Virus record (IMG/VR): IMGVR_UViG_3300009031_000368
Location: 64,001-128,000 of that record
Source of the DNA: a virus
Taxonomy: Duplodnaviria > Caudoviricetes
Length of the DNA stretch: 64,000 nt
Direction: 5' to 3' (one strand)
The notes beneath the pieces are model-generated. The model had not been told where the DNA came from. It ran no database searches and saw only the letters and a program-made list of their open reading frames with translations. Positions 1 through 64,000 of this stretch are shown here, piece after piece (position 1 is the stretch's first letter; every line of letters begins with the position of its first letter). Both the position numbers and the translations under genes were made by a program.

Positions 1-1322
1 GCCGCCGTTGCCGTAATGGTAACCGAATACTTGACACAGCTAGCTTCCGCCAATGTCCCTGTAACTTCTGTCGATCCATCGCTGCCATCAACCAATACTT
101 CACCACTCACAGCTGTTCCAGACAGTGTGGTCGGAACACTATCATCAAATGATGGTGTTTGAACTTCAATAAGCGCCGAACCATTATCCTCATCATTTAC
201 AACGTTTGGGAAATAATCGGCATCGTCTGAATCGGTAAAGCTCATAGCCTTAAACGATTCCTTTTGATTCCATTTTGCCTTGCTGGCATCATATTCTTCA
301 ACAATGACGTCATACCGTGAGAATGTCCCAAGTCCGATGTTTTCATAATTGGGATTACCGGAAATCTTCACTCTAACATTATCACCAGATGCACCGGGCC
401 ATAACATCACTATACGCCACAATGCTTCCGTGTATGCTGACGATACGATACCAAGACTTTCATGCGTTTCAATAGTTGATGATGTTTTGAACGAATACGC
501 GCCAGTATCGTAATCTATCGTGTTGGTGCCGCCATCGTCTACATCCCCTTCAAGACTGCCTAATCCATCATCGGTAATAGTACGTTCAATAAGCTGTCTA
601 TATGTGACTGTAATAGTTGTCCCTGTTTTAACCGGAGCACCAGTTGTATCAAGCTCAAGAAGACCGTTTACATAATCAAACGTTGTATTGGCCGGTGCGC
701 CATCGCCAGCCCATTCACCGGTTGAATCTGTTTGTGATTTAGCAACGTCCGCTGCGTTTACCCAGTTAATCGTGACACTGCCAGGCTTAACCGGCAATGA
801 GGCAAACGGCAAAACGGCGCCTTCACCATCGTCTGAACCAACTGTTTTCCATAACACGATGATTCCGTTCGCCTCATTGCCATCTTCGATTTCTTCATCC
901 TCTGTTTCAGCACCATCGCCATAATAGGTAATTGACAACGTCGATGGAACAGGCTTGCCGGTTAACGTTCCAGAAAATTGAGTCGTTGCACCGTCACCAA
1001 CTTCAATATTTTCTTCAGCGCCAGCATTTTTTACATATAACGAAGACTCTACCGCGTCATCAGGCGTAGTGCGAACCACGTAAGCCTTAGAACCGCCATT
1101 TTTAAGGAAAGTATACAGTGATAGTGGAACCAGTCCATCTGCGGTAAATGTACCGAATCGATCGACAAATTGTCCCCAACTCGAAACAAGTGTTGCCTCG
1201 TGGTGCGGCCCCTTGGTCGTCCATCCAGCTATTCCGAGAGTAGACGATGACACGCCTTGGATTGGAGATGGAGCACCTTTTTTCTCATTAACATAAACGC
1301 CAGGGTATGTTACTTGTGCCAT
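1..1322 (-). CDS. Contractile tail sheath protein (T4 gp18-like), partial; runs off the window start
   Basis: Manual translation from ATG at 1322: MAQVTYPGVYVNEKKGAPSPIQGVSSSTLGIAGWTTKGPHHEATLVSSWGQFVDRFG, the typical sheath N-terminus; later WPGASGDNVRVKI. Absent from the ORF track because it is truncated. Confidence 0.9.
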   Translation of the reverse strand, partial: MAQVTYPGVYVNEKKGAPSPIQGVSSSTLGIAGWTTKGPHHEATLVSSWGQFVDRFGTFTADGLVPLSLYTFLKNGGSKAYVVRTTPDDAVESSLYVKNAGAEENIEVGDGATTQFSGTLTGKPVPSTLSITYYGDGAETEDEEIEDGNEANGIIVLWKTVGSDDGEGAVLPFASLPVKPGSVTINWVNAADVAKSQTDSTGEWAGDGAPANTTFDYVNGLLELDTTGAPVKTGTTITVTYRQLIERTITDDGLGSLEGDVDDGGTNTIDYDTGAYSFKTSSTIETHESLGIVSSAYTEALWRIVMLWPGASGDNVRVKISGNPNYENIGLGTFSRYDVIVEEYDASKAKWNQKESFKAMSFTDSDDADYFPNVVNDEDNGSALIEVQTPSFDDSVPTTLSGTAVSGEVLVDGSDGSTEVTGTLAEASCVKYSVTITATA

Positions 1323-1325
1323 GTC

Positions 1326-1517
1326 TTACTTCTTTCTAGAAACGACCACGTCGCCATTAGCCGGAATGCTTTTATTTATTAGACTTCCTGATTGCTGATA
1401 TCTGGCAATTTGATCTGAAACCTTTTCGATATCGAGGTATTGCCCTGTTTTAAGCAATACAACTTCACCAGACAGTAGACGGACAGGAATATCTTTCCTG
1501 CAATAGAATGTAGCCAT
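1326..1517 (-). CDS. Small hypothetical protein
   Basis: 63-aa ORF filling the gap directly upstream of the sheath, on the coding strand. Confidence 0.6.
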   Translation of the reverse strand: MATFYCRKDIPVRLLSGEVVLLKTGQYLDIEKVSDQIARYQQSGSLINKSIPANGDVVVSRKK

Positions 1518-1549
1518 ATTGAAACCTCAAAATTTAATCTTATTAAAGA

Positions 1550-2245
1550 CTATGTGGTGCTAACTGTAAGGTCAACGGTTGTCGCAGCACTATATTCAAC
1601 GTCATCAAATATATCTATCTCGCCGAGAACTTTAACGGTGAAACTTACGCCGATATTTCTTTCAGCCACATTCATCAATTCGCTATTGCCGGTCGCTGAA
1701 TCCAAATACATGTCATACATTCGTTCTTCGTTAAGACTATCCATAACCGTCAATGAACCAAACTTTGGAAACTTCCTAGCCAGGAATACCTGCATTCTTA
1801 CCATATCTTCGCGCGTCGTAGCGGTTGCAATTATTTCATAATTGAAATCAAATGGCTGCGCGGCTTCACGCTGTTGGTATCTGGTAAACCCGGTAACTTC
1901 GACGCCAATACTATTTGTTACCGTTACCTGCTTGGATCCAGGTGCTGCCCACCTCCCACCGATTTGATTAGATCTAAAACGATCCATGGCAATCGATGGA
2001 ATGTCGGGTCTGATGGCAATGGATGGCAACAGATCGGGATAATACTTAACATCTACAGGTATGATTTTGACTGGTATTTTTTGATTGATTTCTTTTGGAC
2101 CAGTGACGCCGGGGATACTGACTGCGAACGAATAGAAGGTTTGGCCAGATTGTTTCCGACAAGTCTCAACAACTGAACCTAAATGTAGGATGATTCCTTT
2201 ATCAAAGCATTCTAAATCAACCTTTCCTGGTGCCGCCATTTGCAA
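1550..2245 (-). CDS. Probable tail completion/terminator-type virion protein
   Basis: 231 aa, just upstream of the sheath; position-based call, no diagnostic motif recognised. Confidence 0.4.
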   Translation of the reverse strand: MQMAAPGKVDLECFDKGIILHLGSVVETCRKQSGQTFYSFAVSIPGVTGPKEINQKIPVKIIPVDVKYYPDLLPSIAIRPDIPSIAMDRFRSNQIGGRWAAPGSKQVTVTNSIGVEVTGFTRYQQREAAQPFDFNYEIIATATTREDMVRMQVFLARKFPKFGSLTVMDSLNEERMYDMYLDSATGNSELMNVAERNIGVSFTVKVLGEIDIFDDVEYSAATTVDLTVSTT

Positions 2246-2666
2246 ACCTATCAGTTCTCTTTAACGTTCTTACGATTATTTTCTTACCTTGTGGTAACCT
2301 GCCTAAGTGTTGTCTGAATTCAGCGACAAGCGTATATCGTCCTTTGACAATCTTATTATAAGATACAAGGAAATCCATCTCCGGCTCTTTCCTTGCTATA
2401 AAGCGTCTTGATTCAATGCTGTTCAATTCATTGATCAAATCCACTACTGACTGCCGCTCAACACCCTTTCGGATATAAATGATATTCATACCGGCGATGA
2501 CGGCAACATCTTCAACGATTGGATTGTCTGCAATCAATTGCACCAGTATCCGCTTAAGTCGCCTTGCCTGGTTCATTATTTCAGACTCAATAACAAGATC
2601 ACGAACAGCCGTTAAACATTCTGTCAAATTCATATTCCACCTGTTCCATCTACAACGACATACCAT
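2217..2666 (-). CDS. Hypothetical protein, candidate internal head protein (likely start ATG 2633)
   Basis: N-terminus MNLTECLTAVRDLVIESE shares a motif with neighbouring genes. Confidence 0.55.
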   Translation of the reverse strand: MVCRCRWNRWNMNLTECLTAVRDLVIESEIMNQARRLKRILVQLIADNPIVEDVAVIAGMNIIYIRKGVERQSVVDLINELNSIESRRFIARKEPEMDFLVSYNKIVKGRYTLVAEFRQHLGRLPQGKKIIVRTLKRTDRFANGGTRKG

Positions 2667-2935
2667 CCATCATCAAGTTCTTGAATGCCGGTCGTTACTC
2701 CTTTAATGCTAAGACTACCATATATGTAATCGTCCAATCGCTCCGCCGTTCTTCTCGAATCGATCGGCCCAACCCTTATCAATTCAGACTTACGACTTAG
2801 ACCGATCGTCAATCCTCGAAGTTTTGACATCCTGGAAAGGATTCGATGCAATGAATCTATGTCGATAACTTGGTCTTCCAACAGGTAATCCTTCACGGCA
2901 TCTAGTTGCTCAAATAGCCTTGTATTGATCCTCAT
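2630..2935 (-). CDS. Hypothetical protein, candidate internal head protein
   Basis: N-terminus FEQLDAVKDYLLED; start/stop overlaps with neighbours. Confidence 0.55.
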   Translation of the reverse strand: MRINTRLFEQLDAVKDYLLEDQVIDIDSLHRILSRMSKLRGLTIGLSRKSELIRVGPIDSRRTAERLDDYIYGSLSIKGVTTGIQELDDGWYVVVDGTGGI

Positions 2936-3711
2936 TACGATATGTCATCATCGACAACGACGACCCAACTATCGCCATTATTCCATTCTTGAACTCCGGC
3001 ATTTACATACTTATGCTTACTAAGTATGTATTTCATAATTTGGTTTGCGCGTCTTTCACTGTCCATCCATCCAATGACGATGACGTTTAATTCATCATTA
3101 ATACTGATGTCCCAACTTCGTAGCAGCGGATCCTGACTAAGTTCATGTCGAAGTTCTATCAAGTCGTTTCGCCGATGCCGTGATGAAATTGAACTTGATT
3201 CCGTCTGCCGTGGTGGTTCAATAACCCAGTACAGTGGTCGCGGGCCGGTTGGTGTTATTTCTGGATCTTGCTCAACCTTTGCAAAACCGCTAATGACAAG
3301 GCTTCCAACAGGGAACCGCTTCAGTGCATTACCATCCTTTACCTGAATAGGCTCTCCAAGTGTGGACACCTTCAGCTTCTCACTATCGTCAAAATAGCCC
3401 TTAACCACATTGATGGTTTTTCGTTTGGCATCAATCCATGCCGGCTTTCCACCAGTAAGCGCCAACTGTTTGATGATATTCCGCGGTATCTGCGCGGCAC
3501 CTATGATACCTTCCGATAGGATCGATTCACCCATTCGGCGCTTTCTTGCCTGTCTGGCTTGTTTATGTTTTTCTCTAACGGCCGAAACGATACCATGTGA
3601 CGCGGATTGTTCTTTAGTCTTTTTCTTGAATGGATTCCACCCCTCTTCAAGGTCATCCATTAAGAATTGTTTTACTGCTTCGAGTTGCCTGTTTACCACA
3701 TCATCACCCAT
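2935..3711 (-). CDS. Hypothetical protein, candidate internal head protein
   Basis: N-terminus NRQLEAVKQFLMDDLEEG followed by a basic segment. Confidence 0.6.
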   Translation of the reverse strand: MGDDVVNRQLEAVKQFLMDDLEEGWNPFKKKTKEQSASHGIVSAVREKHKQARQARKRRMGESILSEGIIGAAQIPRNIIKQLALTGGKPAWIDAKRKTINVVKGYFDDSEKLKVSTLGEPIQVKDGNALKRFPVGSLVISGFAKVEQDPEITPTGPRPLYWVIEPPRQTESSSISSRHRRNDLIELRHELSQDPLLRSWDISINDELNVIVIGWMDSERRANQIMKYILSKHKYVNAGVQEWNNGDSWVVVVDDDIS

Positions 3712-3717
3712 CTGTTA

Positions 3718-4611
3718 TTAAAAGTCAAACTCATCGAATTCAATCGACTCAGCTCTGGCCAACTGTTTCGCGCGTCCACGTTTTCCAGCTGCCGATAACT
3801 TATTGTGCCGCGCGGCTGACTTATCGGCTTTATCCTTTGTATCTTGTGCGTAGCTCTTGACGTTTTTCATCGTTACATCGAATCGCTTTGAATCAATCTC
3901 ACCACCTAGCGCCTTATCGCCGCGAACGTAATCGGCCTTACTGGATGAACCATGCGTTACCCGATTGGTATGGTTAAAGCGTCCTTTGGTGCGTCCAGGT
4001 TCAACTGAAGGCTCTGAACGAAGCGCCTTTTGAGGATTTGTCTTACTGGATTGACCACGAAGCCCCTTAGCACCAAGCGGCTTATCGGTATTTCGCTTAA
4101 TGGGATTATCTTTACCCTTTTTACGGGCAGCTCGTCCGCCAGGCTCACTCATCAAAACCTTTTTACCCGACTTAAAATAACTCTGTTCCCTGCCAAACGC
4201 CCAACTTGTTGCACGGCTTGGCTCAGAAAACATACCGGCTTCGTCATGGAATGGATTCGCCTCGTCAAGCTCATCTTCATCATATTGTTCAGATTCATCA
4301 AGATTTGGATCGTCTACCTGAATAACCCATCCGCCTTTCGACATTGCATGTACCGATGTCTCAGCACCATCTAACTCTCGCTCAATCGCACGAGCCGTAT
4401 ACTCCGCACTTTTCTTGCTAACAAAGCCGCTAGCCATAATTGAACGACCTGAAATAACGGATTCTATATCTTTATCATCGGATTCCTCTTCAACAACTTC
4501 TTGAACATCATCAAGGAAATCCTGAAGCTCACGACTCACCGCCTCCTCAAGATCTTCATGTTCACTAAGCAGGAAATCCCGCACATCGGTCAACCTATCG
4601 ATAAAACTCAT
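3718..4611 (-). CDS. Hypothetical protein with acidic N-half and basic C-half, candidate internal head protein
   Basis: N-terminus FIDRLTDVRDFLLSE; LxEA sites (DLEEA, ELDEA); NPFHDEAGMF motif; K/R-rich tail. Confidence 0.6.
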   Translation of the reverse strand: MSFIDRLTDVRDFLLSEHEDLEEAVSRELQDFLDDVQEVVEEESDDKDIESVISGRSIMASGFVSKKSAEYTARAIERELDGAETSVHAMSKGGWVIQVDDPNLDESEQYDEDELDEANPFHDEAGMFSEPSRATSWAFGREQSYFKSGKKVLMSEPGGRAARKKGKDNPIKRNTDKPLGAKGLRGQSSKTNPQKALRSEPSVEPGRTKGRFNHTNRVTHGSSSKADYVRGDKALGGEIDSKRFDVTMKNVKSYAQDTKDKADKSAARHNKLSAAGKRGRAKQLARAESIEFDEFDF

Positions 4612-4628
4612 AACTCCTCCAAAACCTA

Positions 4629-5300
4629 TTAATAATTGTCGACAAGCGCCTGAGCCAGATGCTTGAGATATTTATTGACATCACCATTAACGAAATCAAT
4701 CCGGCGTATCATATTGGCGATACCGGTTTGTTCGTTCTTTGGTGCGCCGGCTATTGCTTCTATCACTACTTCATTGCTAATGATATGTGGCATCCCATCT
4801 TTTGACTTAAGTGTCCATTGCTGAAATGGAAGATCCTTCTCTTGAAAGAAGGTCTTCAAATAACGACTCATTCCTTTAAGATTAAGACTATCAAGGTCAA
4901 CACCAACAGATTCACTAACGATAGATTCTTCCCATGTATTTATCCGTCTAATGTTTCGTTCCGCTATTTCGTCTACCGCATCATCGATAACACTGTATAG
5001 GTTATCGTCTTGAACATCTTTTGTTACGTCAAGCTTCAGGATATCTCTACCTTTATTACTAATGGACAGTGGACGGACTTCATAAGTGTCTCGACCTGGC
5101 ATATATACGATAGATATCGCACCAATACGATGCCCATCAAGTTTGCTTTTTATATCGAATATCAGTCTATCTGATTCCGAATGTGTGATGCTATTAACGC
5201 CCCATCGCCGATATGCATTACTGTTTACTGCCAGTATTTGTGCTTCAATAGTTTTTGATATTTGTGACTCAAACAGTGAATTCATTATACGCTTCTTCAT
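4629..5300 (-). CDS. Hypothetical virion-region protein
   Basis: 223-aa ORF; N-terminus RIMNSLFES resembles that of 8326..8637. Confidence 0.6.
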   Translation of the reverse strand: MKKRIMNSLFESQISKTIEAQILAVNSNAYRRWGVNSITHSESDRLIFDIKSKLDGHRIGAISIVYMPGRDTYEVRPLSISNKGRDILKLDVTKDVQDDNLYSVIDDAVDEIAERNIRRINTWEESIVSESVGVDLDSLNLKGMSRYLKTFFQEKDLPFQQWTLKSKDGMPHIISNEVVIEAIAGAPKNEQTGIANMIRRIDFVNGDVNKYLKHLAQALVDNY

Positions 5301-6076
5301 AATACCTTCTTTTCAAAATACTGTAGTTTTACGGTTGAATCTAACTGTATTTCATCGACATCAATCTTGAACCGCCAACCGCCATATGTTGGATCTGTCA
5401 ATGTCCGTTCAATACGCTTCAACAGTTTCGGCCTAGCGTCAAACAAATCATCAACGGCTGGCCGCCAATGTGGTTTTAACGCTTCACCGATACCGAATTC
5501 AGCTCTAAGAACCTGGAAAGCAAAATCCTTAACCGCTGACTGTCCGACATATCCGATCGGTGTTGTTGGGAAATCAATATCGGTTCCATTCCGCACAATA
5601 TCTGCGATTGACTTCCATTCCGATTTTATTCTATCGTTAAGAATATCGATTTCTCTAGCCGTTACATGACGAGACGTTGCTTTAAGATTCTCTGTCGGTC
5701 TAAATGGAACCAATCCAGCCGGCCATGGTGAGTAATCAACCAATATCTGTTCAATTACGCTTAACGGTCTAGCTTCAGATGTAAACGAGATAACGGTTTG
5801 ATTCACTGTTTGCTCGGTAATTGTTTCCAACATGTCGGCGTCAGATGTGACGATATATGCCGATGTTTCTTTTGCAATACGTTTAACTGTTATCGAATCA
5901 CCGTAACCTTCAAATTGTCCACCTGACGGCGCATAATGCGATACTCGTTCTGCCAGTATTCGAGCTGCCTCATAGGTAACCATATCGTTAGCCGCATTGA
6001 TGCGCTTCGGCAATTCATTCATGAATTTAAACAACAGCTTTGCATCACTGCCAAGCACAAATTCAAAATATTTCAT
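5297..6076 (-). CDS. Probable neck/tail-completion virion protein
   Basis: 259 aa between neck and sheath genes; LRAEFG...PHWRPA segment reminiscent of HK97 gp10-like proteins. Confidence 0.35.
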   Translation of the reverse strand: MKYFEFVLGSDAKLLFKFMNELPKRINAANDMVTYEAARILAERVSHYAPSGGQFEGYGDSITVKRIAKETSAYIVTSDADMLETITEQTVNQTVISFTSEARPLSVIEQILVDYSPWPAGLVPFRPTENLKATSRHVTAREIDILNDRIKSEWKSIADIVRNGTDIDFPTTPIGYVGQSAVKDFAFQVLRAEFGIGEALKPHWRPAVDDLFDARPKLLKRIERTLTDPTYGGWRFKIDVDEIQLDSTVKLQYFEKKVL

Positions 6077-6528
6077 ACGCGAAACTGTATCTTCTTTTGT
6101 TGAAGTGTCTTGTATCCCTTCGGCTCAACGGAACGTCGCCAAAGGTTAAACTCATCAAAATGTTCACCACATACACCTATTATCGATTCAGAACCGCCGA
6201 CCTTAAGTCCAAATTCTGCCTCAATGCCACATCTAAAACATGTCGTTGTTCTAAGTTGTGTCGTCAATGGACCTTCGTATTGTGGAAAATCCATACCGCC
6301 CATCGGGCCGCGACATTCATTGCCAGTTAGTCCGGCTTCGCATGTTGAATTTCCAGCATCAATGGAACGCCATAATTTAAGGCACATGCTGCATGTGTGG
6401 CTAAAACCTTCTGCCATCAATTGTTTTGGATCAGCCATCCAGTATACGTCCTTTAATAATAGATTTTGCCACGACCGGACACTTGCCGATTTCGCGCAAT
6501 CGATTGCGTGGCAAGATGCCGGATTCAA
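6073..6528 (-). CDS. Small Cys-rich putative Zn-binding protein (true start probably near 6438)
   Basis: CSMC, CFRC and CGEH motifs. Confidence 0.55.
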   Translation of the reverse strand: MNPASCHAIDCAKSASVRSWQNLLLKDVYWMADPKQLMAEGFSHTCSMCLKLWRSIDAGNSTCEAGLTGNECRGPMGGMDFPQYEGPLTTQLRTTTCFRCGIEAEFGLKVGGSESIIGVCGEHFDEFNLWRRSVEPKGYKTLQQKKIQFRV

Positions 6529-6964
6529 TCAATGCGGTAAATGCTGCACCTATCGCGCTTGACTCAATATCCATAAAGCGTGTTGCCGTTTCAGACAGTG
6601 TGCCGGTTATAAGCGCATTGTAGAAGTCGCGTGCAGTTTGATTGCCACAAGATAGATGTCGCTCGATAAGCTTGGTTCCTGTTTCAGTCTTATCCTCTCG
6701 GTACAGATCCATCTTGCGCATCACCGCGTCAACTGTTTTTCTACGCTCGTAATCGGACAACATTCCGAACAATACAAAGCTGTCCTTTAAGGCAACATAT
6801 AGCTTTTCCGGATCAGATAGTATGTCTTCATCCAATCCTTCTCGTTGTAGACTCTTGACGGCACGTACCGTAGCATGTAACCTGGTAGGAGATATGTTGC
6901 TATGTGTCTTGCGCCAATCGCGTCTTACCTGCGATCGTTCGGCTTCTTCTAATCGTAAAAACAT
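6431..6964 (-). CDS. Hypothetical protein
   Basis: 177-aa ORF in the operon; weak similarity (HATV, KSLQRxG) to 8039..8323. Confidence 0.55.
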   Translation of the reverse strand: MFLRLEEAERSQVRRDWRKTHSNISPTRLHATVRAVKSLQREGLDEDILSDPEKLYVALKDSFVLFGMLSDYERRKTVDAVMRKMDLYREDKTETGTKLIERHLSCGNQTARDFYNALITGTLSETATRFMDIESSAIGAAFTALIESGILPRNRLREIGKCPVVAKSIIKGRILDG

Positions 6965-6965
6965 A

Positions 6966-7640
6966 TCACTCCTCTGATATCGGAATAAATTGAGAGCTGG
7001 TGTTCAACATCCTTGCCGGATCAAATTTTGTCGTCGATTCACATGTAAGGATTAACTCGATCCAATAATCGGTAAAGTCAATCGTTTTACCATAATTCAC
7101 ATCAGCTATTACAAAATAGTATGGACCTATTCGTTGACCGCCTGTTAAATCTTTCATTGACGTATTGCCAACATCAAGTATTTCAACAATGTCACCAGTC
7201 GCCGGCATTCTTATTTTCTCTTCTACAGGTACATCTATCATGCTGGCTTCACGCAACGATTGCCTCGGCACATTTATCATAAACATGCTGGCCGAATACT
7301 TGTTGCCGTTTTCATCGGTCATTGTTGTGATGATGTCAGATGGCTTTAGCTGATACAATCCACGAAGCCCATACGGGCCATCATAAACTGTTCCTGTTTC
7401 ACCGACCGTTTGATTATCGGTTGGCTGATTACCATAAAGCAACGATGATTCGATATAGGTTGGATTAAATCGCTTTGTTTGGTCAAGACAATATAAATTT
7501 ATAGCCGGCATCTTCACAATGGCACCACCAACTCCCATCCGCTCCATCTTTTTCAATACTTTTTCCGATGGAGGCCAATGTAGTTTGCCCATTGTGTTGC
7601 ACCGTATGGCAGAATGGTCACCAACAATGAAACCAATCAT
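6966..7640 (-). CDS. Probable neck/head-closure protein (T4 gp14-like)
   Basis: Position in the neck region; composition and motifs (PATGDIVEI, YYFVIADV) resemble gp14-like proteins of large myoviruses. Confidence 0.5.
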   Translation of the reverse strand: MIGFIVGDHSAIRCNTMGKLHWPPSEKVLKKMERMGVGGAIVKMPAINLYCLDQTKRFNPTYIESSLLYGNQPTDNQTVGETGTVYDGPYGLRGLYQLKPSDIITTMTDENGNKYSASMFMINVPRQSLREASMIDVPVEEKIRMPATGDIVEILDVGNTSMKDLTGGQRIGPYYFVIADVNYGKTIDFTDYWIELILTCESTTKFDPARMLNTSSQFIPISEE

Positions 7641-7654
7641 TGCTGGTGAATCAA

Positions 7655-8020
7655 TTAAGTAGGCTCAGTTCGCTTTGGTCCAAGCACCAACAGGAACGTG
7701 TCGCCGGCCGCATTGTAATCGGCTGCTTCATTGGTAATCGTTAGACCATCGGCTGAGAGATCGAAGTTAGAACCTGGACGCCACAACAGCACGGCGGCCC
7801 CACTTGCGTCTCGCACAAATGCACCAATCACCGAAGTGACGGCAAAGTCAAGATCAATGTCTGCGCCGGTTGCCGGGCCGGAACCACTTAGATCAACAAG
7901 CTGAACGGAACGAAGGAAATCTGCCTCAAGCAGCTGGAAAGCCGAATCAACTTCATCCCTCAATTCGCTGGCACGAGTCGGATCGCCATAGCGGGATCCG
8001 ATAAAATACTTTGAACCCAT
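7655..8020 (-). CDS. Small hypothetical virion protein
   Basis: 121 aa, beta-rich composition, in the structural operon. Confidence 0.55.
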   Translation of the reverse strand: MGSKYFIGSRYGDPTRASELRDEVDSAFQLLEADFLRSVQLVDLSGSGPATGADIDLDFAVTSVIGAFVRDASGAAVLLWRPGSNFDLSADGLTITNEAADYNAAGDTFLLVLGPKRTEPT

Positions 8021-8038
8021 AAAATACTCCTTTTTGGA

Positions 8039-8323
8039 CTAAACTGTAATGTCCTTGAACAACTCTTTAAACTTTTCGTTTTTGCCTTTATTGTCGCGTT
8101 CAAATGAATGCTTCATGTTGCGCCTTGTCCCCTTTTGTGTCGACTTGGTGCCGCCATGTTTAAGATATCCATTCCTCTGAAGCGACTTCCTCGCTATATT
8201 AAACGCATGCTGCGTGGTTAACTTTTTATCCTTCTTAGATATAGCAACCGTAGCGTGCCGCAATAATGACGGAATATCGGCTAACGATGACTCACTGATA
8301 ACTATATCTAAACTGATAAACAT
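8039..8323 (-). CDS. Small basic hypothetical protein
   Basis: 94-aa K/R-rich ORF. Confidence 0.55.
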   Translation of the reverse strand: MFISLDIVISESSLADIPSLLRHATVAISKKDKKLTTQHAFNIARKSLQRNGYLKHGGTKSTQKGTRRNMKHSFERDNKGKNEKFKELFKDITV

Positions 8324-8325
8324 TG

Positions 8326-8637
8326 TTAGCTCGATGCCATTCTTTTTGTTATCGCGGTAATGTCTGCAATATTCTTGCGAATCTCAGTCTCGTATATGCC
8401 TTGAATCTTATTCAACGCTGAAGCAATCATCGAAAGCTTTGCCGCAACTTCTTTACCATCAACGCGAGTCTCCACATACTGTGAGAATTCAATCATGCTG
8501 TTGACGTTGCCAAGCATCCCGGCCAACCGGCCATTGAGCTGAAACAGTAAGTCTACGACACTGTAGCTATCCAGATTCTTCTTTTTCTTTGCTTCTGTTA
8601 GTTCATCGAATACTGAACGCATTATTCTTTGCCGCAT
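8326..8637 (-). CDS. Hypothetical protein, candidate processed head protein
   Basis: MRQRIMRSVFDELTEAKKKK contains an LxE/A gp21-type cleavage-like site. Confidence 0.55.
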   Translation of the reverse strand: MRQRIMRSVFDELTEAKKKKNLDSYSVVDLLFQLNGRLAGMLGNVNSMIEFSQYVETRVDGKEVAAKLSMIASALNKIQGIYETEIRKNIADITAITKRMASS

Positions 8638-8646
8638 AGTTAATTC

Positions 8647-8928
8647 CTAAAGTTGTTTGACTTTACTCGATATTGTGTCTATTAGATCAATGACCCCGTT
8701 TGTTCTATCATCAAATGCCTCAGCAATATTGGTAATTATATTATCTAAAGATCTTGTGCCGTACTGAATCGTTTTTATTAAGCCGGGCTGATCAGACGTA
8801 ACTTCTAGAGACTCGTTTTTAACGATTTCAGCCAAGTTCATCATTCTGACAATATTTTCGTATGTCACACCAGATAAAGCCTTAAGCAACTTAATATTGT
8901 TTTTTAGTTTATCGTTTATTGAATCCAT
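8647..8928 (-). CDS. Hypothetical protein
   Basis: 93-aa helical ORF in the operon. Confidence 0.55.
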   Translation of the reverse strand: MDSINDKLKNNIKLLKALSGVTYENIVRMMNLAEIVKNESLEVTSDQPGLIKTIQYGTRSLDNIITNIAEAFDDRTNGVIDLIDTISSKVKQL

Positions 8929-8958
8929 GTATCATCAACTCCAAACAAGTATATCGTA

Positions 8959-9513
8959 TTATCTACGGCTATGTCCTAAAACTTTTGTTCCGAATGTCTG
9001 AGCATACATCTGATCTGCCAATTCATTGATGCCGCCATCCTGCACAAACGCATCGATGACTTCACCTTCAGCATCCCAAACAGCCTGAATATCTTCTCTC
9101 AACGGACCATACGAAGCATCCCCGCTCACGCGGCCAGCAAACTCCTTAGCGTTTTTCAACATCTTTGACACGATGCGAAGTTCTGCAACGACTTCTGACA
9201 GTTTTGAATACGCGGCTCTTACGTTACGTTCTACTTCCTTTCGGGCTGCTTTCTCTCTTGCATTGAATTCCTCATCTGGTTCAAATGCCTCAACTGTTAA
9301 TCCGAGCTCTTTCCGCATGGCTTTTGCGGTATTTATGGCATCCTGCTTATCGTTGGTGTAATAGGTTTTGCCTTCATCACGCTTACCGTTACGCTTAACG
9401 ACAACGACCCAATCGCCAGAAGAATCTTTCTTCTGCCTCATGACTTCATATACATCTGCTGACGACTCAACCAATGAGTCTACCACTGCTTTCAATACAC
9501 GGTTACCGTTCAT
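8959..9513 (-). CDS. Hypothetical protein, candidate head protein
   Basis: 184 aa; LVES and LTVEA sites; DSSGDWVVVV resembles NNGDSWVVVV in 2935..3711. Confidence 0.55.
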   Translation of the reverse strand: MNGNRVLKAVVDSLVESSADVYEVMRQKKDSSGDWVVVVKRNGKRDEGKTYYTNDKQDAINTAKAMRKELGLTVEAFEPDEEFNAREKAARKEVERNVRAAYSKLSEVVAELRIVSKMLKNAKEFAGRVSGDASYGPLREDIQAVWDAEGEVIDAFVQDGGINELADQMYAQTFGTKVLGHSRR

Positions 9514-9516
9514 ACA

Positions 9517-10245
9517 TCATCCTATAATAAAACCAATTGGCTTCTGTTTCACTTCTTCCATAATGGTCATCATCTCTTCCTTCGCCTCTTCCAACAATGT
9601 CTGCCCATCGGCGATCTCTACATTATCCCCCGGACCTGGTAGATTTCCATACTTGCTTCTAATGCGTCCAAGCACCTTCTTAGCTTCCGCTTCAGCCCAA
9701 CGCAAATAATACAACTGTTCGCTTGGCGTCATGGCATCATAATCGATATCCTTCGACACATAACTGTAATGCACATATCCACCCGAAGATGCCGGTACAG
9801 CCATTGGATAGATACGGATCTTCCGCTCACTTCTTACGTATTCCCAATCACGCTCCGCGCCAAACACTCTAGCCGTCATTTCAATATGGTTCTGCATCTG
9901 ATAGATGTCACCAACTCCACCACCACGACCTGGCCTGAACAGTGTAGCCGGGATAGCCCTAGCGTCACTGAATGTTCCAGGATCAATCATAGCCAAGTAA
10001 TCGGTTGAGCGTCCACTTAGATTTACTTCCAATACCTGAGAACAATCATCGGCTACCGTTATTTCTCGCTCGCCTGAACCGTATTGTGTAACCGCTTCTT
10101 TGATGGTGCCAAACCATGTCAGAAACCATATGTCGGTATAATCTAAAGCGTCTTCAAAGTCATCGCCATCTAGCTCATCGCAGAAATCTCCACCGAGCCT
10201 ACGCTTGATTTTTCCGATGACACGTTCGCGGGTGAGCTTTTCCAT
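9517..10245 (-). CDS. Neck/head-tail adaptor protein (T4 gp13-like)
   Basis: IKRRLGG...ELDGDDFEDALD N-terminus and KKVLGRIRSKYGNLPGPG...DGQTLLEEAKEE C-terminus, typical of the gp13 family. Confidence 0.8.
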   Translation of the reverse strand: MEKLTRERVIGKIKRRLGGDFCDELDGDDFEDALDYTDIWFLTWFGTIKEAVTQYGSGEREITVADDCSQVLEVNLSGRSTDYLAMIDPGTFSDARAIPATLFRPGRGGGVGDIYQMQNHIEMTARVFGAERDWEYVRSERKIRIYPMAVPASSGGYVHYSYVSKDIDYDAMTPSEQLYYLRWAEAEAKKVLGRIRSKYGNLPGPGDNVEIADGQTLLEEAKEEMMTIMEEVKQKPIGFIIG

Positions 10246-10246
10246 G

Positions 10247-10771
10247 TCAGGATTTTATCCTCGCGCCCGTCATGAATGCTTTATGGGTTGGACGGCCATT
10301 AATTTCCGCCAGTCCATCTTTGACAAGAAGCAACTTTGTCATATCGTCAAAGCCGTTCCATACGACGGATACCCATTGTCGATCTTTGTTTGTCGCAAAA
10401 TCTTTATCGGCATTGAATGCAGCCACATACCATCTATACTTCACATCTTCTGAAAGCTTTGTCTTACGTGAATCCCTTACAAAGTCCATAATGGCATCTG
10501 CGGCCATATCCCAATTCCTGGTATTGCTCATCCAATCTGGCGGTGTATTGCCATACCGGGCTGACTTGACAATCACGACTTTTATACCAAACTGTGCGGC
10601 TTGACGTCTCGCGAATTCCAATTCATCATCGGTGGCTGGACCGCCGTAATCGCTAAAGGCTTCCCAATCTGCTGAAAGCTTCATTGCCGGAATTCTAGTC
10701 TCTTGTAAAGGTGCCTGCTCAGCAAGAAAGTCTCGTATTGCCGTTATGTTTTCAATAAAGTCATTGTTCAT
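10247..10771 (-). CDS. Hypothetical protein, candidate internal head protein
   Basis: N-terminus FIENITAIRDFLAEQAPLQET carries the shared motif. Confidence 0.55.
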   Translation of the reverse strand: MNNDFIENITAIRDFLAEQAPLQETRIPAMKLSADWEAFSDYGGPATDDELEFARRQAAQFGIKVVIVKSARYGNTPPDWMSNTRNWDMAADAIMDFVRDSRKTKLSEDVKYRWYVAAFNADKDFATNKDRQWVSVVWNGFDDMTKLLLVKDGLAEINGRPTHKAFMTGARIKS

Positions 10772-10779
10772 AAAACAGT

Positions 10780-11562
10780 TTATACTCTACCACGAATCAA
10801 TGCAACAAGATCTGGTTTTGGAATCCGCACTTCGATTTCACTAAGCCGGATGCCGCGCAGTTCAGCTTCCTTGATCCATCGGCTCTTGCGCCAGTCGTCC
10901 ATATTGTCTGGGAATGGTGTAAATTGAGCTTGAGACGATTCAGAGAATCCAACAACTGGAACCTGTTCCGGCTCATGTATGAAGCCAGTCTTTGATTCAT
11001 TGGTAATGAATTGAACACTATTTGTTGAAGCCGTTGACTCGAATGTCGGGCCAGCCACAAGCGCGGCAACTTCGGCCGGGGACGCAATTGATTGCATATC
11101 TGGTTCACCGCCGATTGTGGCCATAACTGGTGCCGGCATTGAAACTGCTACCGACACTTGCTCGAATGCCTGTTGACCATCAACGTCTGGATTGCCGTCA
11201 ATATCCACCGCCGTATACTTCAAATTGAATATCGATGACTGACCGGTTGATTCGGCAAACTCGTTAGGGGTTTTCTGCACCGTTAACGCGGATCTTCCCG
11301 TTGACACGGTGACGGTTCTATTTCCGCCAACTACACGCTGTGGGACATCGGAAAGTTGAACCTGAACCATCTCACCTTTGCCGTTCTTTGTTAGCTTTAC
11401 CAGGAATCCACTCTTTACCGCTCTGTCCAGAGAACCATCTTCATCATTGCTTTCAACAATATCACTCTTATTGATGAATAGCTTTTCACGTTTTCCGTCA
11501 CGCTTAATGGTAATCCATGTTCCGTTACGCGGGCATTTGGAGCTTAACTTATAATAAAACAT
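10780..11562 (-). CDS. Hypothetical protein with a possible C-terminal helix-extension-helix (Rho-N/SAP-like) motif
   Basis: C-terminus WRKSRWIKEAELRGI...PKPDLVALI. Confidence 0.45.
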   Translation of the reverse strand: MFYYKLSSKCPRNGTWITIKRDGKREKLFINKSDIVESNDEDGSLDRAVKSGFLVKLTKNGKGEMVQVQLSDVPQRVVGGNRTVTVSTGRSALTVQKTPNEFAESTGQSSIFNLKYTAVDIDGNPDVDGQQAFEQVSVAVSMPAPVMATIGGEPDMQSIASPAEVAALVAGPTFESTASTNSVQFITNESKTGFIHEPEQVPVVGFSESSQAQFTPFPDNMDDWRKSRWIKEAELRGIRLSEIEVRIPKPDLVALIRGRV

Positions 11563-11579
11563 TTATTACTCCACCGTTA

Positions 11580-11909
11580 TCAAACAAGCTTTTTAATCGC
11601 AGCAACGGCTTGTTCTGCGGCCAATTGAATTTCCATTGATTGTCTGTCAATACTGGCAAGGATATTTCTCAATGCCTTTTTAGTATCGCGATCGGATCCT
11701 TCAATTTTTTCGTCTAAAGTTTCAATAAAACTATCAAGACTAGCCATGATACCTTTAAACTTAAATACCGCCATACCGACAAGAGCGCCGGCATTCAATT
11801 GAGTTGATTCTTTCATCAAATATCTGTATTGATTTTCATCAATCCGCATACATGCCTCATACAAAAATGGACCAGACGTCCAGCCTGATCCATCTGTTAT
11901 TGATATCAA
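11580..11909 (-). CDS. Hypothetical protein
   Basis: 109-aa ORF directly downstream of the capsid gene. Confidence 0.55.
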   Translation of the reverse strand: MISITDGSGWTSGPFLYEACMRIDENQYRYLMKESTQLNAGALVGMAVFKFKGIMASLDSFIETLDEKIEGSDRDTKKALRNILASIDRQSMEIQLAAEQAVAAIKKLV

Positions 11910-11918
11910 AATGTCTGG

Positions 11919-11950
11919 TCTGACTGTATTGAATCAACGATACAGTCAGA
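11919..11950 (-). terminator. Strong hairpin just downstream of the major capsid stop codon (terminator or mRNA-stabilising stem)
   Basis: TCTGACTGTAT (11919-11929) pairs perfectly with ATACAGTCAGA (11940-11950); only a weak U-tract follows. Confidence 0.6.
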
Positions 11951-11955
11951 ATGTT

Positions 11956-13455
11956 TTACGGCAGGGTGACGTCGATTACGCCATAGAATTCAGGACGCAA
12001 CAGCTTCTTAGCATATCGCATCTTGATTCCCTTACGCGCCGAGAAGTCGTCAGGATCCTCAAGGGTCTGAGTCAGCTTCATCGGAACGTATGGTGCATAC
12101 ACGTAACCTGAGTCCAGGTAACTCTGTCCCTTAAGACCAACCAGGATTGTAGTCTGGTTAGCCATCAGCGGATCGATATATACCATCATTCGGTTAAACA
12201 GTGTACCGACTGCCTGCACGCCGAAATCACTTGACATCGGGCCATAGCTTGGCTGACGAATATGGGTCTGCATACCGTCGCCACCATATGGATTCTGCAC
12301 ATTCTTGGCATAAACCAGCGGTGCAAAGTCACCATGAGTAGTCAGCTGTTGCATATACGCGGCAATCTTTGGCGAAGTAACGATCCAGTTGGCAGGTGCG
12401 CGCATCGAACCAGTATGGATTTGAGCCGACATGGTGCTGATAACGGTCAACAGACCACGGATTCGGTTAATCTCATTCGGATCATCGCCACCACCAAGGT
12501 CATAACTGTCGGTGTATGAAGCATTGCTGATCAGGTCATTGATGATTTCTCGATCAACTTCAAGCGCCATCTGATTACTGAAGATGGCAACCAGTTCCTG
12601 CTCAGCATCCAGTCCATACATGGACTTCATGTCTTCCTGAGCGGTTGAACTCCATCGCGCCCGCATGCGTCGTTCAGTCGCCTTCACAACCTCCATGCTG
12701 ATTTCGATGTTGATCTCAGGAACCTGATCGTTCATTTCATTGTTGTACCAATAGACGGCAACAATGGTTGCACCATCGGCTGGCGCATCGGTGAACTTCA
12801 GGTTACTGACTCGTCCAGTCGTATAGTTGACGGTTCCGGTACCGGCTCCACCGAATGAGCCAGAACCATCGTCGACAACAACCTGAGTAGAATCATCCGG
12901 GTTGGTTGCCGTAATGGTAACGCTGATACCATTGGTGCTATCCAGTGGTCGCACCGGCTTCCAATTGAGTGTCGCATTCAGTCCTAGACCAGCTCCACCG
13001 TAATTGGTACCATCACCTGTTCCGACTGACTCTTCATCAATCTTTTCAGACGAATAGTTGGCACTGAAGGTCTGGATAACCTTATCGCCAGCAGTAATGG
13101 AACCCTTGGTGGTCGCATACTTGGCTTCGTAATAGAACACGGCGCCGTATGGGCCAGTCATCGGCTGAATTGACACCAATTCGTTAGCAATCAGGTTGGG
13201 GAAAATTCGCCTAATGGCCGGGAACAGATACTTGGTATAGGTAGCAATATTGCCAGTCAAAGTATCTTCATTCAGTGCGCCACGCACGAAGTTATACTGA
13301 TTGTTTAACAGAATGGCGGTTGCATTCCGCTTGTGTGGATCCTTAATGTTGCCAACCAGTGGTGCCCAGTTGCGCACAACCCTATTGACCCAACTATCAT
13401 CCTGAATTGTCCCGCGCACATCTTCCTGCATGGGCTTTCGATTTCTTGCTTGCAT
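11956..13455 (-). CDS. Major capsid protein (T4 gp23-like, HK97 fold) with an inserted beta-rich domain
   Basis: NWAPLV...AILLNNQ, LFPAIRRIFPNLIANELVSIQPMTGPYGAVFY, RRMRARWS, GLKGQSYLDSGYVYAPYVP, KGIKMRY motifs. Confidence 0.95.
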   Translation of the reverse strand: MQARNRKPMQEDVRGTIQDDSWVNRVVRNWAPLVGNIKDPHKRNATAILLNNQYNFVRGALNEDTLTGNIATYTKYLFPAIRRIFPNLIANELVSIQPMTGPYGAVFYYEAKYATTKGSITAGDKVIQTFSANYSSEKIDEESVGTGDGTNYGGAGLGLNATLNWKPVRPLDSTNGISVTITATNPDDSTQVVVDDGSGSFGGAGTGTVNYTTGRVSNLKFTDAPADGATIVAVYWYNNEMNDQVPEINIEISMEVVKATERRMRARWSSTAQEDMKSMYGLDAEQELVAIFSNQMALEVDREIINDLISNASYTDSYDLGGGDDPNEINRIRGLLTVISTMSAQIHTGSMRAPANWIVTSPKIAAYMQQLTTHGDFAPLVYAKNVQNPYGGDGMQTHIRQPSYGPMSSDFGVQAVGTLFNRMMVYIDPLMANQTTILVGLKGQSYLDSGYVYAPYVPMKLTQTLEDPDDFSARKGIKMRYAKKLLRPEFYGVIDVTLP

Positions 13456-13474
13456 CTATAAACTTCCTTTCAAA

Positions 13475-16400
13475 TTAATCGTCAAGCCGGTCTGGAAATT
13501 GGACCGGATATGCACCTTTTCCGCCCGATTGTGCTATTAGCTCATCTAGCGGTGTTGATGTTGACTCTGTAAAACTTCTTCTTCCAAATGTGTCTTCTTC
13601 GACACTTCTTTCGTATCCTCTTCGCACACGCTCCCGCGCCTTCTCGGCCGCATACGGATCGTGTCTTGCATTTGAACTTTCTGCTAGAATTCTATCTATT
13701 TTTGATGAAGGTGCGCGTTCGCCGATAAGAGATGTTAATTTTTTACCATTTTTCATCTTATTGACGATTTCTGTTGCCCGGTTGGCACGCTCTTCAAGGA
13801 TTTCAACAGCACTCACATACTTTTGAAGTTCCCTTTCATACTGCTCCTTCATCTTTTCACTATTTTCCTTCAAAGCCTTAAGTCGTGAACCATACTTGCC
13901 TGATTCAATCTTTGCGCGTTCATGTTCTGCCGTCAATGCATTGATTCGGTCTTTTGATTCCGACAACAACTGCCTGGTTTCTGTAACTTCACCAGATAGT
14001 TTTAATGCTCTCGCCTCAGATTCAGTCAACCGCTTAACTTCGGCATTAAGACGATTCAATTCAATCTTTGAATCCCTTAAACAATCCTTACTGGCATCAA
14101 CGGTTGTCCTGGCTTCAGCCAATTCAGATCTAATGTTGGCAATATACTGGTCCTTGGCATCTACCAGTTTGGCCGTTTGGATTTCCACTTCCTTGAGGCG
14201 CTTAAGCTCACTGGATGATTCGGTCAGTAAATCCTTTAGACCTTGAACGCTTGCCGCAACTTCCGATACTTCGGCAAATTCGGCCTTCAACTGTTGGAAT
14301 CCTTCCAGCTGTGTCTTTGCCTTTTGAAGAATTCCACGAAGCTTTTCAACCTCTTCCGCCTTGGCTGATAACGATTCAATTTGATGCTTCAGTTCAATGT
14401 TCTCAACCGCAGCCGTATCGACAGGAATCTTGCCGATTTCCTTTGCCAGACGTTCTGCCAGTTCGTCAATCTCCGGTAATTGCATCGTATTAGTTACGCT
14501 TCCGGCAATTAAATCAACCATCGTGTCCTTGTTTTCATACATTGAAAACTTTTGAGCCAGATGATACTTGATGACTGCCCGTCGTCCAAATTCAACCGAT
14601 TCTGCCAGCTGATTCTTTGCGTCAGCCAGTTCGCATTCAATCCTGGCACCATTCTGCTGTTCACGCTTTACGCTGTTTTCCAAATCCTTAATGTATTCGT
14701 TGGAATCCTCTGAAAAGATGAATGGTCTGATCAGCTTAACGATACCTTCAATGGCCCGCTTAGCGCCAGCAACCGATGGATCTTCCAACATCGATTCACG
14801 CAGGTTGTCGGTCAGCTCATCCTTTGCCGCAACGACATCTTCAATCAATCGCCTGGCATAGATTTCCTTTATTCGCGACGTCTCGGTCCTTATCGCATTA
14901 CTGACCGCTTCCTCAACATCTGATTTGGAATACTGCTTATCGGTTACCGTTTGTTGAGTCGTTTCCAATAGGAACTTGTTGGCTTCCGGAATCGCGCGCT
15001 CAATCTCTTCAGAAATCGTTTTACCAATACGTTTCCTTACTTCCTCAACTGATGAACCGGCGATGCGCTCACTTTCAGCAAAAACATCCGGGTAAGCGGT
15101 TTTTGTGGCTGGATCGTAAACGACATCGAAGGTCATTAACCTGTAATCGTCACCAACAGATTCCGTTCCATCCTCAAGCTTGGTGGTAGATCCGTAACCG
15201 CGTGAACTGATACCAGGGTCTATGCCGGCTTCAATTAATCCAGTCAGAATCTTACCGGTTGGTGTTGGCAGAATTTCAGCTTCGCCGATGATTTCATTGC
15301 CTTCAATTCTTAAATCAGTGATGACGTGACTGACACGCTGAAGCCTTGTTTGCCCATCGCTGTTACCGGTCCAAAACGTATGGCCGTTTTGCTCCATGTA
15401 GAAGTTACCGTGATCAACCGATAGACAATAGATGCGACCAGCATGGTGCTCTTCTTCAATCTTCATGAATCTCTGATCAAGCCAAATGTGCTTGGAATTC
15501 GAGAAGTGCAACTGGTAAAGTGGCACCTTATTTTCTGCTTTGATGATCCTACCGGCGAATTCGTAATCACCATCAGGTTCAATGACAGAAATGCTACCAG
15601 CACGCCCAGTCTTAATCAAACACTCATGAAGGTCTTTTATAAGCTGCTCAGATACAGTGAAGACATCGTTCCTGATATTGGTGACATTTCCATGTCGTAC
15701 CGACTCAGCCTTCACTTCCTTAAACGTCTTTCCCGAATCTCTCCATTCACCATTAACCGTATGGTCATCGGTTCTGCTGTCAACAATTCTGCCATCACCG
15801 ATGGAAAACCAAAACAGCAATTCAGATAATGGACCCGGGCCTAGATTTTTGATCTCTGACGGAATATACTTATTGTAGCAGTCGCCAAGCGGCTTCAGAT
15901 AGTTGTAAAGCCTTGCGTCGTATGTCATATAACCGTCAGCATACTTACTCCATTGAATCTCAGGCGACATCTTGCTTAAGACTTCATCATAAATATACTT
16001 GGTTGACCATTCATTCTTTTGGCAAACAAACACAGCATATCCGCTATGGTTTTCCGACCTGCAACATCCTTCCGCGAGATAAATACCCATAAATGCTGCA
16101 AACACGTTTGCATCTATTACAAGGTCTTTTGACGCATCAGTTTTTGTTCCACGTAGTCCCTGTATGGCAGGCAACGTAAATGTTTTCGGTGATTCTGGAT
16201 TCCATTGAGCAGTTTTCGGAATTGCGGAATGACCATATGAAGCCCTGTTTGTAAAGATGGTTTCAGAAGTAACATACTCCTCAAACTCTCTCTTTTCACC
16301 AGGTCGTGTAACAAGAAGATTCCTGTGACCGGGAGTAAAAGTAGAATCGATACTCCTACCTTTAAAATGGTACACCGGTCCATCGTATGGCTCGTCGATG

Positions 16401-16801
16401 ATGGCATTCACGGTAGAGAGAACGGCTTTGCCATTTTTGCGGGACCAAGCCTTTTCACCTACGCCGATATCCCTGAACTTTTTCCACCCACTTTCAGTAA
16501 GTACTTGAAATTGTTCACTTTTCAGACAAGGATGGTCAAGTTCCCCCAGCAATTTCCTACCTTGCATTTTCTCTTCAAGTCGCTCCAATTCGCGCTTCCA
16601 GAGTGGTAACTCATATCGGCGATTGTTTTCGGTCGGCACACCGGCCAATGCGAACAATCCGCGCAGGTAGAGCTTCCTGTTACCATTGGCGGTAGCTTCA
16701 CCAAGCTCTGATTTGAATTTAAACGGAACAGTATCTATAAGAAGTCGTGGCTTTGTCATATTAATTTCCATATTTTTGCGCAAAATGTAACCTACAATCA
16801 C
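13475..16801 (-). CDS. Prohead core protease (T4 gp21-like) containing an intein, fused to a long coiled-coil scaffold-like region (likely start ATG 16759)
   Basis: GELDHP, VSHVITDL, ILPTPTGKIL, GISSRGYGS and FDVVYDPAT gp21 motifs; about 500 aa of coiled-coil at the C-terminus. Confidence 0.9.
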   Translation of the reverse strand: MIVGYILRKNMEINMTKPRLLIDTVPFKFKSELGEATANGNRKLYLRGLFALAGVPTENNRRYELPLWKRELERLEEKMQGRKLLGELDHPCLKSEQFQVLTESGWKKFRDIGVGEKAWSRKNGKAVLSTVNAIIDEPYDGPVYHFKGRSIDSTFTPGHRNLLVTRPGEKREFEEYVTSETIFTNRASYGHSAIPKTAQWNPESPKTFTLPAIQGLRGTKTDASKDLVIDANVFAAFMGIYLAEGCCRSENHSGYAVFVCQKNEWSTKYIYDEVLSKMSPEIQWSKYADGYMTYDARLYNYLKPLGDCYNKYIPSEIKNLGPGPLSELLFWFSIGDGRIVDSRTDDHTVNGEWRDSGKTFKEVKAESVRHGNVTNIRNDVFTVSEQLIKDLHECLIKTGRAGSISVIEPDGDYEFAGRIIKAENKVPLYQLHFSNSKHIWLDQRFMKIEEEHHAGRIYCLSVDHGNFYMEQNGHTFWTGNSDGQTRLQRVSHVITDLRIEGNEIIGEAEILPTPTGKILTGLIEAGIDPGISSRGYGSTTKLEDGTESVGDDYRLMTFDVVYDPATKTAYPDVFAESERIAGSSVEEVRKRIGKTISEEIERAIPEANKFLLETTQQTVTDKQYSKSDVEEAVSNAIRTETSRIKEIYARRLIEDVVAAKDELTDNLRESMLEDPSVAGAKRAIEGIVKLIRPFIFSEDSNEYIKDLENSVKREQQNGARIECELADAKNQLAESVEFGRRAVIKYHLAQKFSMYENKDTMVDLIAGSVTNTMQLPEIDELAERLAKEIGKIPVDTAAVENIELKHQIESLSAKAEEVEKLRGILQKAKTQLEGFQQLKAEFAEVSEVAASVQGLKDLLTESSSELKRLKEVEIQTAKLVDAKDQYIANIRSELAEARTTVDASKDCLRDSKIELNRLNAEVKRLTESEARALKLSGEVTETRQLLSESKDRINALTAEHERAKIESGKYGSRLKALKENSEKMKEQYERELQKYVSAVEILEERANRATEIVNKMKNGKKLTSLIGERAPSSKIDRILAESSNARHDPYAAEKARERVRRGYERSVEEDTFGRRSFTESTSTPLDELIAQSGGKGAYPVQFPDRLDD
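15362..16528 (-). mobile_element. Intein (389 aa) with a LAGLIDADG-type homing endonuclease, inside the prohead protease
   Basis: Begins CLKSEQFQVLTESGWK right after ELDHP; ends YCLSVDHGNFYMEQNGHTFWTGN followed by Ser; FMGIYLAEG and WFSIGDG helices. Confidence 0.92.
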
Positions 16802-16818
16802 GCACTACATCTAACGAT

Positions 16819-17224
16819 CTATTTTGTTCTACCATGTTTGGATGTAGAGATATCGGAGTGCTTATACCATCCTTCATTTTCTTCGTCATCTGATGATCGA
16901 TAGTAAACACTCGCCTTTTTAGTATTGGCTTCAAGTTTTGCTAGTCCATTCTCAATCGCCTTATTGATATCATCTATTACAGACTCCAAATTAGCCCACA
17001 TATTAACTGCAAATGCACGTTCAGCTTTTCCTTTTGGTAAATCAGCAACCTTCAATCCCATAGTCTTGTGAAACGACTCCATGTTGGCAAGCGGCAAGCA
17101 GTCCACGAAATTTAAAGTTTGCCATTGCATATATCTGCTTATCAGATATTGGCTTCTTTTTCTTTGTATCTGCTGCTTCTTGCAATTCATACAAGAGATC
17201 ATCGCGTTTGATGCTAGCGCTCAT
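16819..17224 (-). pseudogene. Paralog of 17250..17537 interrupted by a 7-bp tandem duplication
   Basis: GGCAAGC is repeated at 17086-17092 and 17093-17099; deleting one copy joins MANFKFRGLLA to NMESFHKTMGLKV, matching the paralog MSNFKLKGILANLDKFHQKMSTKV. Confidence 0.8.
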
Positions 17225-17249
17225 ACGATTACCACTTCATCCATTTGGA

Positions 17250-17537
17250 CTATGATTTTAGATTTGATTCCATCTCTTTAAGTCCTTTTGAAATTACATC
17301 GTGTAGTTCGTCAAGGATATCCTTTAGAGTGTAAGACATTTTTCCCCTTCTAACCTTTGTGCTCATTTTTTGGTGAAATTTATCAAGGTTTGCGAGTATG
17401 CCTTTTAATTTAAAGTTTGACATCGCATAGATCTGTCCGTCTGAAATTGGTTTATTTCCAGATTCAGCTTCATAAATACTGTGCGACAGAATGTCCTCGA
17501 GATTTCTAAAGTTCATGCTATTTACCACTTCATCCAT
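17250..17537 (-). CDS. Small head-region protein (likely start at MNFRNLED)
   Basis: IYEAESGNKPISDGQIYAMSNF, paralogous to the downstream gene. Confidence 0.7.
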   Translation of the reverse strand: MDEVVNSMNFRNLEDILSHSIYEAESGNKPISDGQIYAMSNFKLKGILANLDKFHQKMSTKVRRGKMSYTLKDILDELHDVISKGLKEMESNLKS

Positions 17538-17703
17538 TTTGTCTTTGATGCAAAACTGGTACCGGCCAACGTTCTAGGTTTCTTTTTAACCTTTCGGTTA
17601 GTCTTATTGTCACGCCAGTACGGTTTCATCCATCTATAGAAGCCAATCTTTTCAAGGCGGCCAGATCTGTAATGTGTTCTGGCTCGCCTTGGTGCTTCGT
17701 TGA

Positions 17704-18627
17704 TTAAAAACCCACCTTTGTTTCATACTCCCTAACGGCTTCCGTTACGGCGTGCAATCGCTTGCGTAGAATCCGACGAAGTGACTCATGATCAGCTTCG
17801 CTCTCCGAAAGAGTATCGGTCGCATTGGCGACATCAATCAAACTATCGGCAATTTCAGATTCACCGATGGCATCGTATCGCTTAGCCATAAGCTCCGCAA
17901 TATCGGCAATCAGTCGGCAACTGATATCAAACTTAGATTCAGTCTCAGTATTCTCATTTGCAATAACACTATCGATTCGATCAATTAGATCGTCAGAGTC
18001 ATATCGTCCCATATCGTCACCGTCCTCCACTGATTCTCCATAACTGTATTCATCACCAAAATCACCATCTGATTCGACATCACCTACTGGCTCTTCCAGC
18101 ATTTCCATCGCAATGTCATAAACCTCTTCGGCCGACATATCATCGAGTCCGAATTCATCGGCAATAAAACCAATAAGCTCTTCGTCTGAAGCACCAGCAT
18201 CAAGCAACGACAGGAAGTCATCATCATCGGCCAATTCACCGGCTACGTCTTCAACGCTGAATGATTCATCGTCAACATCATCCATCATTCCCATGTCGCC
18301 CATATCGTCTGATTCGCCGAATTCGTAAAACTCTTCATCCTCATCATCAAAACCTTTGAAGTTAAGAGATGTGTCATCATCACCAAGGATGTCGGTATCG
18401 GGATCCACGTCGCCATAAGGCTCAACGTAATCATCGGCGAATTCCTCATCGATTGGTGCAATTCTTGACAGATTGGTATCCTGATTCATCGGGCCAACTC
18501 CAAGCGCATTAATTGGTGCCAACACGCCAGACATTTCCAGCATTGTGTCAACATTCGCCCCAAGCTCTTTTAATTCTCGAAGCGGGTTTCCATTCTCGTT
18601 CAACATTCCATAAAACATTTCAGCCAT
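17704..18627 (-). CDS. Highly acidic protein, probable prohead core/scaffold component
   Basis: 307 aa, very D/E-rich, between portal and protease like T4 core genes. Confidence 0.6.
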   Translation of the reverse strand: MAEMFYGMLNENGNPLRELKELGANVDTMLEMSGVLAPINALGVGPMNQDTNLSRIAPIDEEFADDYVEPYGDVDPDTDILGDDDTSLNFKGFDDEDEEFYEFGESDDMGDMGMMDDVDDESFSVEDVAGELADDDDFLSLLDAGASDEELIGFIADEFGLDDMSAEEVYDIAMEMLEEPVGDVESDGDFGDEYSYGESVEDGDDMGRYDSDDLIDRIDSVIANENTETESKFDISCRLIADIAELMAKRYDAIGESEIADSLIDVANATDTLSESEADHESLRRILRKRLHAVTEAVREYETKVGF

Positions 18628-18639
18628 TGTTACTTTCCT

Positions 18640-19503
18640 CTAACTATTGTTTGCAATCCTTTTGATAAACTCTCCACAAAAGTCTGCCGCATTAACGTGT
18701 CCGGCAATGCCATCATGCAATTTACACAGCTCTGATGTCTCGCATACCGTCGAATCAAGCTTGAGCTTTTGTGAAACCGTTTTAACCACATCTTTGCTAA
18801 AACTTGTTACACCATTAAACATATTGACGAATTCTTGTCTCGTCATCAAAATATCATCTGGAAGTTTGACATCATCTACCTGGATATCTTTTATGCCGTC
18901 GATGACGCCTTCCAGTCTTAACATTATATTATGCAAAGCAACAATGACGTTATCTCTAATTGTTTCATCAGATGATTCGTAATATTTTTGAAACCGCGCC
19001 TTAATGGCTCTATCACGCAAGCCGGATAGCGTTCCATATAGCGCCTTTCTCATTGGAACATTCTTTTCCTCATGAATCCTGACGAATTCTGCTTCAGACA
19101 TCAGTGTCCCAATTCTATTGGAAATCAATTCAGATGCTTCGGCATGGTAAGACTGAATGATGGGAAATAATTCGGTAAGCCCTTTACGGAACGAATCAAG
19201 ATCGCCGACAATCAAACGCTCAACCAGTCTTCTAGACTGTTCGATCAATACGATGGCTTCATCTATTTCGTCAAGCATTTCAAGGTTGAGTTCAAGCTCT
19301 TCGCCGATCGTTAAACCGTCGTATTGGAACTTATGGAAACTGCCATCAGCGTATAAGACTACGACATGGTCTTCATATAGTGAAAACAGTTGAGCCGTCT
19401 CACCAAAATTTCCAGTCACGCAATCAATTGCACGTTCTATCTTGTCCTGGTAACTGTTTTCAACAATCCGTTTTAGCGAATCCAACCTGATCGACTTGCC
19501 CAT
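18640..19503 (-). CDS. Hypothetical head-module protein
   Basis: 287-aa helical ORF directly downstream of the portal. Confidence 0.6.
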   Translation of the reverse strand: MGKSIRLDSLKRIVENSYQDKIERAIDCVTGNFGETAQLFSLYEDHVVVLYADGSFHKFQYDGLTIGEELELNLEMLDEIDEAIVLIEQSRRLVERLIVGDLDSFRKGLTELFPIIQSYHAEASELISNRIGTLMSEAEFVRIHEEKNVPMRKALYGTLSGLRDRAIKARFQKYYESSDETIRDNVIVALHNIMLRLEGVIDGIKDIQVDDVKLPDDILMTRQEFVNMFNGVTSFSKDVVKTVSQKLKLDSTVCETSELCKLHDGIAGHVNAADFCGEFIKRIANNS

Positions 19504-19558
19504 TTTATATCCCTTTAATGTTTCATCTAAGCTAAGACTATTGATATGTGTGCCTATG

Positions 19559-21292
19559 TCAATATTGTTTCTTTTGCATTTCGCTTCGCAATTCCATCAT
19601 CATAGCCCTTGATTTCCTTACATCTCGGCCAACGACATCCATTCGCTCTGTTAATTCGCCTTCCGCGCGCTTAATTCTTGCATCAAGCAATTTACTGACA
19701 TTCCTTTCAGTCAATTGTCCAGCGTTTCGCTTCGTCGGCTTAACCGGCTTACGGAATGTAATGCTTTCTTCACCATAATCACCGCCGCTGTCCTGATTAT
19801 ATGCGTCTTCAATCTCAGCCTGTTGTTCCATTCCGAATGATTGGGCCTTAGCCTGCGTCTTCCCTTCGTCAATGATTTCATTCCTACGCTGTTTCCTGAT
19901 TTCCACAATCTCGTCATCGGTAAACTGCATGACGTTTTTCAAACACCATGTCAGCGATGTGCTTTCAAGAAGCGATTGTATCGTTTGCGCCTTGGCCGCT
20001 AGTGCTTCAATCTGAGACAGTTCATAAATCATTGTTGGCTTTGTCATTGCCAATGTCCATTCGGATTCGTCTGGATCTTTGTCAATAGCCAATAGGTGTG
20101 CGCGACAGACCTGTTTAAATCCAGTCATGATTTCACGCTGGATATTCATCACAGACCTGGCAAAGTTTACATCGGCATGGCTTAAATGCTTTTCTGGAAT
20201 ATCGGCACCGAATCCCAAATATGCGGCAGGAACCTTTAATGCACCTTGCAGTGCCTCTCTAAATCTATCGATATCTTCAGTTCCAGTCCATCCCAATCCA
20301 CCAATCGTTTCAATCCTTGCAGAATCCTTGCCATCTCGTGTGGGTATCCATAGATTTTCGTTCATCGACAACGGGGTAGCGCGCATATCGAGCCCACCCT
20401 TTTCGACATTGTAAAACTTCTTTTTACTATACTGTTGCTTCAATCTATTGATATATTGTCTGGCTTCAGATTCCGGCATACTGCCAACATCGATAAAGAA
20501 TGCAAGCCGCTCTGGACTTCGTTCCAGCCGATACATCAAGCTGGCATCCTCCATCATGGCAAGACGCTTCCATACCGTCCTGGCCGCTTCAACGGCACTT
20601 ATTCCATATACAGATCTGATGTGTTTGGCGCGCAATCTCCAATGGACTATTTCCCATGGCTTATACAGTATCGCACCAGTTGCCGTTATAGCCTTATCGC
20701 GCGAAGCATTGGTATTGACAAAATATTCCATGTCGGTGTCGTTGAATTCAAACCGCATATTGGTATCTTGTATATATCCCAACGTCGTTCCACTAACATC
20801 CATAATCCTTCGCATGCTGGCAGGCGGGAGATAGTTTATGCCAATGACGCCAGTTTCATCAATAAGTATTTCTCCGTATGAGTTCCCCATGTGTGCCAGT
20901 GTCCTTGCCAATGGCCATATATCGGCTTCAATTTCAAGAGCACCATGTAGGAGACCGATCAATTCAGCCTTTGTCCAATCGTCTTCCGTAACGACCCACA
21001 TGCATATACCACGATTGTAATCCGGTTGTGATATATCGTTGGCATATACGTCAAGTGCCGTTTGGATGTATGAAAAGTCATCCATCGCTTCATAATCTCG
21101 ATACCTGGCATGAAGATCGGCTTCGACTTCCAGCATCGGCCTAATCAACGAATAGTTTGATTCAGATACTCCACCGCTACCATCTACACCGAATGTGCCG
21201 CTAATCGGTGACTTAGATGAGCCGGAAATGCGCGAATCCTTCTTACCGAAATACTGTTTAAATTTATCAGATATATTGTTGGACCAACCCAT
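19559..21292 (-). CDS. Portal vertex protein (T4 gp20-like)
   Basis: YRDYEAMDD, YLPPASMRR, EAARTVWKRLAMMEDASLMYRLERSPERLAFFIDVG, ENLWIPTRDG, ALKVPAAYLG. Confidence 0.95.
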   Translation of the reverse strand: MGWSNNISDKFKQYFGKKDSRISGSSKSPISGTFGVDGSGGVSESNYSLIRPMLEVEADLHARYRDYEAMDDFSYIQTALDVYANDISQPDYNRGICMWVVTEDDWTKAELIGLLHGALEIEADIWPLARTLAHMGNSYGEILIDETGVIGINYLPPASMRRIMDVSGTTLGYIQDTNMRFEFNDTDMEYFVNTNASRDKAITATGAILYKPWEIVHWRLRAKHIRSVYGISAVEAARTVWKRLAMMEDASLMYRLERSPERLAFFIDVGSMPESEARQYINRLKQQYSKKKFYNVEKGGLDMRATPLSMNENLWIPTRDGKDSARIETIGGLGWTGTEDIDRFREALQGALKVPAAYLGFGADIPEKHLSHADVNFARSVMNIQREIMTGFKQVCRAHLLAIDKDPDESEWTLAMTKPTMIYELSQIEALAAKAQTIQSLLESTSLTWCLKNVMQFTDDEIVEIRKQRRNEIIDEGKTQAKAQSFGMEQQAEIEDAYNQDSGGDYGEESITFRKPVKPTKRNAGQLTERNVSKLLDARIKRAEGELTERMDVVGRDVRKSRAMMMELRSEMQKKQY

Positions 21293-21304
21293 TACGTTTT
21301 ATTC

Positions 21305-23329
21305 CTATTCATCAAATCCGAATATTATTGGTTGCTGGAATGGCTCACGCTTTGTTCTATTGGATGGATTTCGCACACCGATGACCCATGAATCATCTTC
21401 ATACTCTTCACGGCTAAATGAACCAGAGATGATGCCCATCGGACGAGATGGAGGATTTTCGACAAGACTGCAAACGACACCGGATGCCGATACGGCAAGG
21501 TCATCGTGTCCTTCTGTTCCATCAATATTAAGATTCGGATGATCAATGATTCCAGTGTTTGGATCCAGTTCAAGGTTTATCAATTCTCTCCTTAATGGAG
21601 AATATGGATAAACGATCAATCTGTCTTCATAGATGGCTGCTTTAATCCGTTCCAGTGCTCTCGACTTACCAGATTCACCGCTAATCAGCGAATGCTTGAT
21701 GCCACGTTCCTCAAACTTTTGCCGCGTTTCTAAATGATGATAACTATCCGTTGTGCAATGAACGATATTGAATCCATGTGCCTTAAGGTCATATATGAGA
21801 GCGCGCAATGCTCCCGGTGTAATCTCACCATTCTTTGGTGCAATTACTTGCATGATGAAGTCAATATAGATCTCTGGCGAATATTCGATATACTCCGTTC
21901 CATCTGGCGCAAGCTTGACGACATCGATCCATCTTGAAATATGCCCAACACAGATGCCGGCCGGATCTTGTCGGCCAGCTGAAAGGTCGATATGGGCATG
22001 ACGTGGTGCATTTGGATTAATGTGGGGGATGTAAACCTTTTCCTTATATCCGCCTTTTAATCTACGCTCAGCCTGACGGCAAAGTAGGTGCCATTCAAAG
22101 TCGCCCGATTCACCACAAGCCCATGTTTCAACGGTGAATGGATGATATAGCCCTTGTTTGAAACAGTTGTCGATCTTGTCGCGCCGGCCAATAAAGGTCT
22201 TTGTCGGCATCGTGCTGACACCAGCATGGTCGCGGATTGCAAGATCTAGATCGTTTTCAAAGACCTGTCGTAGGAATGGATGGTCTGGAACAGGAACTAT
22301 TTTGGCAAATCTATCCGGCCCTGATATTTCTTTCCTTACATGCTCTACTTCATCATTCGTTAGTATTCTATTTGAACACTGGTCGTCGCCGACCAATACG
22401 TAAAATCTCTCCTTGGGATATTGCTCCGGTATAAGTTCCCATTTTGCATACTCTTTTACCATTATTTTGTTTTTAGAATCTCTCGCAGCCTTCACTCTTT
22501 CATCCGTGAATGATCCAACGACATTCTTGGATGAAGCAAGTATCATGATCCCAGGTTTAATACCCGTTCCAGTAAATCGGCTTCTGATACGAGACAATAA
22601 TGCGGTATATTGTTGGTAGGCGACTCCTTTGTCTGCACGGGCTGATCGTTTACCTTCATAAAAGTTAGCTTCGTCAAGAGCTCCTCCGTAAACGTTTCTA
22701 CCAAGTAAGCCTGGTGATCCTGGAGATGCTGTAATGATTGATATATTTTTGGGGAAGTCTATAACGCCAGCTGATACCTTGTATCCGAGCTGTTTAAAGT
22801 ACGGAGATGATTCCAAGTTTGCAATTATGTCTGCAAAAATACCGCGTCGAACCTGTTGTAAGTCGACCGACAATACACCAAATGCAATGTTTTTACCATC
22901 CATCAATCCAAGCTGCCGTTGTGGATTTGCCAGGCAATATATCTGATACACCATGTAAGGAATTGCAAGCGCGCAGTATGTGCTTTTCCCTGTCCCGACA
23001 CCGCCAGATATAATTGCTTCATAGTAGTCGCCTTCAAACATTTCAATCAAATTTTCGATTAATGGTTTGTATGTTCCGGTGCATACTTCACCAAAATAAT
23101 ATGGATCTGAATAAAACGTCTTAGGCGACACCGGCCGTTCAGAATAATGGACTGATTCCAATACATCCAGGATTTCAGATTCACCACCATTATCTAGCTC
23201 GGCAAGTGCCTGCTCCAATACTTCGCGCTCTTCCGGCGAACATGAAGCAATCATGGCCTGAAGCTCTTCAAATTCCTCTTCCGGCGTTTTTACAGATATA
23301 ATCTTACCGTTAAAATCGATTAGATGCAT
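21305..23329 (-). CDS. Terminase large subunit
   Basis: Walker A GGVGTGKS, Walker B ALDEANF, nuclease AHIDLS and GHDDLAVS; adjacent to the portal. Confidence 0.93.
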   Translation of the reverse strand: MHLIDFNGKIISVKTPEEEFEELQAMIASCSPEEREVLEQALAELDNGGESEILDVLESVHYSERPVSPKTFYSDPYYFGEVCTGTYKPLIENLIEMFEGDYYEAIISGGVGTGKSTYCALAIPYMVYQIYCLANPQRQLGLMDGKNIAFGVLSVDLQQVRRGIFADIIANLESSPYFKQLGYKVSAGVIDFPKNISIITASPGSPGLLGRNVYGGALDEANFYEGKRSARADKGVAYQQYTALLSRIRSRFTGTGIKPGIMILASSKNVVGSFTDERVKAARDSKNKIMVKEYAKWELIPEQYPKERFYVLVGDDQCSNRILTNDEVEHVRKEISGPDRFAKIVPVPDHPFLRQVFENDLDLAIRDHAGVSTMPTKTFIGRRDKIDNCFKQGLYHPFTVETWACGESGDFEWHLLCRQAERRLKGGYKEKVYIPHINPNAPRHAHIDLSAGRQDPAGICVGHISRWIDVVKLAPDGTEYIEYSPEIYIDFIMQVIAPKNGEITPGALRALIYDLKAHGFNIVHCTTDSYHHLETRQKFEERGIKHSLISGESGKSRALERIKAAIYEDRLIVYPYSPLRRELINLELDPNTGIIDHPNLNIDGTEGHDDLAVSASGVVCSLVENPPSRPMGIISGSFSREEYEDDSWVIGVRNPSNRTKREPFQQPIIFGFDE

Positions 23330-24066
23330 TACTTATCCGCCAACAGTTTAACCGATGTCGCCTGTTCAAGATCGTCACCGTTGAGATTCTTTAGCTTCTT
23401 TGCGCGCTTCAAGATATCCAACAGCTTATTGCGTGAAGCATTGTTCTTGAGCACTTCCGATACTTGACTGCCGACATTCTGTAACACTGAATCCTTTTGA
23501 GATTGCGTGTCCTCCAATGGAATCCCCATATTGACTTTTATCTCGGCGCTTGTTTGTAACAGTGACTGTGAAAGCTTCATCGCATTAGTTACGTTTGGAT
23601 TCAAAAATCCCATACTGGCTTCTTGTTCCATGGCGGTTTCAAGTCTTACAGAATTGAGCGCATGCATTTTATGCAATTCCGTCACTTCATTGATACCGGC
23701 TTCAAGTTTTGCCAGCGCTTTAGCAGCAAACTCTGGGAGATGATGTTGAGCTATTTCACCGGCTGGAATCTTATTCCGACGATACCATGACAATACCGAT
23801 GTCAATGAATCATGATCAATATGTAAATATTCTTGACAATCTTCTTGTATGTATTTAGCAATCACTGAAGGAGTAATCCCTGCTTTCAATCTGGATTCCA
23901 CTTCCGGCCAACATTTGATTCTCGTCAGCTTAGGTGGACTTTTTACAAGTTGCGGACGTCGCACGCTATTGGTAGCTGGCGTAACATCAATAACCTCGAA
24001 TCGCTTTAAATCGTCCGAATCATCGAAATCGAACACTGTCATCTCGATATCTTCATCTTCTGTCAT
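23329..24066 (-). CDS. Probable terminase small subunit
   Basis: Immediately upstream of TerL with a 1-bp overlap; N-terminal HTH-like segment followed by long helices. Confidence 0.55.
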   Translation of the reverse strand: MTEDEDIEMTVFDFDDSDDLKRFEVIDVTPATNSVRRPQLVKSPPKLTRIKCWPEVESRLKAGITPSVIAKYIQEDCQEYLHIDHDSLTSVLSWYRRNKIPAGEIAQHHLPEFAAKALAKLEAGINEVTELHKMHALNSVRLETAMEQEASMGFLNPNVTNAMKLSQSLLQTSAEIKVNMGIPLEDTQSQKDSVLQNVGSQVSEVLKNNASRNKLLDILKRAKKLKNLNGDDLEQATSVKLLADK

Positions 24067-24097
24067 TCCAATACTCCATAAAAATGTATCTACCTAT

Positions 24098-24126
24098 AAG
24101 TTATTGAAATTCAATGTTAATGTCAA
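24098..24126 (-). promoter_or_regulatory. Sigma70-like promoter upstream of TerS-TerL-portal
   Basis: TTGACA (24126-24121), 17 nt, TAACTT (24103-24098); the spacer region contains the inverted repeat ATTGAA-N-TTCAAT. Confidence 0.5.
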
Positions 24127-24182
24127 AAACAAAAAAGCAGATGACTGGTCGGCCCAATTACCGATTCAATCATCTGCTTTTT
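24125..24182 (-). terminator. Intrinsic terminator after 24217..25095
   Basis: AAAAAGCAGATGA (24132-24144) pairs with TCATCTGCTTTTT (24170-24182); on the minus strand it runs into TTTTTTGTTTTT. Confidence 0.65.
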
Positions 24183-24216
24183 ATCTAAATCAAAGAATGT
24201 ATATTAAAACTATCTA

Positions 24217-25095
24217 TCAGTAGTCGTCATCATTATCGGCAGACTGCTCTGAATCACTGTAATCAAGTGCGTCCGTGTATGATGAAGATAGAAGTTGTTC
24301 GTCGGTGGCATTTGAAGCAACCGCCGCAATCGCATCGATGGCATCTTCGCCATACACGACATCGACGCTGTTTCGCTTAAGGGCCAGGATCGTGATGCCA
24401 AAGTTCTCTTCAAGACTCTTCAACAAGTATGGTAATCCGTCCAAGTTATCGACACCGGCATTCAGGGCAAGGAAGTTGGTGCAGATCTGGTCAATCAAAT
24501 GTCCCGGCTTATCGGATTCTGCCATTTCGGCGGCTTTCTTTAAAGCCAATTCGACATTGTGAAGCTGCTCATCGGTTAGCTTGAAATTCTTACTGTTGAA
24601 CTTTTCACCTGTTGGAAGGTCGGCCGGATCAACATCGGCGTCAGGATCATCGGCCATCTTCTGGAGAGCACCACGAGCCAGTTCGAGAAGCTTTGGTGCC
24701 GATACCTGTTTGGCGGTTTCAACCCACTGGTCAACGTTATCTGGTGTAACGACGCCGATTAGATCCTTGGCCTTTGTCCAACCGATCGTCTTAACCTTAT
24801 CCATCACTTCCGGATTTCCCGCAAGCTTCACACCATAGTATGCCCACATGGAAATAAAATACTGTGCCTTACGCTTCTCAAAATCTAAATCGTTTTCCAC
24901 ATACTCGACAAAGTTTTCATACCCTAGCCTGGTGTAGAGCGCTTCCTGGTGAATGGTGTATAGCACTTCGGCCAGATCAAAGTTCACACTATCGATGCGC
25001 TTCCTGCAATCCCGCGCCTTTTCACCAAAATCATGTGCGCGGATATCCTTTTCATCCAAAACCTCTACCTGTTGATCAACGTTAAATTCATTCAT
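24217..25095 (-). CDS. Putative DNA-binding protein (DUF3102-like N-terminal helical/HTH region)
   Basis: LGYENFVEYVENDLDFEKRKAQYFISMW resembles DUF3102-type motifs; acidic tail. Confidence 0.5.
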   Translation of the reverse strand: MNEFNVDQQVEVLDEKDIRAHDFGEKARDCRKRIDSVNFDLAEVLYTIHQEALYTRLGYENFVEYVENDLDFEKRKAQYFISMWAYYGVKLAGNPEVMDKVKTIGWTKAKDLIGVVTPDNVDQWVETAKQVSAPKLLELARGALQKMADDPDADVDPADLPTGEKFNSKNFKLTDEQLHNVELALKKAAEMAESDKPGHLIDQICTNFLALNAGVDNLDGLPYLLKSLEENFGITILALKRNSVDVVYGEDAIDAIAAVASNATDEQLLSSSYTDALDYSDSEQSADNDDDY

Positions 25096-25121
25096 CGTCT
25101 GTTATCTCCCATCATTTCCAT

Positions 25122-25394
25122 TTAAATAAAAACTACTTCTTTAATTCTAACTTCGGTAAGTTCTTTGCGCTTCATCAACTCGCCATAAACTTCGGCACGG
25201 CAACCTGCGGCCATATGGCTTCGGCAGATTTGTACCAAGGTCGGCCCATATGCGTTACAGCGAATTGCTGTAATAAATCCGCCATTACCCTCAACGACAA
25301 GCCTAAACGTCGCGCAGTCAGTTCCACTATTGGTTTCATCGAACAGCGGATCTTCAACCGTTCCAGAAACCATTACATGATTCATACCTCTCAT
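25122..25394 (-). CDS. Short SSB/PriB-like OB-fold protein lacking an acidic C-tail
   Basis: MNHVMVSGTV...CATFRLVV...IRCNAYG...GCRAEVYGEL pattern of bacterial SSB. Confidence 0.75.
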   Translation of the reverse strand: MRGMNHVMVSGTVEDPLFDETNSGTDCATFRLVVEGNGGFITAIRCNAYGPTLVQICRSHMAAGCRAEVYGELMKRKELTEVRIKEVVFI

Positions 25395-25465
25395 TCAAGT
25401 TACTCCGTATATATCACAAATATCAAAAGTTGTATCACTCATGCAATTAATTGCACCATTGATTC

Positions 25466-25494
25466 ATGATAAAGCATCTGTTACAGGCTGTCAA
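25466..25494 (-). promoter_or_regulatory. Sigma70-like promoter with an adjacent GCAATTAATTGC palindrome
   Basis: TTGACA (25494-25489), 17 nt, TATCAT (25471-25466); palindrome at 25443-25454 just downstream. Confidence 0.7.
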
Positions 25495-25516
25495 TGGTAA
25501 AAGTGTTTTGATTGCA

Positions 25517-26044
25517 TTAAATTGATGGTTTGATTGAATCGGTGACTTTATCGGCTTGAAGAACTGTATCTTGAACTTCAATATCTGATTCAACAGTAAC
25601 TACAATCATCCGGACGCCCGGATTTGTTCCATATCTCTTACTGATTGTAATATTTACGACCTGATTATCATCCTTAATGACTACACCTTTTATTGCGTCC
25701 TCGACAAGTTTACAAATATTAGAGCAGTCAGGAGTAACTATTGGTAAAAGCTCATGTTTTAGCGCGGCCTCGTGCTTCTTTTTAGAAAATGAAGTCGGTA
25801 TAGGGAATGTCGCTTCTATCCGGATATGAACCGCGCCAACATATGGTGGTCGTACCGTCTCACCGTTCTGGTACGCTGTTGCCGCATAGAATCTCACTTC
25901 AGCCTCACGGCTCACCGTTTCTGGATCCGCGTATGTTGACACAAATTTTCCGACACGTCTAAATTTTGGAGACTTCTTTCCTGCCGGTTTCCCTGGAACA
26001 AAAATATCAATCAATGTTTGCTGCAACTGATGGCACTCCTTCAA
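25517..26044 (-). CDS. rusA: RusA-family Holliday junction resolvase
   Basis: VPGKPAGKKSP, VTPDCSNICKLVEDAIKGVVIKDDNQVV; the first Asp of the usual PDxDN motif appears as PDCSN. Confidence 0.8.
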   Translation of the reverse strand: MKECHQLQQTLIDIFVPGKPAGKKSPKFRRVGKFVSTYADPETVSREAEVRFYAATAYQNGETVRPPYVGAVHIRIEATFPIPTSFSKKKHEAALKHELLPIVTPDCSNICKLVEDAIKGVVIKDDNQVVNITISKRYGTNPGVRMIVVTVESDIEVQDTVLQADKVTDSIKPSI

Positions 26045-26417
26045 TCTCTATATCGCAATGTGTTATGATGAAACCATCATCGATAACGTTATCTGTTGTG
26101 GAACCATATCCGGATAACCTGGCGCTGATTGAATATATGGGCTGTCGTTGTTCAAGAATCTGATGTAAAATATTTCCTTGTGGTGTCGCAACAATTTCGA
26201 TATCTGCGACCACTATATCATCGTCATCAACACACATCTCCGTTACACGGTGTGATACTTCGCCCAGCTTCGAGTCTGACGCTGAACCAGTATAGATACG
26301 ACCATACATTGGAAATATTGCCCGGCCGATGGCACGTTCAACGACTTCTCTGGGATATATGTTGCCATTACGGGTTGGCTGGCCGGTTTTCATTCCTTTC
26401 ACATTACATATCTTCAT
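26007..26417 (-). CDS. Truncated paralog of the prohead protease; catalytic ELDHP motif absent
   Basis: GQPTRNGNIYP, VSHRVTEM, IVATPQGNIL and ISARLSGYGST align to 13475..16801. Confidence 0.85.
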   Translation of the reverse strand: MKICNVKGMKTGQPTRNGNIYPREVVERAIGRAIFPMYGRIYTGSASDSKLGEVSHRVTEMCVDDDDIVVADIEIVATPQGNILHQILEQRQPIYSISARLSGYGSTTDNVIDDGFIITHCDIEIEGVPSVAANID

Positions 26418-26941
26418 TTACTATCCCGGTGTTCTTTTCTAACCTGTACCAGTAATTGAATTTCTGGCTCAGACAATCCAGTATTCTCTCTAAGATAGAC
26501 AGCATATTGTTCGTCGTCATACCCGCGACTATTGGCATATGATGCAAGCCAAGACACTGTTGTTATTTGTCGCTCTCTCAATATTGAATCAATATCCTCA
26601 TCAGAAAACTTCATTATATTCTTTAACATCCATTGGCTCGAAAGCCTGTCGGCTGCTACATTTCGTTCGTTTTGCAATTTCTCGATTTGTGCATTATTCA
26701 AAACCAGATACTCCACAATAGTCTTTTTGAACTCATCTTCATTGAAGTCATTCATTTCAACATATTGTGCAATCAATTGCGCGGCCATGGTGATGCTGTT
26801 AGACATCTGACTAGATAACCATTCCGGTTCAGGAAATCTGTCACCGTCGATATCTTTCAATACATAATTCCGCATATCACGAACACGGCCCATTTGGATA
26901 TCGATCAATTCACTCATTAAAGTCTTAACGTCCATTATCAT
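26414..26941 (-). CDS. Paralog of the portal C-terminal region
   Basis: IDGDRFPEPEW / NAQIEKL / SSQWMLKNIMKFSDEDIDSI versus portal IDKDPDESEW / LSQIEAL / SLTWCLKNVMQFTDDEIVEI. Confidence 0.8.
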   Translation of the reverse strand: MIMDVKTLMSELIDIQMGRVRDMRNYVLKDIDGDRFPEPEWLSSQMSNSITMAAQLIAQYVEMNDFNEDEFKKTIVEYLVLNNAQIEKLQNERNVAADRLSSQWMLKNIMKFSDEDIDSILRERQITTVSWLASYANSRGYDDEQYAVYLRENTGLSEPEIQLLVQVRKEHRDSK

Positions 26942-27107
26942 TTCTCCTCTTAATCGCCATTTTTAAGTTGTTAAGATAATGCTTCGCCTGAACATCTGAC
27001 AGACTACCAACATCTATAAAGAATGCCAATCGTTCTGTAACCGGCATACGCTTCATTCTGACTTTTCCATCTGTTCCAATCGTCTTACAATATTTCATAA
27101 CTGTCAT
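26925..27107 (-). CDS. 60-aa paralog of an internal portal segment
   Basis: ERLAFFIDVGS is identical (11/11) to the portal; SDVQAKHYLNNLK versus PESEARQYINRLK. Confidence 0.85.
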   Translation of the reverse strand: MTVMKYCKTIGTDGKVRMKRMPVTERLAFFIDVGSLSDVQAKHYLNNLKMAIKRRNDNGR

Positions 27108-27790
27108 CCCTTTCCATATCTGGCTTCAATCGCCAATCTGCCTAGCTCAACTTCATCATCTGACATCATCACGGTATCTGATTCACCAATCTCGTTATAG
27201 GTTATTGGAACCGGTGGGCTAAAAACATATCCGGCATCCCGTTTAGCTTCCGCCTCTACTTTTGACTGCAACTGTTTCAACAGATCTTTAATGGTCTCTG
27301 TTGGTATTTCTTTCATCGCTGCTTCAATAGCCGCTTGCGCCGATGCCATCTCTTCATCGGTAAACCGTCTGGCGCTATTGGTGCCCATCCGGCTCTCAAC
27401 CGTATACCATTTTGGTGTATCGGTTAAGCTGTCACCGGTCGTTGTTTCAGACGTTGTGCCATCTTCAAAGAATGACGCATCATCGATCATTGCACCATAC
27501 TTATGGATGCCGCGTAACGGTTGAAAAGAACATATCGGCGTTGCAACGATTCTAACATGACTGATCTGACTACATCCATGGATGCATCCACCTGGAATAA
27601 ATATTGGCCATGCACTGGTCTGTGTCGTTATCGGACATCCGCACCAACAATTACCTACGTTTTTACTCTCCATCACACTCGTCCTCTGATTGATCGCAAC
27701 ATTCAAATGTGTGACAGATGCTGTTGACATAAATATTACTTTTGCCTTTTTCTGTAATGATGTAAAAGCTTGGGATAGTCTTTTGTTCAA
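27104..27790 (-). CDS. Protein containing a paralogous fragment of the TerL ATPase (Walker B region)
   Basis: LRGIHKYGAMIDDASFFE versus TerL LLGRNVYGGALDEANFYE; RFTDEEMASAQ versus SFTDERVKAAR. Confidence 0.65.
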   Translation of the reverse strand: MNKRLSQAFTSLQKKAKVIFMSTASVTHLNVAINQRTSVMESKNVGNCWCGCPITTQTSAWPIFIPGGCIHGCSQISHVRIVATPICSFQPLRGIHKYGAMIDDASFFEDGTTSETTTGDSLTDTPKWYTVESRMGTNSARRFTDEEMASAQAAIEAAMKEIPTETIKDLLKQLQSKVEAEAKRDAGYVFSPPVPITYNEIGESDTVMMSDDEVELGRLAIEARYGKG

Positions 27791-28157
27791 AGTATGCCAA
27801 GCGCATCGTTACACCTGTTTCTTGCTGAATATCGGAAATATGCTTCAATACTGTTTCAACATTAGGGACGACACGGAATCCAGTTAAACGGCTGTCTGGA
27901 TTAACGAAAGCATTCATGTCAACAGTATCGCCATTTTCTTTAAATGCGAAGCCATTAACCGACGAAACGACTACACTTGGAGTCCACTTTCTGAAAGTAG
28001 TGTGGTGCATGATATCACTGTGTTCAACCATACCGCCAAGCCTGTCTTCCAGACTATCCGACACATATGTTTCCAAGTCTTTAGTCACCCGAGCCACATC
28101 CATTTTCAGAACACCGATATCATCAATAATAAGGTTGACATCACTGACTGTCTTCAT
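27663..28157 (-). CDS. Hypothetical protein, tandem paralog of 28154..28690
   Basis: Shared SVNGFAF, VPNxxxVxxH and ETGV motifs. Confidence 0.7.
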   Translation of the reverse strand: MKTVSDVNLIIDDIGVLKMDVARVTKDLETYVSDSLEDRLGGMVEHSDIMHHTTFRKWTPSVVVSSVNGFAFKENGDTVDMNAFVNPDSRLTGFRVVPNVETVLKHISDIQQETGVTMRLAYFEQKTIPSFYIITEKGKSNIYVNSICHTFECCDQSEDECDGE

Positions 28158-28690
28158 TGTCCGTCTCCATTCGCAAACCAGTCTAAATCGTTAGACTCTT
28201 CAGAATCGCACATACAATTTTCACAATGGTCTTCATAAAATGAAACGTATAACTTATTACGTTCGCCATTCTTGTACACATGAAACCTGTTAACCGTCTG
28301 TTGTTCACAACGGGCAAGCATCACTTCCACACCTGTTTCTTCAGAAATTGCCCTTAAATGTTCCATAACAACATCATGGTTTGGCACAAGCCGTTCTCCG
28401 CCTGTTTCCTCTTGAAAATTAGGACCAATATCAATCGTACCACCATCATCAGTAAATGCAAATCCATTAACAGATGTTACTGCAACGTACGGCCTATATG
28501 GAAACTGAACGTCATGAACATCGCTATCCTGATAGAAATTATCTGTATGAAATACAGGCATACCGATTCTAGCATCCAATTGACTATCGATGTACTCTGA
28601 TAACTGCTGAATCTTTGTATCAATATCAAAACTTAGTGTGGCAGTCTGCCGGATTAATTGTTCCACTTCTTTTGCCATTACCATAAACAA
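28154..28690 (-). CDS. Hypothetical protein, tandem paralog of 27663..28157
   Basis: Same shared motifs; 4-bp start/stop overlap. Confidence 0.7.
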   Translation of the reverse strand: MFMVMAKEVEQLIRQTATLSFDIDTKIQQLSEYIDSQLDARIGMPVFHTDNFYQDSDVHDVQFPYRPYVAVTSVNGFAFTDDGGTIDIGPNFQEETGGERLVPNHDVVMEHLRAISEETGVEVMLARCEQQTVNRFHVYKNGERNKLYVSFYEDHCENCMCDSEESNDLDWFANGDGQ

Positions 28691-28691
28691 T

Positions 28692-29033
28692 TTATCCTTT
28701 CTTAATTGTTTTTACCAAATTGAAAGATGAATCATATACCTTGGTGTCATCGTCAGGCTTTGAACCATACAATGCAACAAATACCGGACAATCGATTTGT
28801 CTCGATAGTTGTTTCAAATAGATTGAGTCACCAATAGCCTCATTAATCGAGGCATTCCTAGCAAAACATATTCCAACGACACCATTGTCATTCGCATATT
28901 TAATCGGAAATTTATATCCTATTGCACTAACAAGCTTATAGCTGTCGGTACGACATAGCGCATCATGTATCCGAGCATTCAAAAGCCAATCTGGCTTTCT
29001 GAATAGTATTTGTTTAATTGTCTCTTGTTTCAT
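28692..29033 (-). CDS. Hypothetical protein
   Basis: 113-aa ORF in the operon. Confidence 0.55.
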   Translation of the reverse strand: MKQETIKQILFRKPDWLLNARIHDALCRTDSYKLVSAIGYKFPIKYANDNGVVGICFARNASINEAIGDSIYLKQLSRQIDCPVFVALYGSKPDDDTKVYDSSFNLVKTIKKG

Positions 29034-29045
29034 TTTGCAATTTAC

Positions 29046-30014
29046 CTACACTGAGAAACAAATATCTTCCAACTGACATTCCTTAGCTCGTGGACATGAC
29101 CTGGTGCCACATATGCGTTTTGGCAGTGGACCACCATCCAATCCTTCACGCAGCGCAATGATGTTGGATCTGATTTCATCGAACTGTTGTTGGTCTCTAT
29201 TTACGAATACTTCCAGCCAACTATCCTTAATGCTGTTGGTGCTCTTGTCCAGGAATACGAATCTCATCCTACGCCGGTTAGCGGTAGCTAGATAGAATTG
29301 CGCCTGAACCTTATACTTGTCATAAATGTCACCATTCCTGAATCCCTTCATGCTCCATCCGTTGGCTGTTTTGAATTCCCACATATCGGTAGGAATTGGA
29401 TGGAAGCCATCGGTGTGTCCATGAATCCCTAACTCATGGTCTACAAGATAAAGCTCCACATACTCGAACATAACCGGCACAACTTCCCATGCCTCGCCGC
29501 ATTGCTCGCACACTTTATTGGTATACGATTTATCGATTTCCGGATCCCGGTTACGCTTACACTCATTGTGACATTTTACACAAATCAACGTCCCTGACTT
29601 AAATCCACAACCATCGCATCCATCCGGCATAACGGTCGGCTCACTGAATGAACCATGAATCCTGTTACAATTGCTGCACTTCCATTGACCTGTCAACAGC
29701 TTTCGTGGGCCAAGGATTTCGTTCTGAAACACGTAATGCAATCCGGTTCCAATTGCCATCGCCCACTTAATGTCAGAACTCCATGGCTTGGTTCTGATGA
29801 TATCATGACGCGCGGCAAGAACTTCCTCCCTGGCACAGACACCACCTAATCCGCTCGCCCTGATATACGTACCTGATTTCATCGGCCGGATGGTGTCTTC
29901 ACTCTTTAGATTCTCAATACCCCAATCAACAAGCCTTACGTCTCGGATCGGGATGGTTGATTCTTCAACGGTTGAAGTATCCTTTTTTATCGACTTTATA
30001 ATATTGCCTAACAT
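29046..30014 (-). CDS. Cas4/RecB-family PD-(D/E)XK exonuclease with Zn-ribbon insertions
   Basis: RASGLGGVC, GTGLH, GHTDG, WEFKT, QAQFY and a C-terminal CxxxxCxxxxxCxxxxxC cluster. Confidence 0.8.
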   Translation of the reverse strand: MLGNIIKSIKKDTSTVEESTIPIRDVRLVDWGIENLKSEDTIRPMKSGTYIRASGLGGVCAREEVLAARHDIIRTKPWSSDIKWAMAIGTGLHYVFQNEILGPRKLLTGQWKCSNCNRIHGSFSEPTVMPDGCDGCGFKSGTLICVKCHNECKRNRDPEIDKSYTNKVCEQCGEAWEVVPVMFEYVELYLVDHELGIHGHTDGFHPIPTDMWEFKTANGWSMKGFRNGDIYDKYKVQAQFYLATANRRRMRFVFLDKSTNSIKDSWLEVFVNRDQQQFDEIRSNIIALREGLDGGPLPKRICGTRSCPRAKECQLEDICFSV

Positions 30015-30021
30015 TTGTTTC

Positions 30022-30366
30022 CTAATCTGGCTTTACGATTACTTCAAATTCTACAAACCACACCAACCGACCTGTTCCGAATGCCGCTCCAGTTTTACGC
30101 TTTCCATCAAGGAAATCTTTAATGGCTTCATCACGCGACCTGTTGCCAAGCTGACGCGCCATAGTTTCAGTCAAATCCGTCAACTTAAGACGTCGTGTGG
30201 TTCTGATTCTTACAACGGCAAACGGACCATTCTTTTCAGAGACATGAAGCGTTTGAACACTTCCTTCCGGTAATTCTGGAACATCTGTCGGCCAAGATCT
30301 AAGAAAGGCATTAATTTTACCGGTCAATATCTGTTCTCGTTCTGTTTCATTATATACAATCGCCAT
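30022..30366 (-). CDS. ASCH/PUA-like domain protein
   Basis: EREQILTGKINAFLR...EGS...AVVRI...LTDLTETMARQLG...VWFVEFEV. Confidence 0.6.
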   Translation of the reverse strand: MAIVYNETEREQILTGKINAFLRSWPTDVPELPEGSVQTLHVSEKNGPFAVVRIRTTRRLKLTDLTETMARQLGNRSRDEAIKDFLDGKRKTGAAFGTGRLVWFVEFEVIVKPD

Positions 30367-30382
30367 ACCTTATCCATTCTGT

Positions 30383-30640
30383 TTAATTCATACATTCTTT
30401 AGCTGTATGTATCATTTCTTCTAACAACTGGTCAACGGTGACATATGGAAGCATACCGTTTAACTGCTCTTCCGTCATTTCCGGACTATATAGCATCACA
30501 ATCTCTCGTGCCAACATCCTTCCGGTATTCACACCAAGCGCATAACTTTCATGCTCTAAGCTGAACGGCTCTTTTATCCTGCTCACCGTTAATAGAAACC
30601 TGAATTTTGTGTATTCATCGTTATCCATCATCTCCACCAA
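30383..30640 (-). CDS. Hypothetical protein
   Basis: 85-aa ORF in the operon. Confidence 0.5.
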   Translation of the reverse strand: MVEMMDNDEYTKFRFLLTVSRIKEPFSLEHESYALGVNTGRMLAREIVMLYSPEMTEEQLNGMLPYVTVDQLLEEMIHTAKECMN

Positions 30641-31013
30641 ACTTACTATAAAACAAACTCGCCGGGATCAGGAACCAATCCTTTTCAACGAGTCGATTGT
30701 CAAACGTTAATTGAATTGAAAGTGCCGGCTGTCTTCCGGCCTGTAATGCTTCCATGGTAATCTTTTCCAGCCAATCGGCTCTAACGGATAATGATGCTTT
30801 ATCGGTGCGCTTTGCTTCAATCAAAAACTGTTCACTCTTAACATCACCCTTAGCTCTGAAGTCTGCCCCGCTTAACGGTTGTCGTTTTGCTGAGTTTAGA
30901 TTGCGTGCAATCGATTGCTCTTGCCGCTTTGAATCGTCCTTGATTTTCTTGCGATCCACGCCACCTTCAAAACAGGTATTCTTTAGGCTTTTAGGGTTTT
31001 GAGGAAGTGCCAC
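30621..31013 (-). CDS. Hjc-like PD-(D/E)XK Holliday junction resolvase
   Basis: RQEQSIA...PLSGA...KGDV...FLIEAKRT. Confidence 0.8.
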   Translation of the reverse strand: MALPQNPKSLKNTCFEGGVDRKKIKDDSKRQEQSIARNLNSAKRQPLSGADFRAKGDVKSEQFLIEAKRTDKASLSVRADWLEKITMEALQAGRQPALSIQLTFDNRLVEKDWFLIPASLFYSKFGGDDG

Positions 31014-32255
31014 TTAACGCATCCTTTCGATCTTTAAACCACCATCAGTTTCGATAGACTGTAGAAACATTTTAGCATGACGGATGGCGTTTGTAACGAA
31101 TGGTGATACATTGTTGTAATCATTTGTATCGACAATCACCACATCATATTGATGTGGTGGATCAAATCCTTCATGACTATCTTTCGTCGCTTTGATGCAA
31201 TCAATCTGTAACAGCCTATCCATCACCTGACTATTATCAAATCGAAGGAACGGTCTCGGATATAGCGGCTTAGCGAAATCAAGTAATGTCGATGCCCGCT
31301 GATTGCCAATATACAAAATTCTCATGTCTGAATTACTTTGTGTTGATCGGAAGTAACAATACCACAACCCGGCCAACATCATCGCGGTTGATTTTCCAGT
31401 CGCCCTGCTACCAGTTACCAGATATTTTCCATCCGTGGCAGTTCCGGTACGACATGCAAACATACCATCCAAAACCTGGTAAGTATTGTAACGTTCGTTT
31501 CTTCGGTCCATTCCCCATATTGAACCAAGATATTCGACCAGAGTCTTTGGCTTTTTATTATCAACCGCTGGCCCATGCACACCATAGACGGCCAATTGCT
31601 GCTGTGACAGATTATCAAAATTCCTGGATATCGACAAATCGCCATCGGTTGAATTATAAACGATAACGCTACACCAGTTATTTCCAATCCTTGATTGCAT
31701 TCTGGAACGCATGTCATTATATGACAATGCATCTTGTAAGGAACCTCTGACATCAAAAGTTAATGCATCCCAACAAGTCATCACGACATTACGTCCTAGT
31801 GTCATACATTGAAATGTAGAACTACCAACTGGACGGACTGAGATAGCCACGCCAATTGTATTAAACACAATATCACTATTTAATCTAATATTTCCATTCA
31901 ATCCAGCTGAGTCAAGTACATGACATAATGCTTTTGCCAGAGATCGCCCTTCGTTAGTGTAATAAAGGATCGTAATCGGCGCATTAGGTGCCAGTCCAAT
32001 CATCTGTCGATACCGTTCACCACCAATCTCCTGTATTTGTTTAATATATCCCGCAATCAATTGCATTGTGGCAGTCGTCTTACCGGAACCTGGACGGCCT
32101 GAAATTCTAATGGTGCCTGTTGGAAATACATCGGGCAGCTTGCCTAATGGAATGGACTTTCCTGTTTCCTCTTCCATTACAAACTGTTTGAGAACCTCAA
32201 TCGCATCTGTTACTTCTTTTCGGTTACCGGTATCTACCTCAATTGACAGTTTCAT
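31014..32255 (-). CDS. Tandem degenerate P-loop protein paralogous to the TerL ATPase domain
   Basis: ISGRPGSGKTT, RQMIGLAPN, LGRNVVMTCWDALTF and MRSRMQSRIG versus TerL ISGGVGTGKST, RQLGLMDG, LGRNVYGGALDEANF and LLSRIRSRFTG; second P-loop VTGSRATGKST. Confidence 0.7.
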   Translation of the reverse strand: MKLSIEVDTGNRKEVTDAIEVLKQFVMEEETGKSIPLGKLPDVFPTGTIRISGRPGSGKTTATMQLIAGYIKQIQEIGGERYRQMIGLAPNAPITILYYTNEGRSLAKALCHVLDSAGLNGNIRLNSDIVFNTIGVAISVRPVGSSTFQCMTLGRNVVMTCWDALTFDVRGSLQDALSYNDMRSRMQSRIGNNWCSVIVYNSTDGDLSISRNFDNLSQQQLAVYGVHGPAVDNKKPKTLVEYLGSIWGMDRRNERYNTYQVLDGMFACRTGTATDGKYLVTGSRATGKSTAMMLAGLWYCYFRSTQSNSDMRILYIGNQRASTLLDFAKPLYPRPFLRFDNSQVMDRLLQIDCIKATKDSHEGFDPPHQYDVVIVDTNDYNNVSPFVTNAIRHAKMFLQSIETDGGLKIERMR

Positions 32256-32271
32256 ACATTTACCTTTCTAT

Positions 32272-33129
32272 TTACTTTAATGGTCCAACCGACACGATCA
32301 TCTCTTCAACAAATTGCCGGTTTGCTTTACATGACACCATTCTGGCTACTGGATGTGTCGATACATGGACGAACGGCGGTGACGGGTAAATCTTTGTAAC
32401 CGTATCCTCCGTCTTATGATTCGTAATAACCACCTTCGCACCAACGTTTGCCGCGTCAACCGCTAACGCTGATAGTCGGTAATGGTCGGCGTCACCAAGC
32501 CATAATGGCCCATACTCTTTAAAATTAGCCGTGGCGGAAAGTGGCACATATGGTGGATCGCAATAGATGTGGTCACCGGATTGAGCCTGCTTTAGGATTT
32601 TACCAAAGTCGCCCCATAGGAATTCAGTATTCTGAACGCAATAAGAAATCATCCTAAGATCGGATTCATGCGGCAATGCAACGTATTGATACTTACCTAC
32701 CGGGCTGTTGAAGACTCCAGACTTATTCTCTCGATACAATCCATTATAGCATGCATGATTGAGCCAAATCATCAGCGCGGCCTGTCGGACGTTAAACTGC
32801 TCAGCTGTTACCATATCATTGAATTCCTTCTTCAAGGAATCATAATGGGCTTCAAATCCGACAATCGGTAGTGACTTCAACTCCTGCATCAAGGCATCGA
32901 TATTATCTCTAACCTGTGTCCATGCATTAATCAACTTCCGGTTGCCGTCTGAAAGCTGCGCCGTTTGTGCCATTCCGGATGAAAGGACATAAAGCTCTAA
33001 CGCGCCACCACCCAGGAATGGAGACCGAAACGTTCCTTCGCACTTCTTTCCAAATGCCGCCGCAATATATTGTGCCAGGCGCGACTTGCCGCCTGCCCAC
33101 TTCCAGGGAGACTTAACTGTTGCTGCCAT
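32272..33129 (-). CDS. dam: Dam-family DNA adenine methyltransferase
   Basis: SPWKWAGGKS, PFLGGG, NHACYNGLYRENKSGVFNSPVG, IYCDPPY. Confidence 0.9.
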   Translation of the reverse strand: MAATVKSPWKWAGGKSRLAQYIAAAFGKKCEGTFRSPFLGGGALELYVLSSGMAQTAQLSDGNRKLINAWTQVRDNIDALMQELKSLPIVGFEAHYDSLKKEFNDMVTAEQFNVRQAALMIWLNHACYNGLYRENKSGVFNSPVGKYQYVALPHESDLRMISYCVQNTEFLWGDFGKILKQAQSGDHIYCDPPYVPLSATANFKEYGPLWLGDADHYRLSALAVDAANVGAKVVITNHKTEDTVTKIYPSPPFVHVSTHPVARMVSCKANRQFVEEMIVSVGPLK

Positions 33130-33149
33130 TTTCTACCTTCTCTTCAACT

Positions 33150-33995
33150 TTAATTAGCCCATGATAAATCTAACCATCGCAGTATGTTACAAACTTGACC
33201 AGTATCGCAATTTACTACACTATATCCAATTGATTTCTTTCCACACCATGGTTTCCATCTTTCGACCGGCCCACGATTGCCTGACACATAACAAACGGCA
33301 TCAAATATTCCAATCTTTTCCGCTGCTATACGATCAGTTAGTTCATACAGTCGTTCGTAAAACATACGTTCTGCTTCATCGGGCGACACTGGAATAATTG
33401 TTTCCTTCAACGGCTCCACGTTGATGTTCCATTTCAATCCGCCATCCTTCATGAGATCGCGCTTTTCGGTCACCAATAACACATTGTCGGCATACTTGAG
33501 ATACCATGGTTCAACGTCGGGCAATCCGAGCCATCTCCAAGCTGTTGACATCCCGCGCTTTTCCACATCCCGGTATGGTTTCATTTCCGGCATATATTTC
33601 AATGGCCGGACGATATCGGACAGATATGCTTCCATGGTCTCATGAAACAATCCATACATGCCGCCGATTCGACATTCCAATTCACTGCAACAGTGACTTC
33701 TCAATATCGATTCGATCAATCGTGAAACTCTAACCGAGTGTTCGGCAACCGAGTAGAATTTGAGACAATGACCGCAAAACCGGCAAAGCTTACTCAGTGA
33801 TGCCGCAATATCTTGTACGCTGAAATCCTCAACCCGCACATCTAGTGGATAAAACTTTCGCGCCGAATATGTTTGCGACCAGTCACCATGACGTGGTTCA
33901 CTGTTGGCTTGAAGTCCATTTATGTCAGCAATGGTCTGCCTATCTATTTCAGACATCATGTTCCATAATGATTCATTGTAACCGTCATGTATCAT
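33150..33995 (-). CDS. HD-superfamily phosphohydrolase (YfbR-like; HD appears as HE)
   Basis: SKLCRFCGH, YSVAEHSV, LFHETMEAYLSDI, KYADNVLLVTE. Confidence 0.75.
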   Translation of the reverse strand: MIHDGYNESLWNMMSEIDRQTIADINGLQANSEPRHGDWSQTYSARKFYPLDVRVEDFSVQDIAASLSKLCRFCGHCLKFYSVAEHSVRVSRLIESILRSHCCSELECRIGGMYGLFHETMEAYLSDIVRPLKYMPEMKPYRDVEKRGMSTAWRWLGLPDVEPWYLKYADNVLLVTEKRDLMKDGGLKWNINVEPLKETIIPVSPDEAERMFYERLYELTDRIAAEKIGIFDAVCYVSGNRGPVERWKPWCGKKSIGYSVVNCDTGQVCNILRWLDLSWAN

Positions 33996-34255
33996 ATGAA
34001 CCGCCTTACCGGCACAAGCATTTCGTCATCACGCAAACGGTATAACCAGCCAGCTATACTGAATCGACGTTCACATTTAACCATTTTGAGCTTGATGTCA
34101 ACTGCACCATTGTTCCCGTTTATATCATCAAAAACCGTCGCAATCTGCCATCCAATAATGCGGATTAGTGGATTGATGACTACATTTAACAAACTTCTAT
34201 GGCTAACGATGTTACCAGCAGCATCTACAACGATACCTAGATTTAAACAAATCAT
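33992..34255 (-). CDS. Hypothetical protein
   Basis: 87 aa; 4-bp overlaps on both sides. Confidence 0.55.
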   Translation of the reverse strand: MICLNLGIVVDAAGNIVSHRSLLNVVINPLIRIIGWQIATVFDDINGNNGAVDIKLKMVKCERRFSIAGWLYRLRDDEMLVPVRRFI

Positions 34256-34572
34256 GATGGGCTCTTTTCGGTTGCCTGATTGAATGTAAGCGTTATGCCT
34301 CTCTGATAGAAAGAAAGCCTAACATCATTGTCCAAATGATAACCGTTTAGCATCGATACGAATTCAGCACAGCTATCTGTTGTCTCGAACTGAAACAAAT
34401 AATAGGAGTGTCGTATCGTCTCTGGTTTTATTATACATAGTGTAGCAAGCTCTTCAGAAACCGCATAGCTCTCTGTTTCCAGCACGCAAAACACGCCTGT
34501 AGTTGCTGCCGACAATCGTTCCATATATGGTTTTACAAAAGATTCTGCGTCCAGATGAGTTTCAACAATCAT
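34252..34572 (-). CDS. Hypothetical protein
   Basis: 106 aa, in the operon. Confidence 0.55.
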   Translation of the reverse strand: MIVETHLDAESFVKPYMERLSAATTGVFCVLETESYAVSEELATLCIIKPETIRHSYYLFQFETTDSCAEFVSMLNGYHLDNDVRLSFYQRGITLTFNQATEKSPS

Positions 34573-34591
34573 TGCTTTATTTCCTTTATCA

Positions 34592-35839
34592 TTAAGCCGT
34601 TAATTCGGCCAATCTATTTTCTACCATTTGCCTAACTAGGTCATATTCAAACCGGTGCGTCCGCCACCATTCACGGATCGCCTTCTGCGACGAAAATTCC
34701 TCACCGGCCAGATAATACTTATTGCCTTCCTGTTGAATCAGTTCCAGCTTCATACAGATTGAAAAGATGTAATCCGATTCAAGAATCTGTCCAAGCCGTA
34801 CTCCGCGCTCCGGATTATTGGTGAGCGACATACGGAAGGATCCATCGCGCAACGGCGCACCAGTTTTATTCTTTGTAACCTTGAAATTCACAGTAATTTC
34901 CAGCGGAACCTTAACTTTATCATCCTTGGCGGTTCCGATTTGAACTTCCTCAACAACTTTGTCGGATGTCCAAAACCTCACATCCAGCGAATCGGCAAAT
35001 TCTTGTCCCTTCCCACCAGGTCTGGTCGTTGGATCACCATATGACATTCCTATTTTTTGTCTGATCTGTTGGAGACAAAGAATCGTTGGCGCCGTATGAA
35101 AGTTGTTATACGCTTCATTCGTACCGGCAACCCACTTCCTAAACGCCTTATTTAGCAACCTGGCTTGAAGACCCTGCTGCCAGTCCTCCGAAGAAGATTC
35201 TATTTCCTTGGATGGTGTCAGTGCGGCAATGGAATCAATGATGACCAAATCTATTGAGCCACTCTGGATAGCTGAACTGACAAGATCAATGGTTCGCTCT
35301 GCCGTTTCTGGCTGACTAAGAAGAAGCCGGTCTAGGTCAACGCCATGAAGTTCTGCCCAACCTGGATCGAAAGTGCCTTCTTGATCAAAGAACCAACAAA
35401 TGAATTCTGAGAATGAATTCTGCTGGAGTCCGGCCAGTCGCTCCTTGTATTCCTTATCCTTTTCATTCGGCCACTGAACCGGAATCCATAATCCAGCCTT
35501 TACGCAATCACATGTCGCTATTGCACGCTTGTTGGTGCCTGTTTCATCAGTTACATCTTCAACATGGAGATCGCGCGGTTCACGCCAACAATGCCTGCAA
35601 AGCCTTTGCGCGGCTGCAATCACCATACATGCTGCCGTTGTTTTTCCTGAACTACATTCACCAAAAAATTGTGTAATGCGGCCTCGCGGGACACCACCAC
35701 CGGTTGCATGATTGAAGCTAACTGAACCAATCTTAATTCTATCAAGCTTCGGGATAGACCTTGCAGAACGTACCACGTCATAGCTGTATGTTTTATCCGC
35801 CGCTTTCACTATCTGATTAATTACATCGAATCTATTCAT
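34592..35839 (-). CDS. recA: RecA/UvsX recombinase with a Cys-rich insertion
   Basis: GGGVPRGRITQFFGECSSGKTT, FFDQEG, LLSQPETAE, VIIDSIAAL, QARLLNKAFRK, PGGKGQEFADS, KVTKNK. Confidence 0.93.
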   Translation of the reverse strand: MNRFDVINQIVKAADKTYSYDVVRSARSIPKLDRIKIGSVSFNHATGGGVPRGRITQFFGECSSGKTTAACMVIAAAQRLCRHCWREPRDLHVEDVTDETGTNKRAIATCDCVKAGLWIPVQWPNEKDKEYKERLAGLQQNSFSEFICWFFDQEGTFDPGWAELHGVDLDRLLLSQPETAERTIDLVSSAIQSGSIDLVIIDSIAALTPSKEIESSSEDWQQGLQARLLNKAFRKWVAGTNEAYNNFHTAPTILCLQQIRQKIGMSYGDPTTRPGGKGQEFADSLDVRFWTSDKVVEEVQIGTAKDDKVKVPLEITVNFKVTKNKTGAPLRDGSFRMSLTNNPERGVRLGQILESDYIFSICMKLELIQQEGNKYYLAGEEFSSQKAIREWWRTHRFEYDLVRQMVENRLAELTA

Positions 35840-35842
35840 CTA

Positions 35843-36373
35843 TCACCTTCTGTATGCTGCATGAATGGCATCTACCCGCTCGCCAATCTTCGCTTCCATC
35901 CAAGCATCTAATTCTGCAATTGATTGCGCGAGGTTGGTACTACTACATGGAATGGTTCGCCCAACATCGGCCTTTGCGAACCTGTAGTCGCCGACATTAA
36001 TCGTTATACCATAATCCAACCATATTAGCAACAATGGTGTATTGAACGACATATTAAAATCCGGCCTTACCGCGTCGCCTTTAAAGGCAGCCGATTCATA
36101 ATTGAGCCAAGCTCTCACTTGGTCCAATATTGCCTGATAACATTCATCATGTCTGTTTGGTTCAACATAAGCCGTGATCCCGACATTAATGCGCGCCGAT
36201 TCATTCTTTGGCAATGTAACCGTTTTACCAAGTTTAACTGAAACAGGTAGCATCATTTGATCAGATGTTATATCGAATAGCTTTGGCTCAACGATATCGT
36301 TTTCAATGGATTCTTGTTCTGCGCCTTTAAATAAGGCTTGTGTAACATAAAAGTTACCATTAACTGAAATCAT
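35843..36373 (-). CDS. Hypothetical protein with an internally duplicated domain
   Basis: VKLGKTVTLPKNESARINVG versus LDYGITINVGDYRFAKADVG. Confidence 0.6.
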   Translation of the reverse strand: MISVNGNFYVTQALFKGAEQESIENDIVEPKLFDITSDQMMLPVSVKLGKTVTLPKNESARINVGITAYVEPNRHDECYQAILDQVRAWLNYESAAFKGDAVRPDFNMSFNTPLLLIWLDYGITINVGDYRFAKADVGRTIPCSSTNLAQSIAELDAWMEAKIGERVDAIHAAYRR

Positions 36374-36387
36374 AGTAAAAATATTCC

Positions 36388-37014
36388 TTATATCTGTGTT
36401 CTGTCATTCAAGGTAAAACGGTATTCAACATTGATCCGTGTAACAAATTGTGGAATTCCGATATGATTGGCCAAATTATGCTTTATGCATTCTGTCGCAT
36501 CAAGGTGCCAATCGGCATGGCCTTTTTCATGGATGATTTCCTTGAAATATGACGGCTTATGTCCACAATTCAATGCCATCCGTTCCATCAATACGTTGTT
36601 TAGATTATTGGCATGGTCGGCTGTTGCGTTAAATTCCGTAACCTTACTAAAATCTCCAGTTAACACCTCATGAATCATACAGTATCCGCTTGGTGCAATA
36701 TATCTAACTTGCCCGCAACTAAACAGTACCGCACCACACGACATCGCCTTTCCCGTTACAATGGTCGCGACTGGAATCTTTGAAGCCTTAACGATATCCA
36801 TCATGGCAAAAAGGCTATGGATGATTCCACCATAGCTATCTATCACGACTGGAATTACCGGTTGACCTGTTTGATGCGCGGTAGAAAAACTGGCTGCGAA
36901 TTCCTTGACCGATTTTTCATTGAAATCATTTACCCAAACCGTAACCGGCAGACTCAAGATATCGGCCGGTTGCTTAATGTTGAGCCTTGGATCTATATCG
37001 AAGTAATTCAGCAT
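36388..37014 (-). CDS. clpP: ClpP-like protease
   Basis: VIDSYGG, GKAMSCGAVLFSCG (Ser), CMIHEV (His), DWHLDATECIKHNLANHI. Confidence 0.85.
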   Translation of the reverse strand: MLNYFDIDPRLNIKQPADILSLPVTVWVNDFNEKSVKEFAASFSTAHQTGQPVIPVVIDSYGGIIHSLFAMMDIVKASKIPVATIVTGKAMSCGAVLFSCGQVRYIAPSGYCMIHEVLTGDFSKVTEFNATADHANNLNNVLMERMALNCGHKPSYFKEIIHEKGHADWHLDATECIKHNLANHIGIPQFVTRINVEYRFTLNDRTQI

Positions 37015-37016
37015 GG

Positions 37017-37208
37017 CTACACCACACCATACAACGATACACGGCTGACATGCTCCTGCTCATCAGCAGCTAGCCTGTCCCAAATAGCATCAAGTTGATT
37101 TCTCTGTTCAACCTCTTCCTCTGTTTCCTTGTCGTATACCGACATCAGCCGTCTAAGTTCTTTTTCGGCATCCAGGTATTCTTCGATAAGAATCTGATTC
37201 ATAATCAT
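37017..37208 (-). CDS. Small acidic hypothetical protein
   Basis: 63-aa helical ORF. Confidence 0.5.
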   Translation of the reverse strand: MIMNQILIEEYLDAEKELRRLMSVYDKETEEEVEQRNQLDAIWDRLAADEQEHVSRVSLYGVV

Positions 37209-37310
37209 TATCCCTTGATTTGTGGCACACCATAATGTGAAAGAAAGTTGACATATGGTCCGAACAAGTAAACGTTATATCCATCATCGTAACTTCGATA
37301 CAAGACATAG

Positions 37311-37841
37311 TCACTGCCTGGTGGAATCGTTTCCCATATCCCCATTTTGATCTGTCCCATAAACTGATTCATCCAATTGTCGTTTTAATTCCATCATTGC
37401 CGCGTTACTGCAACGTGCCGGATGTGGTGTTTTAATGATCTGATATACACCATTCAAACAATCTACACCATCGCCGGCAATCCTACCGAAACATATCACA
37501 ATATCTGGATTGTGTCGTTCAATCTGTTGTTTGATGTGATCAATATCTGCTTTATTGCAAGAGTTAGATGTAAAACCATGAATCGGACTCGCATCACAGA
37601 ATTGCATCATTGTCAGATGCTCGCCAACCGATGCAACAATCCTCTTACCTGTTTTACTCCTCAACAACAACCGCCTCATGAAGGCTTCATCGTCTCGAAA
37701 CCTATCTATGACTTCCTGCCTGGTACCCGGCTTAAACCACGGATTTTGCAACATGGCCAATATTTTCATAATTTCCTTGACAAAATATCGATGTGTGATA
37801 TGTTGTGCTACAAATAACGATATTTGGAGCATGGTATGCAT
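37311..37841 (-). CDS. Uracil-DNA-glycosylase-fold protein (likely start at MKILAMLQNP)
   Basis: ILAMLQNPW, NPDIVICFGRIA, TPHPA. Confidence 0.6.
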   Translation of the reverse strand: MHTMLQISLFVAQHITHRYFVKEIMKILAMLQNPWFKPGTRQEVIDRFRDDEAFMRRLLLRSKTGKRIVASVGEHLTMMQFCDASPIHGFTSNSCNKADIDHIKQQIERHNPDIVICFGRIAGDGVDCLNGVYQIIKTPHPARCSNAAMMELKRQLDESVYGTDQNGDMGNDSTRQ

Positions 37842-38345
37842 TATTCCCGATATGCTCAGCGCCCACGATTACTGGCCTTGACGGCTAAAGATATTGCCGA
37901 GATGCTTACAACCAAGTATCCTGGCCGTAAATATATTCTGTGTTACACGGGCTTGAGCGGTATCACGCTGTCTACCGCCATCGGTCTTCAGCTTTTTACC
38001 TGTCACGGCATTGAGCCGGGATACATTTACGTGCGCAAGAAAGGTGAGGATTGCCATGGGGATTCCGTAGAGCATGAAAATTGCTTAAATGTGCGATTAA
38101 GAACCAAAACAGACCTGTACGTTTTTGTCGATGATTTCATATCTGATGGCGATACGATGAATAGGCTACTCACAATATGTAAGGATAAAATAAATTCAAA
38201 ATGGTATACTCTAGATACTCTACCCCATACGGCACTATCACGACGGAATGCCGTCATAGTACTGGGTCGCACCAGTAGGACAGAACCGTTTAAATTCGGA
38301 AGATATCAGATACCGGTTATAGGTTTCAATAAAGATTTATACTAG
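37824..38345 (+). CDS. Type I phosphoribosyltransferase-like protein
   Basis: TGLSG, YVRK, PRPP loop FVDDFISDGDT; one of the few plus-strand genes. Confidence 0.8.
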   Translation: MEHGMHYSRYAQRPRLLALTAKDIAEMLTTKYPGRKYILCYTGLSGITLSTAIGLQLFTCHGIEPGYIYVRKKGEDCHGDSVEHENCLNVRLRTKTDLYVFVDDFISDGDTMNRLLTICKDKINSKWYTLDTLPHTALSRRNAVIVLGRTSRTEPFKFGRYQIPVIGFNKDLY

Positions 38346-38632
38346 ACATGCCAGTTTAAGCCTAGCTCGGACCATGTTTTAGGATAATCGGACTGTTCAT
38401 TGATCCATTCAGTAACATCTAGTGTTTCATTCCGCTTAAATGCCTGCAAACAGTTATATGTTTCATATGTTGATAGAAACTCCAATATGTCCGACATATC
38501 CCAACCGTCATACAGTTCGCCGTGAATATAAACGTAAAGATCTGGCTCACCATCATCTGTAAAGGTCTGTACTATTTCAAGGCTTAATATTTCTCCATCA
38601 CATTCAACAATACCGCCCAAGCGCCTATCCAA
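38342..38632 (-). CDS. Hypothetical protein
   Basis: 96 aa; AGGAG upstream of a TTG start. Confidence 0.5.
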   Translation of the reverse strand: MDRRLGGIVECDGEILSLEIVQTFTDDGEPDLYVYIHGELYDGWDMSDILEFLSTYETYNCLQAFKRNETLDVTEWINEQSDYPKTWSELGLNWHV

Positions 38633-38833
38633 TCAATACACTCCTTTCGCGCAATCAATTGCATGTCAATATGCTGACGATATTTTCTCCATAACTTCAT
38701 CAACATCTTGCCAGTATCGTTTATTACATTCTACTTGTTGCTCAAATTCAATCGGGCGATCATTCAACCACCTATGGAGACTGGTCAACATGATTGATGA
38801 CATGTCATCGGGATGCGTGATCTGATCTGTCGT

Positions 38834-39286
38834 TCATGTGCGAACCGTGGTATCTGAATAATGGGGAGGTGCAATAACCAATAAATTTCTATTATAGACC
38901 AAATACGCGACTACAATACGTTCAATGTTAGGATTATGAACATCTAGTCGTCCGTCATGATCTGCACATAGGCGAATTCCTACGTGGAGACAGTTTGAAC
39001 AACGGCACAACCGCTCACCGGTAATAGCTTCATAGCTTTTTACAAAATCATTACAGACATCTTCACTGCATTCAATTTCATCACACATTATTGATTCATA
39101 AAACGTAAGTTCTTCACCACACGAGACAGCCCCATCTTTTGTTATCCCGACGATATTTAGGAAATAATCACCATTCCTATACTGCCTGTATTGGCTATAT
39201 TCTGAATCATGTCCACCATCTGTCGCAATAACTGACCATCGCGCAATCGACTCTGTTGCTTTTACGGTTTGCATAAATCTAATCAT
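38834..39286 (-). CDS. Hypothetical protein
   Basis: 150-aa ORF. Confidence 0.5.
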   Translation of the reverse strand: MIRFMQTVKATESIARWSVIATDGGHDSEYSQYRQYRNGDYFLNIVGITKDGAVSCGEELTFYESIMCDEIECSEDVCNDFVKSYEAITGERLCRCSNCLHVGIRLCADHDGRLDVHNPNIERIVVAYLVYNRNLLVIAPPHYSDTTVRT

Positions 39287-39443
39287 CCTTGATTTAAGGG
39301 ATCACGATTCCGTGTTGCCGCGAAACGTAAATATTCCAAACTTAAAGCATAGAATATCTCAAACGGCACTGACGGCATAATAGCACAAGTTGAGGAATAT
39401 GGAGGAATGTGATTGCTGATTTGGCAGGATGATGTGCTGAAGT

Positions 39444-41135
39444 TTACTTTGTGGTCTTTGCATTTGTCTTCCGGATGGAAGGCCCGCTAAATATGCTACA
39501 TGATTTAACTTCTGGCTCATAGTCAGTATTTTCTACTCGCCGCATGCCTTCTGGGATAATAACCACATATTTGCCAACAACGCCAGGATGTGCGGTTAGT
39601 AGTGCAACCCATGAATTGACAAAGTGTTTATTGTATGAATCAATATGATAGATAACAGGAGACCCGGGAGCGCCTTTAGTACTACGTCGTTGCCCATACA
39701 ATGCTGCTTCTGCGATATCATTAGAATTGTTTTCACTTACATGATTCACACCTTTCCAGGTTTTATCTTCACATAGAAATCCACGGATACGAAGGATTTG
39801 CTCTGCCTCTTCTCTCGATGAAACAATATGCTTGCTGTAGTCTCGTACAGTTTTATACGGAGACCACGGCCTAATTCTGTCAGCCAACTGAACACCACGT
39901 TTTACAAGCTCTTCAGCAGAAATACGGCCAGCCGCATACAGAAAGACATCCCTGTTGCCATATACGCGGATTTTACAATCTTTACCCTTGTAAGATCCTC
40001 CGTAATGTGCAACACGAAGCATTGCCTGTGCCATCGTGGCATAGTTGCTGGAACCCACTGGACGGTAATCATGCCAGAACGAAATATACTGATGGAATTT
40101 AACCTCCGTTGATCTTGTTGCCGTTTGAGCAATCAACAGAATCGTCTTACGCTTTTTAAGAAAAACAGCGTCACAAAAGCTGGTAGCCCAATCGAATTCT
40201 TTGTTTTTGTAATCATCATCATCGGTTGTATTACTCTGAGCAGAGTCGCACCCAATAAACTTCACATCGAAACCACGTTCAGTTAATGACTTCACAAAGT
40301 CACAGCCTTCCGCCCTGATCTTTTTGAATCCATCAACGAAACGGATAACGCCAAAATACTTACCTCGCTGCGATTTGAAAAGCTTTATGGCTTCCGCGCC
40401 TTGTGCCGTAAAGCAGTTGTTGTCGAAATCCCAAAACGGTTTTGCTTCGTACATCAACTTATTGTCAAGCGACCAACCTGCCCCACGGTAATCTGCCGAT
40501 GGAATAAACGTCTTAACGATGAAATCGCCAGAAAGTCGACTATACGTGACTTCCTCATTCGTCGCTGAATACATGATAAACTTTACGCGCCGATTGTACC
40601 AAAGTGCATAAAACAAACCATCAGTATTGAGACACTGCTTTTTGTCGGTCCCGTAATCAGACTCATTAAGATGGATGACTACGGAATGTTCCTGGTTGAG
40701 ATCCAGGTACTGAGTGATCTCTTCAACAAGCTCAATCATCTTTGCACGCTTGTAAATTAGCCGAAGCCGAAGATTATGCTTTCCAAGTCTGACACGCTGG
40801 CTGGCTTCGTCGCGTCTGTTGAACGCACTTACATAATATTGCCTGTTGAGACCATTTGTCTTATACGCCCGTAAGGCATAAATCATCTTCATGATGCTTT
40901 TCCCGCACTTAACTGGTGCGTTCACCGCGACATGGCTGTTGATTAATTCCAGTTCAGCAACAAATGCTGTTGCTTCAGGGCAAGCCCGCTCAAGTTCCGC
41001 AAGATTCTTCACGTCAACGGACGGGTTAGTCACAATCAAAGACATACTCAAAATCTCCAGATGTAAGTGGAATATCGACAGAGTGCCAAGCCATACGACA
41101 TGGGCCATATTGGCATATCGACATGAATATGTCAA
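39444..41135 (-). CDS. Divergent SF2 helicase-like/P-loop protein (likely start ATG 41045)
   Basis: APVKCGKS Walker A-like, HLNESDYG Walker B-like, MYSAT motif III-like, QAMLRVAHY motif VI-like. Confidence 0.5.
   Translation of the reverse strand: MTYSCRYANMAHVVWLGTLSIFHLHLEILSMSLIVTNPSVDVKNLAELERACPEATAFVAELELINSHVAVNAPVKCGKSIMKMIYALRAYKTNGLNRQYYVSAFNRRDEASQRVRLGKHNLRLRLIYKRAKMIELVEEITQYLDLNQEHSVVIHLNESDYGTDKKQCLNTDGLFYALWYNRRVKFIMYSATNEEVTYSRLSGDFIVKTFIPSADYRGAGWSLDNKLMYEAKPFWDFDNNCFTAQGAEAIKLFKSQRGKYFGVIRFVDGFKKIRAEGCDFVKSLTERGFDVKFIGCDSAQSNTTDDDDYKNKEFDWATSFCDAVFLKKRKTILLIAQTATRSTEVKFHQYISFWHDYRPVGSSNYATMAQAMLRVAHYGGSYKGKDCKIRVYGNRDVFLYAAGRISAEELVKRGVQLADRIRPWSPYKTVRDYSKHIVSSREEAEQILRIRGFLCEDKTWKGVNHVSENNSNDIAEAALYGQRRSTKGAPGSPVIYHIDSYNKHFVNSWVALLTAHPGVVGKYVVIIPEGMRRVENTDYEPEVKSCSIFSGPSIRKTNAKTTK
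41107..41135 (-). promoter_or_regulatory. Sigma70-like promoter candidate
   Basis: TTGACA (41135-41130), 17 nt, CAATAT; GGAG RBS before ATG 41045. Confidence 0.4.
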
Positions 41136-41236
41136 GCAAATTTCAAGAAAATAATTCGGGCTGGATTATAGATGTTTAGTTTTAGAACTTAGAGATTTAT
41201 TACGTACGGAATATGTTGAAAATAGAAACAGGATTG

Positions 41237-42136
41237 TCATGTAAGCAACTTCTCGTTATCAGCTGCCCATAATTCTTTTGATTCTTGCAGAACTTTGCTG
41301 TAATCCGTATCAGGGTAGCGCTTATTTCCAGACAGAAGCTCATCCAATGGCGTCTTTAGCTTCATGCTCTCATCTTTGGAAAGCTTTCCTTCCCATGCAT
41401 GGTACCTATCTGCAATCTGTTGAAAATATTCCTTATGCGCTAGAAACCACTTCAACCCATCATCCAGGTTGCCGCCACGGTCCAGTAACGCCATTGTCTT
41501 AATTTCAGACAAATGAGCCGTTGCAGCAACGACGTCAGGAGTGACATCTGAATCAGCATACATATTGGTCAACTGTACCAATTCGGCCAATCCGCCAAGC
41601 CCTGTTTTATCAACTTCGATTGTTTCTTTGCCAAGAAACATTTTTGCATGTCCGCATGACTTTATCATCCGTATAAAATCATCGTCGACTTCATACTCTC
41701 TTATATATTCATTGAAGTTGATACTGCAATATCTCTTAACTGGAATACGCTCTTCAAACTGCTTCGTGGCTTCAACGATTCTACTCTTTAGCTGTTCGTC
41801 AAACGATTCCTTGACCGGTCTTATGTTTCTAACATTGTCTATCATCAGAACGGAAACAATGTAACCAGTTTTTGTCGTCAACTCCACACAATAGACGTTT
41901 GCCGTAAATCCGAATTCATGCTGGATCAGACATTCAACAGATGATTGCTTTTTCTTGTTACAAGTCACGTGTCCGAATACTTCAGTAACCGTCTGAAATG
42001 CTCCAGCAAGCCTGTCATAGTCACTTAAAGTCGAAGCAAATTCAAAAGACAGCGCATCATCTAATTTTTCAGTCACCGATTGACTCATCGCCATCCTCCT
42101 TTTCCACAACAGTAGAACTGTCTGCCAACGGGTCAC
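41237..42136 (-). CDS. Hypothetical protein
   Basis: 299-aa ORF (likely start at MSQSVTE). Confidence 0.6.
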   Translation of the reverse strand: MTRWQTVLLLWKRRMAMSQSVTEKLDDALSFEFASTLSDYDRLAGAFQTVTEVFGHVTCNKKKQSSVECLIQHEFGFTANVYCVELTTKTGYIVSVLMIDNVRNIRPVKESFDEQLKSRIVEATKQFEERIPVKRYCSINFNEYIREYEVDDDFIRMIKSCGHAKMFLGKETIEVDKTGLGGLAELVQLTNMYADSDVTPDVVAATAHLSEIKTMALLDRGGNLDDGLKWFLAHKEYFQQIADRYHAWEGKLSKDESMKLKTPLDELLSGNKRYPDTDYSKVLQESKELWAADNEKLLT

Positions 42137-42320
42137 CGTAAACTTGAATCATATTCTCAATATCTTCGTCGCTGGCTTTCCATCCATTCGCTCCAACTGG
42201 ACACGGTGGAAAACCATCCGTTGCAAAAGTAGTCTCTAATAGAATTTTTTTAATGTCACCAAATGCTTTTTTCTCTAATTCGCTGTCACAAACAACCATT
42301 TCTTCATTTCTATACATCAT
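42069..42320 (-). CDS. Hypothetical protein
   Basis: 83-aa ORF. Confidence 0.5.
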   Translation of the reverse strand: MMYRNEEMVVCDSELEKKAFGDIKKILLETTFATDGFPPCPVGANGWKASDEDIENMIQVYGDPLADSSTVVEKEDGDESIGD

Positions 42321-42341
42321 TTAAATAACCTCATATTATCG

Positions 42342-43016
42342 TTACCTTAAATTCAATACTATGTAAAATTCCGGCCTTGCTGGATGTTGGAAGCAATTTA
42401 CCGTAATTTTGTCATGTTGTTCCATCACGTCACCGATACCCACCAGATATCCGGCGTCATAGCTTGACCGTCCTTTAAAGCCAAGGATGATTTGTCGTTC
42501 AGGCACAACTGGGTGAGTAAACACCTTTAACTGCAAATATCTGGATGTTCCGATTTCGGTTAACCCGGTACCTGGTTCTGCCGTTCGGTTTAACGCTACA
42601 TCTGGAATTGTCTTATCGTTGACAATCATGAACGTTGCTGGACTTCTAATCGTATCGGTATGTATGGTGTTTGACGCAACACCAATTTCCAATTCAAGCT
42701 TTTCGGCATCAACATCCATCACGTTAGCTCTCGACATAATGCCACAAACGGCTGACCGCTCAATGGTCGCAATGATGTCGTTCAATGCTTTCGCCTTAAC
42801 GGTTTGCAACATGTCTGGACCAACCTGTTTATCGGCTATGTCGAGATTTATTTCTTGCACGCTACCATCTTCGCCTTTAACGACTTTTGCCATATACCAG
42901 TGCAGCGAGGTATCTTCACTTACATCATGAATTCCAACAATACTGTTTAGACTAGAGCCTTTAAGTGCCGACATCAACTGACTTCTAACATCACTCATTG
43001 TTTTATTCTCCTTCAT
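42342..43016 (-). CDS. Paralog of the C-terminal half of the major capsid protein
   Basis: SVQEINLDIADKQV / SNTIHTDTIRSPATFMIV / IILGFKGRSSYDAGY versus MCP QVPEINIEISMEVV / SAQIHTGSMRAPANWIVT / ILVGLKGQSYLDSGY. Confidence 0.85.
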   Translation of the reverse strand: MKENKTMSDVRSQLMSALKGSSLNSIVGIHDVSEDTSLHWYMAKVVKGEDGSVQEINLDIADKQVGPDMLQTVKAKALNDIIATIERSAVCGIMSRANVMDVDAEKLELEIGVASNTIHTDTIRSPATFMIVNDKTIPDVALNRTAEPGTGLTEIGTSRYLQLKVFTHPVVPERQIILGFKGRSSYDAGYLVGIGDVMEQHDKITVNCFQHPARPEFYIVLNLR

Positions 43017-43485
43017 TAGTTTTTAATCGCTCAATACGAAACATTACATCAATAAAAATTTTACCATCCACGGCTTGCGCTATCAATGACTTAGACGCCG
43101 CAACGGCAAGACGGTTCAACAAATATTCTTCATCGTCCATGTGGTATGGAATACCCGGCTCATCTTTATAATAAAATAAGCACGCATTCAATGCGTTGAC
43201 TGTCGCGTCATCATATGCTGTAACTATATCATCGAACGGATAATATATAATTGTAATGCCAGCATCTGTCAGATTAGAAGCTGTTCGTTGTATTGCCATA
43301 AACAATAACCTGACAAACCTTCTTACCTGATCTCGAAATTGTTTGACACCTTCGTCAGCAATATCCTTCACATATTGAAGCTGTCTATCATAAATTGAAG
43401 CTAACGCTAATTTATCTCCACAATATGTATTGCTAATCAGTGGCTTCCACTTTTCGACAAGTTCATTATTCACCGTTTCATCCAA
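43003..43485 (-). CDS. Paralog of the N-terminal part of the major capsid protein
   Basis: NELVEKWKPLI...LASIYDRQLQYV...LLFMAIQRTASNL versus MCP NRVVRNWAPLV...TAILLNNQYNFV...YLFPAIRRIFPNL. Confidence 0.75.
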   Translation of the reverse strand: MDETVNNELVEKWKPLISNTYCGDKLALASIYDRQLQYVKDIADEGVKQFRDQVRRFVRLLFMAIQRTASNLTDAGITIIYYPFDDIVTAYDDATVNALNACLFYYKDEPGIPYHMDDEEYLLNRLAVAASKSLIAQAVDGKIFIDVMFRIERLKTNEGE

Positions 43486-44725
43486 TCATGTATTGTGGTT
43501 TTACCCATCGGCTCATCCACTCAAGCGGCTCCGACAAAGCATACAGCTGACGGAATTCCTGTATATACTGATTGGCTGTTTCGTAACCGGTGACATACAG
43601 CGCATTCTCGAAAGACCGTGCCGCTGAATCGGTAAAGTTAAATGAACCGGTCCATACCGCGTATGGCACCAACACGTTGACGTTACCGAATCGTGATGGC
43701 ACATACTGCCTCTCATATCGGCAGAACACCATAAACTTATGGTGCATTCTTTCTGACGCCTGATTCTCACGGTCACAATTTCCCACACATCGAACCGGAT
43801 CCACGTTGGTTCCTTCACCTAACAGCAATCCAATATCGTTGTATCGGTTCAACCCGCAATGCAGCTTACCGTATGATGCCTGTAACCGCCTAACGAAATC
43901 TGAACCGTTATCGTCCGGCCGGAGGAAATCTTCCTTTTGAACCAGTATCGCGCAATCTTTTTCCGACAATGCATCCAGTATACGCTTACTTGTCATCCAA
44001 GCCACACATCCGACAACGGCATCTGCTTCATGGATGTAGGCAGTGAGCGCCGTCGATAGATTCCTGAAATGGACACTGACACTTGCGTCAATATTCATCC
44101 TTGTATAATCATGTTGCGCGAATCCACCGGAACCTGTTGGTAGTTTTACATCGTTTAGATTTTCAATCCGCTTTACCGCTGTCGATTGTGCAATTGATTG
44201 CGCGTTATCTGAAACAACCTTTGCTTCTACTTCTGGATTACCAACTGGTGGTCCATCAACCACTACCTTCTTTTTCGTAGGTGTCTTTGCGCGCTGCCAC
44301 TGACGGTACATCTTGCCAACATCAAGCGCACCATCTTTTTCTTTCGCGATCCATGCTGTGGCGCGAGATTCACCAATAAGAAGTGACATCACAGAACTGT
44401 AAAAGAAATCATCGAACGGTGGCTCTGGTAAAAAGTGTTGTTCCGCTGGATGTCCTGTAGTTAGCTTGACGCCATCATTGTAAAACTTCTCGCGGATCTT
44501 AACCGCGTACTGAAGTTGTCCATCCGTAGCTGTTGGAAACTCCGGCCAGCCACGCTTAACCTGTTCAACGTAAAGCTTACCGACATATTCCTCGTGACAC
44601 GATGGACATTCCTTCAATTTCCATTCAGCAATTCTGTCTTCGTATCCTGGCGATAGCGTGAACTCCTTTTGGCTAAAATGTCCACAACTCATCTGAAGTT
44701 GAAATCGCTTTTTACCATATCCCAT
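43478..44725 (-). CDS. Zn-ribbon protein fused to a PLD-family (HKD) nuclease domain
   Basis: N-terminal SCGH...CPSC; C-terminal RMHHKFMVF...VWTGSFNFT...FENAL. Confidence 0.8.
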   Translation of the reverse strand: MGYGKKRFQLQMSCGHFSQKEFTLSPGYEDRIAEWKLKECPSCHEEYVGKLYVEQVKRGWPEFPTATDGQLQYAVKIREKFYNDGVKLTTGHPAEQHFLPEPPFDDFFYSSVMSLLIGESRATAWIAKEKDGALDVGKMYRQWQRAKTPTKKKVVVDGPPVGNPEVEAKVVSDNAQSIAQSTAVKRIENLNDVKLPTGSGGFAQHDYTRMNIDASVSVHFRNLSTALTAYIHEADAVVGCVAWMTSKRILDALSEKDCAILVQKEDFLRPDDNGSDFVRRLQASYGKLHCGLNRYNDIGLLLGEGTNVDPVRCVGNCDRENQASERMHHKFMVFCRYERQYVPSRFGNVNVLVPYAVWTGSFNFTDSAARSFENALYVTGYETANQYIQEFRQLYALSEPLEWMSRWVKPQYMIG

Positions 44726-44740
44726 AAATCACATGATTCC

Positions 44741-45088
44741 TTATTTTACAACATATCCACACAGTATCTGACCGGCCATACGGTATTCGCCAACCGTTGG
44801 ATAAAATCTGCCGGTTCGTTCTATGAACTTACCATGCCACTGTTTACCGGTAGTTGTACAGGTAAACTGTTTTTCCGATAGTCCAGAAACGTGCATGAAT
44901 CCCTTAACGAGTCCTTCATGCACAATGAAACACTTACTTTTGCCTGGAATCAGACATTCTGGAAAATGCTTCACCTTATAATTCAATGTCTGGTCGGAAC
45001 ATGCTGCAAACAATTCTTTCTCGTAATCCGACCACTTGATTGACTTGGGAACAGTTACCGCTATATGTGGTGTCACGATTTTATCCAT
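44741..45088 (-). CDS. Hypothetical protein
   Basis: 115-aa ORF. Confidence 0.55.
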   Translation of the reverse strand: MDKIVTPHIAVTVPKSIKWSDYEKELFAACSDQTLNYKVKHFPECLIPGKSKCFIVHEGLVKGFMHVSGLSEKQFTCTTTGKQWHGKFIERTGRFYPTVGEYRMAGQILCGYVVK

Positions 45089-45612
45089 CTGAACCTGCCA
45101 ACACCGTCATACTCTAGCCACTTTTGCTTAACTAATAGCTCTGTCGCGATAGAAGACGAAAGCCCATCATCGGAATACCCTAACAGTTCATCAATTTTGT
45201 CACATATAACATCGGAGTCGGTCCATTCGGTAAAACATGAGAGCTGCAACAGTTCAATGCCTTCAGGCGTATGAAGAGTAATATCTCGTTTGCAATTATC
45301 GTCTAGATCTATCTGATGATTGCGCTCAAGTCTTTTAACCATCTTGGTAAATTTATTACAAAAACACGCTAACTTTGTCCAATCTACTTTACGCATAAAA
45401 GTTGTGCTGCTGTTAGGCAGACCACTACTAACGATCAATATGTATTCATCACCAATTTTTGAGACAGAAAATTGAAAAGGATTATTACGAAATTCATCCT
45501 CATCTATACTTGCTGTTAAAACAAAATCACTCATCAGATACTCCCGCAAGTCGCTTAAGCTCTCCTGTCGACGCCCCAAGTTCATCGGCGATATCGTTAA
45601 ACCCTGAATCAT
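45073..45612 (-). CDS. Hypothetical protein
   Basis: 179-aa ORF overlapping the upstream gene. Confidence 0.5.
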   Translation of the reverse strand: MIQGLTISPMNLGRRQESLSDLREYLMSDFVLTASIDEDEFRNNPFQFSVSKIGDEYILIVSSGLPNSSTTFMRKVDWTKLACFCNKFTKMVKRLERNHQIDLDDNCKRDITLHTPEGIELLQLSCFTEWTDSDVICDKIDELLGYSDDGLSSSIATELLVKQKWLEYDGVGRFRWIKS

Positions 45613-45826
45613 CTGGTGTAGGTTCTATATCCGGTTGTTCATCGGTATCGTGTTCCCATCGCCTAGAGGCAATCACCGACAATACATCAAGCTGCAACCT
45701 GGCGACATTTGTCACATTAGGATTTAAACATCCCATGGCTGCTTCCTGCTCTACTGAAAACTCGAGCCGTTTACGGTTCAAGCCTGCCAACATGACCAAT
45801 TCATCATATGTACTAAATTCACTCAT
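45527..45826 (-). CDS. Truncated paralog of the probable small terminase
   Basis: LNRKRLEFSVEQEAAMGCLNPNVTN versus LNSVRLETAMEQEASMGFLNPNVTN. Confidence 0.85.
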   Translation of the reverse strand: MSEFSTYDELVMLAGLNRKRLEFSVEQEAAMGCLNPNVTNVARLQLDVLSVIASRRWEHDTDEQPDIEPTPDDSGFNDIADELGASTGELKRLAGVSDE

Positions 45827-45939
45827 CGTAATCTAATCTCCAATCTATTTTGCATTTTTAATTGCAGTTTCCAGTGAAAGATCCATACGTGTCCACGATG
45901 CTTGTCCTATCTCATCCAGTGCAATTTGATGTCATTCCC

Positions 45940-46884
45940 TTACATGTTTAAGGGCATCATCGAAATCTGGCAACCTGACTCGTGCGCTACTTTTGCAGCC
46001 ATGCTGGCTCGATAACCTGGCCCAAGTCGTTGCTTGATTACCTTCACCTTGTACATCAATCTGTCATACAATCCAGAGCTATGCCAAGCTGTTTCATATT
46101 GGGTTTTATCACAAAGCTCATTCAGTATGTCTATATATGCTTCTTCTTCAGTTATTAAATGGTCCGTAAGCTGCAATAGGTCATACAGGCTGATGGTTCT
46201 ACCATTGCCAGCCTCAACACCGATCAAGACATCGTTACTACGTGGTTTAGCCGAAACAATAACGGTATATGTAACCAATCCATGGTTTCCTTTAATGATG
46301 GCAGGTTTAAATACACTATGATGTACTAGTGTATCAGCGCTTGACGTCATAACATCAACACCAACGTTATGACGTTCAATCAATTCATGTATGCAATCAA
46401 TTGCGCCGTCATCTGGAACATACTTCATGTCAATTTTATCTTCAGGTTCGATCAGATATGAAACATCGTACGGCTTTGATGTTGTTGGGAATACATCGGC
46501 CGGGAAGATCATAGTATTGGTTTTAAACAATATCAGCCGGGTTATCCACCTGACATCTGCCTCAAACGTGATGGTCCTGTCCGACATATGTAGTTTAATG
46601 GTTGATGCTGTAAACTGTTTCGGCAACATACCATCTAATACCGTTAACGTGATGGCATGAAAGACATGCGTCTCGGCCCGCATGATTTTAACGATGGTGA
46701 CATTGACACGGTGTAACGTTGTAGGCTTATCTTTATAAACATCCCTTGATGTAACGGCACAACGGACATTCTCCCATAACCGCACATCCGCTTCACCGCC
46801 AAACAATCTGCAAAGCTCTGTCGCACTGTTCTGAATCATAAGATTTGTCTCCATATAAATTATGGTCAACCTGACACCACTCAA
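45940..46884 (-). CDS. Hypothetical protein
   Basis: 314-aa ORF. Confidence 0.6.
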   Translation of the reverse strand: MSGVRLTIIYMETNLMIQNSATELCRLFGGEADVRLWENVRCAVTSRDVYKDKPTTLHRVNVTIVKIMRAETHVFHAITLTVLDGMLPKQFTASTIKLHMSDRTITFEADVRWITRLILFKTNTMIFPADVFPTTSKPYDVSYLIEPEDKIDMKYVPDDGAIDCIHELIERHNVGVDVMTSSADTLVHHSVFKPAIIKGNHGLVTYTVIVSAKPRSNDVLIGVEAGNGRTISLYDLLQLTDHLITEEEAYIDILNELCDKTQYETAWHSSGLYDRLMYKVKVIKQRLGPGYRASMAAKVAHESGCQISMMPLNM

Positions 46885-46912
46885 GACATCAGATTGAAAT
46901 GTCGATTACCTA

Positions 46913-47791
46913 TTAGAATGGAATTAGGTCGTCTTCATTGGTGGCGGGTCTAATTGTTTCGCCATGCTGATTTAGCATTTCGGTAGAGTCATCCTGACCG
47001 ATGATGGGAATACCACGCTGACGCATGATTTCATCAGCAAGCTGTGTCGCGTCGGCCAGACTCATTGGCTGGATCAACTCACTATACTTGAATGGTGTCC
47101 AAGGATACTTGTCGTAATTCTCGACACCAGCTTCTGCCGCAAGCTTTGCCCATTGAGTCTTGTCATAGAACTCAACAAACTCAAATTCATCTCCACACGA
47201 TGGAGACTTATCGTCCCTACGACTGACATCAAACACACAACCGACGATATCGTCTAGATTCTTATAGGCAGACTTGCGCTTTAGTGCATCGAACTTCTTC
47301 TTCAAGAGATCCGCAACACCAACCGTCTCCTTCTTTTCGCCAGTCTTTGGGTCGGTGTATTTCTTGCCAAACTTCGCCGGAAAAAGCTGTCGGATACCCT
47401 TATGGGTGACCGTTCCATCATCATGTTTGAATCCACTCAACAGTGCAACCGTCAATAGCCCAGTATGATACACCTTTGATCCAGGTCTCGTATCACCCTT
47501 AATATAAGGGTAAGCTCTGTCAAGTGGGTCTTCCGCATAAGTCAATCCGGTTTCAGGATCCGGAATGCCCTTATTTCTGGTAAGATGTGGCGTATAGTTG
47601 TAGAATGAACCATTGTGGTAATACTGACGTTCCCAGAACGTGAACATCGTATTAAGGCCATCGATGAATAGAACCTGTGCCTGCTCTCCGAGACGTACAT
47701 TCAATCGCTTCGGCATATGCTTGTTTGAATTAACTGGAGCCCGTTGTGACTCCTTGCTCCCCTCACTGTAACCAGTACTGTACCAACCCAT
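46913..47791 (-). CDS. Probable phage single-stranded DNA-binding protein (gp32-like)
   Basis: Next to primase; aromatic-rich core; acidic C-terminal tail ending EDDLIPF. Confidence 0.7.
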   Translation of the reverse strand: MGWYSTGYSEGSKESQRAPVNSNKHMPKRLNVRLGEQAQVLFIDGLNTMFTFWERQYYHNGSFYNYTPHLTRNKGIPDPETGLTYAEDPLDRAYPYIKGDTRPGSKVYHTGLLTVALLSGFKHDDGTVTHKGIRQLFPAKFGKKYTDPKTGEKKETVGVADLLKKKFDALKRKSAYKNLDDIVGCVFDVSRRDDKSPSCGDEFEFVEFYDKTQWAKLAAEAGVENYDKYPWTPFKYSELIQPMSLADATQLADEIMRQRGIPIIGQDDSTEMLNQHGETIRPATNEDDLIPF

Positions 47792-47903
47792 AACGTTATC
47801 CTTTCAGATTTAATTGATTCCCAAATCTGGGATTTGATGCACCATTGTGTGCATGCTATAATGATATGTAATCATGATTAGATGAATGTGTCAAATGGTT
47901 TTA

Positions 47904-49040
47904 TTACTTTATATTGTTGTTGACATCATTATGACATTTATCAATAGATAGGCCGTTTTCGGCCAGCACTAGCTTTAATTTATCGTCGTCAAGATCTCCT
48001 GGATCTTCAGATGGCTTATTGATTAAGCGAATCGTTTTACCGCCTAGCTGTATAAACCGTATCCCAACATTGAATTCCATTTCCTCGCCAGCCGGATCGC
48101 TATCGCCCCAAACAACCAACTCATCGAACCATGTTCTAAGCTTTGACAGCTGAACATCCCCGACATTTGTTCCCAACGATGCAACCGGATTTATCGCACC
48201 ATTTTGCCAAAGCTTAAGGACATCGAAGCCACCTTCCACCAGAATGCCTCTCCGTATTGAATGATTGATCTTATGCTCACCATAAAGGATGAGATTGCGC
48301 CAACCGCGACTATCGACATTATGGCTATGGAGATACTTCGGCGGGATGGACCATCTGCAATCAATTGCACTACATTTTCCGTTTACGTTTTCATGATGAC
48401 GGGGGCATTGTGGATTTGGATCATAAAGCCGGCCCGTGATACCGACAAGTTCACCTTTGTAATTTCTTGCGGGAAACAACAACCGCTTCATTTTTCGATC
48501 ATGACCAAGTTCCCACTCCCGGCACACATCCAGAGTCAATCCTCGATCTAATGCATAATTGGGTACCGATGATCGATATGGTGCGTAAACCGATTCATCC
48601 AACACGCTGTACGTTATATCGTCCAGGCTAAATAGCGTGGTACGTTTACGTGTACGGCTAGATGTATTCTTTAACTGTTTGAGTGTGCCGCGTCCAGGTT
48701 GATCGAAACCGCTTTGACGAATCAGATTCAATCGATCCAACATGCCGTCAGGCGAATGACTGAATTCCTCATCTCGTAACAACAAGAGCATAAATATGCC
48801 CATCGGTGTCTTTGTCGTAAACTGAAACCTCAACACCGTATCGGTAAATGGTTCCTTCAGCTTACACGCCAGACAACTTGACATTGGAGTGTCGCCGATC
48901 AATACGGCAAACGACGGATGCCGGTCGTAGCCATCTCGATGTTTTGCTTCATTAGGGCAACTTGAAGTTACTTTATTTTGATGTTGTTTTATTTCACGAC
49001 ACCCCATTACCGATAGGGCGTGTGCGATAACGTCAATCAC
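47904..49040 (-). CDS. DNA primase (DnaG-like, Zn-binding domain plus TOPRIM)
   Basis: SCPNEAKH...CLAC, YALDRG, LLFPARN, ILVEGGFDV, ASLGT, WGDSDPAG. Confidence 0.9.
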   Translation of the reverse strand: MIDVIAHALSVMGCREIKQHQNKVTSSCPNEAKHRDGYDRHPSFAVLIGDTPMSSCLACKLKEPFTDTVLRFQFTTKTPMGIFMLLLLRDEEFSHSPDGMLDRLNLIRQSGFDQPGRGTLKQLKNTSSRTRKRTTLFSLDDITYSVLDESVYAPYRSSVPNYALDRGLTLDVCREWELGHDRKMKRLLFPARNYKGELVGITGRLYDPNPQCPRHHENVNGKCSAIDCRWSIPPKYLHSHNVDSRGWRNLILYGEHKINHSIRRGILVEGGFDVLKLWQNGAINPVASLGTNVGDVQLSKLRTWFDELVVWGDSDPAGEEMEFNVGIRFIQLGGKTIRLINKPSEDPGDLDDDKLKLVLAENGLSIDKCHNDVNNNIK

Positions 49041-49172
49041 GCGGTATCCTCCCTTTTCAGGTTATAGCATGAAGTGGATGATATGTAACAACATGCGCAA
49101 GCAATTGCACCATTAACGGTTTGCATATTCGGTAATCCGTGATAATATCACATCATTACATAAAGATAAACA

Positions 49173-50642
49173 ATGAATGGAACAACAATGAAAATCGTTA
49201 TCAATACCCATGCGTTTATACCGAAACAAACCAATGAATGTCCAGATGGCATCAACATACAACAAGCCCATACAGTAAAAAATGCATTAACGGTAATCCC
49301 GCGCGTTATGCAAGACTTTGCCGATGATGCCGACACTCAACCGATTTATTGTTTCAAGGAAACGGCAACCCATATCGGGGTACCGCGTGCATTTTTTGAA
49401 TCAAACAGAAAAAGGGATCATGAAGTAATTGAAGACTACTGCAATGGTGCCCCGACGCCAGAGCTAACGACAAATTGGAAGGCGGAAGGCAAATACGCAG
49501 AACAGAAAATTGCCGTAGACAGTATGGTTGATGTTCTTTTAAAAGGATCACATGGTGCAATTCTTCAAGGGAACTGTGCGTTTGGAAAAACTCAAAGTGG
49601 CATCGAAATAGCGAGAAGGCTTGGTCGCGCAACTATCATTCTTTGCCATAAGGACTTTCTGATAGACCAATGGACTGATCGTATCAAGATGTTGATACCG
49701 GATGCTAGGGTTGGTCTTGTTAAACAAAACACATGTGATTATAGAAACAAGGACTTCACAGTTGCTTCAATTCAGACTTTACTTGAGCGCAAATATGACG
49801 AAGAATTCTATAAAACATTTGGAACAATAATCTGTGATGAGTGTCACCGCAGCGGATCTCGTACATGGTCTGATACATTAAACATGTTCCCAGCTAAATA
49901 CAAGCTAGGATTGTCAGCGACTCCAAGAAGAAAAGATGGTTGTGAAAATATCTTTTTCTGGAGTATCGGACCAATCGGGTATGTCGCAAAAACTAAGCCT
50001 ATTGCCTTCAAAGTCAAGAAAGTCGATACCGGCTGGACATGTAAAGAAACAATCATGAAGCCTCAAGCGCTTTCCATGATGTCAGTTGATCAATACCGTA
50101 ACAGACGAATCGTTGACGAATTGGTAAAAGCGCTAACTGCTGGCCGGAAGGTTCTCGTTATGGGCGAACGGCTCAACATGCTGGAAGGCATCAAGATTGA
50201 CCTGGAAAAGGTTATGCCAGGTATTTCAATCGGTATATATTGTGGTGAATGGTTTGAATCAACGGCCGACAGACCTGAAAAGTATAAGCGTAAGAAATCG
50301 ACTCGAAAAATGCGAAAGGTGACTAAAGCAGAAAAAGAACTTGCAGCCGGCTGTCGCGTCATTCTCGCCACACGTCAAACGGTTGAAGAAGGATTTGATG
50401 TCCAGGATTTAGACACTCTTGCACTTGTTACACCGATATCTGATCCTGAACAAGCTGTTGGCCGAATTAGACGTCATCCACGAGAAGGGCAGACCAAAAA
50501 AGATCCCATCGTGATTGATTTTGTTGACAACGTAGGCTTCGCACAGTCATCATTTAAATGGCGAAAGCAGTTCTATGTTGAAAACGATGCGATGCCGGCA
50601 TCAACCGGTTCACAGATACAGCTCATAAAGAAACAATCATGA
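49173..50642 (+). CDS. Superfamily II DNA helicase (UvsW/A18-like)
   Basis: CAFGKT, ICDECHR, GLSATPRRKDG, EGFDV, QAVGRIRR. Confidence 0.9.
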   Translation: MNGTTMKIVINTHAFIPKQTNECPDGINIQQAHTVKNALTVIPRVMQDFADDADTQPIYCFKETATHIGVPRAFFESNRKRDHEVIEDYCNGAPTPELTTNWKAEGKYAEQKIAVDSMVDVLLKGSHGAILQGNCAFGKTQSGIEIARRLGRATIILCHKDFLIDQWTDRIKMLIPDARVGLVKQNTCDYRNKDFTVASIQTLLERKYDEEFYKTFGTIICDECHRSGSRTWSDTLNMFPAKYKLGLSATPRRKDGCENIFFWSIGPIGYVAKTKPIAFKVKKVDTGWTCKETIMKPQALSMMSVDQYRNRRIVDELVKALTAGRKVLVMGERLNMLEGIKIDLEKVMPGISIGIYCGEWFESTADRPEKYKRKKSTRKMRKVTKAEKELAAGCRVILATRQTVEEGFDVQDLDTLALVTPISDPEQAVGRIRRHPREGQTKKDPIVIDFVDNVGFAQSSFKWRKQFYVENDAMPASTGSQIQLIKKQS

Positions 50643-51046
50643 AACTATATGATATACTTTCCAATACTCAAACGGTAAACCTGAAACGATACATCGACTC
50701 CATCAGCCGATATGTAAACGATCCTATCATGTATCTGAATGATCCAGAACTTTATGAATCAGATATAGTGCAACATCCAATGTTCGATGAATCAATGTTA
50801 GACACATTTGAACAACAGCGCACCATTGATGTTTGGACCATACTGATTGACGAACGAGACTGTTGGGCGCCTGAACACTCAGCGTATATTGAAAAGTGGA
50901 ATTTGATTCCATTTGATTACCAGCATCAATATCTGTGTAGCCATTACTTCAAACGGCCCGGACGTGAATGTAGAACATGTATGTTTCGTGCTACAGGACA
51001 ATCTGTCGCAACAAATGCAAGGTTAACAATATCTGGGAGAAAATGA
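50639..51046 (+). CDS. Hypothetical protein
   Basis: 135 aa; 4-bp overlap with the helicase. Confidence 0.55.
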   Translation: MKLYDILSNTQTVNLKRYIDSISRYVNDPIMYLNDPELYESDIVQHPMFDESMLDTFEQQRTIDVWTILIDERDCWAPEHSAYIEKWNLIPFDYQHQYLCSHYFKRPGRECRTCMFRATGQSVATNARLTISGRK

Positions 51047-51891
51047 TGCCATACTTTAAAGATTTCAAAAAACAAATCACAATAAAAGATGCACTATACA
51101 TGTGTCCTTACTGCGATGGAACAATTTATAAAACATCATCGACGCAATGTTACGTCGGCCATTTTAATGAATGTTGCCATAAACATGAAGTTAACATCAC
51201 ACAAAGAATGCACGATGAGGACTACCGCGATATGGTAGGCGCAACTGTGATGTATGTATTGGACAATGACCATATTTACATGGCAACAATTACACGATTT
51301 ATACCTGAAAGCGTATATGCAGACTTACATGTCACCATTAACGGAAAAGAAATAGAGATATCGGCAGTAAAAGAAGCATGGGGTGACTACAACAAAAAGC
51401 CTCATTGGAGATACTGTATGGGAAGTGATTTTAACAAAGAAACTACTTATCATGCTTATCCCACAACGATGACTTCCGAACAAGTGGCTGGTTCGGTCGA
51501 TGAAGTGCTGGAATGGTGGTTGGCTGAACACCGGTATCAGGTATTATCAGATTATACTGTCACCGTTGAGCCACAATTGTTGAGAGAAAAATTTCAACCT
51601 GGACGTGAGGCGGTTTGCGTAACCGTTAAAACGATGCCATTGCTTCAAAACGAACAATCGAAGTACCATGGACTGATTAAAGACCTGAAGCAATTGATGC
51701 TTCGCGCATACCTGATGACTTACCGGGAAGATTTTACCAATGTTGAATTGTTTGAAAGCGAACTGGCGCGTCAACTAAACGATAACTATTTGGCGATTTG
51801 TCGCGAAGCTGATCCAGAGTATCGGGCCGGTATTGAGGAAGCTTATTGTTGCTATAGTTTTGACCTATACTTTGTAAGGGAGCAGTTATGA
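50977..51891 (+). CDS. Hypothetical protein (likely start at MMPYFK)
   Basis: CPYC Zn motif; part of the plus-strand operon. Confidence 0.55.
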   Translation: MYVSCYRTICRNKCKVNNIWEKMMPYFKDFKKQITIKDALYMCPYCDGTIYKTSSTQCYVGHFNECCHKHEVNITQRMHDEDYRDMVGATVMYVLDNDHIYMATITRFIPESVYADLHVTINGKEIEISAVKEAWGDYNKKPHWRYCMGSDFNKETTYHAYPTTMTSEQVAGSVDEVLEWWLAEHRYQVLSDYTVTVEPQLLREKFQPGREAVCVTVKTMPLLQNEQSKYHGLIKDLKQLMLRAYLMTYREDFTNVELFESELARQLNDNYLAICREADPEYRAGIEEAYCCYSFDLYFVREQL

Positions 51892-52457
51892 CGTGTATTG
51901 TTGGTCTTGTGCAAAACGATGAAGTCTGGATTGGTTCCGATAGCCGTGTTTCATTTGGCGACAGTTATGGATACACGACATCTACCGAAAAGGTATTTAC
52001 TAACCGGTTCCTGTTCGGTTGCTGTGGCGACATTAGAATGATCAATCTCTTGCGATATGAACTTGTTGTTCCAGAACTAGACGAATATGATTTGGACAGA
52101 TCTATCGTAACCAGGCTTATTCCAGCCATACAAAAAACGTATAAGGAAGGTGGATGGCTGATTGAAAATCAAGGGCGACAACAAGGTGGTCAGTTTCTAC
52201 TAGCGGTTGGCAATAATCTCTACACCGTTGACTATAACCATCAGATCATTAAACCTGGATCCGGATTTACTGCAATCGGTTCTGGCGTGGAGGTTGCACT
52301 TGGAAGCCTGTATTCCACGGCAAAAAGGGAACCGCTCAACAGGGTACTGACGGCATTACAGGCTGGTGCAAGCTTTAACCCATACGTAGCCGCGCCGTTT
52401 CATATCTGGCGTTCCGGATCCAGTGGAATAAGTTACTGCGGGATATTTAATCGCTAA
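51888..52457 (+). CDS. HslV/proteasome-beta-like Ntn-hydrolase
   Basis: MTCIVGL...IGSDSRVS (N-terminal Thr), TEKVF, AIGSGVEVALGSL. Confidence 0.85.
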   Translation: MTCIVGLVQNDEVWIGSDSRVSFGDSYGYTTSTEKVFTNRFLFGCCGDIRMINLLRYELVVPELDEYDLDRSIVTRLIPAIQKTYKEGGWLIENQGRQQGGQFLLAVGNNLYTVDYNHQIIKPGSGFTAIGSGVEVALGSLYSTAKREPLNRVLTALQAGASFNPYVAAPFHIWRSGSSGISYCGIFNR

Positions 52458-52813
52458 GGGATGTTATACGTTCGATACACTGGCTTTACGCCAGTTTGCT
52501 TTATCGATTCAACTACGACTGCAATAATGCGTTTAGCATCGTCGGAATAATCTGCATTACATCGGCCTTCACCCGTATACTCAGTCACCTCTCCCGTAAC
52601 TGCATGCATATACGAATATTCTGAGGAATGCCACGATACGGCGAATTTTCTCATTGAAATGCGATCGATCAAGTCTCTGTCATCAATATACTGCTTGCCG
52701 ACGTGAAACAATTGGCCATCGTGATAAAAATGGTAGGAGCCGTCGCCATGCATCGTAATGTCAAACATCATCATCCTCCATGTGGAACAAGATACTTGAC
52801 GGCATGATAACAT
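52454..52813 (-). CDS. Hypothetical protein (likely start at MMMFDIT, near 52774)
   Basis: GGAGG RBS and an upstream promoter. Confidence 0.55.
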   Translation of the reverse strand: MLSCRQVSCSTWRMMMFDITMHGDGSYHFYHDGQLFHVGKQYIDDRDLIDRISMRKFAVSWHSSEYSYMHAVTGEVTEYTGEGRCNADYSDDAKRIIAVVVESIKQTGVKPVYRTYNIP

Positions 52814-52832
52814 ACGCTGCTGACGTTGTCAA
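52804..52832 (-). promoter_or_regulatory. Sigma70-like promoter
   Basis: TTGACA (52832-52827), 17 nt, TATCAT (52809-52804), with TGn extension. Confidence 0.7.
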
Positions 52833-52839
52833 GTAGTTT

Positions 52840-53433
52840 TTAAAAAACCATCCATGCCAGCACGATAACGGCGCAATGGATCCCGATTTCAAACAATCGC
52901 TGGCCGACCATTTCTTCCTGCACCAGCATTAGCCCGCTGACGATTTCCATCAATTCTTTATGGGTAAGTCGCTGATTTTGATCTTCGGCCACAAACACAA
53001 TATCGGACCATCGTTGAAGGATCGGCTCAATGCTGTTGGCGAGATGTTGTACACCAATCTTTTCGGCCAGCCATAACGGAAACCTGGTACAGTCGGCAAC
53101 AAAATGCAAAGTTAGCAGCGTAATTGAAAACATCGCTATCTGTGGCAGTGTAACTGCTACACCGTACAGTCCAAACACCGTTACACAGGCTGTCCAAATG
53201 GTGGAATGGATCAATCCGGCGATAAGCGCGTAACGTTTATTGTTTTTCCATTCGCGCTTTGTGGCATTAAGTTTTGAAGGTTGGATCACATACTCGGCCA
53301 AACAATGACCAATCAGCGCTCCACCTAGATTGATGGGATTAAATACTATCAAGATTTGCCTTCTCTTTTTCTGACCAGAAACGTTCAACGGCTGAACGAT
53401 ACAGATCGCCACCGTGCGTATACCTGTAATCAT
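52840..53433 (-). CDS. DUF3307-like membrane protein
   Basis: GHCLAEYVIQP, LIHSTIW and LHFVAD His motifs in hydrophobic helices. Confidence 0.7.
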   Translation of the reverse strand: MITGIRTVAICIVQPLNVSGQKKRRQILIVFNPINLGGALIGHCLAEYVIQPSKLNATKREWKNNKRYALIAGLIHSTIWTACVTVFGLYGVAVTLPQIAMFSITLLTLHFVADCTRFPLWLAEKIGVQHLANSIEPILQRWSDIVFVAEDQNQRLTHKELMEIVSGLMLVQEEMVGQRLFEIGIHCAVIVLAWMVF

Positions 53434-53590
53434 CTGCGGATGCTGGAACCACTACCGGGTCGCGACTTGGAAATTGAATCGTGTTTTCAACAAAATTGAA
53501 ATATACAACATAATTACGTATACGGTTGCTGACAACAACAGTCTGAAATGCCTTCATGACGATATCTCTCCTATCTGGTTTTATTATCAA
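53339..53590 (-). CDS. Small hypothetical protein
   Basis: 83 aa directly after the amidase. Confidence 0.45.
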   Translation of the reverse strand: MIIKPDRRDIVMKAFQTVVVSNRIRNYVVYFNFVENTIQFPSRDPVVVPASADDYRYTHGGDLYRSAVERFWSEKEKANLDSI

Positions 53591-54452
53591 ATCCTGGAAT
53601 CAACTTGAACAACTGCGCAATTGATTGCGCGTTCCCCTTTAAGTTATCACGAGTCACATTATTGTCAATTACAATTTTAGTTTTTGAGAATCTATACCGT
53701 TCGGCATAAGTATCCCATACTTGTTCAACCGCATTCTGTGTATTCTTGCCCCATACACCATCAATATCGCCTACCTTAAAACCCATCCTGGCGCAATGAG
53801 ATTGGACTGCCTTATTGACAGTTTTGTCATTCCCTACGATTGGTCCAAAAAGTTCAAAATAGTCATATAGTCCTAACCAGATGTCTCTGAACGCCGGTCC
53901 AGGATCAAGTTTCCTGCCTGGGCTGATATGCTCATGACCAATGATTGATTCAATCCCGATACTGTGACGAGACGCTATATCGTAGGCCAACAGGAATGCC
54001 GACGCGGCTTGGACGTATGGGAACTTCGCCCAACTATATGTTGATGTCTCTGGTCGATGATCTAACGGCTTAACTGGTTCAAGGTTTGTCGTTTCTTTCA
54101 TCAGCATGGTGGTACCGGTGCCAGACGTCAATGTGTAATTTCTATATAGACCAGATTCATCAGCCGCGCCATAGCCGAAGTTAACGATCTCTATACCGAT
54201 GGAAAAGCTATTGACATAACTGGTTCCATTCCATGTCGAGTCACCGGCATGCCAGGCTCTATCTGATTCATTTACGGTTTGTATGATGGTGCCATCTGTG
54301 TCGATGATGTAATGCGAAGATGCCTTATTGGCATTTAGTCCATTGATAGCAGATTCCAACGTATTTCCGGCCGTATAATGGAACACGATACAACTGACCG
54401 GTGCCGATCTACCTTTGGAATAGTTCTTTAACTGAACGGTTTGATATTTCAT
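53571..54452 (-). CDS. N-acetylmuramoyl-L-alanine amidase (Amidase_2/AmpD-like endolysin) with a C-terminal PG-binding-like segment
   Basis: IVFHYTAG, ASSHYII, RAWHAG, SIGIEIVN, GHEHISPGRKLDPG, GDIDGVWGKNT. Confidence 0.92.
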   Translation of the reverse strand: MKYQTVQLKNYSKGRSAPVSCIVFHYTAGNTLESAINGLNANKASSHYIIDTDGTIIQTVNESDRAWHAGDSTWNGTSYVNSFSIGIEIVNFGYGAADESGLYRNYTLTSGTGTTMLMKETTNLEPVKPLDHRPETSTYSWAKFPYVQAASAFLLAYDIASRHSIGIESIIGHEHISPGRKLDPGPAFRDIWLGLYDYFELFGPIVGNDKTVNKAVQSHCARMGFKVGDIDGVWGKNTQNAVEQVWDTYAERYRFSKTKIVIDNNVTRDNLKGNAQSIAQLFKLIPGFDNKTR

Positions 54453-54491
54453 AAAATCCTCCTGGCTGAATTCTATGAATTACTCAACCGA

Positions 54492-54758
54492 TTACTCAGC
54501 GGTTATTAGATCTTTAATCTTTTCAAACGTTTTATCGCCGACGACTCTACGGCCCGATTGGCGCTTAACGGATTGAATATCTGATGGTGATTTGAAACGA
54601 CGTGTGGTTCGATACTCGAGTATCAGCGATGCGCCTGATTCACCAATACCGGGAAGATCTACAAACTGTTGATGACTGGCCGTATTGATGTTTACCTTTT
54701 CGCCGGCCCATACAATTGTTGTGAACAGTAACATTAAGACTAGTATGATGTGTCGCAT
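54492..54758 (-). CDS. ComEA-like helix-hairpin-helix DNA-binding protein with a signal peptide
   Basis: MRHIILVLMLLFTTIVWA signal; KVNINTAS, LPGIGES, VGDKTFEKIKDLIT. Confidence 0.85.
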   Translation of the reverse strand: MRHIILVLMLLFTTIVWAGEKVNINTASHQQFVDLPGIGESGASLILEYRTTRRFKSPSDIQSVKRQSGRRVVGDKTFEKIKDLITAE

Positions 54759-54794
54759 ATCAGGTTACCTCCTACTGGTGTAATGTTATGCAGA

Positions 54795-56045
54795 CTAGAG
54801 GCTCCATGGATTAGATTCATCAGCCGATTGACCGCGTGGAGGAATGATGGCTGCGCGCTCACTGTAATCCATTCTGTCAAAATCCCAATTCAATGTTAGG
54901 TCTTGGGCGTGAGCAGCACGCCGAACCATTTTAGGTATTACACGAAGAACCTTATCTGCCTTCATGTCCGGTGTTTGTTCGAGTTCTACAACATTATGCG
55001 CATCCCATCCTGTCTGTTTTGATAGCGCCGCTTTTCTTTCGTCATTGAGTTGGCTCATACATACATGTGGAATCATGGTGTCTTTTGCCTGTTCCTTGGC
55101 CCATTTTGAGAATATCGGCATATTCTCCATTCTGGTAAGACCTGGAATCATTTGAATATCATAACATGAATCAAGTATAACAACCTTTGGTTTTAAATCT
55201 TTTGTCGCTGCTGAAATTCGTTTAGGATTCATGTCATCAACTTCATCCAGTATGTCGAAGCCTCTATAATTTCCAGACTTTAGTTCTATTATCTTTTGAT
55301 TCAACAGATCTTCTGCAAAATAACCTAACTCTCCAGATACGAGATTTCGATACGATATCCCGGCATCTATTGTAAGGAAACGTTCCTGTATTTCAACTCG
55401 TTTCATTTCTGGGCTAACAAACAATACTTCGTTTCCGCACAACCACGCATGTCGGGCCAGAATAATTGCCAAAAAAGTTTTACCCGTCTTCGGGGAGGCA
55501 AGAAAGTATGTCAACGTCCCAGGCAATAATCCCATGCACATCTTATTGAGAGTCGGCCATGGCAATTCAATACCTAACTCGCCGCGCTTTGTGGCTTCAT
55601 AGTTTTCAACTACTTCCTCCATACCTTCAAACATTGACTTGACCTGGTATGCCTTTTCGGTCGAAACCTCCTTCATCTTCATGTGAAGTTCATCAACCAG
55701 ATCTCTAACCTTTTCTGGATTCTTTTCCTGAAGCGCAAGCAGGATCGGCTCCATGGATGATTCTTGCATCTCGTATAGGTGTCGGCGCAACAGGTGAGTA
55801 ACGATGGCCTCAATGGAAGCACCAATTGGATTAAACTCTCGATTAAATTCATGACTGACGACATCTAATCCGGGAAGTTGCCGGTATGTGTCGACGTATT
55901 GTGTGATGTAATTCCATGCCAGCGTGCTGATGCCCTTCAACAGTTTAGAATTCACACCGGTGCGTAATGCGTATCCGTAGCTATCTGGACCACCATCCAG
56001 TATGGAACGGATCAATCCAATATCGTATGATTCAAATTCCATCAC
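54795..56045 (-). CDS. Replicative DnaB-like helicase
   Basis: ASPKTGKT, FVSPEM, VILDSCY, CMSQLN. Confidence 0.88.
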   Translation of the reverse strand: MMEFESYDIGLIRSILDGGPDSYGYALRTGVNSKLLKGISTLAWNYITQYVDTYRQLPGLDVVSHEFNREFNPIGASIEAIVTHLLRRHLYEMQESSMEPILLALQEKNPEKVRDLVDELHMKMKEVSTEKAYQVKSMFEGMEEVVENYEATKRGELGIELPWPTLNKMCMGLLPGTLTYFLASPKTGKTFLAIILARHAWLCGNEVLFVSPEMKRVEIQERFLTIDAGISYRNLVSGELGYFAEDLLNQKIIELKSGNYRGFDILDEVDDMNPKRISAATKDLKPKVVILDSCYDIQMIPGLTRMENMPIFSKWAKEQAKDTMIPHVCMSQLNDERKAALSKQTGWDAHNVVELEQTPDMKADKVLRVIPKMVRRAAHAQDLTLNWDFDRMDYSERAAIIPPRGQSADESNPWSL

Positions 56046-56695
56046 GGCTTCCTTTTAAAGATATTGGTGATTTGTCGGGCTGATTCTTCTCTTCTGTCTG
56101 GTCCAACAACTTCAACCCTTACAAAACATTCCTTAGCGGTTGATGTTGAGGAAGTCCCGAAACATGTTTCAAATTCATCCGGCGAAATCTGGCTTGTCAT
56201 CCAGGTGATTTTCATATCGGCAGAGCGCTGTTTGAGGATCATTTTCAGGAATTCCTCACCGGTTCCCTTAGTATCCTTCACTCCCTTGCCGACATCATCA
56301 ATCAATAGGACATCTACCGACATTGCACGTTGCCACATGGTTTCGTATTCATCGAATGACACCTTGTTGATGACGTAATCCTTTATCATCAAGTATTCGA
56401 GATACATTGCCGTGATGCCACGCTGCCTGAGTGATTTCAGAGCCACAATCGCTGCACTCGTTTTACCGTTGCCGTTCTTCCCCCAACAATACATTCCCAC
56501 TCCATTCCTGAACATCACTTCAAGATTTTTGAAGTATGTATCTATCACGTCGCGGAATGAAAGTTCTGTCTGCTCTCCATTTACCTTAACCTTAAACGTG
56601 CAATCAATTGCGCTATACTGTGCTGTTCTGAAACGTTTTGGTATCCTCATTCGTTCAAGATCATCATCGGTCAATTTACGCTTCTCCATCACCAA
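56042..56695 (-). CDS. DnaC/IstB-like AAA+ helicase loader
   Basis: IPKRFRTA, GKNGNGKT, VLLIDDVG, WMTSQ. Confidence 0.85.
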   Translation of the reverse strand: MVMEKRKLTDDDLERMRIPKRFRTAQYSAIDCTFKVKVNGEQTELSFRDVIDTYFKNLEVMFRNGVGMYCWGKNGNGKTSAAIVALKSLRQRGITAMYLEYLMIKDYVINKVSFDEYETMWQRAMSVDVLLIDDVGKGVKDTKGTGEEFLKMILKQRSADMKITWMTSQISPDEFETCFGTSSTSTAKECFVRVEVVGPDRREESARQITNIFKRKP

Positions 56696-57120
56696 CTGTC
56701 TCCAGCTTTGTCGGCATTATATTCCGCGCCGGCGTGTATCTTTTTCTTTTTTACCTGCACCTTATCGAAAATGCGCGCACGAATTGAGTATAATAGATTG
56801 ATACCAGGTAGCCCGTCGAAGCTATATGTCGGCCATTCATCACACAAACAATCTACGGCTTTCTTTACCAGCTCATCACCATATTCGAGGAGTAGCTTCT
56901 TGGCCAAGGTTGATTCCTTTATGCCCCATCCCGATTCAATATAACCGTTGGCCGTCACAAATCCTGATGCGAATAGGCGGCTACGTCCTTCCCTGAACCA
57001 ATCACGCACCGTATGCGCATTGGCGCGGTTGTCGGGAATTCCGTCAATCTTTTTGAGTTTTACCTTTTTCTTTTTAGTTGAGGAGAATAGGCTTATTTGA
57101 ATGTTACCGCCGTCTGCCAT
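56689..57120 (-). CDS. Hypothetical replication-module protein
   Basis: Immediately upstream of the DnaC-like gene, where initiator C-terminal domains often lie. Confidence 0.45.
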   Translation of the reverse strand: MADGGNIQISLFSSTKKKKVKLKKIDGIPDNRANAHTVRDWFREGRSRLFASGFVTANGYIESGWGIKESTLAKKLLLEYGDELVKKAVDCLCDEWPTYSFDGLPGINLLYSIRARIFDKVQVKKKKIHAGAEYNADKAGDSW

Positions 57121-57383
57121 ACCGTTATGCTTTCGATATAATCGTTTGGTTCAATTGAATATGATTCACCATCGGATTCAACATCTGCCATCCAAAACGT
57201 CTTCGTCCAATCGGCGCCATACCGTGACAATTTATCACGAATGAACTGTTTTGCCGCAATTTCATCCGGCAACCCATCAAGGATATCTTCACACCTATAC
57301 GTTGTTGTAACGGTACCTGTCAACGTGTTACCATAAACATTAAAACGGATCAAATCACCACGTCGTATCTTTATCTTACTCAT
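57093..57383 (-). CDS. Hypothetical protein
   Basis: 96 aa; 4-bp overlap with the sigma gene. Confidence 0.55.
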   Translation of the reverse strand: MSKIKIRRGDLIRFNVYGNTLTGTVTTTYRCEDILDGLPDEIAAKQFIRDKLSRYGADWTKTFWMADVESDGESYSIEPNDYIESITVWQTAVTFK

Positions 57384-58348
57384 ACCGTTTGCTTTACATT
57401 ATTTAAAAATAGTTCAAAACACTGTTGACATCTAAACGCATTTCCACCGTCGTTTATGAGCGATGAACGTTTACACCCATCCTCAATACAAACAGATTCC
57501 ATAAACTCGTTCCGATGCAATTTAGTGGTAGATTGCTCATGAAGCAATTCATCAACCTTTCGTCTAGAACGTTTATAGATTAAACGGACTCGCTCGCGGG
57601 ACAATTCCATCAGTCGGCCGATTTCAGCATAACTGACCGGGCCATATGATGATGTTTCAAAGATAAATCGCTCACGTATCGATAATTGAGAACTTGCCGC
57701 CAGGATGTCACGTATAACAAATTTATTGAACATTGAGTCGAACGACGCATGCAGGTAGCTACTATGGAGTGTCAATATTTTGTTCTTATTGTATAGCTGA
57801 AACTGCGGATCATCTGATGATTCCGATTGCAATTGATCCACTACCGCTTCATTACTGGTATGGCTCATATCGGCACGTATTTCGTCAAGCCGGACAACAC
57901 CAATCGTGTTTTTTAAACATCTCCATCCATATCCGTCTTTGACGATCCATCCTTCCGATAATGCCTGCTTTTGAATATATTGCCGGAACCACCAATTGGC
58001 ATATGTGAGAAATGAAACATTCTTTTCTGTCTCAAACTTCGTCACCGCCGGATATAGCGCTTCAAGTCCAGAATGAACAAGATCCACCATCGTTACAGTG
58101 ATCTTCTTTTGAAGCATCATGTCGTGAATCTTTTTTGCCTCCTTGAATATGAAGTAAAAGCATGCGCCCATCATCTTAGCCATAATGGCACGCTGTTCAT
58201 CGGTAACCTGTTTATCCCGTGGCAACAGCTCCAATTGTTGATATCTCAACACCAAACGTATCTTCTCGTGTTCATCAATCGGCGTGGTATCAAGTCCGTC
58301 AACCAGTCTCTTTAACTCTTTATTATTTCCAACAACGTCCTGCTTCAT
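57380..58348 (-). CDS. Sigma70-family RNA polymerase sigma factor
   Basis: DLVHSGLEAL...KFETEKNVSFLTYANWWFRQYI (region 2) and SYAEIGRLMELSRERVRLI (region 4). Confidence 0.9.
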   Translation of the reverse strand: MKQDVVGNNKELKRLVDGLDTTPIDEHEKIRLVLRYQQLELLPRDKQVTDEQRAIMAKMMGACFYFIFKEAKKIHDMMLQKKITVTMVDLVHSGLEALYPAVTKFETEKNVSFLTYANWWFRQYIQKQALSEGWIVKDGYGWRCLKNTIGVVRLDEIRADMSHTSNEAVVDQLQSESSDDPQFQLYNKNKILTLHSSYLHASFDSMFNKFVIRDILAASSQLSIRERFIFETSSYGPVSYAEIGRLMELSRERVRLIYKRSRRKVDELLHEQSTTKLHRNEFMESVCIEDGCKRSSLINDGGNAFRCQQCFELFLNNVKQTV

Positions 58349-58460
58349 TACATTGAATCCATAACAACTCCTACTACTCTATGTTTAATCAATATTGTAA
58401 ATGTGCTTTCCAAACAATCATCAACACCATCGTAGCAGACATACAGTGTTGTTACAATTC

Positions 58461-58488
58461 AATCTAACATTACTGTACGGCGTGTCAA
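58461..58488 (-). promoter_or_regulatory. Sigma70-like promoter upstream of the phage sigma gene
   Basis: TTGACA (58488-58483), 16 nt, TAGATT (58466-58461). Confidence 0.5.
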
Positions 58489-58517
58489 TGGTTTTAATGA
58501 AAATGTTTGAAAATAGT

Positions 58518-60473
58518 TTAGATCGATTCCATGAACTGTCTGAACTTATCCCAATTGTTGGTATATTGAAATGGCGGGAGAGACTTCAACAGCAATTGAC
58601 CATACGGCTTATTGACGATACGGTTATCGAGTAATACGAACGTTCCCTTATCGGTGATGCTTCTAATCAGTCGCCCGGCCGCTTGTGCCAACACGATACC
58701 GGTTAACGGCATGATGAAGTTATTCCATCCGCTCATCCCCTTCTTTTCAATCAATTGCTGGATGGCGGCTAATACTGGATCATCTGGTACCGGGAATGGA
58801 AGCTTATCCATAATTACTGTCTGTAGCGCGTCACCGGCCACATCTACGCCTTCAAAAAAGCTCTTGGTGGCAAACAGTACCGAATTGGTGTCCTGCTTAA
58901 ATTCCTCCAGTACCAGCTGCCGTGACTTATTTTCCTGTAACATCAAATTTCGGCCAGATTGCCTGATACGGTCGGCCAACAACCTTGAGCAATTATTGAG
59001 AGATTTGAATGATGTGAACAAACACAGTACGCCACCTTTCGTGCAATCAATTGCGCGCATCATCAATTCGGCCGTTTCGCTATCATCAAAATCCTTTGAC
59101 CTATCGTTTCGGTCTGGGATGAACAGCAATCCGTTATTCTTCAAATCAAAAGGACTCTTAAGCTTTAGAGTCTTGATATCCTTTGGCGCACCGACCTGGG
59201 ATGCAATATAGTTAAAGTTGCCAAGTGTCGTCATGGTGGCACTTGTCAACACGGTCGCATGCTTATCGTCGAATAGCTTACTGCCTATCCAGTCCGATAC
59301 ATCTATGGGAGAAAACTTAACCGTCAGCTTCCATTGCTTAGCTGCCGTGGCGAAACCATCATTTTCACTCCATACGACAAAATCATCAGTAGATCCTGCA
59401 CCGATTCGTTCAACTGCCTTTCGGAATTCTGACAAACTTGTTGCCAACATTTCCAAATTGGCAGAGTCTCGTTCTGCCGTCGTATCGCTTTTTGCCTTGA
59501 GCCGCACTTCTCTCAAAAGTTCATCGATGCGCTTCAGTGCAACCGTAATGTTTAACTCGCCTGGCTGGATCCTTCGCTTTTCCTTAAAGTCCTTCATCTG
59601 AGCTTGAATGAGCTGTAACAGATCTCTAATCGATGTCTGGAATTTTTCAATAACATCCTGTTCTATGTATTTGTTGAGTCGACCAGCAAGCCACTTTGAT
59701 TTACTTTCCGACACTTCGCCGGATTGAAACGCTCTGGCAATTTCGGTAATCTGATGCGCTTCATCACAGATCAATACATCGAATGGAGGCAGCACTTCAC
59801 CATCTAACTTGAAGTCTGTCATCAATAGGTGATAGTTGACGACAATGACTTGTGCTCTAGCCAGACCTTGCCTGGCCCGGTTGGCATAACATTCACCGAC
59901 AAGTGGACACTTGGCCTTCAGGCATTCATTGCCTGATACCGATACGTTGCTCCATTCCTGTTTGGGATTAAACGTCAGCTCCGACTTATCGCCGGTTTCA
60001 GTACTTTCCGCCCAACCGATCAGTTTTTGTTTTATCTCACGGGATTCATCAGACGCATATAGCTGGTTTTCATTCGTGTAATCGTCATACCTGTGCCGGC
60101 AGAGGAAGTTAGATCGGCCTTTTACAAGTGCAAACTCGAAATCCCATGGCAGCATGGCCTTCAACATTGGAAGGTCTTTGTAGTATAGCTGCTCCTGTAA
60201 CGCAATGTTGGCCGTGGCTACAATTACCGTGCCACCGGTACGTGCCGCATGCTCGATACCAGGTATCAAATATGACAGGCTCTTACCTACGCCGCACGGT
60301 CCTTCAATAAGGATATGCTGAGTACCATCAACATGATTTTCAATGCCATCAATGACATCACAAACCGCTTTAGCCATGACGACTTGTGATTCCCTACGCG
60401 GAAAACCGTAATCCTCCAGGATTCCTGCTTCGCCAAATGTTCGCTTCATGCCGGTCAGCTGTGCCTGATTCAT
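58518..60473 (-). CDS. DinG/YoaA-family helicase with an Fe-S cluster
   Basis: GPCGVGKSLSYL, LVKGRSNFLC, C..AKCP...C, ICDEAH, LTSAT, FFEGVDV, QAAGRLIRS. Confidence 0.93.
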   Translation of the reverse strand: MNQAQLTGMKRTFGEAGILEDYGFPRRESQVVMAKAVCDVIDGIENHVDGTQHILIEGPCGVGKSLSYLIPGIEHAARTGGTVIVATANIALQEQLYYKDLPMLKAMLPWDFEFALVKGRSNFLCRHRYDDYTNENQLYASDESREIKQKLIGWAESTETGDKSELTFNPKQEWSNVSVSGNECLKAKCPLVGECYANRARQGLARAQVIVVNYHLLMTDFKLDGEVLPPFDVLICDEAHQITEIARAFQSGEVSESKSKWLAGRLNKYIEQDVIEKFQTSIRDLLQLIQAQMKDFKEKRRIQPGELNITVALKRIDELLREVRLKAKSDTTAERDSANLEMLATSLSEFRKAVERIGAGSTDDFVVWSENDGFATAAKQWKLTVKFSPIDVSDWIGSKLFDDKHATVLTSATMTTLGNFNYIASQVGAPKDIKTLKLKSPFDLKNNGLLFIPDRNDRSKDFDDSETAELMMRAIDCTKGGVLCLFTSFKSLNNCSRLLADRIRQSGRNLMLQENKSRQLVLEEFKQDTNSVLFATKSFFEGVDVAGDALQTVIMDKLPFPVPDDPVLAAIQQLIEKKGMSGWNNFIMPLTGIVLAQAAGRLIRSITDKGTFVLLDNRIVNKPYGQLLLKSLPPFQYTNNWDKFRQFMESI

Positions 60474-60529
60474 ATTGTGTCCTTTGAACGTTTGTCAATC
60501 ACAATATCACAACTGGCCCGATTTGTCCA

Positions 60530-60801
60530 TTATACCGATAGGAATTCTTTAATGGTGAGCAATGCCTGATATACAGATGCTTCTCTGTCAGAGATATCTC
60601 TTAACTTAATTTTTCTATGTGTAAATCCACTGGTAGAATCTACCCATACAGCACCATCTTCTATGTATAAATACTCATCAACATGTGGATCTGGAAACTC
60701 CAGTTTGTTTCTAATTTCTGACGAAAGAAGATTATAAATCCAGATAATTGAATGTCAACACTGGTAGGAATGCCTACCGTTTTATTAATTGTTTGTGCCA
60801 T
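60530..60801 (-). pseudogene. Small (~90 aa) gene broken by an apparent 1-bp deletion near 60737
   Basis: MAQTINKTVGIPTSVDIQLSGF in one frame continues as YNLLSSEIRNKLEFPDPHVDEYLYIEDG...EFLSV* in the -1 frame; span is 272 bp. Confidence 0.55.
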
Positions 60802-60814
60802 TATTCATGTTACC

Positions 60815-61189
60815 TCAATACCTCAATGTCTGAATATCAACATTTCCAGTGTCATCAGTCAACCACGTTCGGCCCCAAAGTCGATATTGCTTATTTGGCC
60901 AACCTTCGCCACGAATCGCTTTCGACACATTGATACAATCTCTGGATTGACTGTTCCCACGATCTGCCAACGGTTGTTCATACTGTGTGATGACGTCATA
61001 TAGAGAATTAAACATCTGCATACATTTTGGACAAGCATAGTTATTGAAAATCAAGTAACACATAGCCATCAATACTTTTGATTTTTCTGCCTTACTGTAT
61101 CCGGCCCAATATTCTGGCCGACACTCTGTTGGATTATTCTCGTGGATTTGTTGATGTTCAATATTCATATTATATAAATCACTTTTCAA
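60815..61189 (-). CDS. Hypothetical protein
   Basis: 124-aa ORF. Confidence 0.5.
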   Translation of the reverse strand: MKSDLYNMNIEHQQIHENNPTECRPEYWAGYSKAEKSKVLMAMCYLIFNNYACPKCMQMFNSLYDVITQYEQPLADRGNSQSRDCINVSKAIRGEGWPNKQYRLWGRTWLTDDTGNVDIQTLRY

Positions 61190-61207
61190 ATAACTTTATG
61201 ATTAACT

Positions 61208-63058
61208 TCATTCAAATTGAGAACTTATCGCCTCATACAATGCCTGTGACAGTTGTTCCCAACTATACCCATTTTCCATTCCGGACTTAATGAAATCATT
61301 TATATCTTTTACCATCACACCACCAGTATAGCGGTAAAGATATTCCCAATCAATAAATCTTGCGCAAATGTTTCTTTTTGCTAGATTTTCAAAGCAACGT
61401 TGCGCACTTGTTTGACCAACACCATTATTATCGACATGATAAGCTATCAATACATACTGTACGCCAGATTGTGCCAACAGTTCGGACATACTGTCGCCGG
61501 CCATAGCTGCTGAATCAATCGCACCAACGACATCTGTCCCGTCAAATATCGTTTCAGTTATCCATGTGTCCATTGCACCTTCGGTAAGGATGACTGAGTT
61601 CTGTGTTAATTTCGGCGTTCCATAATGGAGCGGGAGTTTATTGTGAGTCTTCTTCAGTCCCTTAACCGATTGATACTTTCCGGTCGTTTCATCGGCTTGC
61701 TCGAATCGATGCAAGATGTTACGCACTGTTCCATTTTCATCGAACACTGGGAATCCTAGACAATTTCCGAATGATAGCATCTTTCCATACCGCCACCTCC
61801 TGACTATCTGGTTGGAATAGTCCGGCGCATTACGATCCGCGTATACGATTCTACCATCACCAACATTCTGATGGATGACTTCTTCGGGAATTCCTCGCTG
61901 TTCCAGAAATTCTGCAACCTGCTCGGTTTTATAATCGGTCAGTTGTTGCACGGTTTCAGTAAGATCAGTATCTGGAATGACGGAATCACTGACCGATTCA
62001 ATCGTAGATGAAACTTTTCCAGTAACCGATTTCGTAATAGTCTGGAGTGTAGCAGTCACGTCTCGCGCAATTGATTGCAGTGACAATAGGCTTGAATCCC
62101 AGCCATCAAATGTCTGCGCGGCAAGTTCAACCGCATAATCGCTTATACGGCCACTGTAATGCTTCATGAATTCATATAGCGTCATACCGATAGCTGCAGC
62201 AAAGTCTTTGAACGCACCACGTTGACCACTTTTTATATGATACCATGCATTGTTTTTGAGCGAGATGTTTCGAGAACCGTGAACGCTTGGTTCAAATGCC
62301 GTTCCGGCCCATGGTGCAAACATTAATGCGCCACGTTCAAACCTGTAGTCAGGACTATTGTCGATTATTGATTGAACGGTTACCACAAGCATATCTTCCC
62401 GCGAATATGCCCAATCAGTTTTATTTGCAACTGCAACTACTGGCCGGTCATCAACTTCGCGGTTATCTGTACAGGCATTTGATTTATCACCATATTGTTC
62501 TGACAAATATGGAACAGTAACATTTATATCCTTTACCGCTTCAGCAATATCAAACACATGAGTGAGCCGATGGTGGATAATATTAGCCCGTTCAGCCTTA
62601 TCGTAATCTAACGCATATTCCAAATGACGTCTGTAGCGTGGTGCCTTTCCCGTGCTAACCATTATGGCATTTACACATCCAAGTTTGATTAGCTTATCCA
62701 TGGCAACCTTTATGGCATGTTTCTTAACACCAAGTTTTTCTGCCATATTGTCTTGCTTCATCTTTACTTTTGAATATTTCGTCCCTGGCCGGTAATCATC
62801 GTCCAAGCTATTCAATAATCTGAATAACGAATAGTGCAAGGTAAGTAGGCCAGATTCGTAATCGGCACGGATTGATGCCTGTACCGCGCTACGACGGTTT
62901 TCCTGCTCAATCATCCACCGTGTACTATGTGGACGCAAAATAATGGAGCTTTTCTTCCATTCGTTATTGACATTCATTGTTTTACCAGCTAAAATTGATG
63001 TTGAACTTTGATTAGGTAACATTTGTGTTTCCTTTATGGCCGTAGAAATTGCGGCCAT
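61208..63058 (-). CDS. wHTH plus primase-like (TOPRIM) fusion protein, possible replication initiator
   Basis: KQDNMAEKLGVKKHAIKVAMDKLIKLG (wHTH), EFLEQRGI, ILTEGAMD, IAYHVDNNGVG. Confidence 0.65.
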   Translation of the reverse strand: MAAISTAIKETQMLPNQSSTSILAGKTMNVNNEWKKSSIILRPHSTRWMIEQENRRSAVQASIRADYESGLLTLHYSLFRLLNSLDDDYRPGTKYSKVKMKQDNMAEKLGVKKHAIKVAMDKLIKLGCVNAIMVSTGKAPRYRRHLEYALDYDKAERANIIHHRLTHVFDIAEAVKDINVTVPYLSEQYGDKSNACTDNREVDDRPVVAVANKTDWAYSREDMLVVTVQSIIDNSPDYRFERGALMFAPWAGTAFEPSVHGSRNISLKNNAWYHIKSGQRGAFKDFAAAIGMTLYEFMKHYSGRISDYAVELAAQTFDGWDSSLLSLQSIARDVTATLQTITKSVTGKVSSTIESVSDSVIPDTDLTETVQQLTDYKTEQVAEFLEQRGIPEEVIHQNVGDGRIVYADRNAPDYSNQIVRRWRYGKMLSFGNCLGFPVFDENGTVRNILHRFEQADETTGKYQSVKGLKKTHNKLPLHYGTPKLTQNSVILTEGAMDTWITETIFDGTDVVGAIDSAAMAGDSMSELLAQSGVQYVLIAYHVDNNGVGQTSAQRCFENLAKRNICARFIDWEYLYRYTGGVMVKDINDFIKSGMENGYSWEQLSQALYEAISSQFE

Positions 63059-63081
63059 TTTTATTTGTTCAATTGTTATTC

Positions 63082-63330
63082 TTACTCTACCACTTCAAAC
63101 GTCTTACGATTATCAATCATATTAATTCTGATCCGACCCGAATTCTTCAGATCATTTATTCCATCATAAATATGGCATCTGGTAACTCCGATGAGCCTTG
63201 CCAAATCTGTAACTCTGAATTGATTGTTTCCTGCCCGGATGAATTCCACCAACGCTCTTCTTATCGTAATATCCCTGCCCTTATACTCTTCAACGATACG
63301 TTCAACCTCTGGTGTTACTACTATACGCAT
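63082..63330 (-). CDS. Small HTH DNA-binding protein
   Basis: VTDLARLIGVTRCHIYDGINDLKNSG. Confidence 0.75.
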   Translation of the reverse strand: MRIVVTPEVERIVEEYKGRDITIRRALVEFIRAGNNQFRVTDLARLIGVTRCHIYDGINDLKNSGRIRINMIDNRKTFEVVE

Positions 63331-63356
63331 AACATGCTCCTAACTTCTTACAATAG

Positions 63357-63386
63357 ATTATATCTAAACTATACATATTGTGTCAA
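63357..63386 (-). promoter_or_regulatory. Sigma70-like promoter for the HTH/replication operon
   Basis: TTGACA (63386-63381), 18 nt, TATAAT (63362-63357), then an AGGAG RBS. Confidence 0.65.
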
Positions 63387-64000
63387 CTGCTACAAACGAA
63401 ATACTTTAACAGGCGATCATATACACCACCTGAAAGATCCTCTCTCTCCTCTCTCCGAGAGAAAGAGAGAGTCTGATCGTTTATGATCACTAAGCGATAA
63501 ATCAACAATAGCACCATTGACGGTAAATGTGAATGTATTTTTGTAATGGAAGGAAAACTTCTACGATGAAGAATAAAAGGATGAGGTGAGTTGACGTGTT
63601 AATCTAACTCTGATTCAATGATTCGGCGGGAGGTTTGTCTGGCACGTTTCTTTGCACCAATCAGGCAGGGATTGCGTTGATTTCTAGGACAACTGCTATG
63701 ACTGAAGATCGGGCGCTTTTGATACTTGGAACCGTAATCGTTCCTGTTACGGTAGATATTGTCTCGTTCTAATCCGTATGGGCGCATGATGGATCCAATA
63801 TATGATGTTGTGGACAACGACACCCACATGGTGCAATTGATTGCCAACCGGCTAACCTATTTACAACGGTTGGAGGCAAAGTTTTGACGTTACACTCCCA
63901 GAAGATTTCGGCCGGACATCCTTGCCGGTTACATCGGACCAGATAGTAAATATCGTTGATTTGAACTTCATTGAGTCCGAACATCTTTTTACCGTAACGT

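Follow-up and report, generated by a model that had tools for sequence, protein, structure and literature searches.

The window analysed here, a stretch of 64,000 nucleotides from the 232-kb genome of an uncultured groundwater jumbo phage, contains an open reading frame (P0001, 31014..32255; 413 amino acids plus stop codon) for an orphan protein predicted to have two P-loop domains. The first of these was confirmed to be genuinely, though very distantly, homologous to the ATPase domain found in the phage's own family of large terminases (TerL), and it has lost the catalytic glutamate next to the Walker B aspartate. With a probability of roughly 0.55, we favour the reading that P0001, a genuine gene of the phage, encodes a nucleotide-binding protein without catalytic activity, that its domain 1 derives from a TerL ATPase, and that its function is based on binding. 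P0001 with its domains and motifs, the flanking spacer, the adjacent resolvase gene and the TerL gene are all located on the minus strand of the window.

A genuine phage gene without detectable relatives

P0001 is a genuine phage gene, as judged from its native codon usage, its ribosome-binding site, the tight coupling to its neighbours and the identical copies found on other contigs. Its in-frame codon-usage score of 0.194 (0.002 and 0.022 in other frames) is native-like when set beside the phage genes as a whole (0.237 ± 0.064). The stop codon of a Dam methyltransferase gene is separated from P0001 by a spacer of only 16 nt (32256..32271), which holds an AAAGG ribosome-binding-like site 7–8 nt upstream of the ATG, and at the other end the GTG start codon of a resolvase gene comes immediately after the P0001 stop codon; from this layout of the sequence P0001 appears to be translationally coupled to both neighbours. 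The identical gene is present on six contigs from several groundwater samples, all copies found being the same, and contigs from four groundwater/soil runs agreed to 100% with the window wherever they overlapped it. Among the public runs listed as containing the sequence, none was an RNA run. The surroundings form a tight DNA-metabolism operon with RecA, the resolvase and a Cas4-like exonuclease, and no anti-defence island is recognisable there, whereas the TerL counterpart is positioned in the head module. Scans for promoters and terminators yielded no more sites than expected by chance.

The protein is an orphan. In a protein search of 5.8 billion clusters and 1.84 billion representatives the sole genuine match was P0001 itself, tblastn and megablast searches of 50,697 phage records returned no match, and no relatives were found in an IMG/VR search or in 22 related virus records. 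The one further hit, P0003, was ruled out as a repeat protein with summed chance matches. Searches with phmmer, using each half of the protein against all ORFs of the genome, recovered no paralog. Matches in Pfam and PHROGs stayed at the level of the Walker A motif; the classical Pfam terminase models miss even the true TerL of this phage. Sequence searches for solved structures detected none for P0001 or for its TerL family, and AlphaFold2 run without an alignment gave pLDDT values of 37.3 for the whole protein and 37.6 for residues 232–413, so that neither model was usable.

Domain 1 is a diverged homologue of the TerL ATPase domain

The N-terminal domain (residues 21–229; 31569..32195) was identified by hhalign, shuffling controls and an ESM model as a diverged and degenerate paralog of the TerL packaging-ATPase domain. 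The true large terminase of the phage, P0002 (674 amino acids; 21305..23329), which was recognised by phrog_2 at 5.7e-8 and by a precomputed PF27249 assignment and has 71 related loci, served as reference. A TerL ATPase profile of 39–40 sequences matched residues 1–230 of P0001 with an hhalign probability of 88% (P 3e-6) over 144–200 aligned columns, and the score of the real sequence (45.9) compares with 24.7 ± 2.1, maximum 33.5, for 100 shuffles of the domain that preserved Walker A (z = 10). When a TerL ATPase HMM was run over the 1286 six-frame ORFs of the genome, P0001 ranked next after TerL itself, and among the genome's 20 P-loop ORFs it obtained a TerL-profile score of 46.4, followed by RecA with 28.5. 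The similarity of domain 1 to TerL lies far beyond chance and beyond a merely shared P-loop. All ten top structure rows for its ESM model were TerL families (TM 0.55–0.62), the best being clusters of PF27249, the family of the phage's own TerL, and BLASTP aligned domain 1 with P0032, a TerL-ATPase paralog from a related phage, over 197 residues (E 0.007). Plain BLASTP of P0001 against the phage TerL matched the Walker A motifs alone (E 0.2), and a shallow profile of four TerL sequences matched just the second P-loop region (P 0.035).

Compared with the TerL family of the phage (PF27249/MJ0330_N-type), domain 1 aligns across the entire ATPase domain with similar motif spacing, at an identity of 17–25% to all TerLs of the family and about 22% overall; the member closest to it is a TerL other than the phage's own. 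Ahead of the ATPase core, P0001 and TerL are unrelated.

The motifs by which the first-pass annotation had aligned this half of the protein to the TerL ATPase are indeed present and colinear with it: besides Walker A these are RQMIGL (starting at residue 83), LGRNV (153) and SRMQSR (184), with W-D-A at 162–164 and near-equal spacing throughout. Walker A (GRPGSGKT, residues 53–60; 32076..32099) is intact and aligns to TerL G109–S116. The segment LGRNV...W-D-A-L-T-F (residues 153–167; 31755..31799) comprises the TerL 'LG.N' motif and Walker B. Its Asp163 corresponds to TerL D219, and the catalytic E220, like D219 invariant in 40 relatives, is replaced by Ala164, which bears out the earlier observation that the DEA of Walker B had become WDA. 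SRMQSR (residues 184–189; 31689..31706) matches the conserved R247/S250/R251 motif of TerL, and VYNST (residues 199–203; 31647..31661) occupies the position of the coupling (C) motif, where the invariant S266–S267 pair reads N201–S202, the first serine having changed to Asn and the second being kept. A further change affects TerL N222, which is Thr in P0001. TerL has 36 columns with a conservation of 80% or more, and domain 1 retains 20 of them (56%). What the two proteins have in common is Walker A, LG.N, the Walker B Asp with the next Phe and the R..SR motif, whereas domain 1 has lost the catalytic Glu along with the coupling motif's first Ser.

These residues suggest how the domain may behave. 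Among ASCE ATPases, a Walker B without its glutamate is the classic trap configuration. Domain 1 keeps the residues that hold ATP and Mg (the Lys and Thr of Walker A and the Asp of Walker B), and since the catalytic Glu and the first coupling Ser are lost, it would be expected to bind ATP without hydrolysing it or coupling it to DNA movement, much like a natural Walker-B 'trap' mutant. In some ASCE ATPases the catalytic Glu is positioned elsewhere, so that its loss beside Walker B is no strict proof of lost hydrolysis. ATP binding, the missing hydrolysis and any partner of P0001 are all matters that we infer. As to its origin, the domain is a paralog of the ATPase of the phage's TerL family that may be either ancient or fast-evolving.

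Domain 2 resembles a second P-loop domain and not a nuclease

TerL carries a C-terminal RNase H/RuvC-like nuclease domain, whereas in that place P0001 has a domain (residues 236–413; 31017..31550) that hhalign and an ESM model indicate to be a second P-loop alpha/beta domain. A profile of the C-terminal, nuclease half of TerL gave an hhalign probability of 0.1–0.2% against P0001, i.e., no nuclease similarity, in agreement with the initial reading of the protein as lacking this domain. Walker A of domain 2 (GSRATGKS, residues 282–289; 31389..31412) is intact. VVIVDT (residues 372–377; 31125..31142), for which a strand was predicted in both AlphaFold2 models (of low pLDDT, 37.3 and 37.6), is a putative Walker B in which Asp376 is followed by Thr and not by Glu. 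Read from these motifs, domain 2 would be a P-loop domain of the ASCE type as well, its Walker A being complete and the Asp of its Walker B standing without Glu.

The first-pass annotation had further proposed that this second half repeats the N-terminus of TerL, a repeat that could not be demonstrated. Against the TerL ATPase profile, domain 2 scored 28.1 in hhalign (probability 16%, P 0.0015), a score that was equalled in 3 of 100 shuffles and is about that of decoys such as RecA (28.5) and other ATPases of the same genome; HMM shuffles gave 6 of 3000. The default alignment was confined to 30 columns around the P-loop, and BLASTP of one half of P0001 against the other revealed no internal duplication (E 12). 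The protein had accordingly been described as a 'double degenerate' terminase ATPase, and of this description the degenerate TerL-type domain 1 stands, while domain 2 shows no clear TerL-specific signal. The ESM Atlas model of domain 2, of medium quality, resembles domain 1 of SF2 helicases (DEAD/ResIII) with TM 0.55–0.62. Structural affinity to an unrelated P-loop family, named earlier as the observation that would speak against a terminase, was thus found in domain 2 only, domain 1 leading to TerL families. Helicase families in Pfam and PHROGs did not match P0001 beyond the P-loop. Judged by helicase motifs (DExx motif II, motif VI Arg in domain 2), P0001 does not qualify as an SF1/SF2 helicase, its domain 2 reading D-T-N-D. 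Helicase-domain-1-like and TerL-like families are both candidates for its affiliation.

The resolvase neighbour and other TerL-ATPase look-alikes

The gene downstream of P0001 (30621..31013) encodes a Holliday junction resolvase of the D...ExK type with conserved D57/E66/K68; it matches phrog_2002 at 3.4e-20 and is the only phrog_2002 gene of the genome. At three related loci RecA is followed by the resolvase and the Cas4-like exonuclease without a P0001-like gene between them, so P0001 is no fixed part of this module and its position is possibly incidental.

A comparable case is P0032, a paralog consisting of the TerL ATPase only, in a related 216-kb phage (G005:C1:122913-123827; L087:3872-4996). 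Like P0001 it is nuclease-less, catalytically degenerate and directly abuts a Holliday junction resolvase: in G005 it overlaps a phrog_1770 gene, the sole match when that genome was searched with three resolvase families (phrog_2002, phrog_1770 and phrog_140). Its similarity to TerL is much more evident (E 4e-20; 39–43% identity with TerLs of the subclade to which it belongs), and it is a separate and independent duplication, much younger than that of P0001. The residues lost are different ones, Walker A Lys being changed to Arg and Walker B Asp to Phe, it has a hydrophobic C-terminal tail where P0001 has the second P-loop domain, and its resolvase belongs to another family and is located upstream. 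The adjacency of dead TerL-ATPase paralogs to resolvases thus comprises two cases that were spotted post hoc.

The published vs.8 protein of T4 (phrog_1488), which is small and is encoded by T4-type phages, resembles P0001 in being a stand-alone terminase-ATPase-like paralog without a nuclease domain. Its gene adjoins the DNA nuclease gene denV, as that of P0001 adjoins the resolvase. However, vs.8 keeps the D-E of Walker B and is a single domain of about 180–220 amino acids, while P0001 reads D-A and has 413 amino acids in two domains. The vs.8 family profile aligned with P0001 in 21–28 columns around Walker A and nothing more, and phrog_1488 was absent among its PHROG matches. Since the profile matches at the P-loops only, vs.8 is an analogue of P0001 from a different family, and we rejected it as a bridge from P0001 to a known family.

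Possible functions of P0001

The evidence on domain organisation and gene context bears on two further readings, both of which we regard as quite improbable. P0001 could be an active two-domain, helicase- or translocase-like motor of the recombination module that uses unconventional catalytic residues and might power branch migration on behalf of the neighbouring resolvase. Tandem RecA/ASCE-like domains are a helicase layout, the model of domain 2 resembles SF2 domain 1, both Walker A motifs are perfect, and RecA, the resolvase and the Cas4-like exonuclease are neighbours. But neither Walker B Asp is followed by Glu, domain 1 has a damaged coupling motif, matches to helicase families in Pfam and PHROGs end at the P-loop, and in helicases Walker A is confined to domain 1, whereas P0001 has one in both domains. 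With as little conviction we consider that the gene might be a decaying duplicate without function, left over from a terminase that was duplicated or acquired long ago. Its orphan status and absence from the 22 related phage records, the loss of catalytic residues and the low-confidence fold predictions (pLDDT 37.3 and 37.6) would fit such decay; yet the 413-codon frame is intact, its codon usage is native, it sits in a compact operon with apparent coupling to both neighbours, and at about 22% identity it has preserved 56% of the conserved columns besides two glycine-rich Walker A loops that are perfect.

Other readings start from the resemblance to the packaging motor. It is conceivable, if unlikely, that P0001 is a dominant-negative or regulatory terminase mimic, whose ATP-locked domain enters the motor or caps it (at the TerL ring, the portal or TerS) and thereby delays the phage's own DNA packaging or poisons the motor of a co-infecting relative. 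The trap configuration of Walker B, the homology to the phage's own TerL family and a protease-derived mini-gene nearby are in line with this; but an identity of 17–25% to every TerL of the family makes conserved subunit interfaces doubtful, and the segment N-terminal to that core is not that of TerL. We attach very little weight to the proposal of the first-pass annotation that the protein is a decoy or sponge for terminase-sensing defence (Avs1-3, Upx), in which the dead ATPase would occupy the sensor and block detection of TerL or oligomerisation on it. The TerL-like domain 1 with its retained ATP-site residues would suit such a role, EcAvs2 touches the ATPase domain of TerL and its bound ATP (PMC13601566), most core head proteins are sensed by Avs families (PMC13581612), and the genome has a diverged piece of a head gene, a protease-like ORF at 26007..26417. 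However, Avs and Upx become active through target binding: the TerL ATPase domain by itself activates Upx, as do catalytic-Asp mutants (PMC13601566), and Ksap2, which is weakly like the TerL ATPase, activates KpAvs2 (PMC11564622). Given this precedent, a TerL look-alike would be expected to trigger the sensors and not to soak them up, unless it blocked oligomerisation. In addition, ORF55 and ORF83, the anti-Avs proteins known so far, are no terminase mimics but a ligase and an Smf-like protein of unrelated folds, domain 2 is not demonstrably TerL-like, and the gene is in a DNA-metabolism operon. Anti-Avs proteins and defence decoys as such are not marked by any sequence signature. Our analysis produced no evidence for a sponge, and the published cases point the opposite way, to TerL-ATPase-like proteins as triggers of Avs2 and Upx.

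We therefore return to P0001 as a non-catalytic nucleotide-binding protein, which may have descended from the packaging motor and act through binding, not catalysis, as an adaptor or mimic that depends on ATP. The best-supported lead to a partner is the DNA-branch-processing machinery, because the stop codon of P0001 abuts the start of the resolvase gene and the independently arisen P0032 overlaps a resolvase of another family. Together, P0001 and the resolvase would rebuild in two chains the layout of the terminase, an ATPase plus a RuvC-like nuclease.

Stand-alone terminase-ATPase look-alikes are beginning to emerge, as exemplified by T4 vs.8, and P0001 adds to them a statistically secure case from an uncultured jumbo phage, in which the ATP-holding residues are kept and the catalytic ones lost, as well as an unusual fusion of such a look-alike to a second P-loop domain. 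Avs2, Upx and other sensors of this type react to the ATPase domain of the terminase, so that paralogs like P0001 may be triggers, escapes or modulators of these systems. The recurring neighbourhood of a Holliday junction resolvase offers a concrete and cheaply testable hypothesis. It is a speculative idea, with the odds clearly against it, that phages repeatedly copy the motor domain of their terminase, kill its catalysis and pair it with a junction-cutting nuclease, or that the ATP-locked copy serves as a terminase mimic in conflicts between phage and host or between phages. If the pairing were real, the dead copy and the resolvase would constitute a two-chain, terminase-like machine that delivers the resolvase to branched or packaging DNA.

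Genomic context

P0001, a protein of 413 codons (ATG to TAA, 31014..32255 of the window, minus strand), lies in a 231.7 kb IMG/VR virus record with a completeness estimate of 76%; the window spans positions 64001-128000 of it, and the same DNA is present in several groundwater metagenomes. Its codon-usage score is 0.194 in frame versus 0.002 and 0.022 out of frame, near that of the long genes of this phage used as reference (0.237 ± 0.064), and on this compositional ground P0001 is therefore treated as a real gene. The gene is letter-identical in six contigs and four further runs. It is also identical in the groundwater contig L079, where the upstream phosphatase gene encodes 275 aa rather than 281 aa (window 33150..33995) and the spacing is shifted; this contig comes from a variant of the phage that differs by a small indel.

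Between P0001 and the Dam-type methyltransferase gene that precedes it lie 16 nt, which include an AAAGG site; on the other side, the gene for a Holliday junction resolvase of 130 aa (phrog_2002, 3.4e-20) begins with GTG immediately after the TAA of P0001. Further neighbors on the same strand encode a RecA/UvsX recombinase, an HD-type dNMP phosphatase, an ASCH protein and a Cas4-like exonuclease; scans for promoters and terminators around P0001 gave no signal above chance. Three related loci carry RecA, resolvase and Cas4-like exonuclease in this order with nothing P0001-like between them, so that P0001, the methyltransferase and the phosphatase together are a lineage-specific insertion into this recombination module. 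The recombination genes near RecA also surround a 208-aa ClpP/S49-like ORF (36388..37014, minus strand) that bears the label of a head maturation protease (phrog_94, 7e-21); the head module itself is distant. The RecA homolog of a related phage (L002:1235-3559) is 774 aa long and contains an insertion with intein-like ends (Cys ... His-Asn-Cys), and its gene and that of the resolvase flank an HNH endonuclease gene.

A terminase ATPase domain that has lost its catalytic glutamate

BLASTP of P0001 against P0002, the true large terminase (TerL) of the phage (21305..23329, minus strand), recovered the Walker A motifs only (E 0.2), and Pfam and PHROGs yielded only P-loop-level matches. The true TerL, which is of the PF27249 type, is likewise missed by the classical Pfam terminase models. 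We gathered 71 TerL relatives from IMG/VR and made a 40-sequence alignment of the ATPase domain. In a search with a TerL ATPase HMM through the full six-frame set of 1286 ORFs, P0001 ranked next after TerL itself (1.4e-89), with an E-value of 0.23 genome-wide and of 1.7e-4 if counted as a single test; the aligned region runs through LGRNV, WDALTF and YNDMRSRMQSR. Profile comparison aligned residues 21-229 with the whole TerL ATPase domain (probability 88%, P 3e-6, 200 aligned columns), and repeating it with hhalign on the TerL ATPase alignment gave the same result. The score of 45.9 compares with 24.7 ± 2.1 (maximum 33.5) for 100 shuffles in which Walker A was left in place; in a decoy control with 20 P-loop-bearing genome ORFs, the best after TerL and P0001 was RecA at 28.5. 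In an ESM Atlas model of residues 1-232, terminase families fill the ten nearest structure rows (TM 0.55-0.62), the best of them being PF27249 clusters. P0001 is also colinear over 197 residues (BLASTP, E 0.007) with P0032, which comes from a different phage and is clearly a paralog of the TerL ATPase (see below). The first half of P0001 is a terminase ATPase domain, as the first-pass annotation had proposed, and this identity is secure. Its identity to the 40 TerLs is 17-25%, and the TerL of this phage, at 22.7%, does not rank first among them; the domain is an old or fast-evolving copy rather than a recent duplicate.

Of 36 family columns conserved at 80% or more, 20 are kept in P0001. The Walker A Gly, Gly and Lys, the L-G of the LG.N motif, the Walker B Asp (TerL D219, P0001 D163), F223 (F167) and R247, S250 and R251 (R185, S188 and R189) are retained; the invariant E220 (A164), N222 (T166) and the invariant S266 (N201) are lost. 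ASCE ATPases that lack the Glu beside Walker B still bind ATP but no longer hydrolyse it; by analogy, the same would hold for this domain.

A second P-loop domain and no nuclease

When the C-terminal halves of 38 TerLs were combined into a profile, P0001 matched it with a probability of only 0.1-0.2%, in agreement with the earlier remark that a nuclease domain is missing. Residues 236-413 carry instead a perfect Walker A (GSRATGKS), followed ∼85 residues later by a hydrophobic strand, VVIVD, that ends in Asp and is succeeded by Thr; the predicted alpha/beta pattern is consistent with a P-loop domain. That this half repeats the TerL N-terminus had also been claimed. Against the TerL ATPase profile this half scores weakly (28.1, probability 16%). 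The alignment comprises only 30 columns around the P-loop at default settings, and the score was equalled by 3 of 100 shuffles and is no better than those of RecA and further ATPases encoded by this phage. Comparison of the two halves with each other gave no match. The ESM model of the second half most resembles the first domain of DEAD/ResIII helicases (TM 0.55-0.62), and in the feature search the terminase and Gp16 families rank only further below. Since the TerL match stays at decoy level, a double terminase ATPase is not established; the data show a TerL-type ATPase joined to a second ASCE P-loop domain.

Distribution and other terminase-like ORFs

Relatives of P0001 were found neither among 5.8 billion protein clusters, nor in an exhaustive phmmer run against 1.84 billion representatives, nor in the phage collection, IMG/VR or 22 virus records that share the TerL family or the resolvase of this phage, and by these searches it appears to be an orphan. 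A single extra phmmer match was a repeat-protein artefact.

The third-best genome ORF against the TerL ATPase HMM (E 0.82; hhalign score weak, 25.5) is a 228-aa ORF at 27104..27790 (minus strand) with a TerL-like RG-Walker B piece (PLRG...GAMIDDASFF...ESRMG). A 136-aa ORF at 26007..26417 (minus strand) shows similarity to a PHROG of head maturation proteases (7e-9), and directly downstream of it, beside these head-gene mini-ORFs, lies the second resolvase of this phage, of the RusA type (25517..26044, minus strand; phrog_140, 2.7e-39). Many TerL relatives have lengths of 850-1160 aa (L015, L017, L023, L028, L030, L031, L037-L039, L041, L053, L058, L062, L064, L066), their ATPase match being split at or near Walker A (profile positions ∼41-59) by insertions of ∼150-380 aa, probably inteins in the P-loop. 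In three complete genomes of ∼120-132 kb (G011, G012 and G013, around L070, L071 and L072) the TerL match extends over two to four consecutive ORFs, with an ATPase, a middle and a nuclease part, owing either to a split terminase or to a frameshift.

Look-alikes and possible role

Searching 20 related records with the TerL alignment revealed a second TerL-like ORF in G005, a phage of 216 kb and 99% completeness. Its product, P0032 (374 aa; L087:3872-4996 = G005:C1:122913-123827), matches TerL (E 4e-20) over the ATPase domain and linker only, without the nuclease. Its Walker A reads G-R-T, not G-K-T (Lys to Arg), its Walker B Asp is replaced by Phe, and it ends in a hydrophobic tail. It lies ∼9 kb from the true TerL of G005 and overlaps the end of a Holliday junction resolvase gene (L087:3384-3896) of another family, phrog_1770, than that beside P0001; each genome has one gene of the respective family. 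As P0032 shares 39-43% identity with the TerLs of its own subclade and in other genomes matches the true TerL only, it represents a duplication separate from P0001. The published TerL-ATPase-like protein T4 vs.8 matches phrog_1488 and, weakly, the terminase PHROG. It keeps D-E, whereas D163 of P0001 is followed by A164, and a vs.8 profile built from 15 sequences aligns with P0001 at the P-loops only; vs.8 is an analog from a different family. It is located 27 nt downstream of denV, encoding endonuclease V (L080:9254-10356; T4 64253-65355), and is another terminase-ATPase look-alike adjoining a DNA nuclease gene.

P0001 had been suggested to act as a sponge for the Avs sensors of terminase. Yet the sensor Upx is activated by the TerL ATPase domain alone, and catalytic-Asp mutants also activate it (PMC13601566); Ksap2, a weak TerL-ATPase look-alike, activates KpAvs2 (PMC11564622). 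P0001 would therefore be expected to trigger such sensors, not soak them up, unless its tandem build blocked their assembly. Of the anti-Avs proteins known so far, one is a ligase and the other is Smf-like. As things stand, a sponge is unlikely; like the second-half repeat, it is a part of the first-pass annotation that is not supported, while the TerL ATPase half and the lack of a nuclease are confirmed.

P0001 belongs with the nuclease-less terminase-ATPase paralogs, a kind already known, and is best read, from its sequence, as a non-catalytic, ATP-binding adaptor or mimic. The two or three cases of TerL-ATPase look-alikes next to nuclease genes were spotted after the fact and are a lead only, but they suggest that a disabled terminase motor domain might work with a stand-alone DNA-structure nuclease, a pair that would echo the ATPase-plus-RuvC-like layout of TerL. 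T4 needs its endonuclease VII to remove branched DNA in the course of packaging, and this enzyme associates with the portal. With P0001 read as such an adaptor or mimic, the link to the resolvase would be the first thing to look at for its role.

Follow-up and report, generated by a model that had tools for sequence, protein, structure and literature searches.

Paralogs of the major capsid protein (MCP) are already known. Phage T4 carries the vertex protein gp24 (PDB 1YUE), an HK97-fold paralog of its own MCP, gp23 (PF07068; PDB 5VF3, 7VRT). It is a single chain of 427 aa with an insertion domain, and its gene is situated beside gene 23. The SaPIbov5 protein Ccm (PDB 7RWZ) is an HK97-fold MCP homologue that is not the main shell subunit; this satellite protein, a representative of the HK97 gp5 type, redirects the capsid size of the helper phage.

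The pair of open reading frames described here, termed N and C, resembles gp24 in that it has the HK97 fold and is paralogous to the MCP of the same phage. Unlike gp24, it is split into two genes, is stripped of the insertion domain and is located about 29 kb from the MCP gene, and the view taken in a first-pass annotation of this DNA, that the pair is not a single gene of the gp24 kind, holds. The resemblance to Ccm is that of an HK97-fold MCP homologue apart from the main shell subunit, but the pair is of the Gp23 type, and no sign of a satellite was found at the locus. No description was found in the literature of a Gp23-type paralog that has no insertion domain, is parted from its N-terminal piece and is placed among non-structural genes. 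What appears to be new is the stripped and divided form of the paralog and its non-structural placement.

The phage and the gene neighbourhood

The window, i.e. the whole stretch of 64,000 nucleotides that was analysed, represents bases 64001–128000 of a 231.7-kb IMG/VR virus record with a CheckV completeness of 76%. The sequence of the record is also present in groundwater metagenomes, and the phage is an uncultured groundwater jumbo phage. It has a T4-type head module that includes genes for the portal, for a protein with a prohead protease domain and for the real MCP, which was used as the comparator (Table 1). The MCP gene is on the same strand as the ORF pair. The first-pass annotation had placed the pair outside the head module and next to a PLD nuclease gene, and both observations are borne out.

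The pair is part of a tight string of genes. The first gene of the string encodes a 99-aa protein that is a copy of an internal segment of a 245-aa protein encoded at 23329–24066 (51% identity over 45 aa, E 2e-11); we take the latter to be the probable small terminase. Genes for a Toprim primase, a helicase and a DnaB-like helicase are found 5–12 kb beyond the pair. Searches of PHROGs and PADLOC gave no match for N, C or the neighbouring genes, and no further Gp23 paralog was found in the phage's own record. The T4 late-promoter word TATAAATA occurs once, with 3.3 occurrences expected, a count that says nothing on the timing of expression. No RNA run is listed among the public runs that contain the sequence of the pair.

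Table 1. Positions in the window of the N and C genes, their parts and the genes used for comparison
Feature	Position	Strand	Evidence and remarks
Real MCP, 499 aa, comparator	11956..13455	-	Pfam Gp23, E 4e-66
1108-aa protein with prohead protease domain	13475-16801		
Portal	19559-21292		Portal_T4, E 2e-60
C gene, 218 aa, stripped Gp23-type HK97 core (predicted)	42342..42998	-	Profile, P0003 link, AF2 model, T4 gp23 match, ESM Atlas
N gene	43003..43485	-	160 aa from TTG 43485, or 156 aa from GTG 43473
N gene codons 73-160, tail without significant match	43006..43269	-	Compared with MCP, mini modules and database proteins
AAGGAG Shine-Dalgarno sequence	43008..43013	-	Sequence; within the 3' end of the N gene and 9 nt ahead of ATG 42998
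N gene codons 1-72, like MCP propeptide and N-arm	43270..43485	-	BLASTP, Gp23 profile, Smith-Waterman, alignment A5
PLD-like (PLDc_2) protein, 415 aa	43478..44725	-	Pfam, E 4.7e-7; directly upstream of the N gene, same tight gene string
99-aa gene, first of the string holding the PLD, N and C genes	45527..45826	-	Preceded by a 113-nt gap

Two genes and their junction

Both ORFs are present on the minus strand as originally described. The C ORF had been listed with a start at ATG 43016, which is the source of a reported 14-bp overlap with the N ORF. A second ATG at 42998 is positioned 4 nt past the TAA of the N ORF, has the sequence AAGGAG 9 nt upstream and is the start called on all ten of the other contigs that carry the pair. 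Given this spacing, the 4-nt gap and the choice made by the gene callers, ATG 42998 is the better start of the C gene, and the overlap is probably not real. The N gene also has two possible starts; the gene callers chose GTG 43473 on the other contigs, and this codon is 4 nt past the TGA of the PLD gene. The PLD–N and N–C junctions therefore share one layout (stop, 4 nt, start), which fits translational coupling.

N and C are read in different frames, and stop codons abound in the alternative frames. Codon scores of the two ORFs are 0.30 and 0.23, compared with 0.29 ± 0.10 for the genome, and the N gene has a genome-typical codon score in frame 0 alone. With this layout and codon usage, N and C can be regarded as two real genes that would be separately translated and translationally coupled.

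It should be pointed out that the ORFs are adjacent and colinear and that the C frame is +1 relative to the N frame, as might be expected if they were in truth one protein, either interrupted by a sequencing error or joined by programmed frameshifting. A sequencing error had been named as a possible explanation from the outset. It is ruled out by the junction itself, which is identical in ten assemblies and is crossed without any difference by a contig from an independent study. A slippery site that fits the junction is absent, and the last sense codon of N, GAA, should be unable to re-pair in the +1 frame, which makes programmed frameshifting unlikely. In addition, AAGGAG with its 9-nt spacer suits normal initiation at 42998, and a fusion would contain the N-arm segment twice. 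A single protein is thus extremely improbable.

Descent of the C gene from Gp23

The C ORF gives 18.5 bits (E 0.0015) with the Pfam Gp23 family (PF07068), which is below the gathering score of 24.4 bits and in this respect sets it apart from T4 gp23. A custom profile built from 13 Gp23-type MCPs scores the C ORF at 22.5 bits, a value reached by none of 2000 shuffled sequences (best shuffle 9.6), and phmmer comparisons with about 95 MCPs give up to 32 bits. A phmmer search of PDB sequences returned nothing useful. In an exhaustive HMMER search of 1.8 billion representative proteins, the sole relative of the C ORF is a 546-aa protein, P0003 (E 1.6e-8). This protein is a firm member of Gp23 (E 5e-37) and consists of two modules. 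The C ORF can be aligned over its full length with P0003 residues 37–279; the identity is 27% over the whole ORF in a MAFFT alignment and 23% over 249 columns by BLASTP.

The N ORF is less similar to the family profile, but its alignment with the phage's own MCP has a Smith–Waterman score of 68, which none of 1000 shuffles reach (best shuffle 47). Together with the results for C, this supports the paralogy to the MCP proposed in the first-pass annotation, and both ORFs can be taken to descend from a Gp23-type MCP gene. The motif pairs quoted there are all present (KWKPLI and LFMAIQRTASNL versus LFPAIRRIFPNL; IHTDTIRSPATF versus IHTGSMRAPANW; GFKGRSSYDAGY versus GLKGQSYLDSGY), and the ORFs are colinear with the MCP, so the order of its parts is preserved as had been stated.

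Predicted fold of the C product

An AlphaFold2 model of the C product, made with an alignment of 50 rows (A4), has a pLDDT of 71.9 and a pTM of 0.69; a single-sequence prediction has a pLDDT of 37. The model leans toward the Gp23 fold because the alignment behind it is made of Gp23 proteins; the homology of the C ORF is shown by the sequence itself.

With Foldseek, the top PDB matches of the model are all HK97-fold capsid proteins. Re-alignment with VIA places T4 gp23 first (Z 14.2 over 196 residues), with model residues 14–218 on gp23 residues 105–519. T4 gp24 follows with Z 11.4, and HK97 gp5, encapsulins and Ccm of SaPIbov5 are near Z 10 (Ccm, Z 9.8, rmsd 3.0). The nearest models in the ESM Atlas are all Gp23, with a TM of 0.70 over residues 3–218; a feature search of the Atlas with the C ORF gave no usable match. 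An absence of similarity to the HK97 fold would have spoken against the paralogy, and the model of the C ORF shows this similarity.

Residue 105 of T4-like gp23 falls in the sequence RAIPNL, just ahead of the VQPM motif at 114, and the C ORF thus begins where the N-arm ends. The P-domain strand, the E-loop, the spine helix, the A domain and the C-terminal strands are all present in it. As modelled, the C product alone makes up a complete minimal HK97 core. In the phage's own MCP, the insertion domain is between the E-loop strands, and about 124 residues (approximately 123–247) have no counterpart in the C ORF, where residues 42–49 span the gap. The loss of the inserted domain that was noted on first reading is thus confirmed.

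Across 46 MCPs, 57 positions show at least 85% conservation. Of these, 19 are retained in the C ORF, for the most part glycines and core positions in the A domain. Changes or deletions affect the VQPM..P.G.F segment, the DAE motif in the spine helix, the PYVPL loop and the TRY motif; VQPM, for example, reads IHDV. The C product is therefore predicted to have retained the fold, while many of the most conserved motifs of the family are gone. In sum, the pair is like T4 gp23 in sequence descent, seen with the profile and P0003, and in its best structural match; it is unlike gp23 in its division into two genes, its lack of the insertion domain, its few conserved positions and its place outside the head module.

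A minimal HK97 fold of encapsulin size and without an insertion domain raises the question of whether the C product forms a small encapsulin-like shell of its own, with the N product or the PLD-like nuclease as scaffold or cargo. Encapsulins are among the fold matches (Z 9.4–9.7). In encapsulin operons, cargo genes are found directly upstream of the shell genes. T4 gp23 is nevertheless a clearly better structural match, the sequence descends from Gp23, and no targeting peptide was identified. An encapsulin-like shell is thus very unlikely.

The N gene, an N-terminal piece with a tail

Residues 2–72 of the N ORF align with residues 19–88 of the phage's own MCP with 28% identity (BLASTP E 2e-5). 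Aligned N-end to N-end with the Gp23 profile, residues 6–72 pair with profile positions 4–75 at a low score. Seven of 2000 shuffled sequences score at least as high, and the number rises to 28 of 2000 if the profile is built without the phage's own MCP. The homology of the N part is accordingly moderate, with a profile P of about 0.004–0.014. A Pfam search with the N ORF gave no Gp23 match.

In the N-terminal family alignment (A5), a single column is invariant, and it contains W13 of the N ORF. This residue is located within the motif KW.PL, which also opens T4 gp23, and the N ORF thus retains the N-terminal motif of the gp23 propeptide. In the pair, this motif is carried on the N ORF and is separate from the core. 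The MCP-like segment of N ends in LFMAIQRTASNL. In T4 gp23, the corresponding region consists of the propeptide, which is cut off after Glu65, and the N-arm. At the position of the family's L-x-E site the N ORF reads A-D-E, which leaves it uncertain whether the N product is cleaved.

The remaining 88 of the 160 residues are of a different nature. Residues 73–160 are without significant similarity to the MCP, the C ORF, P0003, P0004 (a second relative, described below) or the database proteins searched. The proposed match of 43003..43485 to the N-arm region of the MCP is thus valid for residues 1–72 and does not extend to the rest of the ORF. No hidden homology was found in the other reading frames of the locus. 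A likeness of 16 residues between the tail and the ‘kvyvDP’ strand of P0003 was rejected, as 29 of 1000 shuffles reach it. An ESM Atlas feature search with the N ORF gave weak matches to small helical proteins alone, and these were treated as noise.

Relatives of the pair

P0003 is encoded by a 21-kb contig of another uncultured phage (L013, from a Logan assembly). The contig carries the stripped unit three times, in the form of a 243-aa protein, P0004, and the 546-aa tandem double P0003; the P0004 gene is found just upstream of the P0003 gene. Genes for a DNA polymerase III alpha subunit and a DHH protein are located downstream of P0003. No counterpart of the N ORF was found on this contig.

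It had been asked whether relatives carry the two parts fused, and a one-piece form does exist. Residues 1–285 of P0003 extend from around the LLENQ motif of the propeptide through the core. The pair and the proteins of the second phage have in common a stripped Gp23 unit without the insertion domain and a non-structural neighbourhood; they differ in that the unit of the second phage is undivided, includes part of the N-terminal region and is present in three copies. With the pair near replication genes and the polymerase gene on the other contig, stripped units appear outside head modules in both phages.

Other searches did not enlarge the group. GenBank phages yielded no match to N, to C or to the underlying DNA, and a tblastn search of GenBank phages with P0003 residues 1–285 returned real MCPs only. 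Pattern scans of IMG/VR with either ORF or with P0003 found nothing, nor did a pattern scan of JGI metagenomes with alignment A6. Word-index protein searches, which covered the length classes other than ‘longer’, returned the ORFs themselves only, and with alignment A2 also P0004, which is already part of that alignment. Five related IMG/VR records of jumbo phages have the real MCP only and no stripped unit. From these comparisons the pair can be assigned to a rare, fast-evolving ‘mini-gp23’ lineage, the other members of which were found on the one contig alone.

Origin of the two genes

The pair was initially described as one MCP gene split in two. That there are two genes derived from an MCP is supported by the present analysis; a simple split is not fully supported. 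Each ORF has a counterpart of residues 77–88 of the phage's own MCP, which form the end of the N-arm: LFMAIQRTASNL in N and QLMSALKGSSL in C. The N ORF has its extra tail of 88 residues. The nearest MCPs also differ. Among 96 MCPs, the phage's own is the best match of the N part, with a score of 68 compared with 49 for the next, but it takes 58th place for the C ORF; the best MCPs for the latter are those of another clade (L035, L036 and L039), and P0003 is the closest overall. The doubled N-arm segment, the additional tail and the different nearest relatives of the two parts speak against a clean break.

In a FastTree phylogeny, the branches of the four mini modules are very long and none of the modules groups within the MCPs, a pattern to which long-branch attraction may have contributed; the C ORF and the first module of P0003 form a pair. 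Two histories would fit. Perhaps two partial copies of an MCP gene underwent complementary loss, or perhaps an old stripped core was later joined to a piece from the front end of the phage's own MCP.

Probable maintenance of the pair

A stretch of 1149 nt recurs at 100% identity in ten further contigs (ENA, JGI and Logan assemblies), and public runs from four studies contain the sequence of the pair. No variants were seen among the contigs that carry it. Since all copies are identical, substitution patterns carry no information on selection.

The copy of a terminase fragment nearby, the tail of the N ORF without any match and the near absence of the family from databases would suit a remnant of an old second set of head genes, whether a duplication or a captured element. 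The pair would then be a functionless relic whose open frames are chance survivors. However, a frame of 218 codons that was under no selection would be expected to be broken many times by the point at which identity to MCPs has fallen to about 25%, and the alternative frames are in fact broken. Codon usage is typical of the genome, the junctions are coupled and provided with a Shine–Dalgarno sequence, the glycines and core residues that determine the fold are retained, and the second phage retains three intact modules. A relic is therefore rather improbable. The pair does not look like a decaying pseudogene, and we infer that it is kept by selection, as the open frames at this degree of divergence, the genome-typical codons, the retained fold-determining residues and the intact modules of the second phage would indicate.

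Possible roles

The location of the pair, the loss of conserved motifs and the tandem-fused relatives make a role as a main shell or vertex subunit unlikely. Most likely, the pair serves as an accessory mimic of the capsid protein and not as a subunit of the shell or a vertex protein of the gp24 type. The N product may dock to proteins that bind the N-terminus of the MCP, e.g. the scaffold or the prohead protease, and a body resembling the MCP would come from the C product. The pair could act on head assembly of the phage itself, or on a factor of the host or of a competitor that recognizes the MCP. Binding to partners of the MCP N-terminus would explain why the N part tracks the MCP of the same phage. 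A complex prediction for the N and C products gave a score of 0.00, which carries no weight either way on binding. Taken as a whole, the explanation that these are two coupled and selected MCP-derived genes that act as an accessory capsid-protein mimic has, in our estimation, about an even chance of being correct.

Perhaps the pair is instead a minor component of the virion, i.e. a two-chain vertex (pentamer) or portal-adjacent subunit that does the work of gp24. The C ORF as a complete HK97 core would be suited to this, as would the propeptide-like part of N with its closeness to the phage's own MCP, and the record contains no other Gp23 paralog that might take the part. The propeptide of T4 gp23 is removed in head maturation. 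Yet the record is not complete and a gp24 gene could be elsewhere; many T4-type phages have no gp24 and use the MCP at the vertices instead. The pair is in a string with nuclease and replication genes at a distance from the head module, it has lost the conserved lattice motifs, and the tandem-fused double modules of the second phage are ill-suited to a lattice position. A virion component is for these reasons an unlikely reading of the locus.

The accessory mimic may also be viewed more broadly, as one of a set of head-protein mimics that comprises pieces of the capsid, small and large terminase, portal and protease proteins and acts as decoys or blockers. Such a set would be spread among non-structural genes and expressed apart from the head module. 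Its targets could be host immune sensors of these proteins, or the assembly machinery of competing phages or satellites, with the stripped HK97 core as the recognized surface and the N-terminal piece for docking. We consider a set of this kind doubtful. The Gol peptide of T4 gp23, which triggers the Lit protease, comprises about residues 93–122, the segment around the N/C break. This segment is poorly conserved in both ORFs, which speaks against a decoy of the Lit type specifically.

What distinguishes the pair from gp24 and Ccm is a core of 218 residues that is parted from its putative N-terminal docking piece and is found among nuclease and replication genes. The C product, as predicted, would provide structural work with a natural minimal HK97 core of the Gp23 type. 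If the pair is functional, it would represent the re-use of a capsid fold outside shell building in large T4-type phages, and it could bear on the control of head assembly or on defences that sense the capsid.

Capsid pair and late promoter

Both gene junctions of the capsid pair (the adjacent N and C ORFs of Gp23-type MCP descent) have the same layout, i.e. stop, AAC, purine, start. The string of genes that includes the pair begins with a 99-aa gene, and the product of this gene duplicates an internal 45-residue segment of a 245-aa protein (51% identity, E 2e-11). The T4 late-promoter word TATAAATA occurs once in the 64-kb window, against 3.3 occurrences expected by chance; therefore this T4-type phage apparently does without the classical late promoter.

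Positions of genes and junctions in the window
Feature	Positions	Strand	Detail
First junction (PLD gene to N gene)	43471-43480	-	TGAAACGGTG
Next junction (N gene to C gene)	42996-43005	-	TAAAACAATG
99-aa gene	45527-45826	-	
245-aa protein	23329-24066		
Major capsid protein (MCP)	11956-13455	-	
1108-aa protein with prohead protease domain	13475-16801	-	Peptidase_S77, residues 492-571

Tandem paralogs on L013

The uncultured phage contig L013, which carries P0003, a protein of two mini-gp23 modules (stripped Gp23 units without the insertion domain), has five paralogous genes in tandem (6226-9656) downstream of a DNA polymerase III alpha gene. Their products, of 216-238 aa, share 32-39% identity, have no match in Pfam and show no similarity to the mini-gp23 modules by BLAST.

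Head genes

Among GenBank phages, the MCP has its nearest counterpart (33% identity) in LR756511.1, an uncultured phage of 595 kb; nearer MCPs (44-46%) are found only in IMG/VR contigs. The gene immediately upstream of the MCP gene encodes the Peptidase_S77 protein. T4 gp21 is much smaller than this protein, which may be a protease-scaffold fusion.
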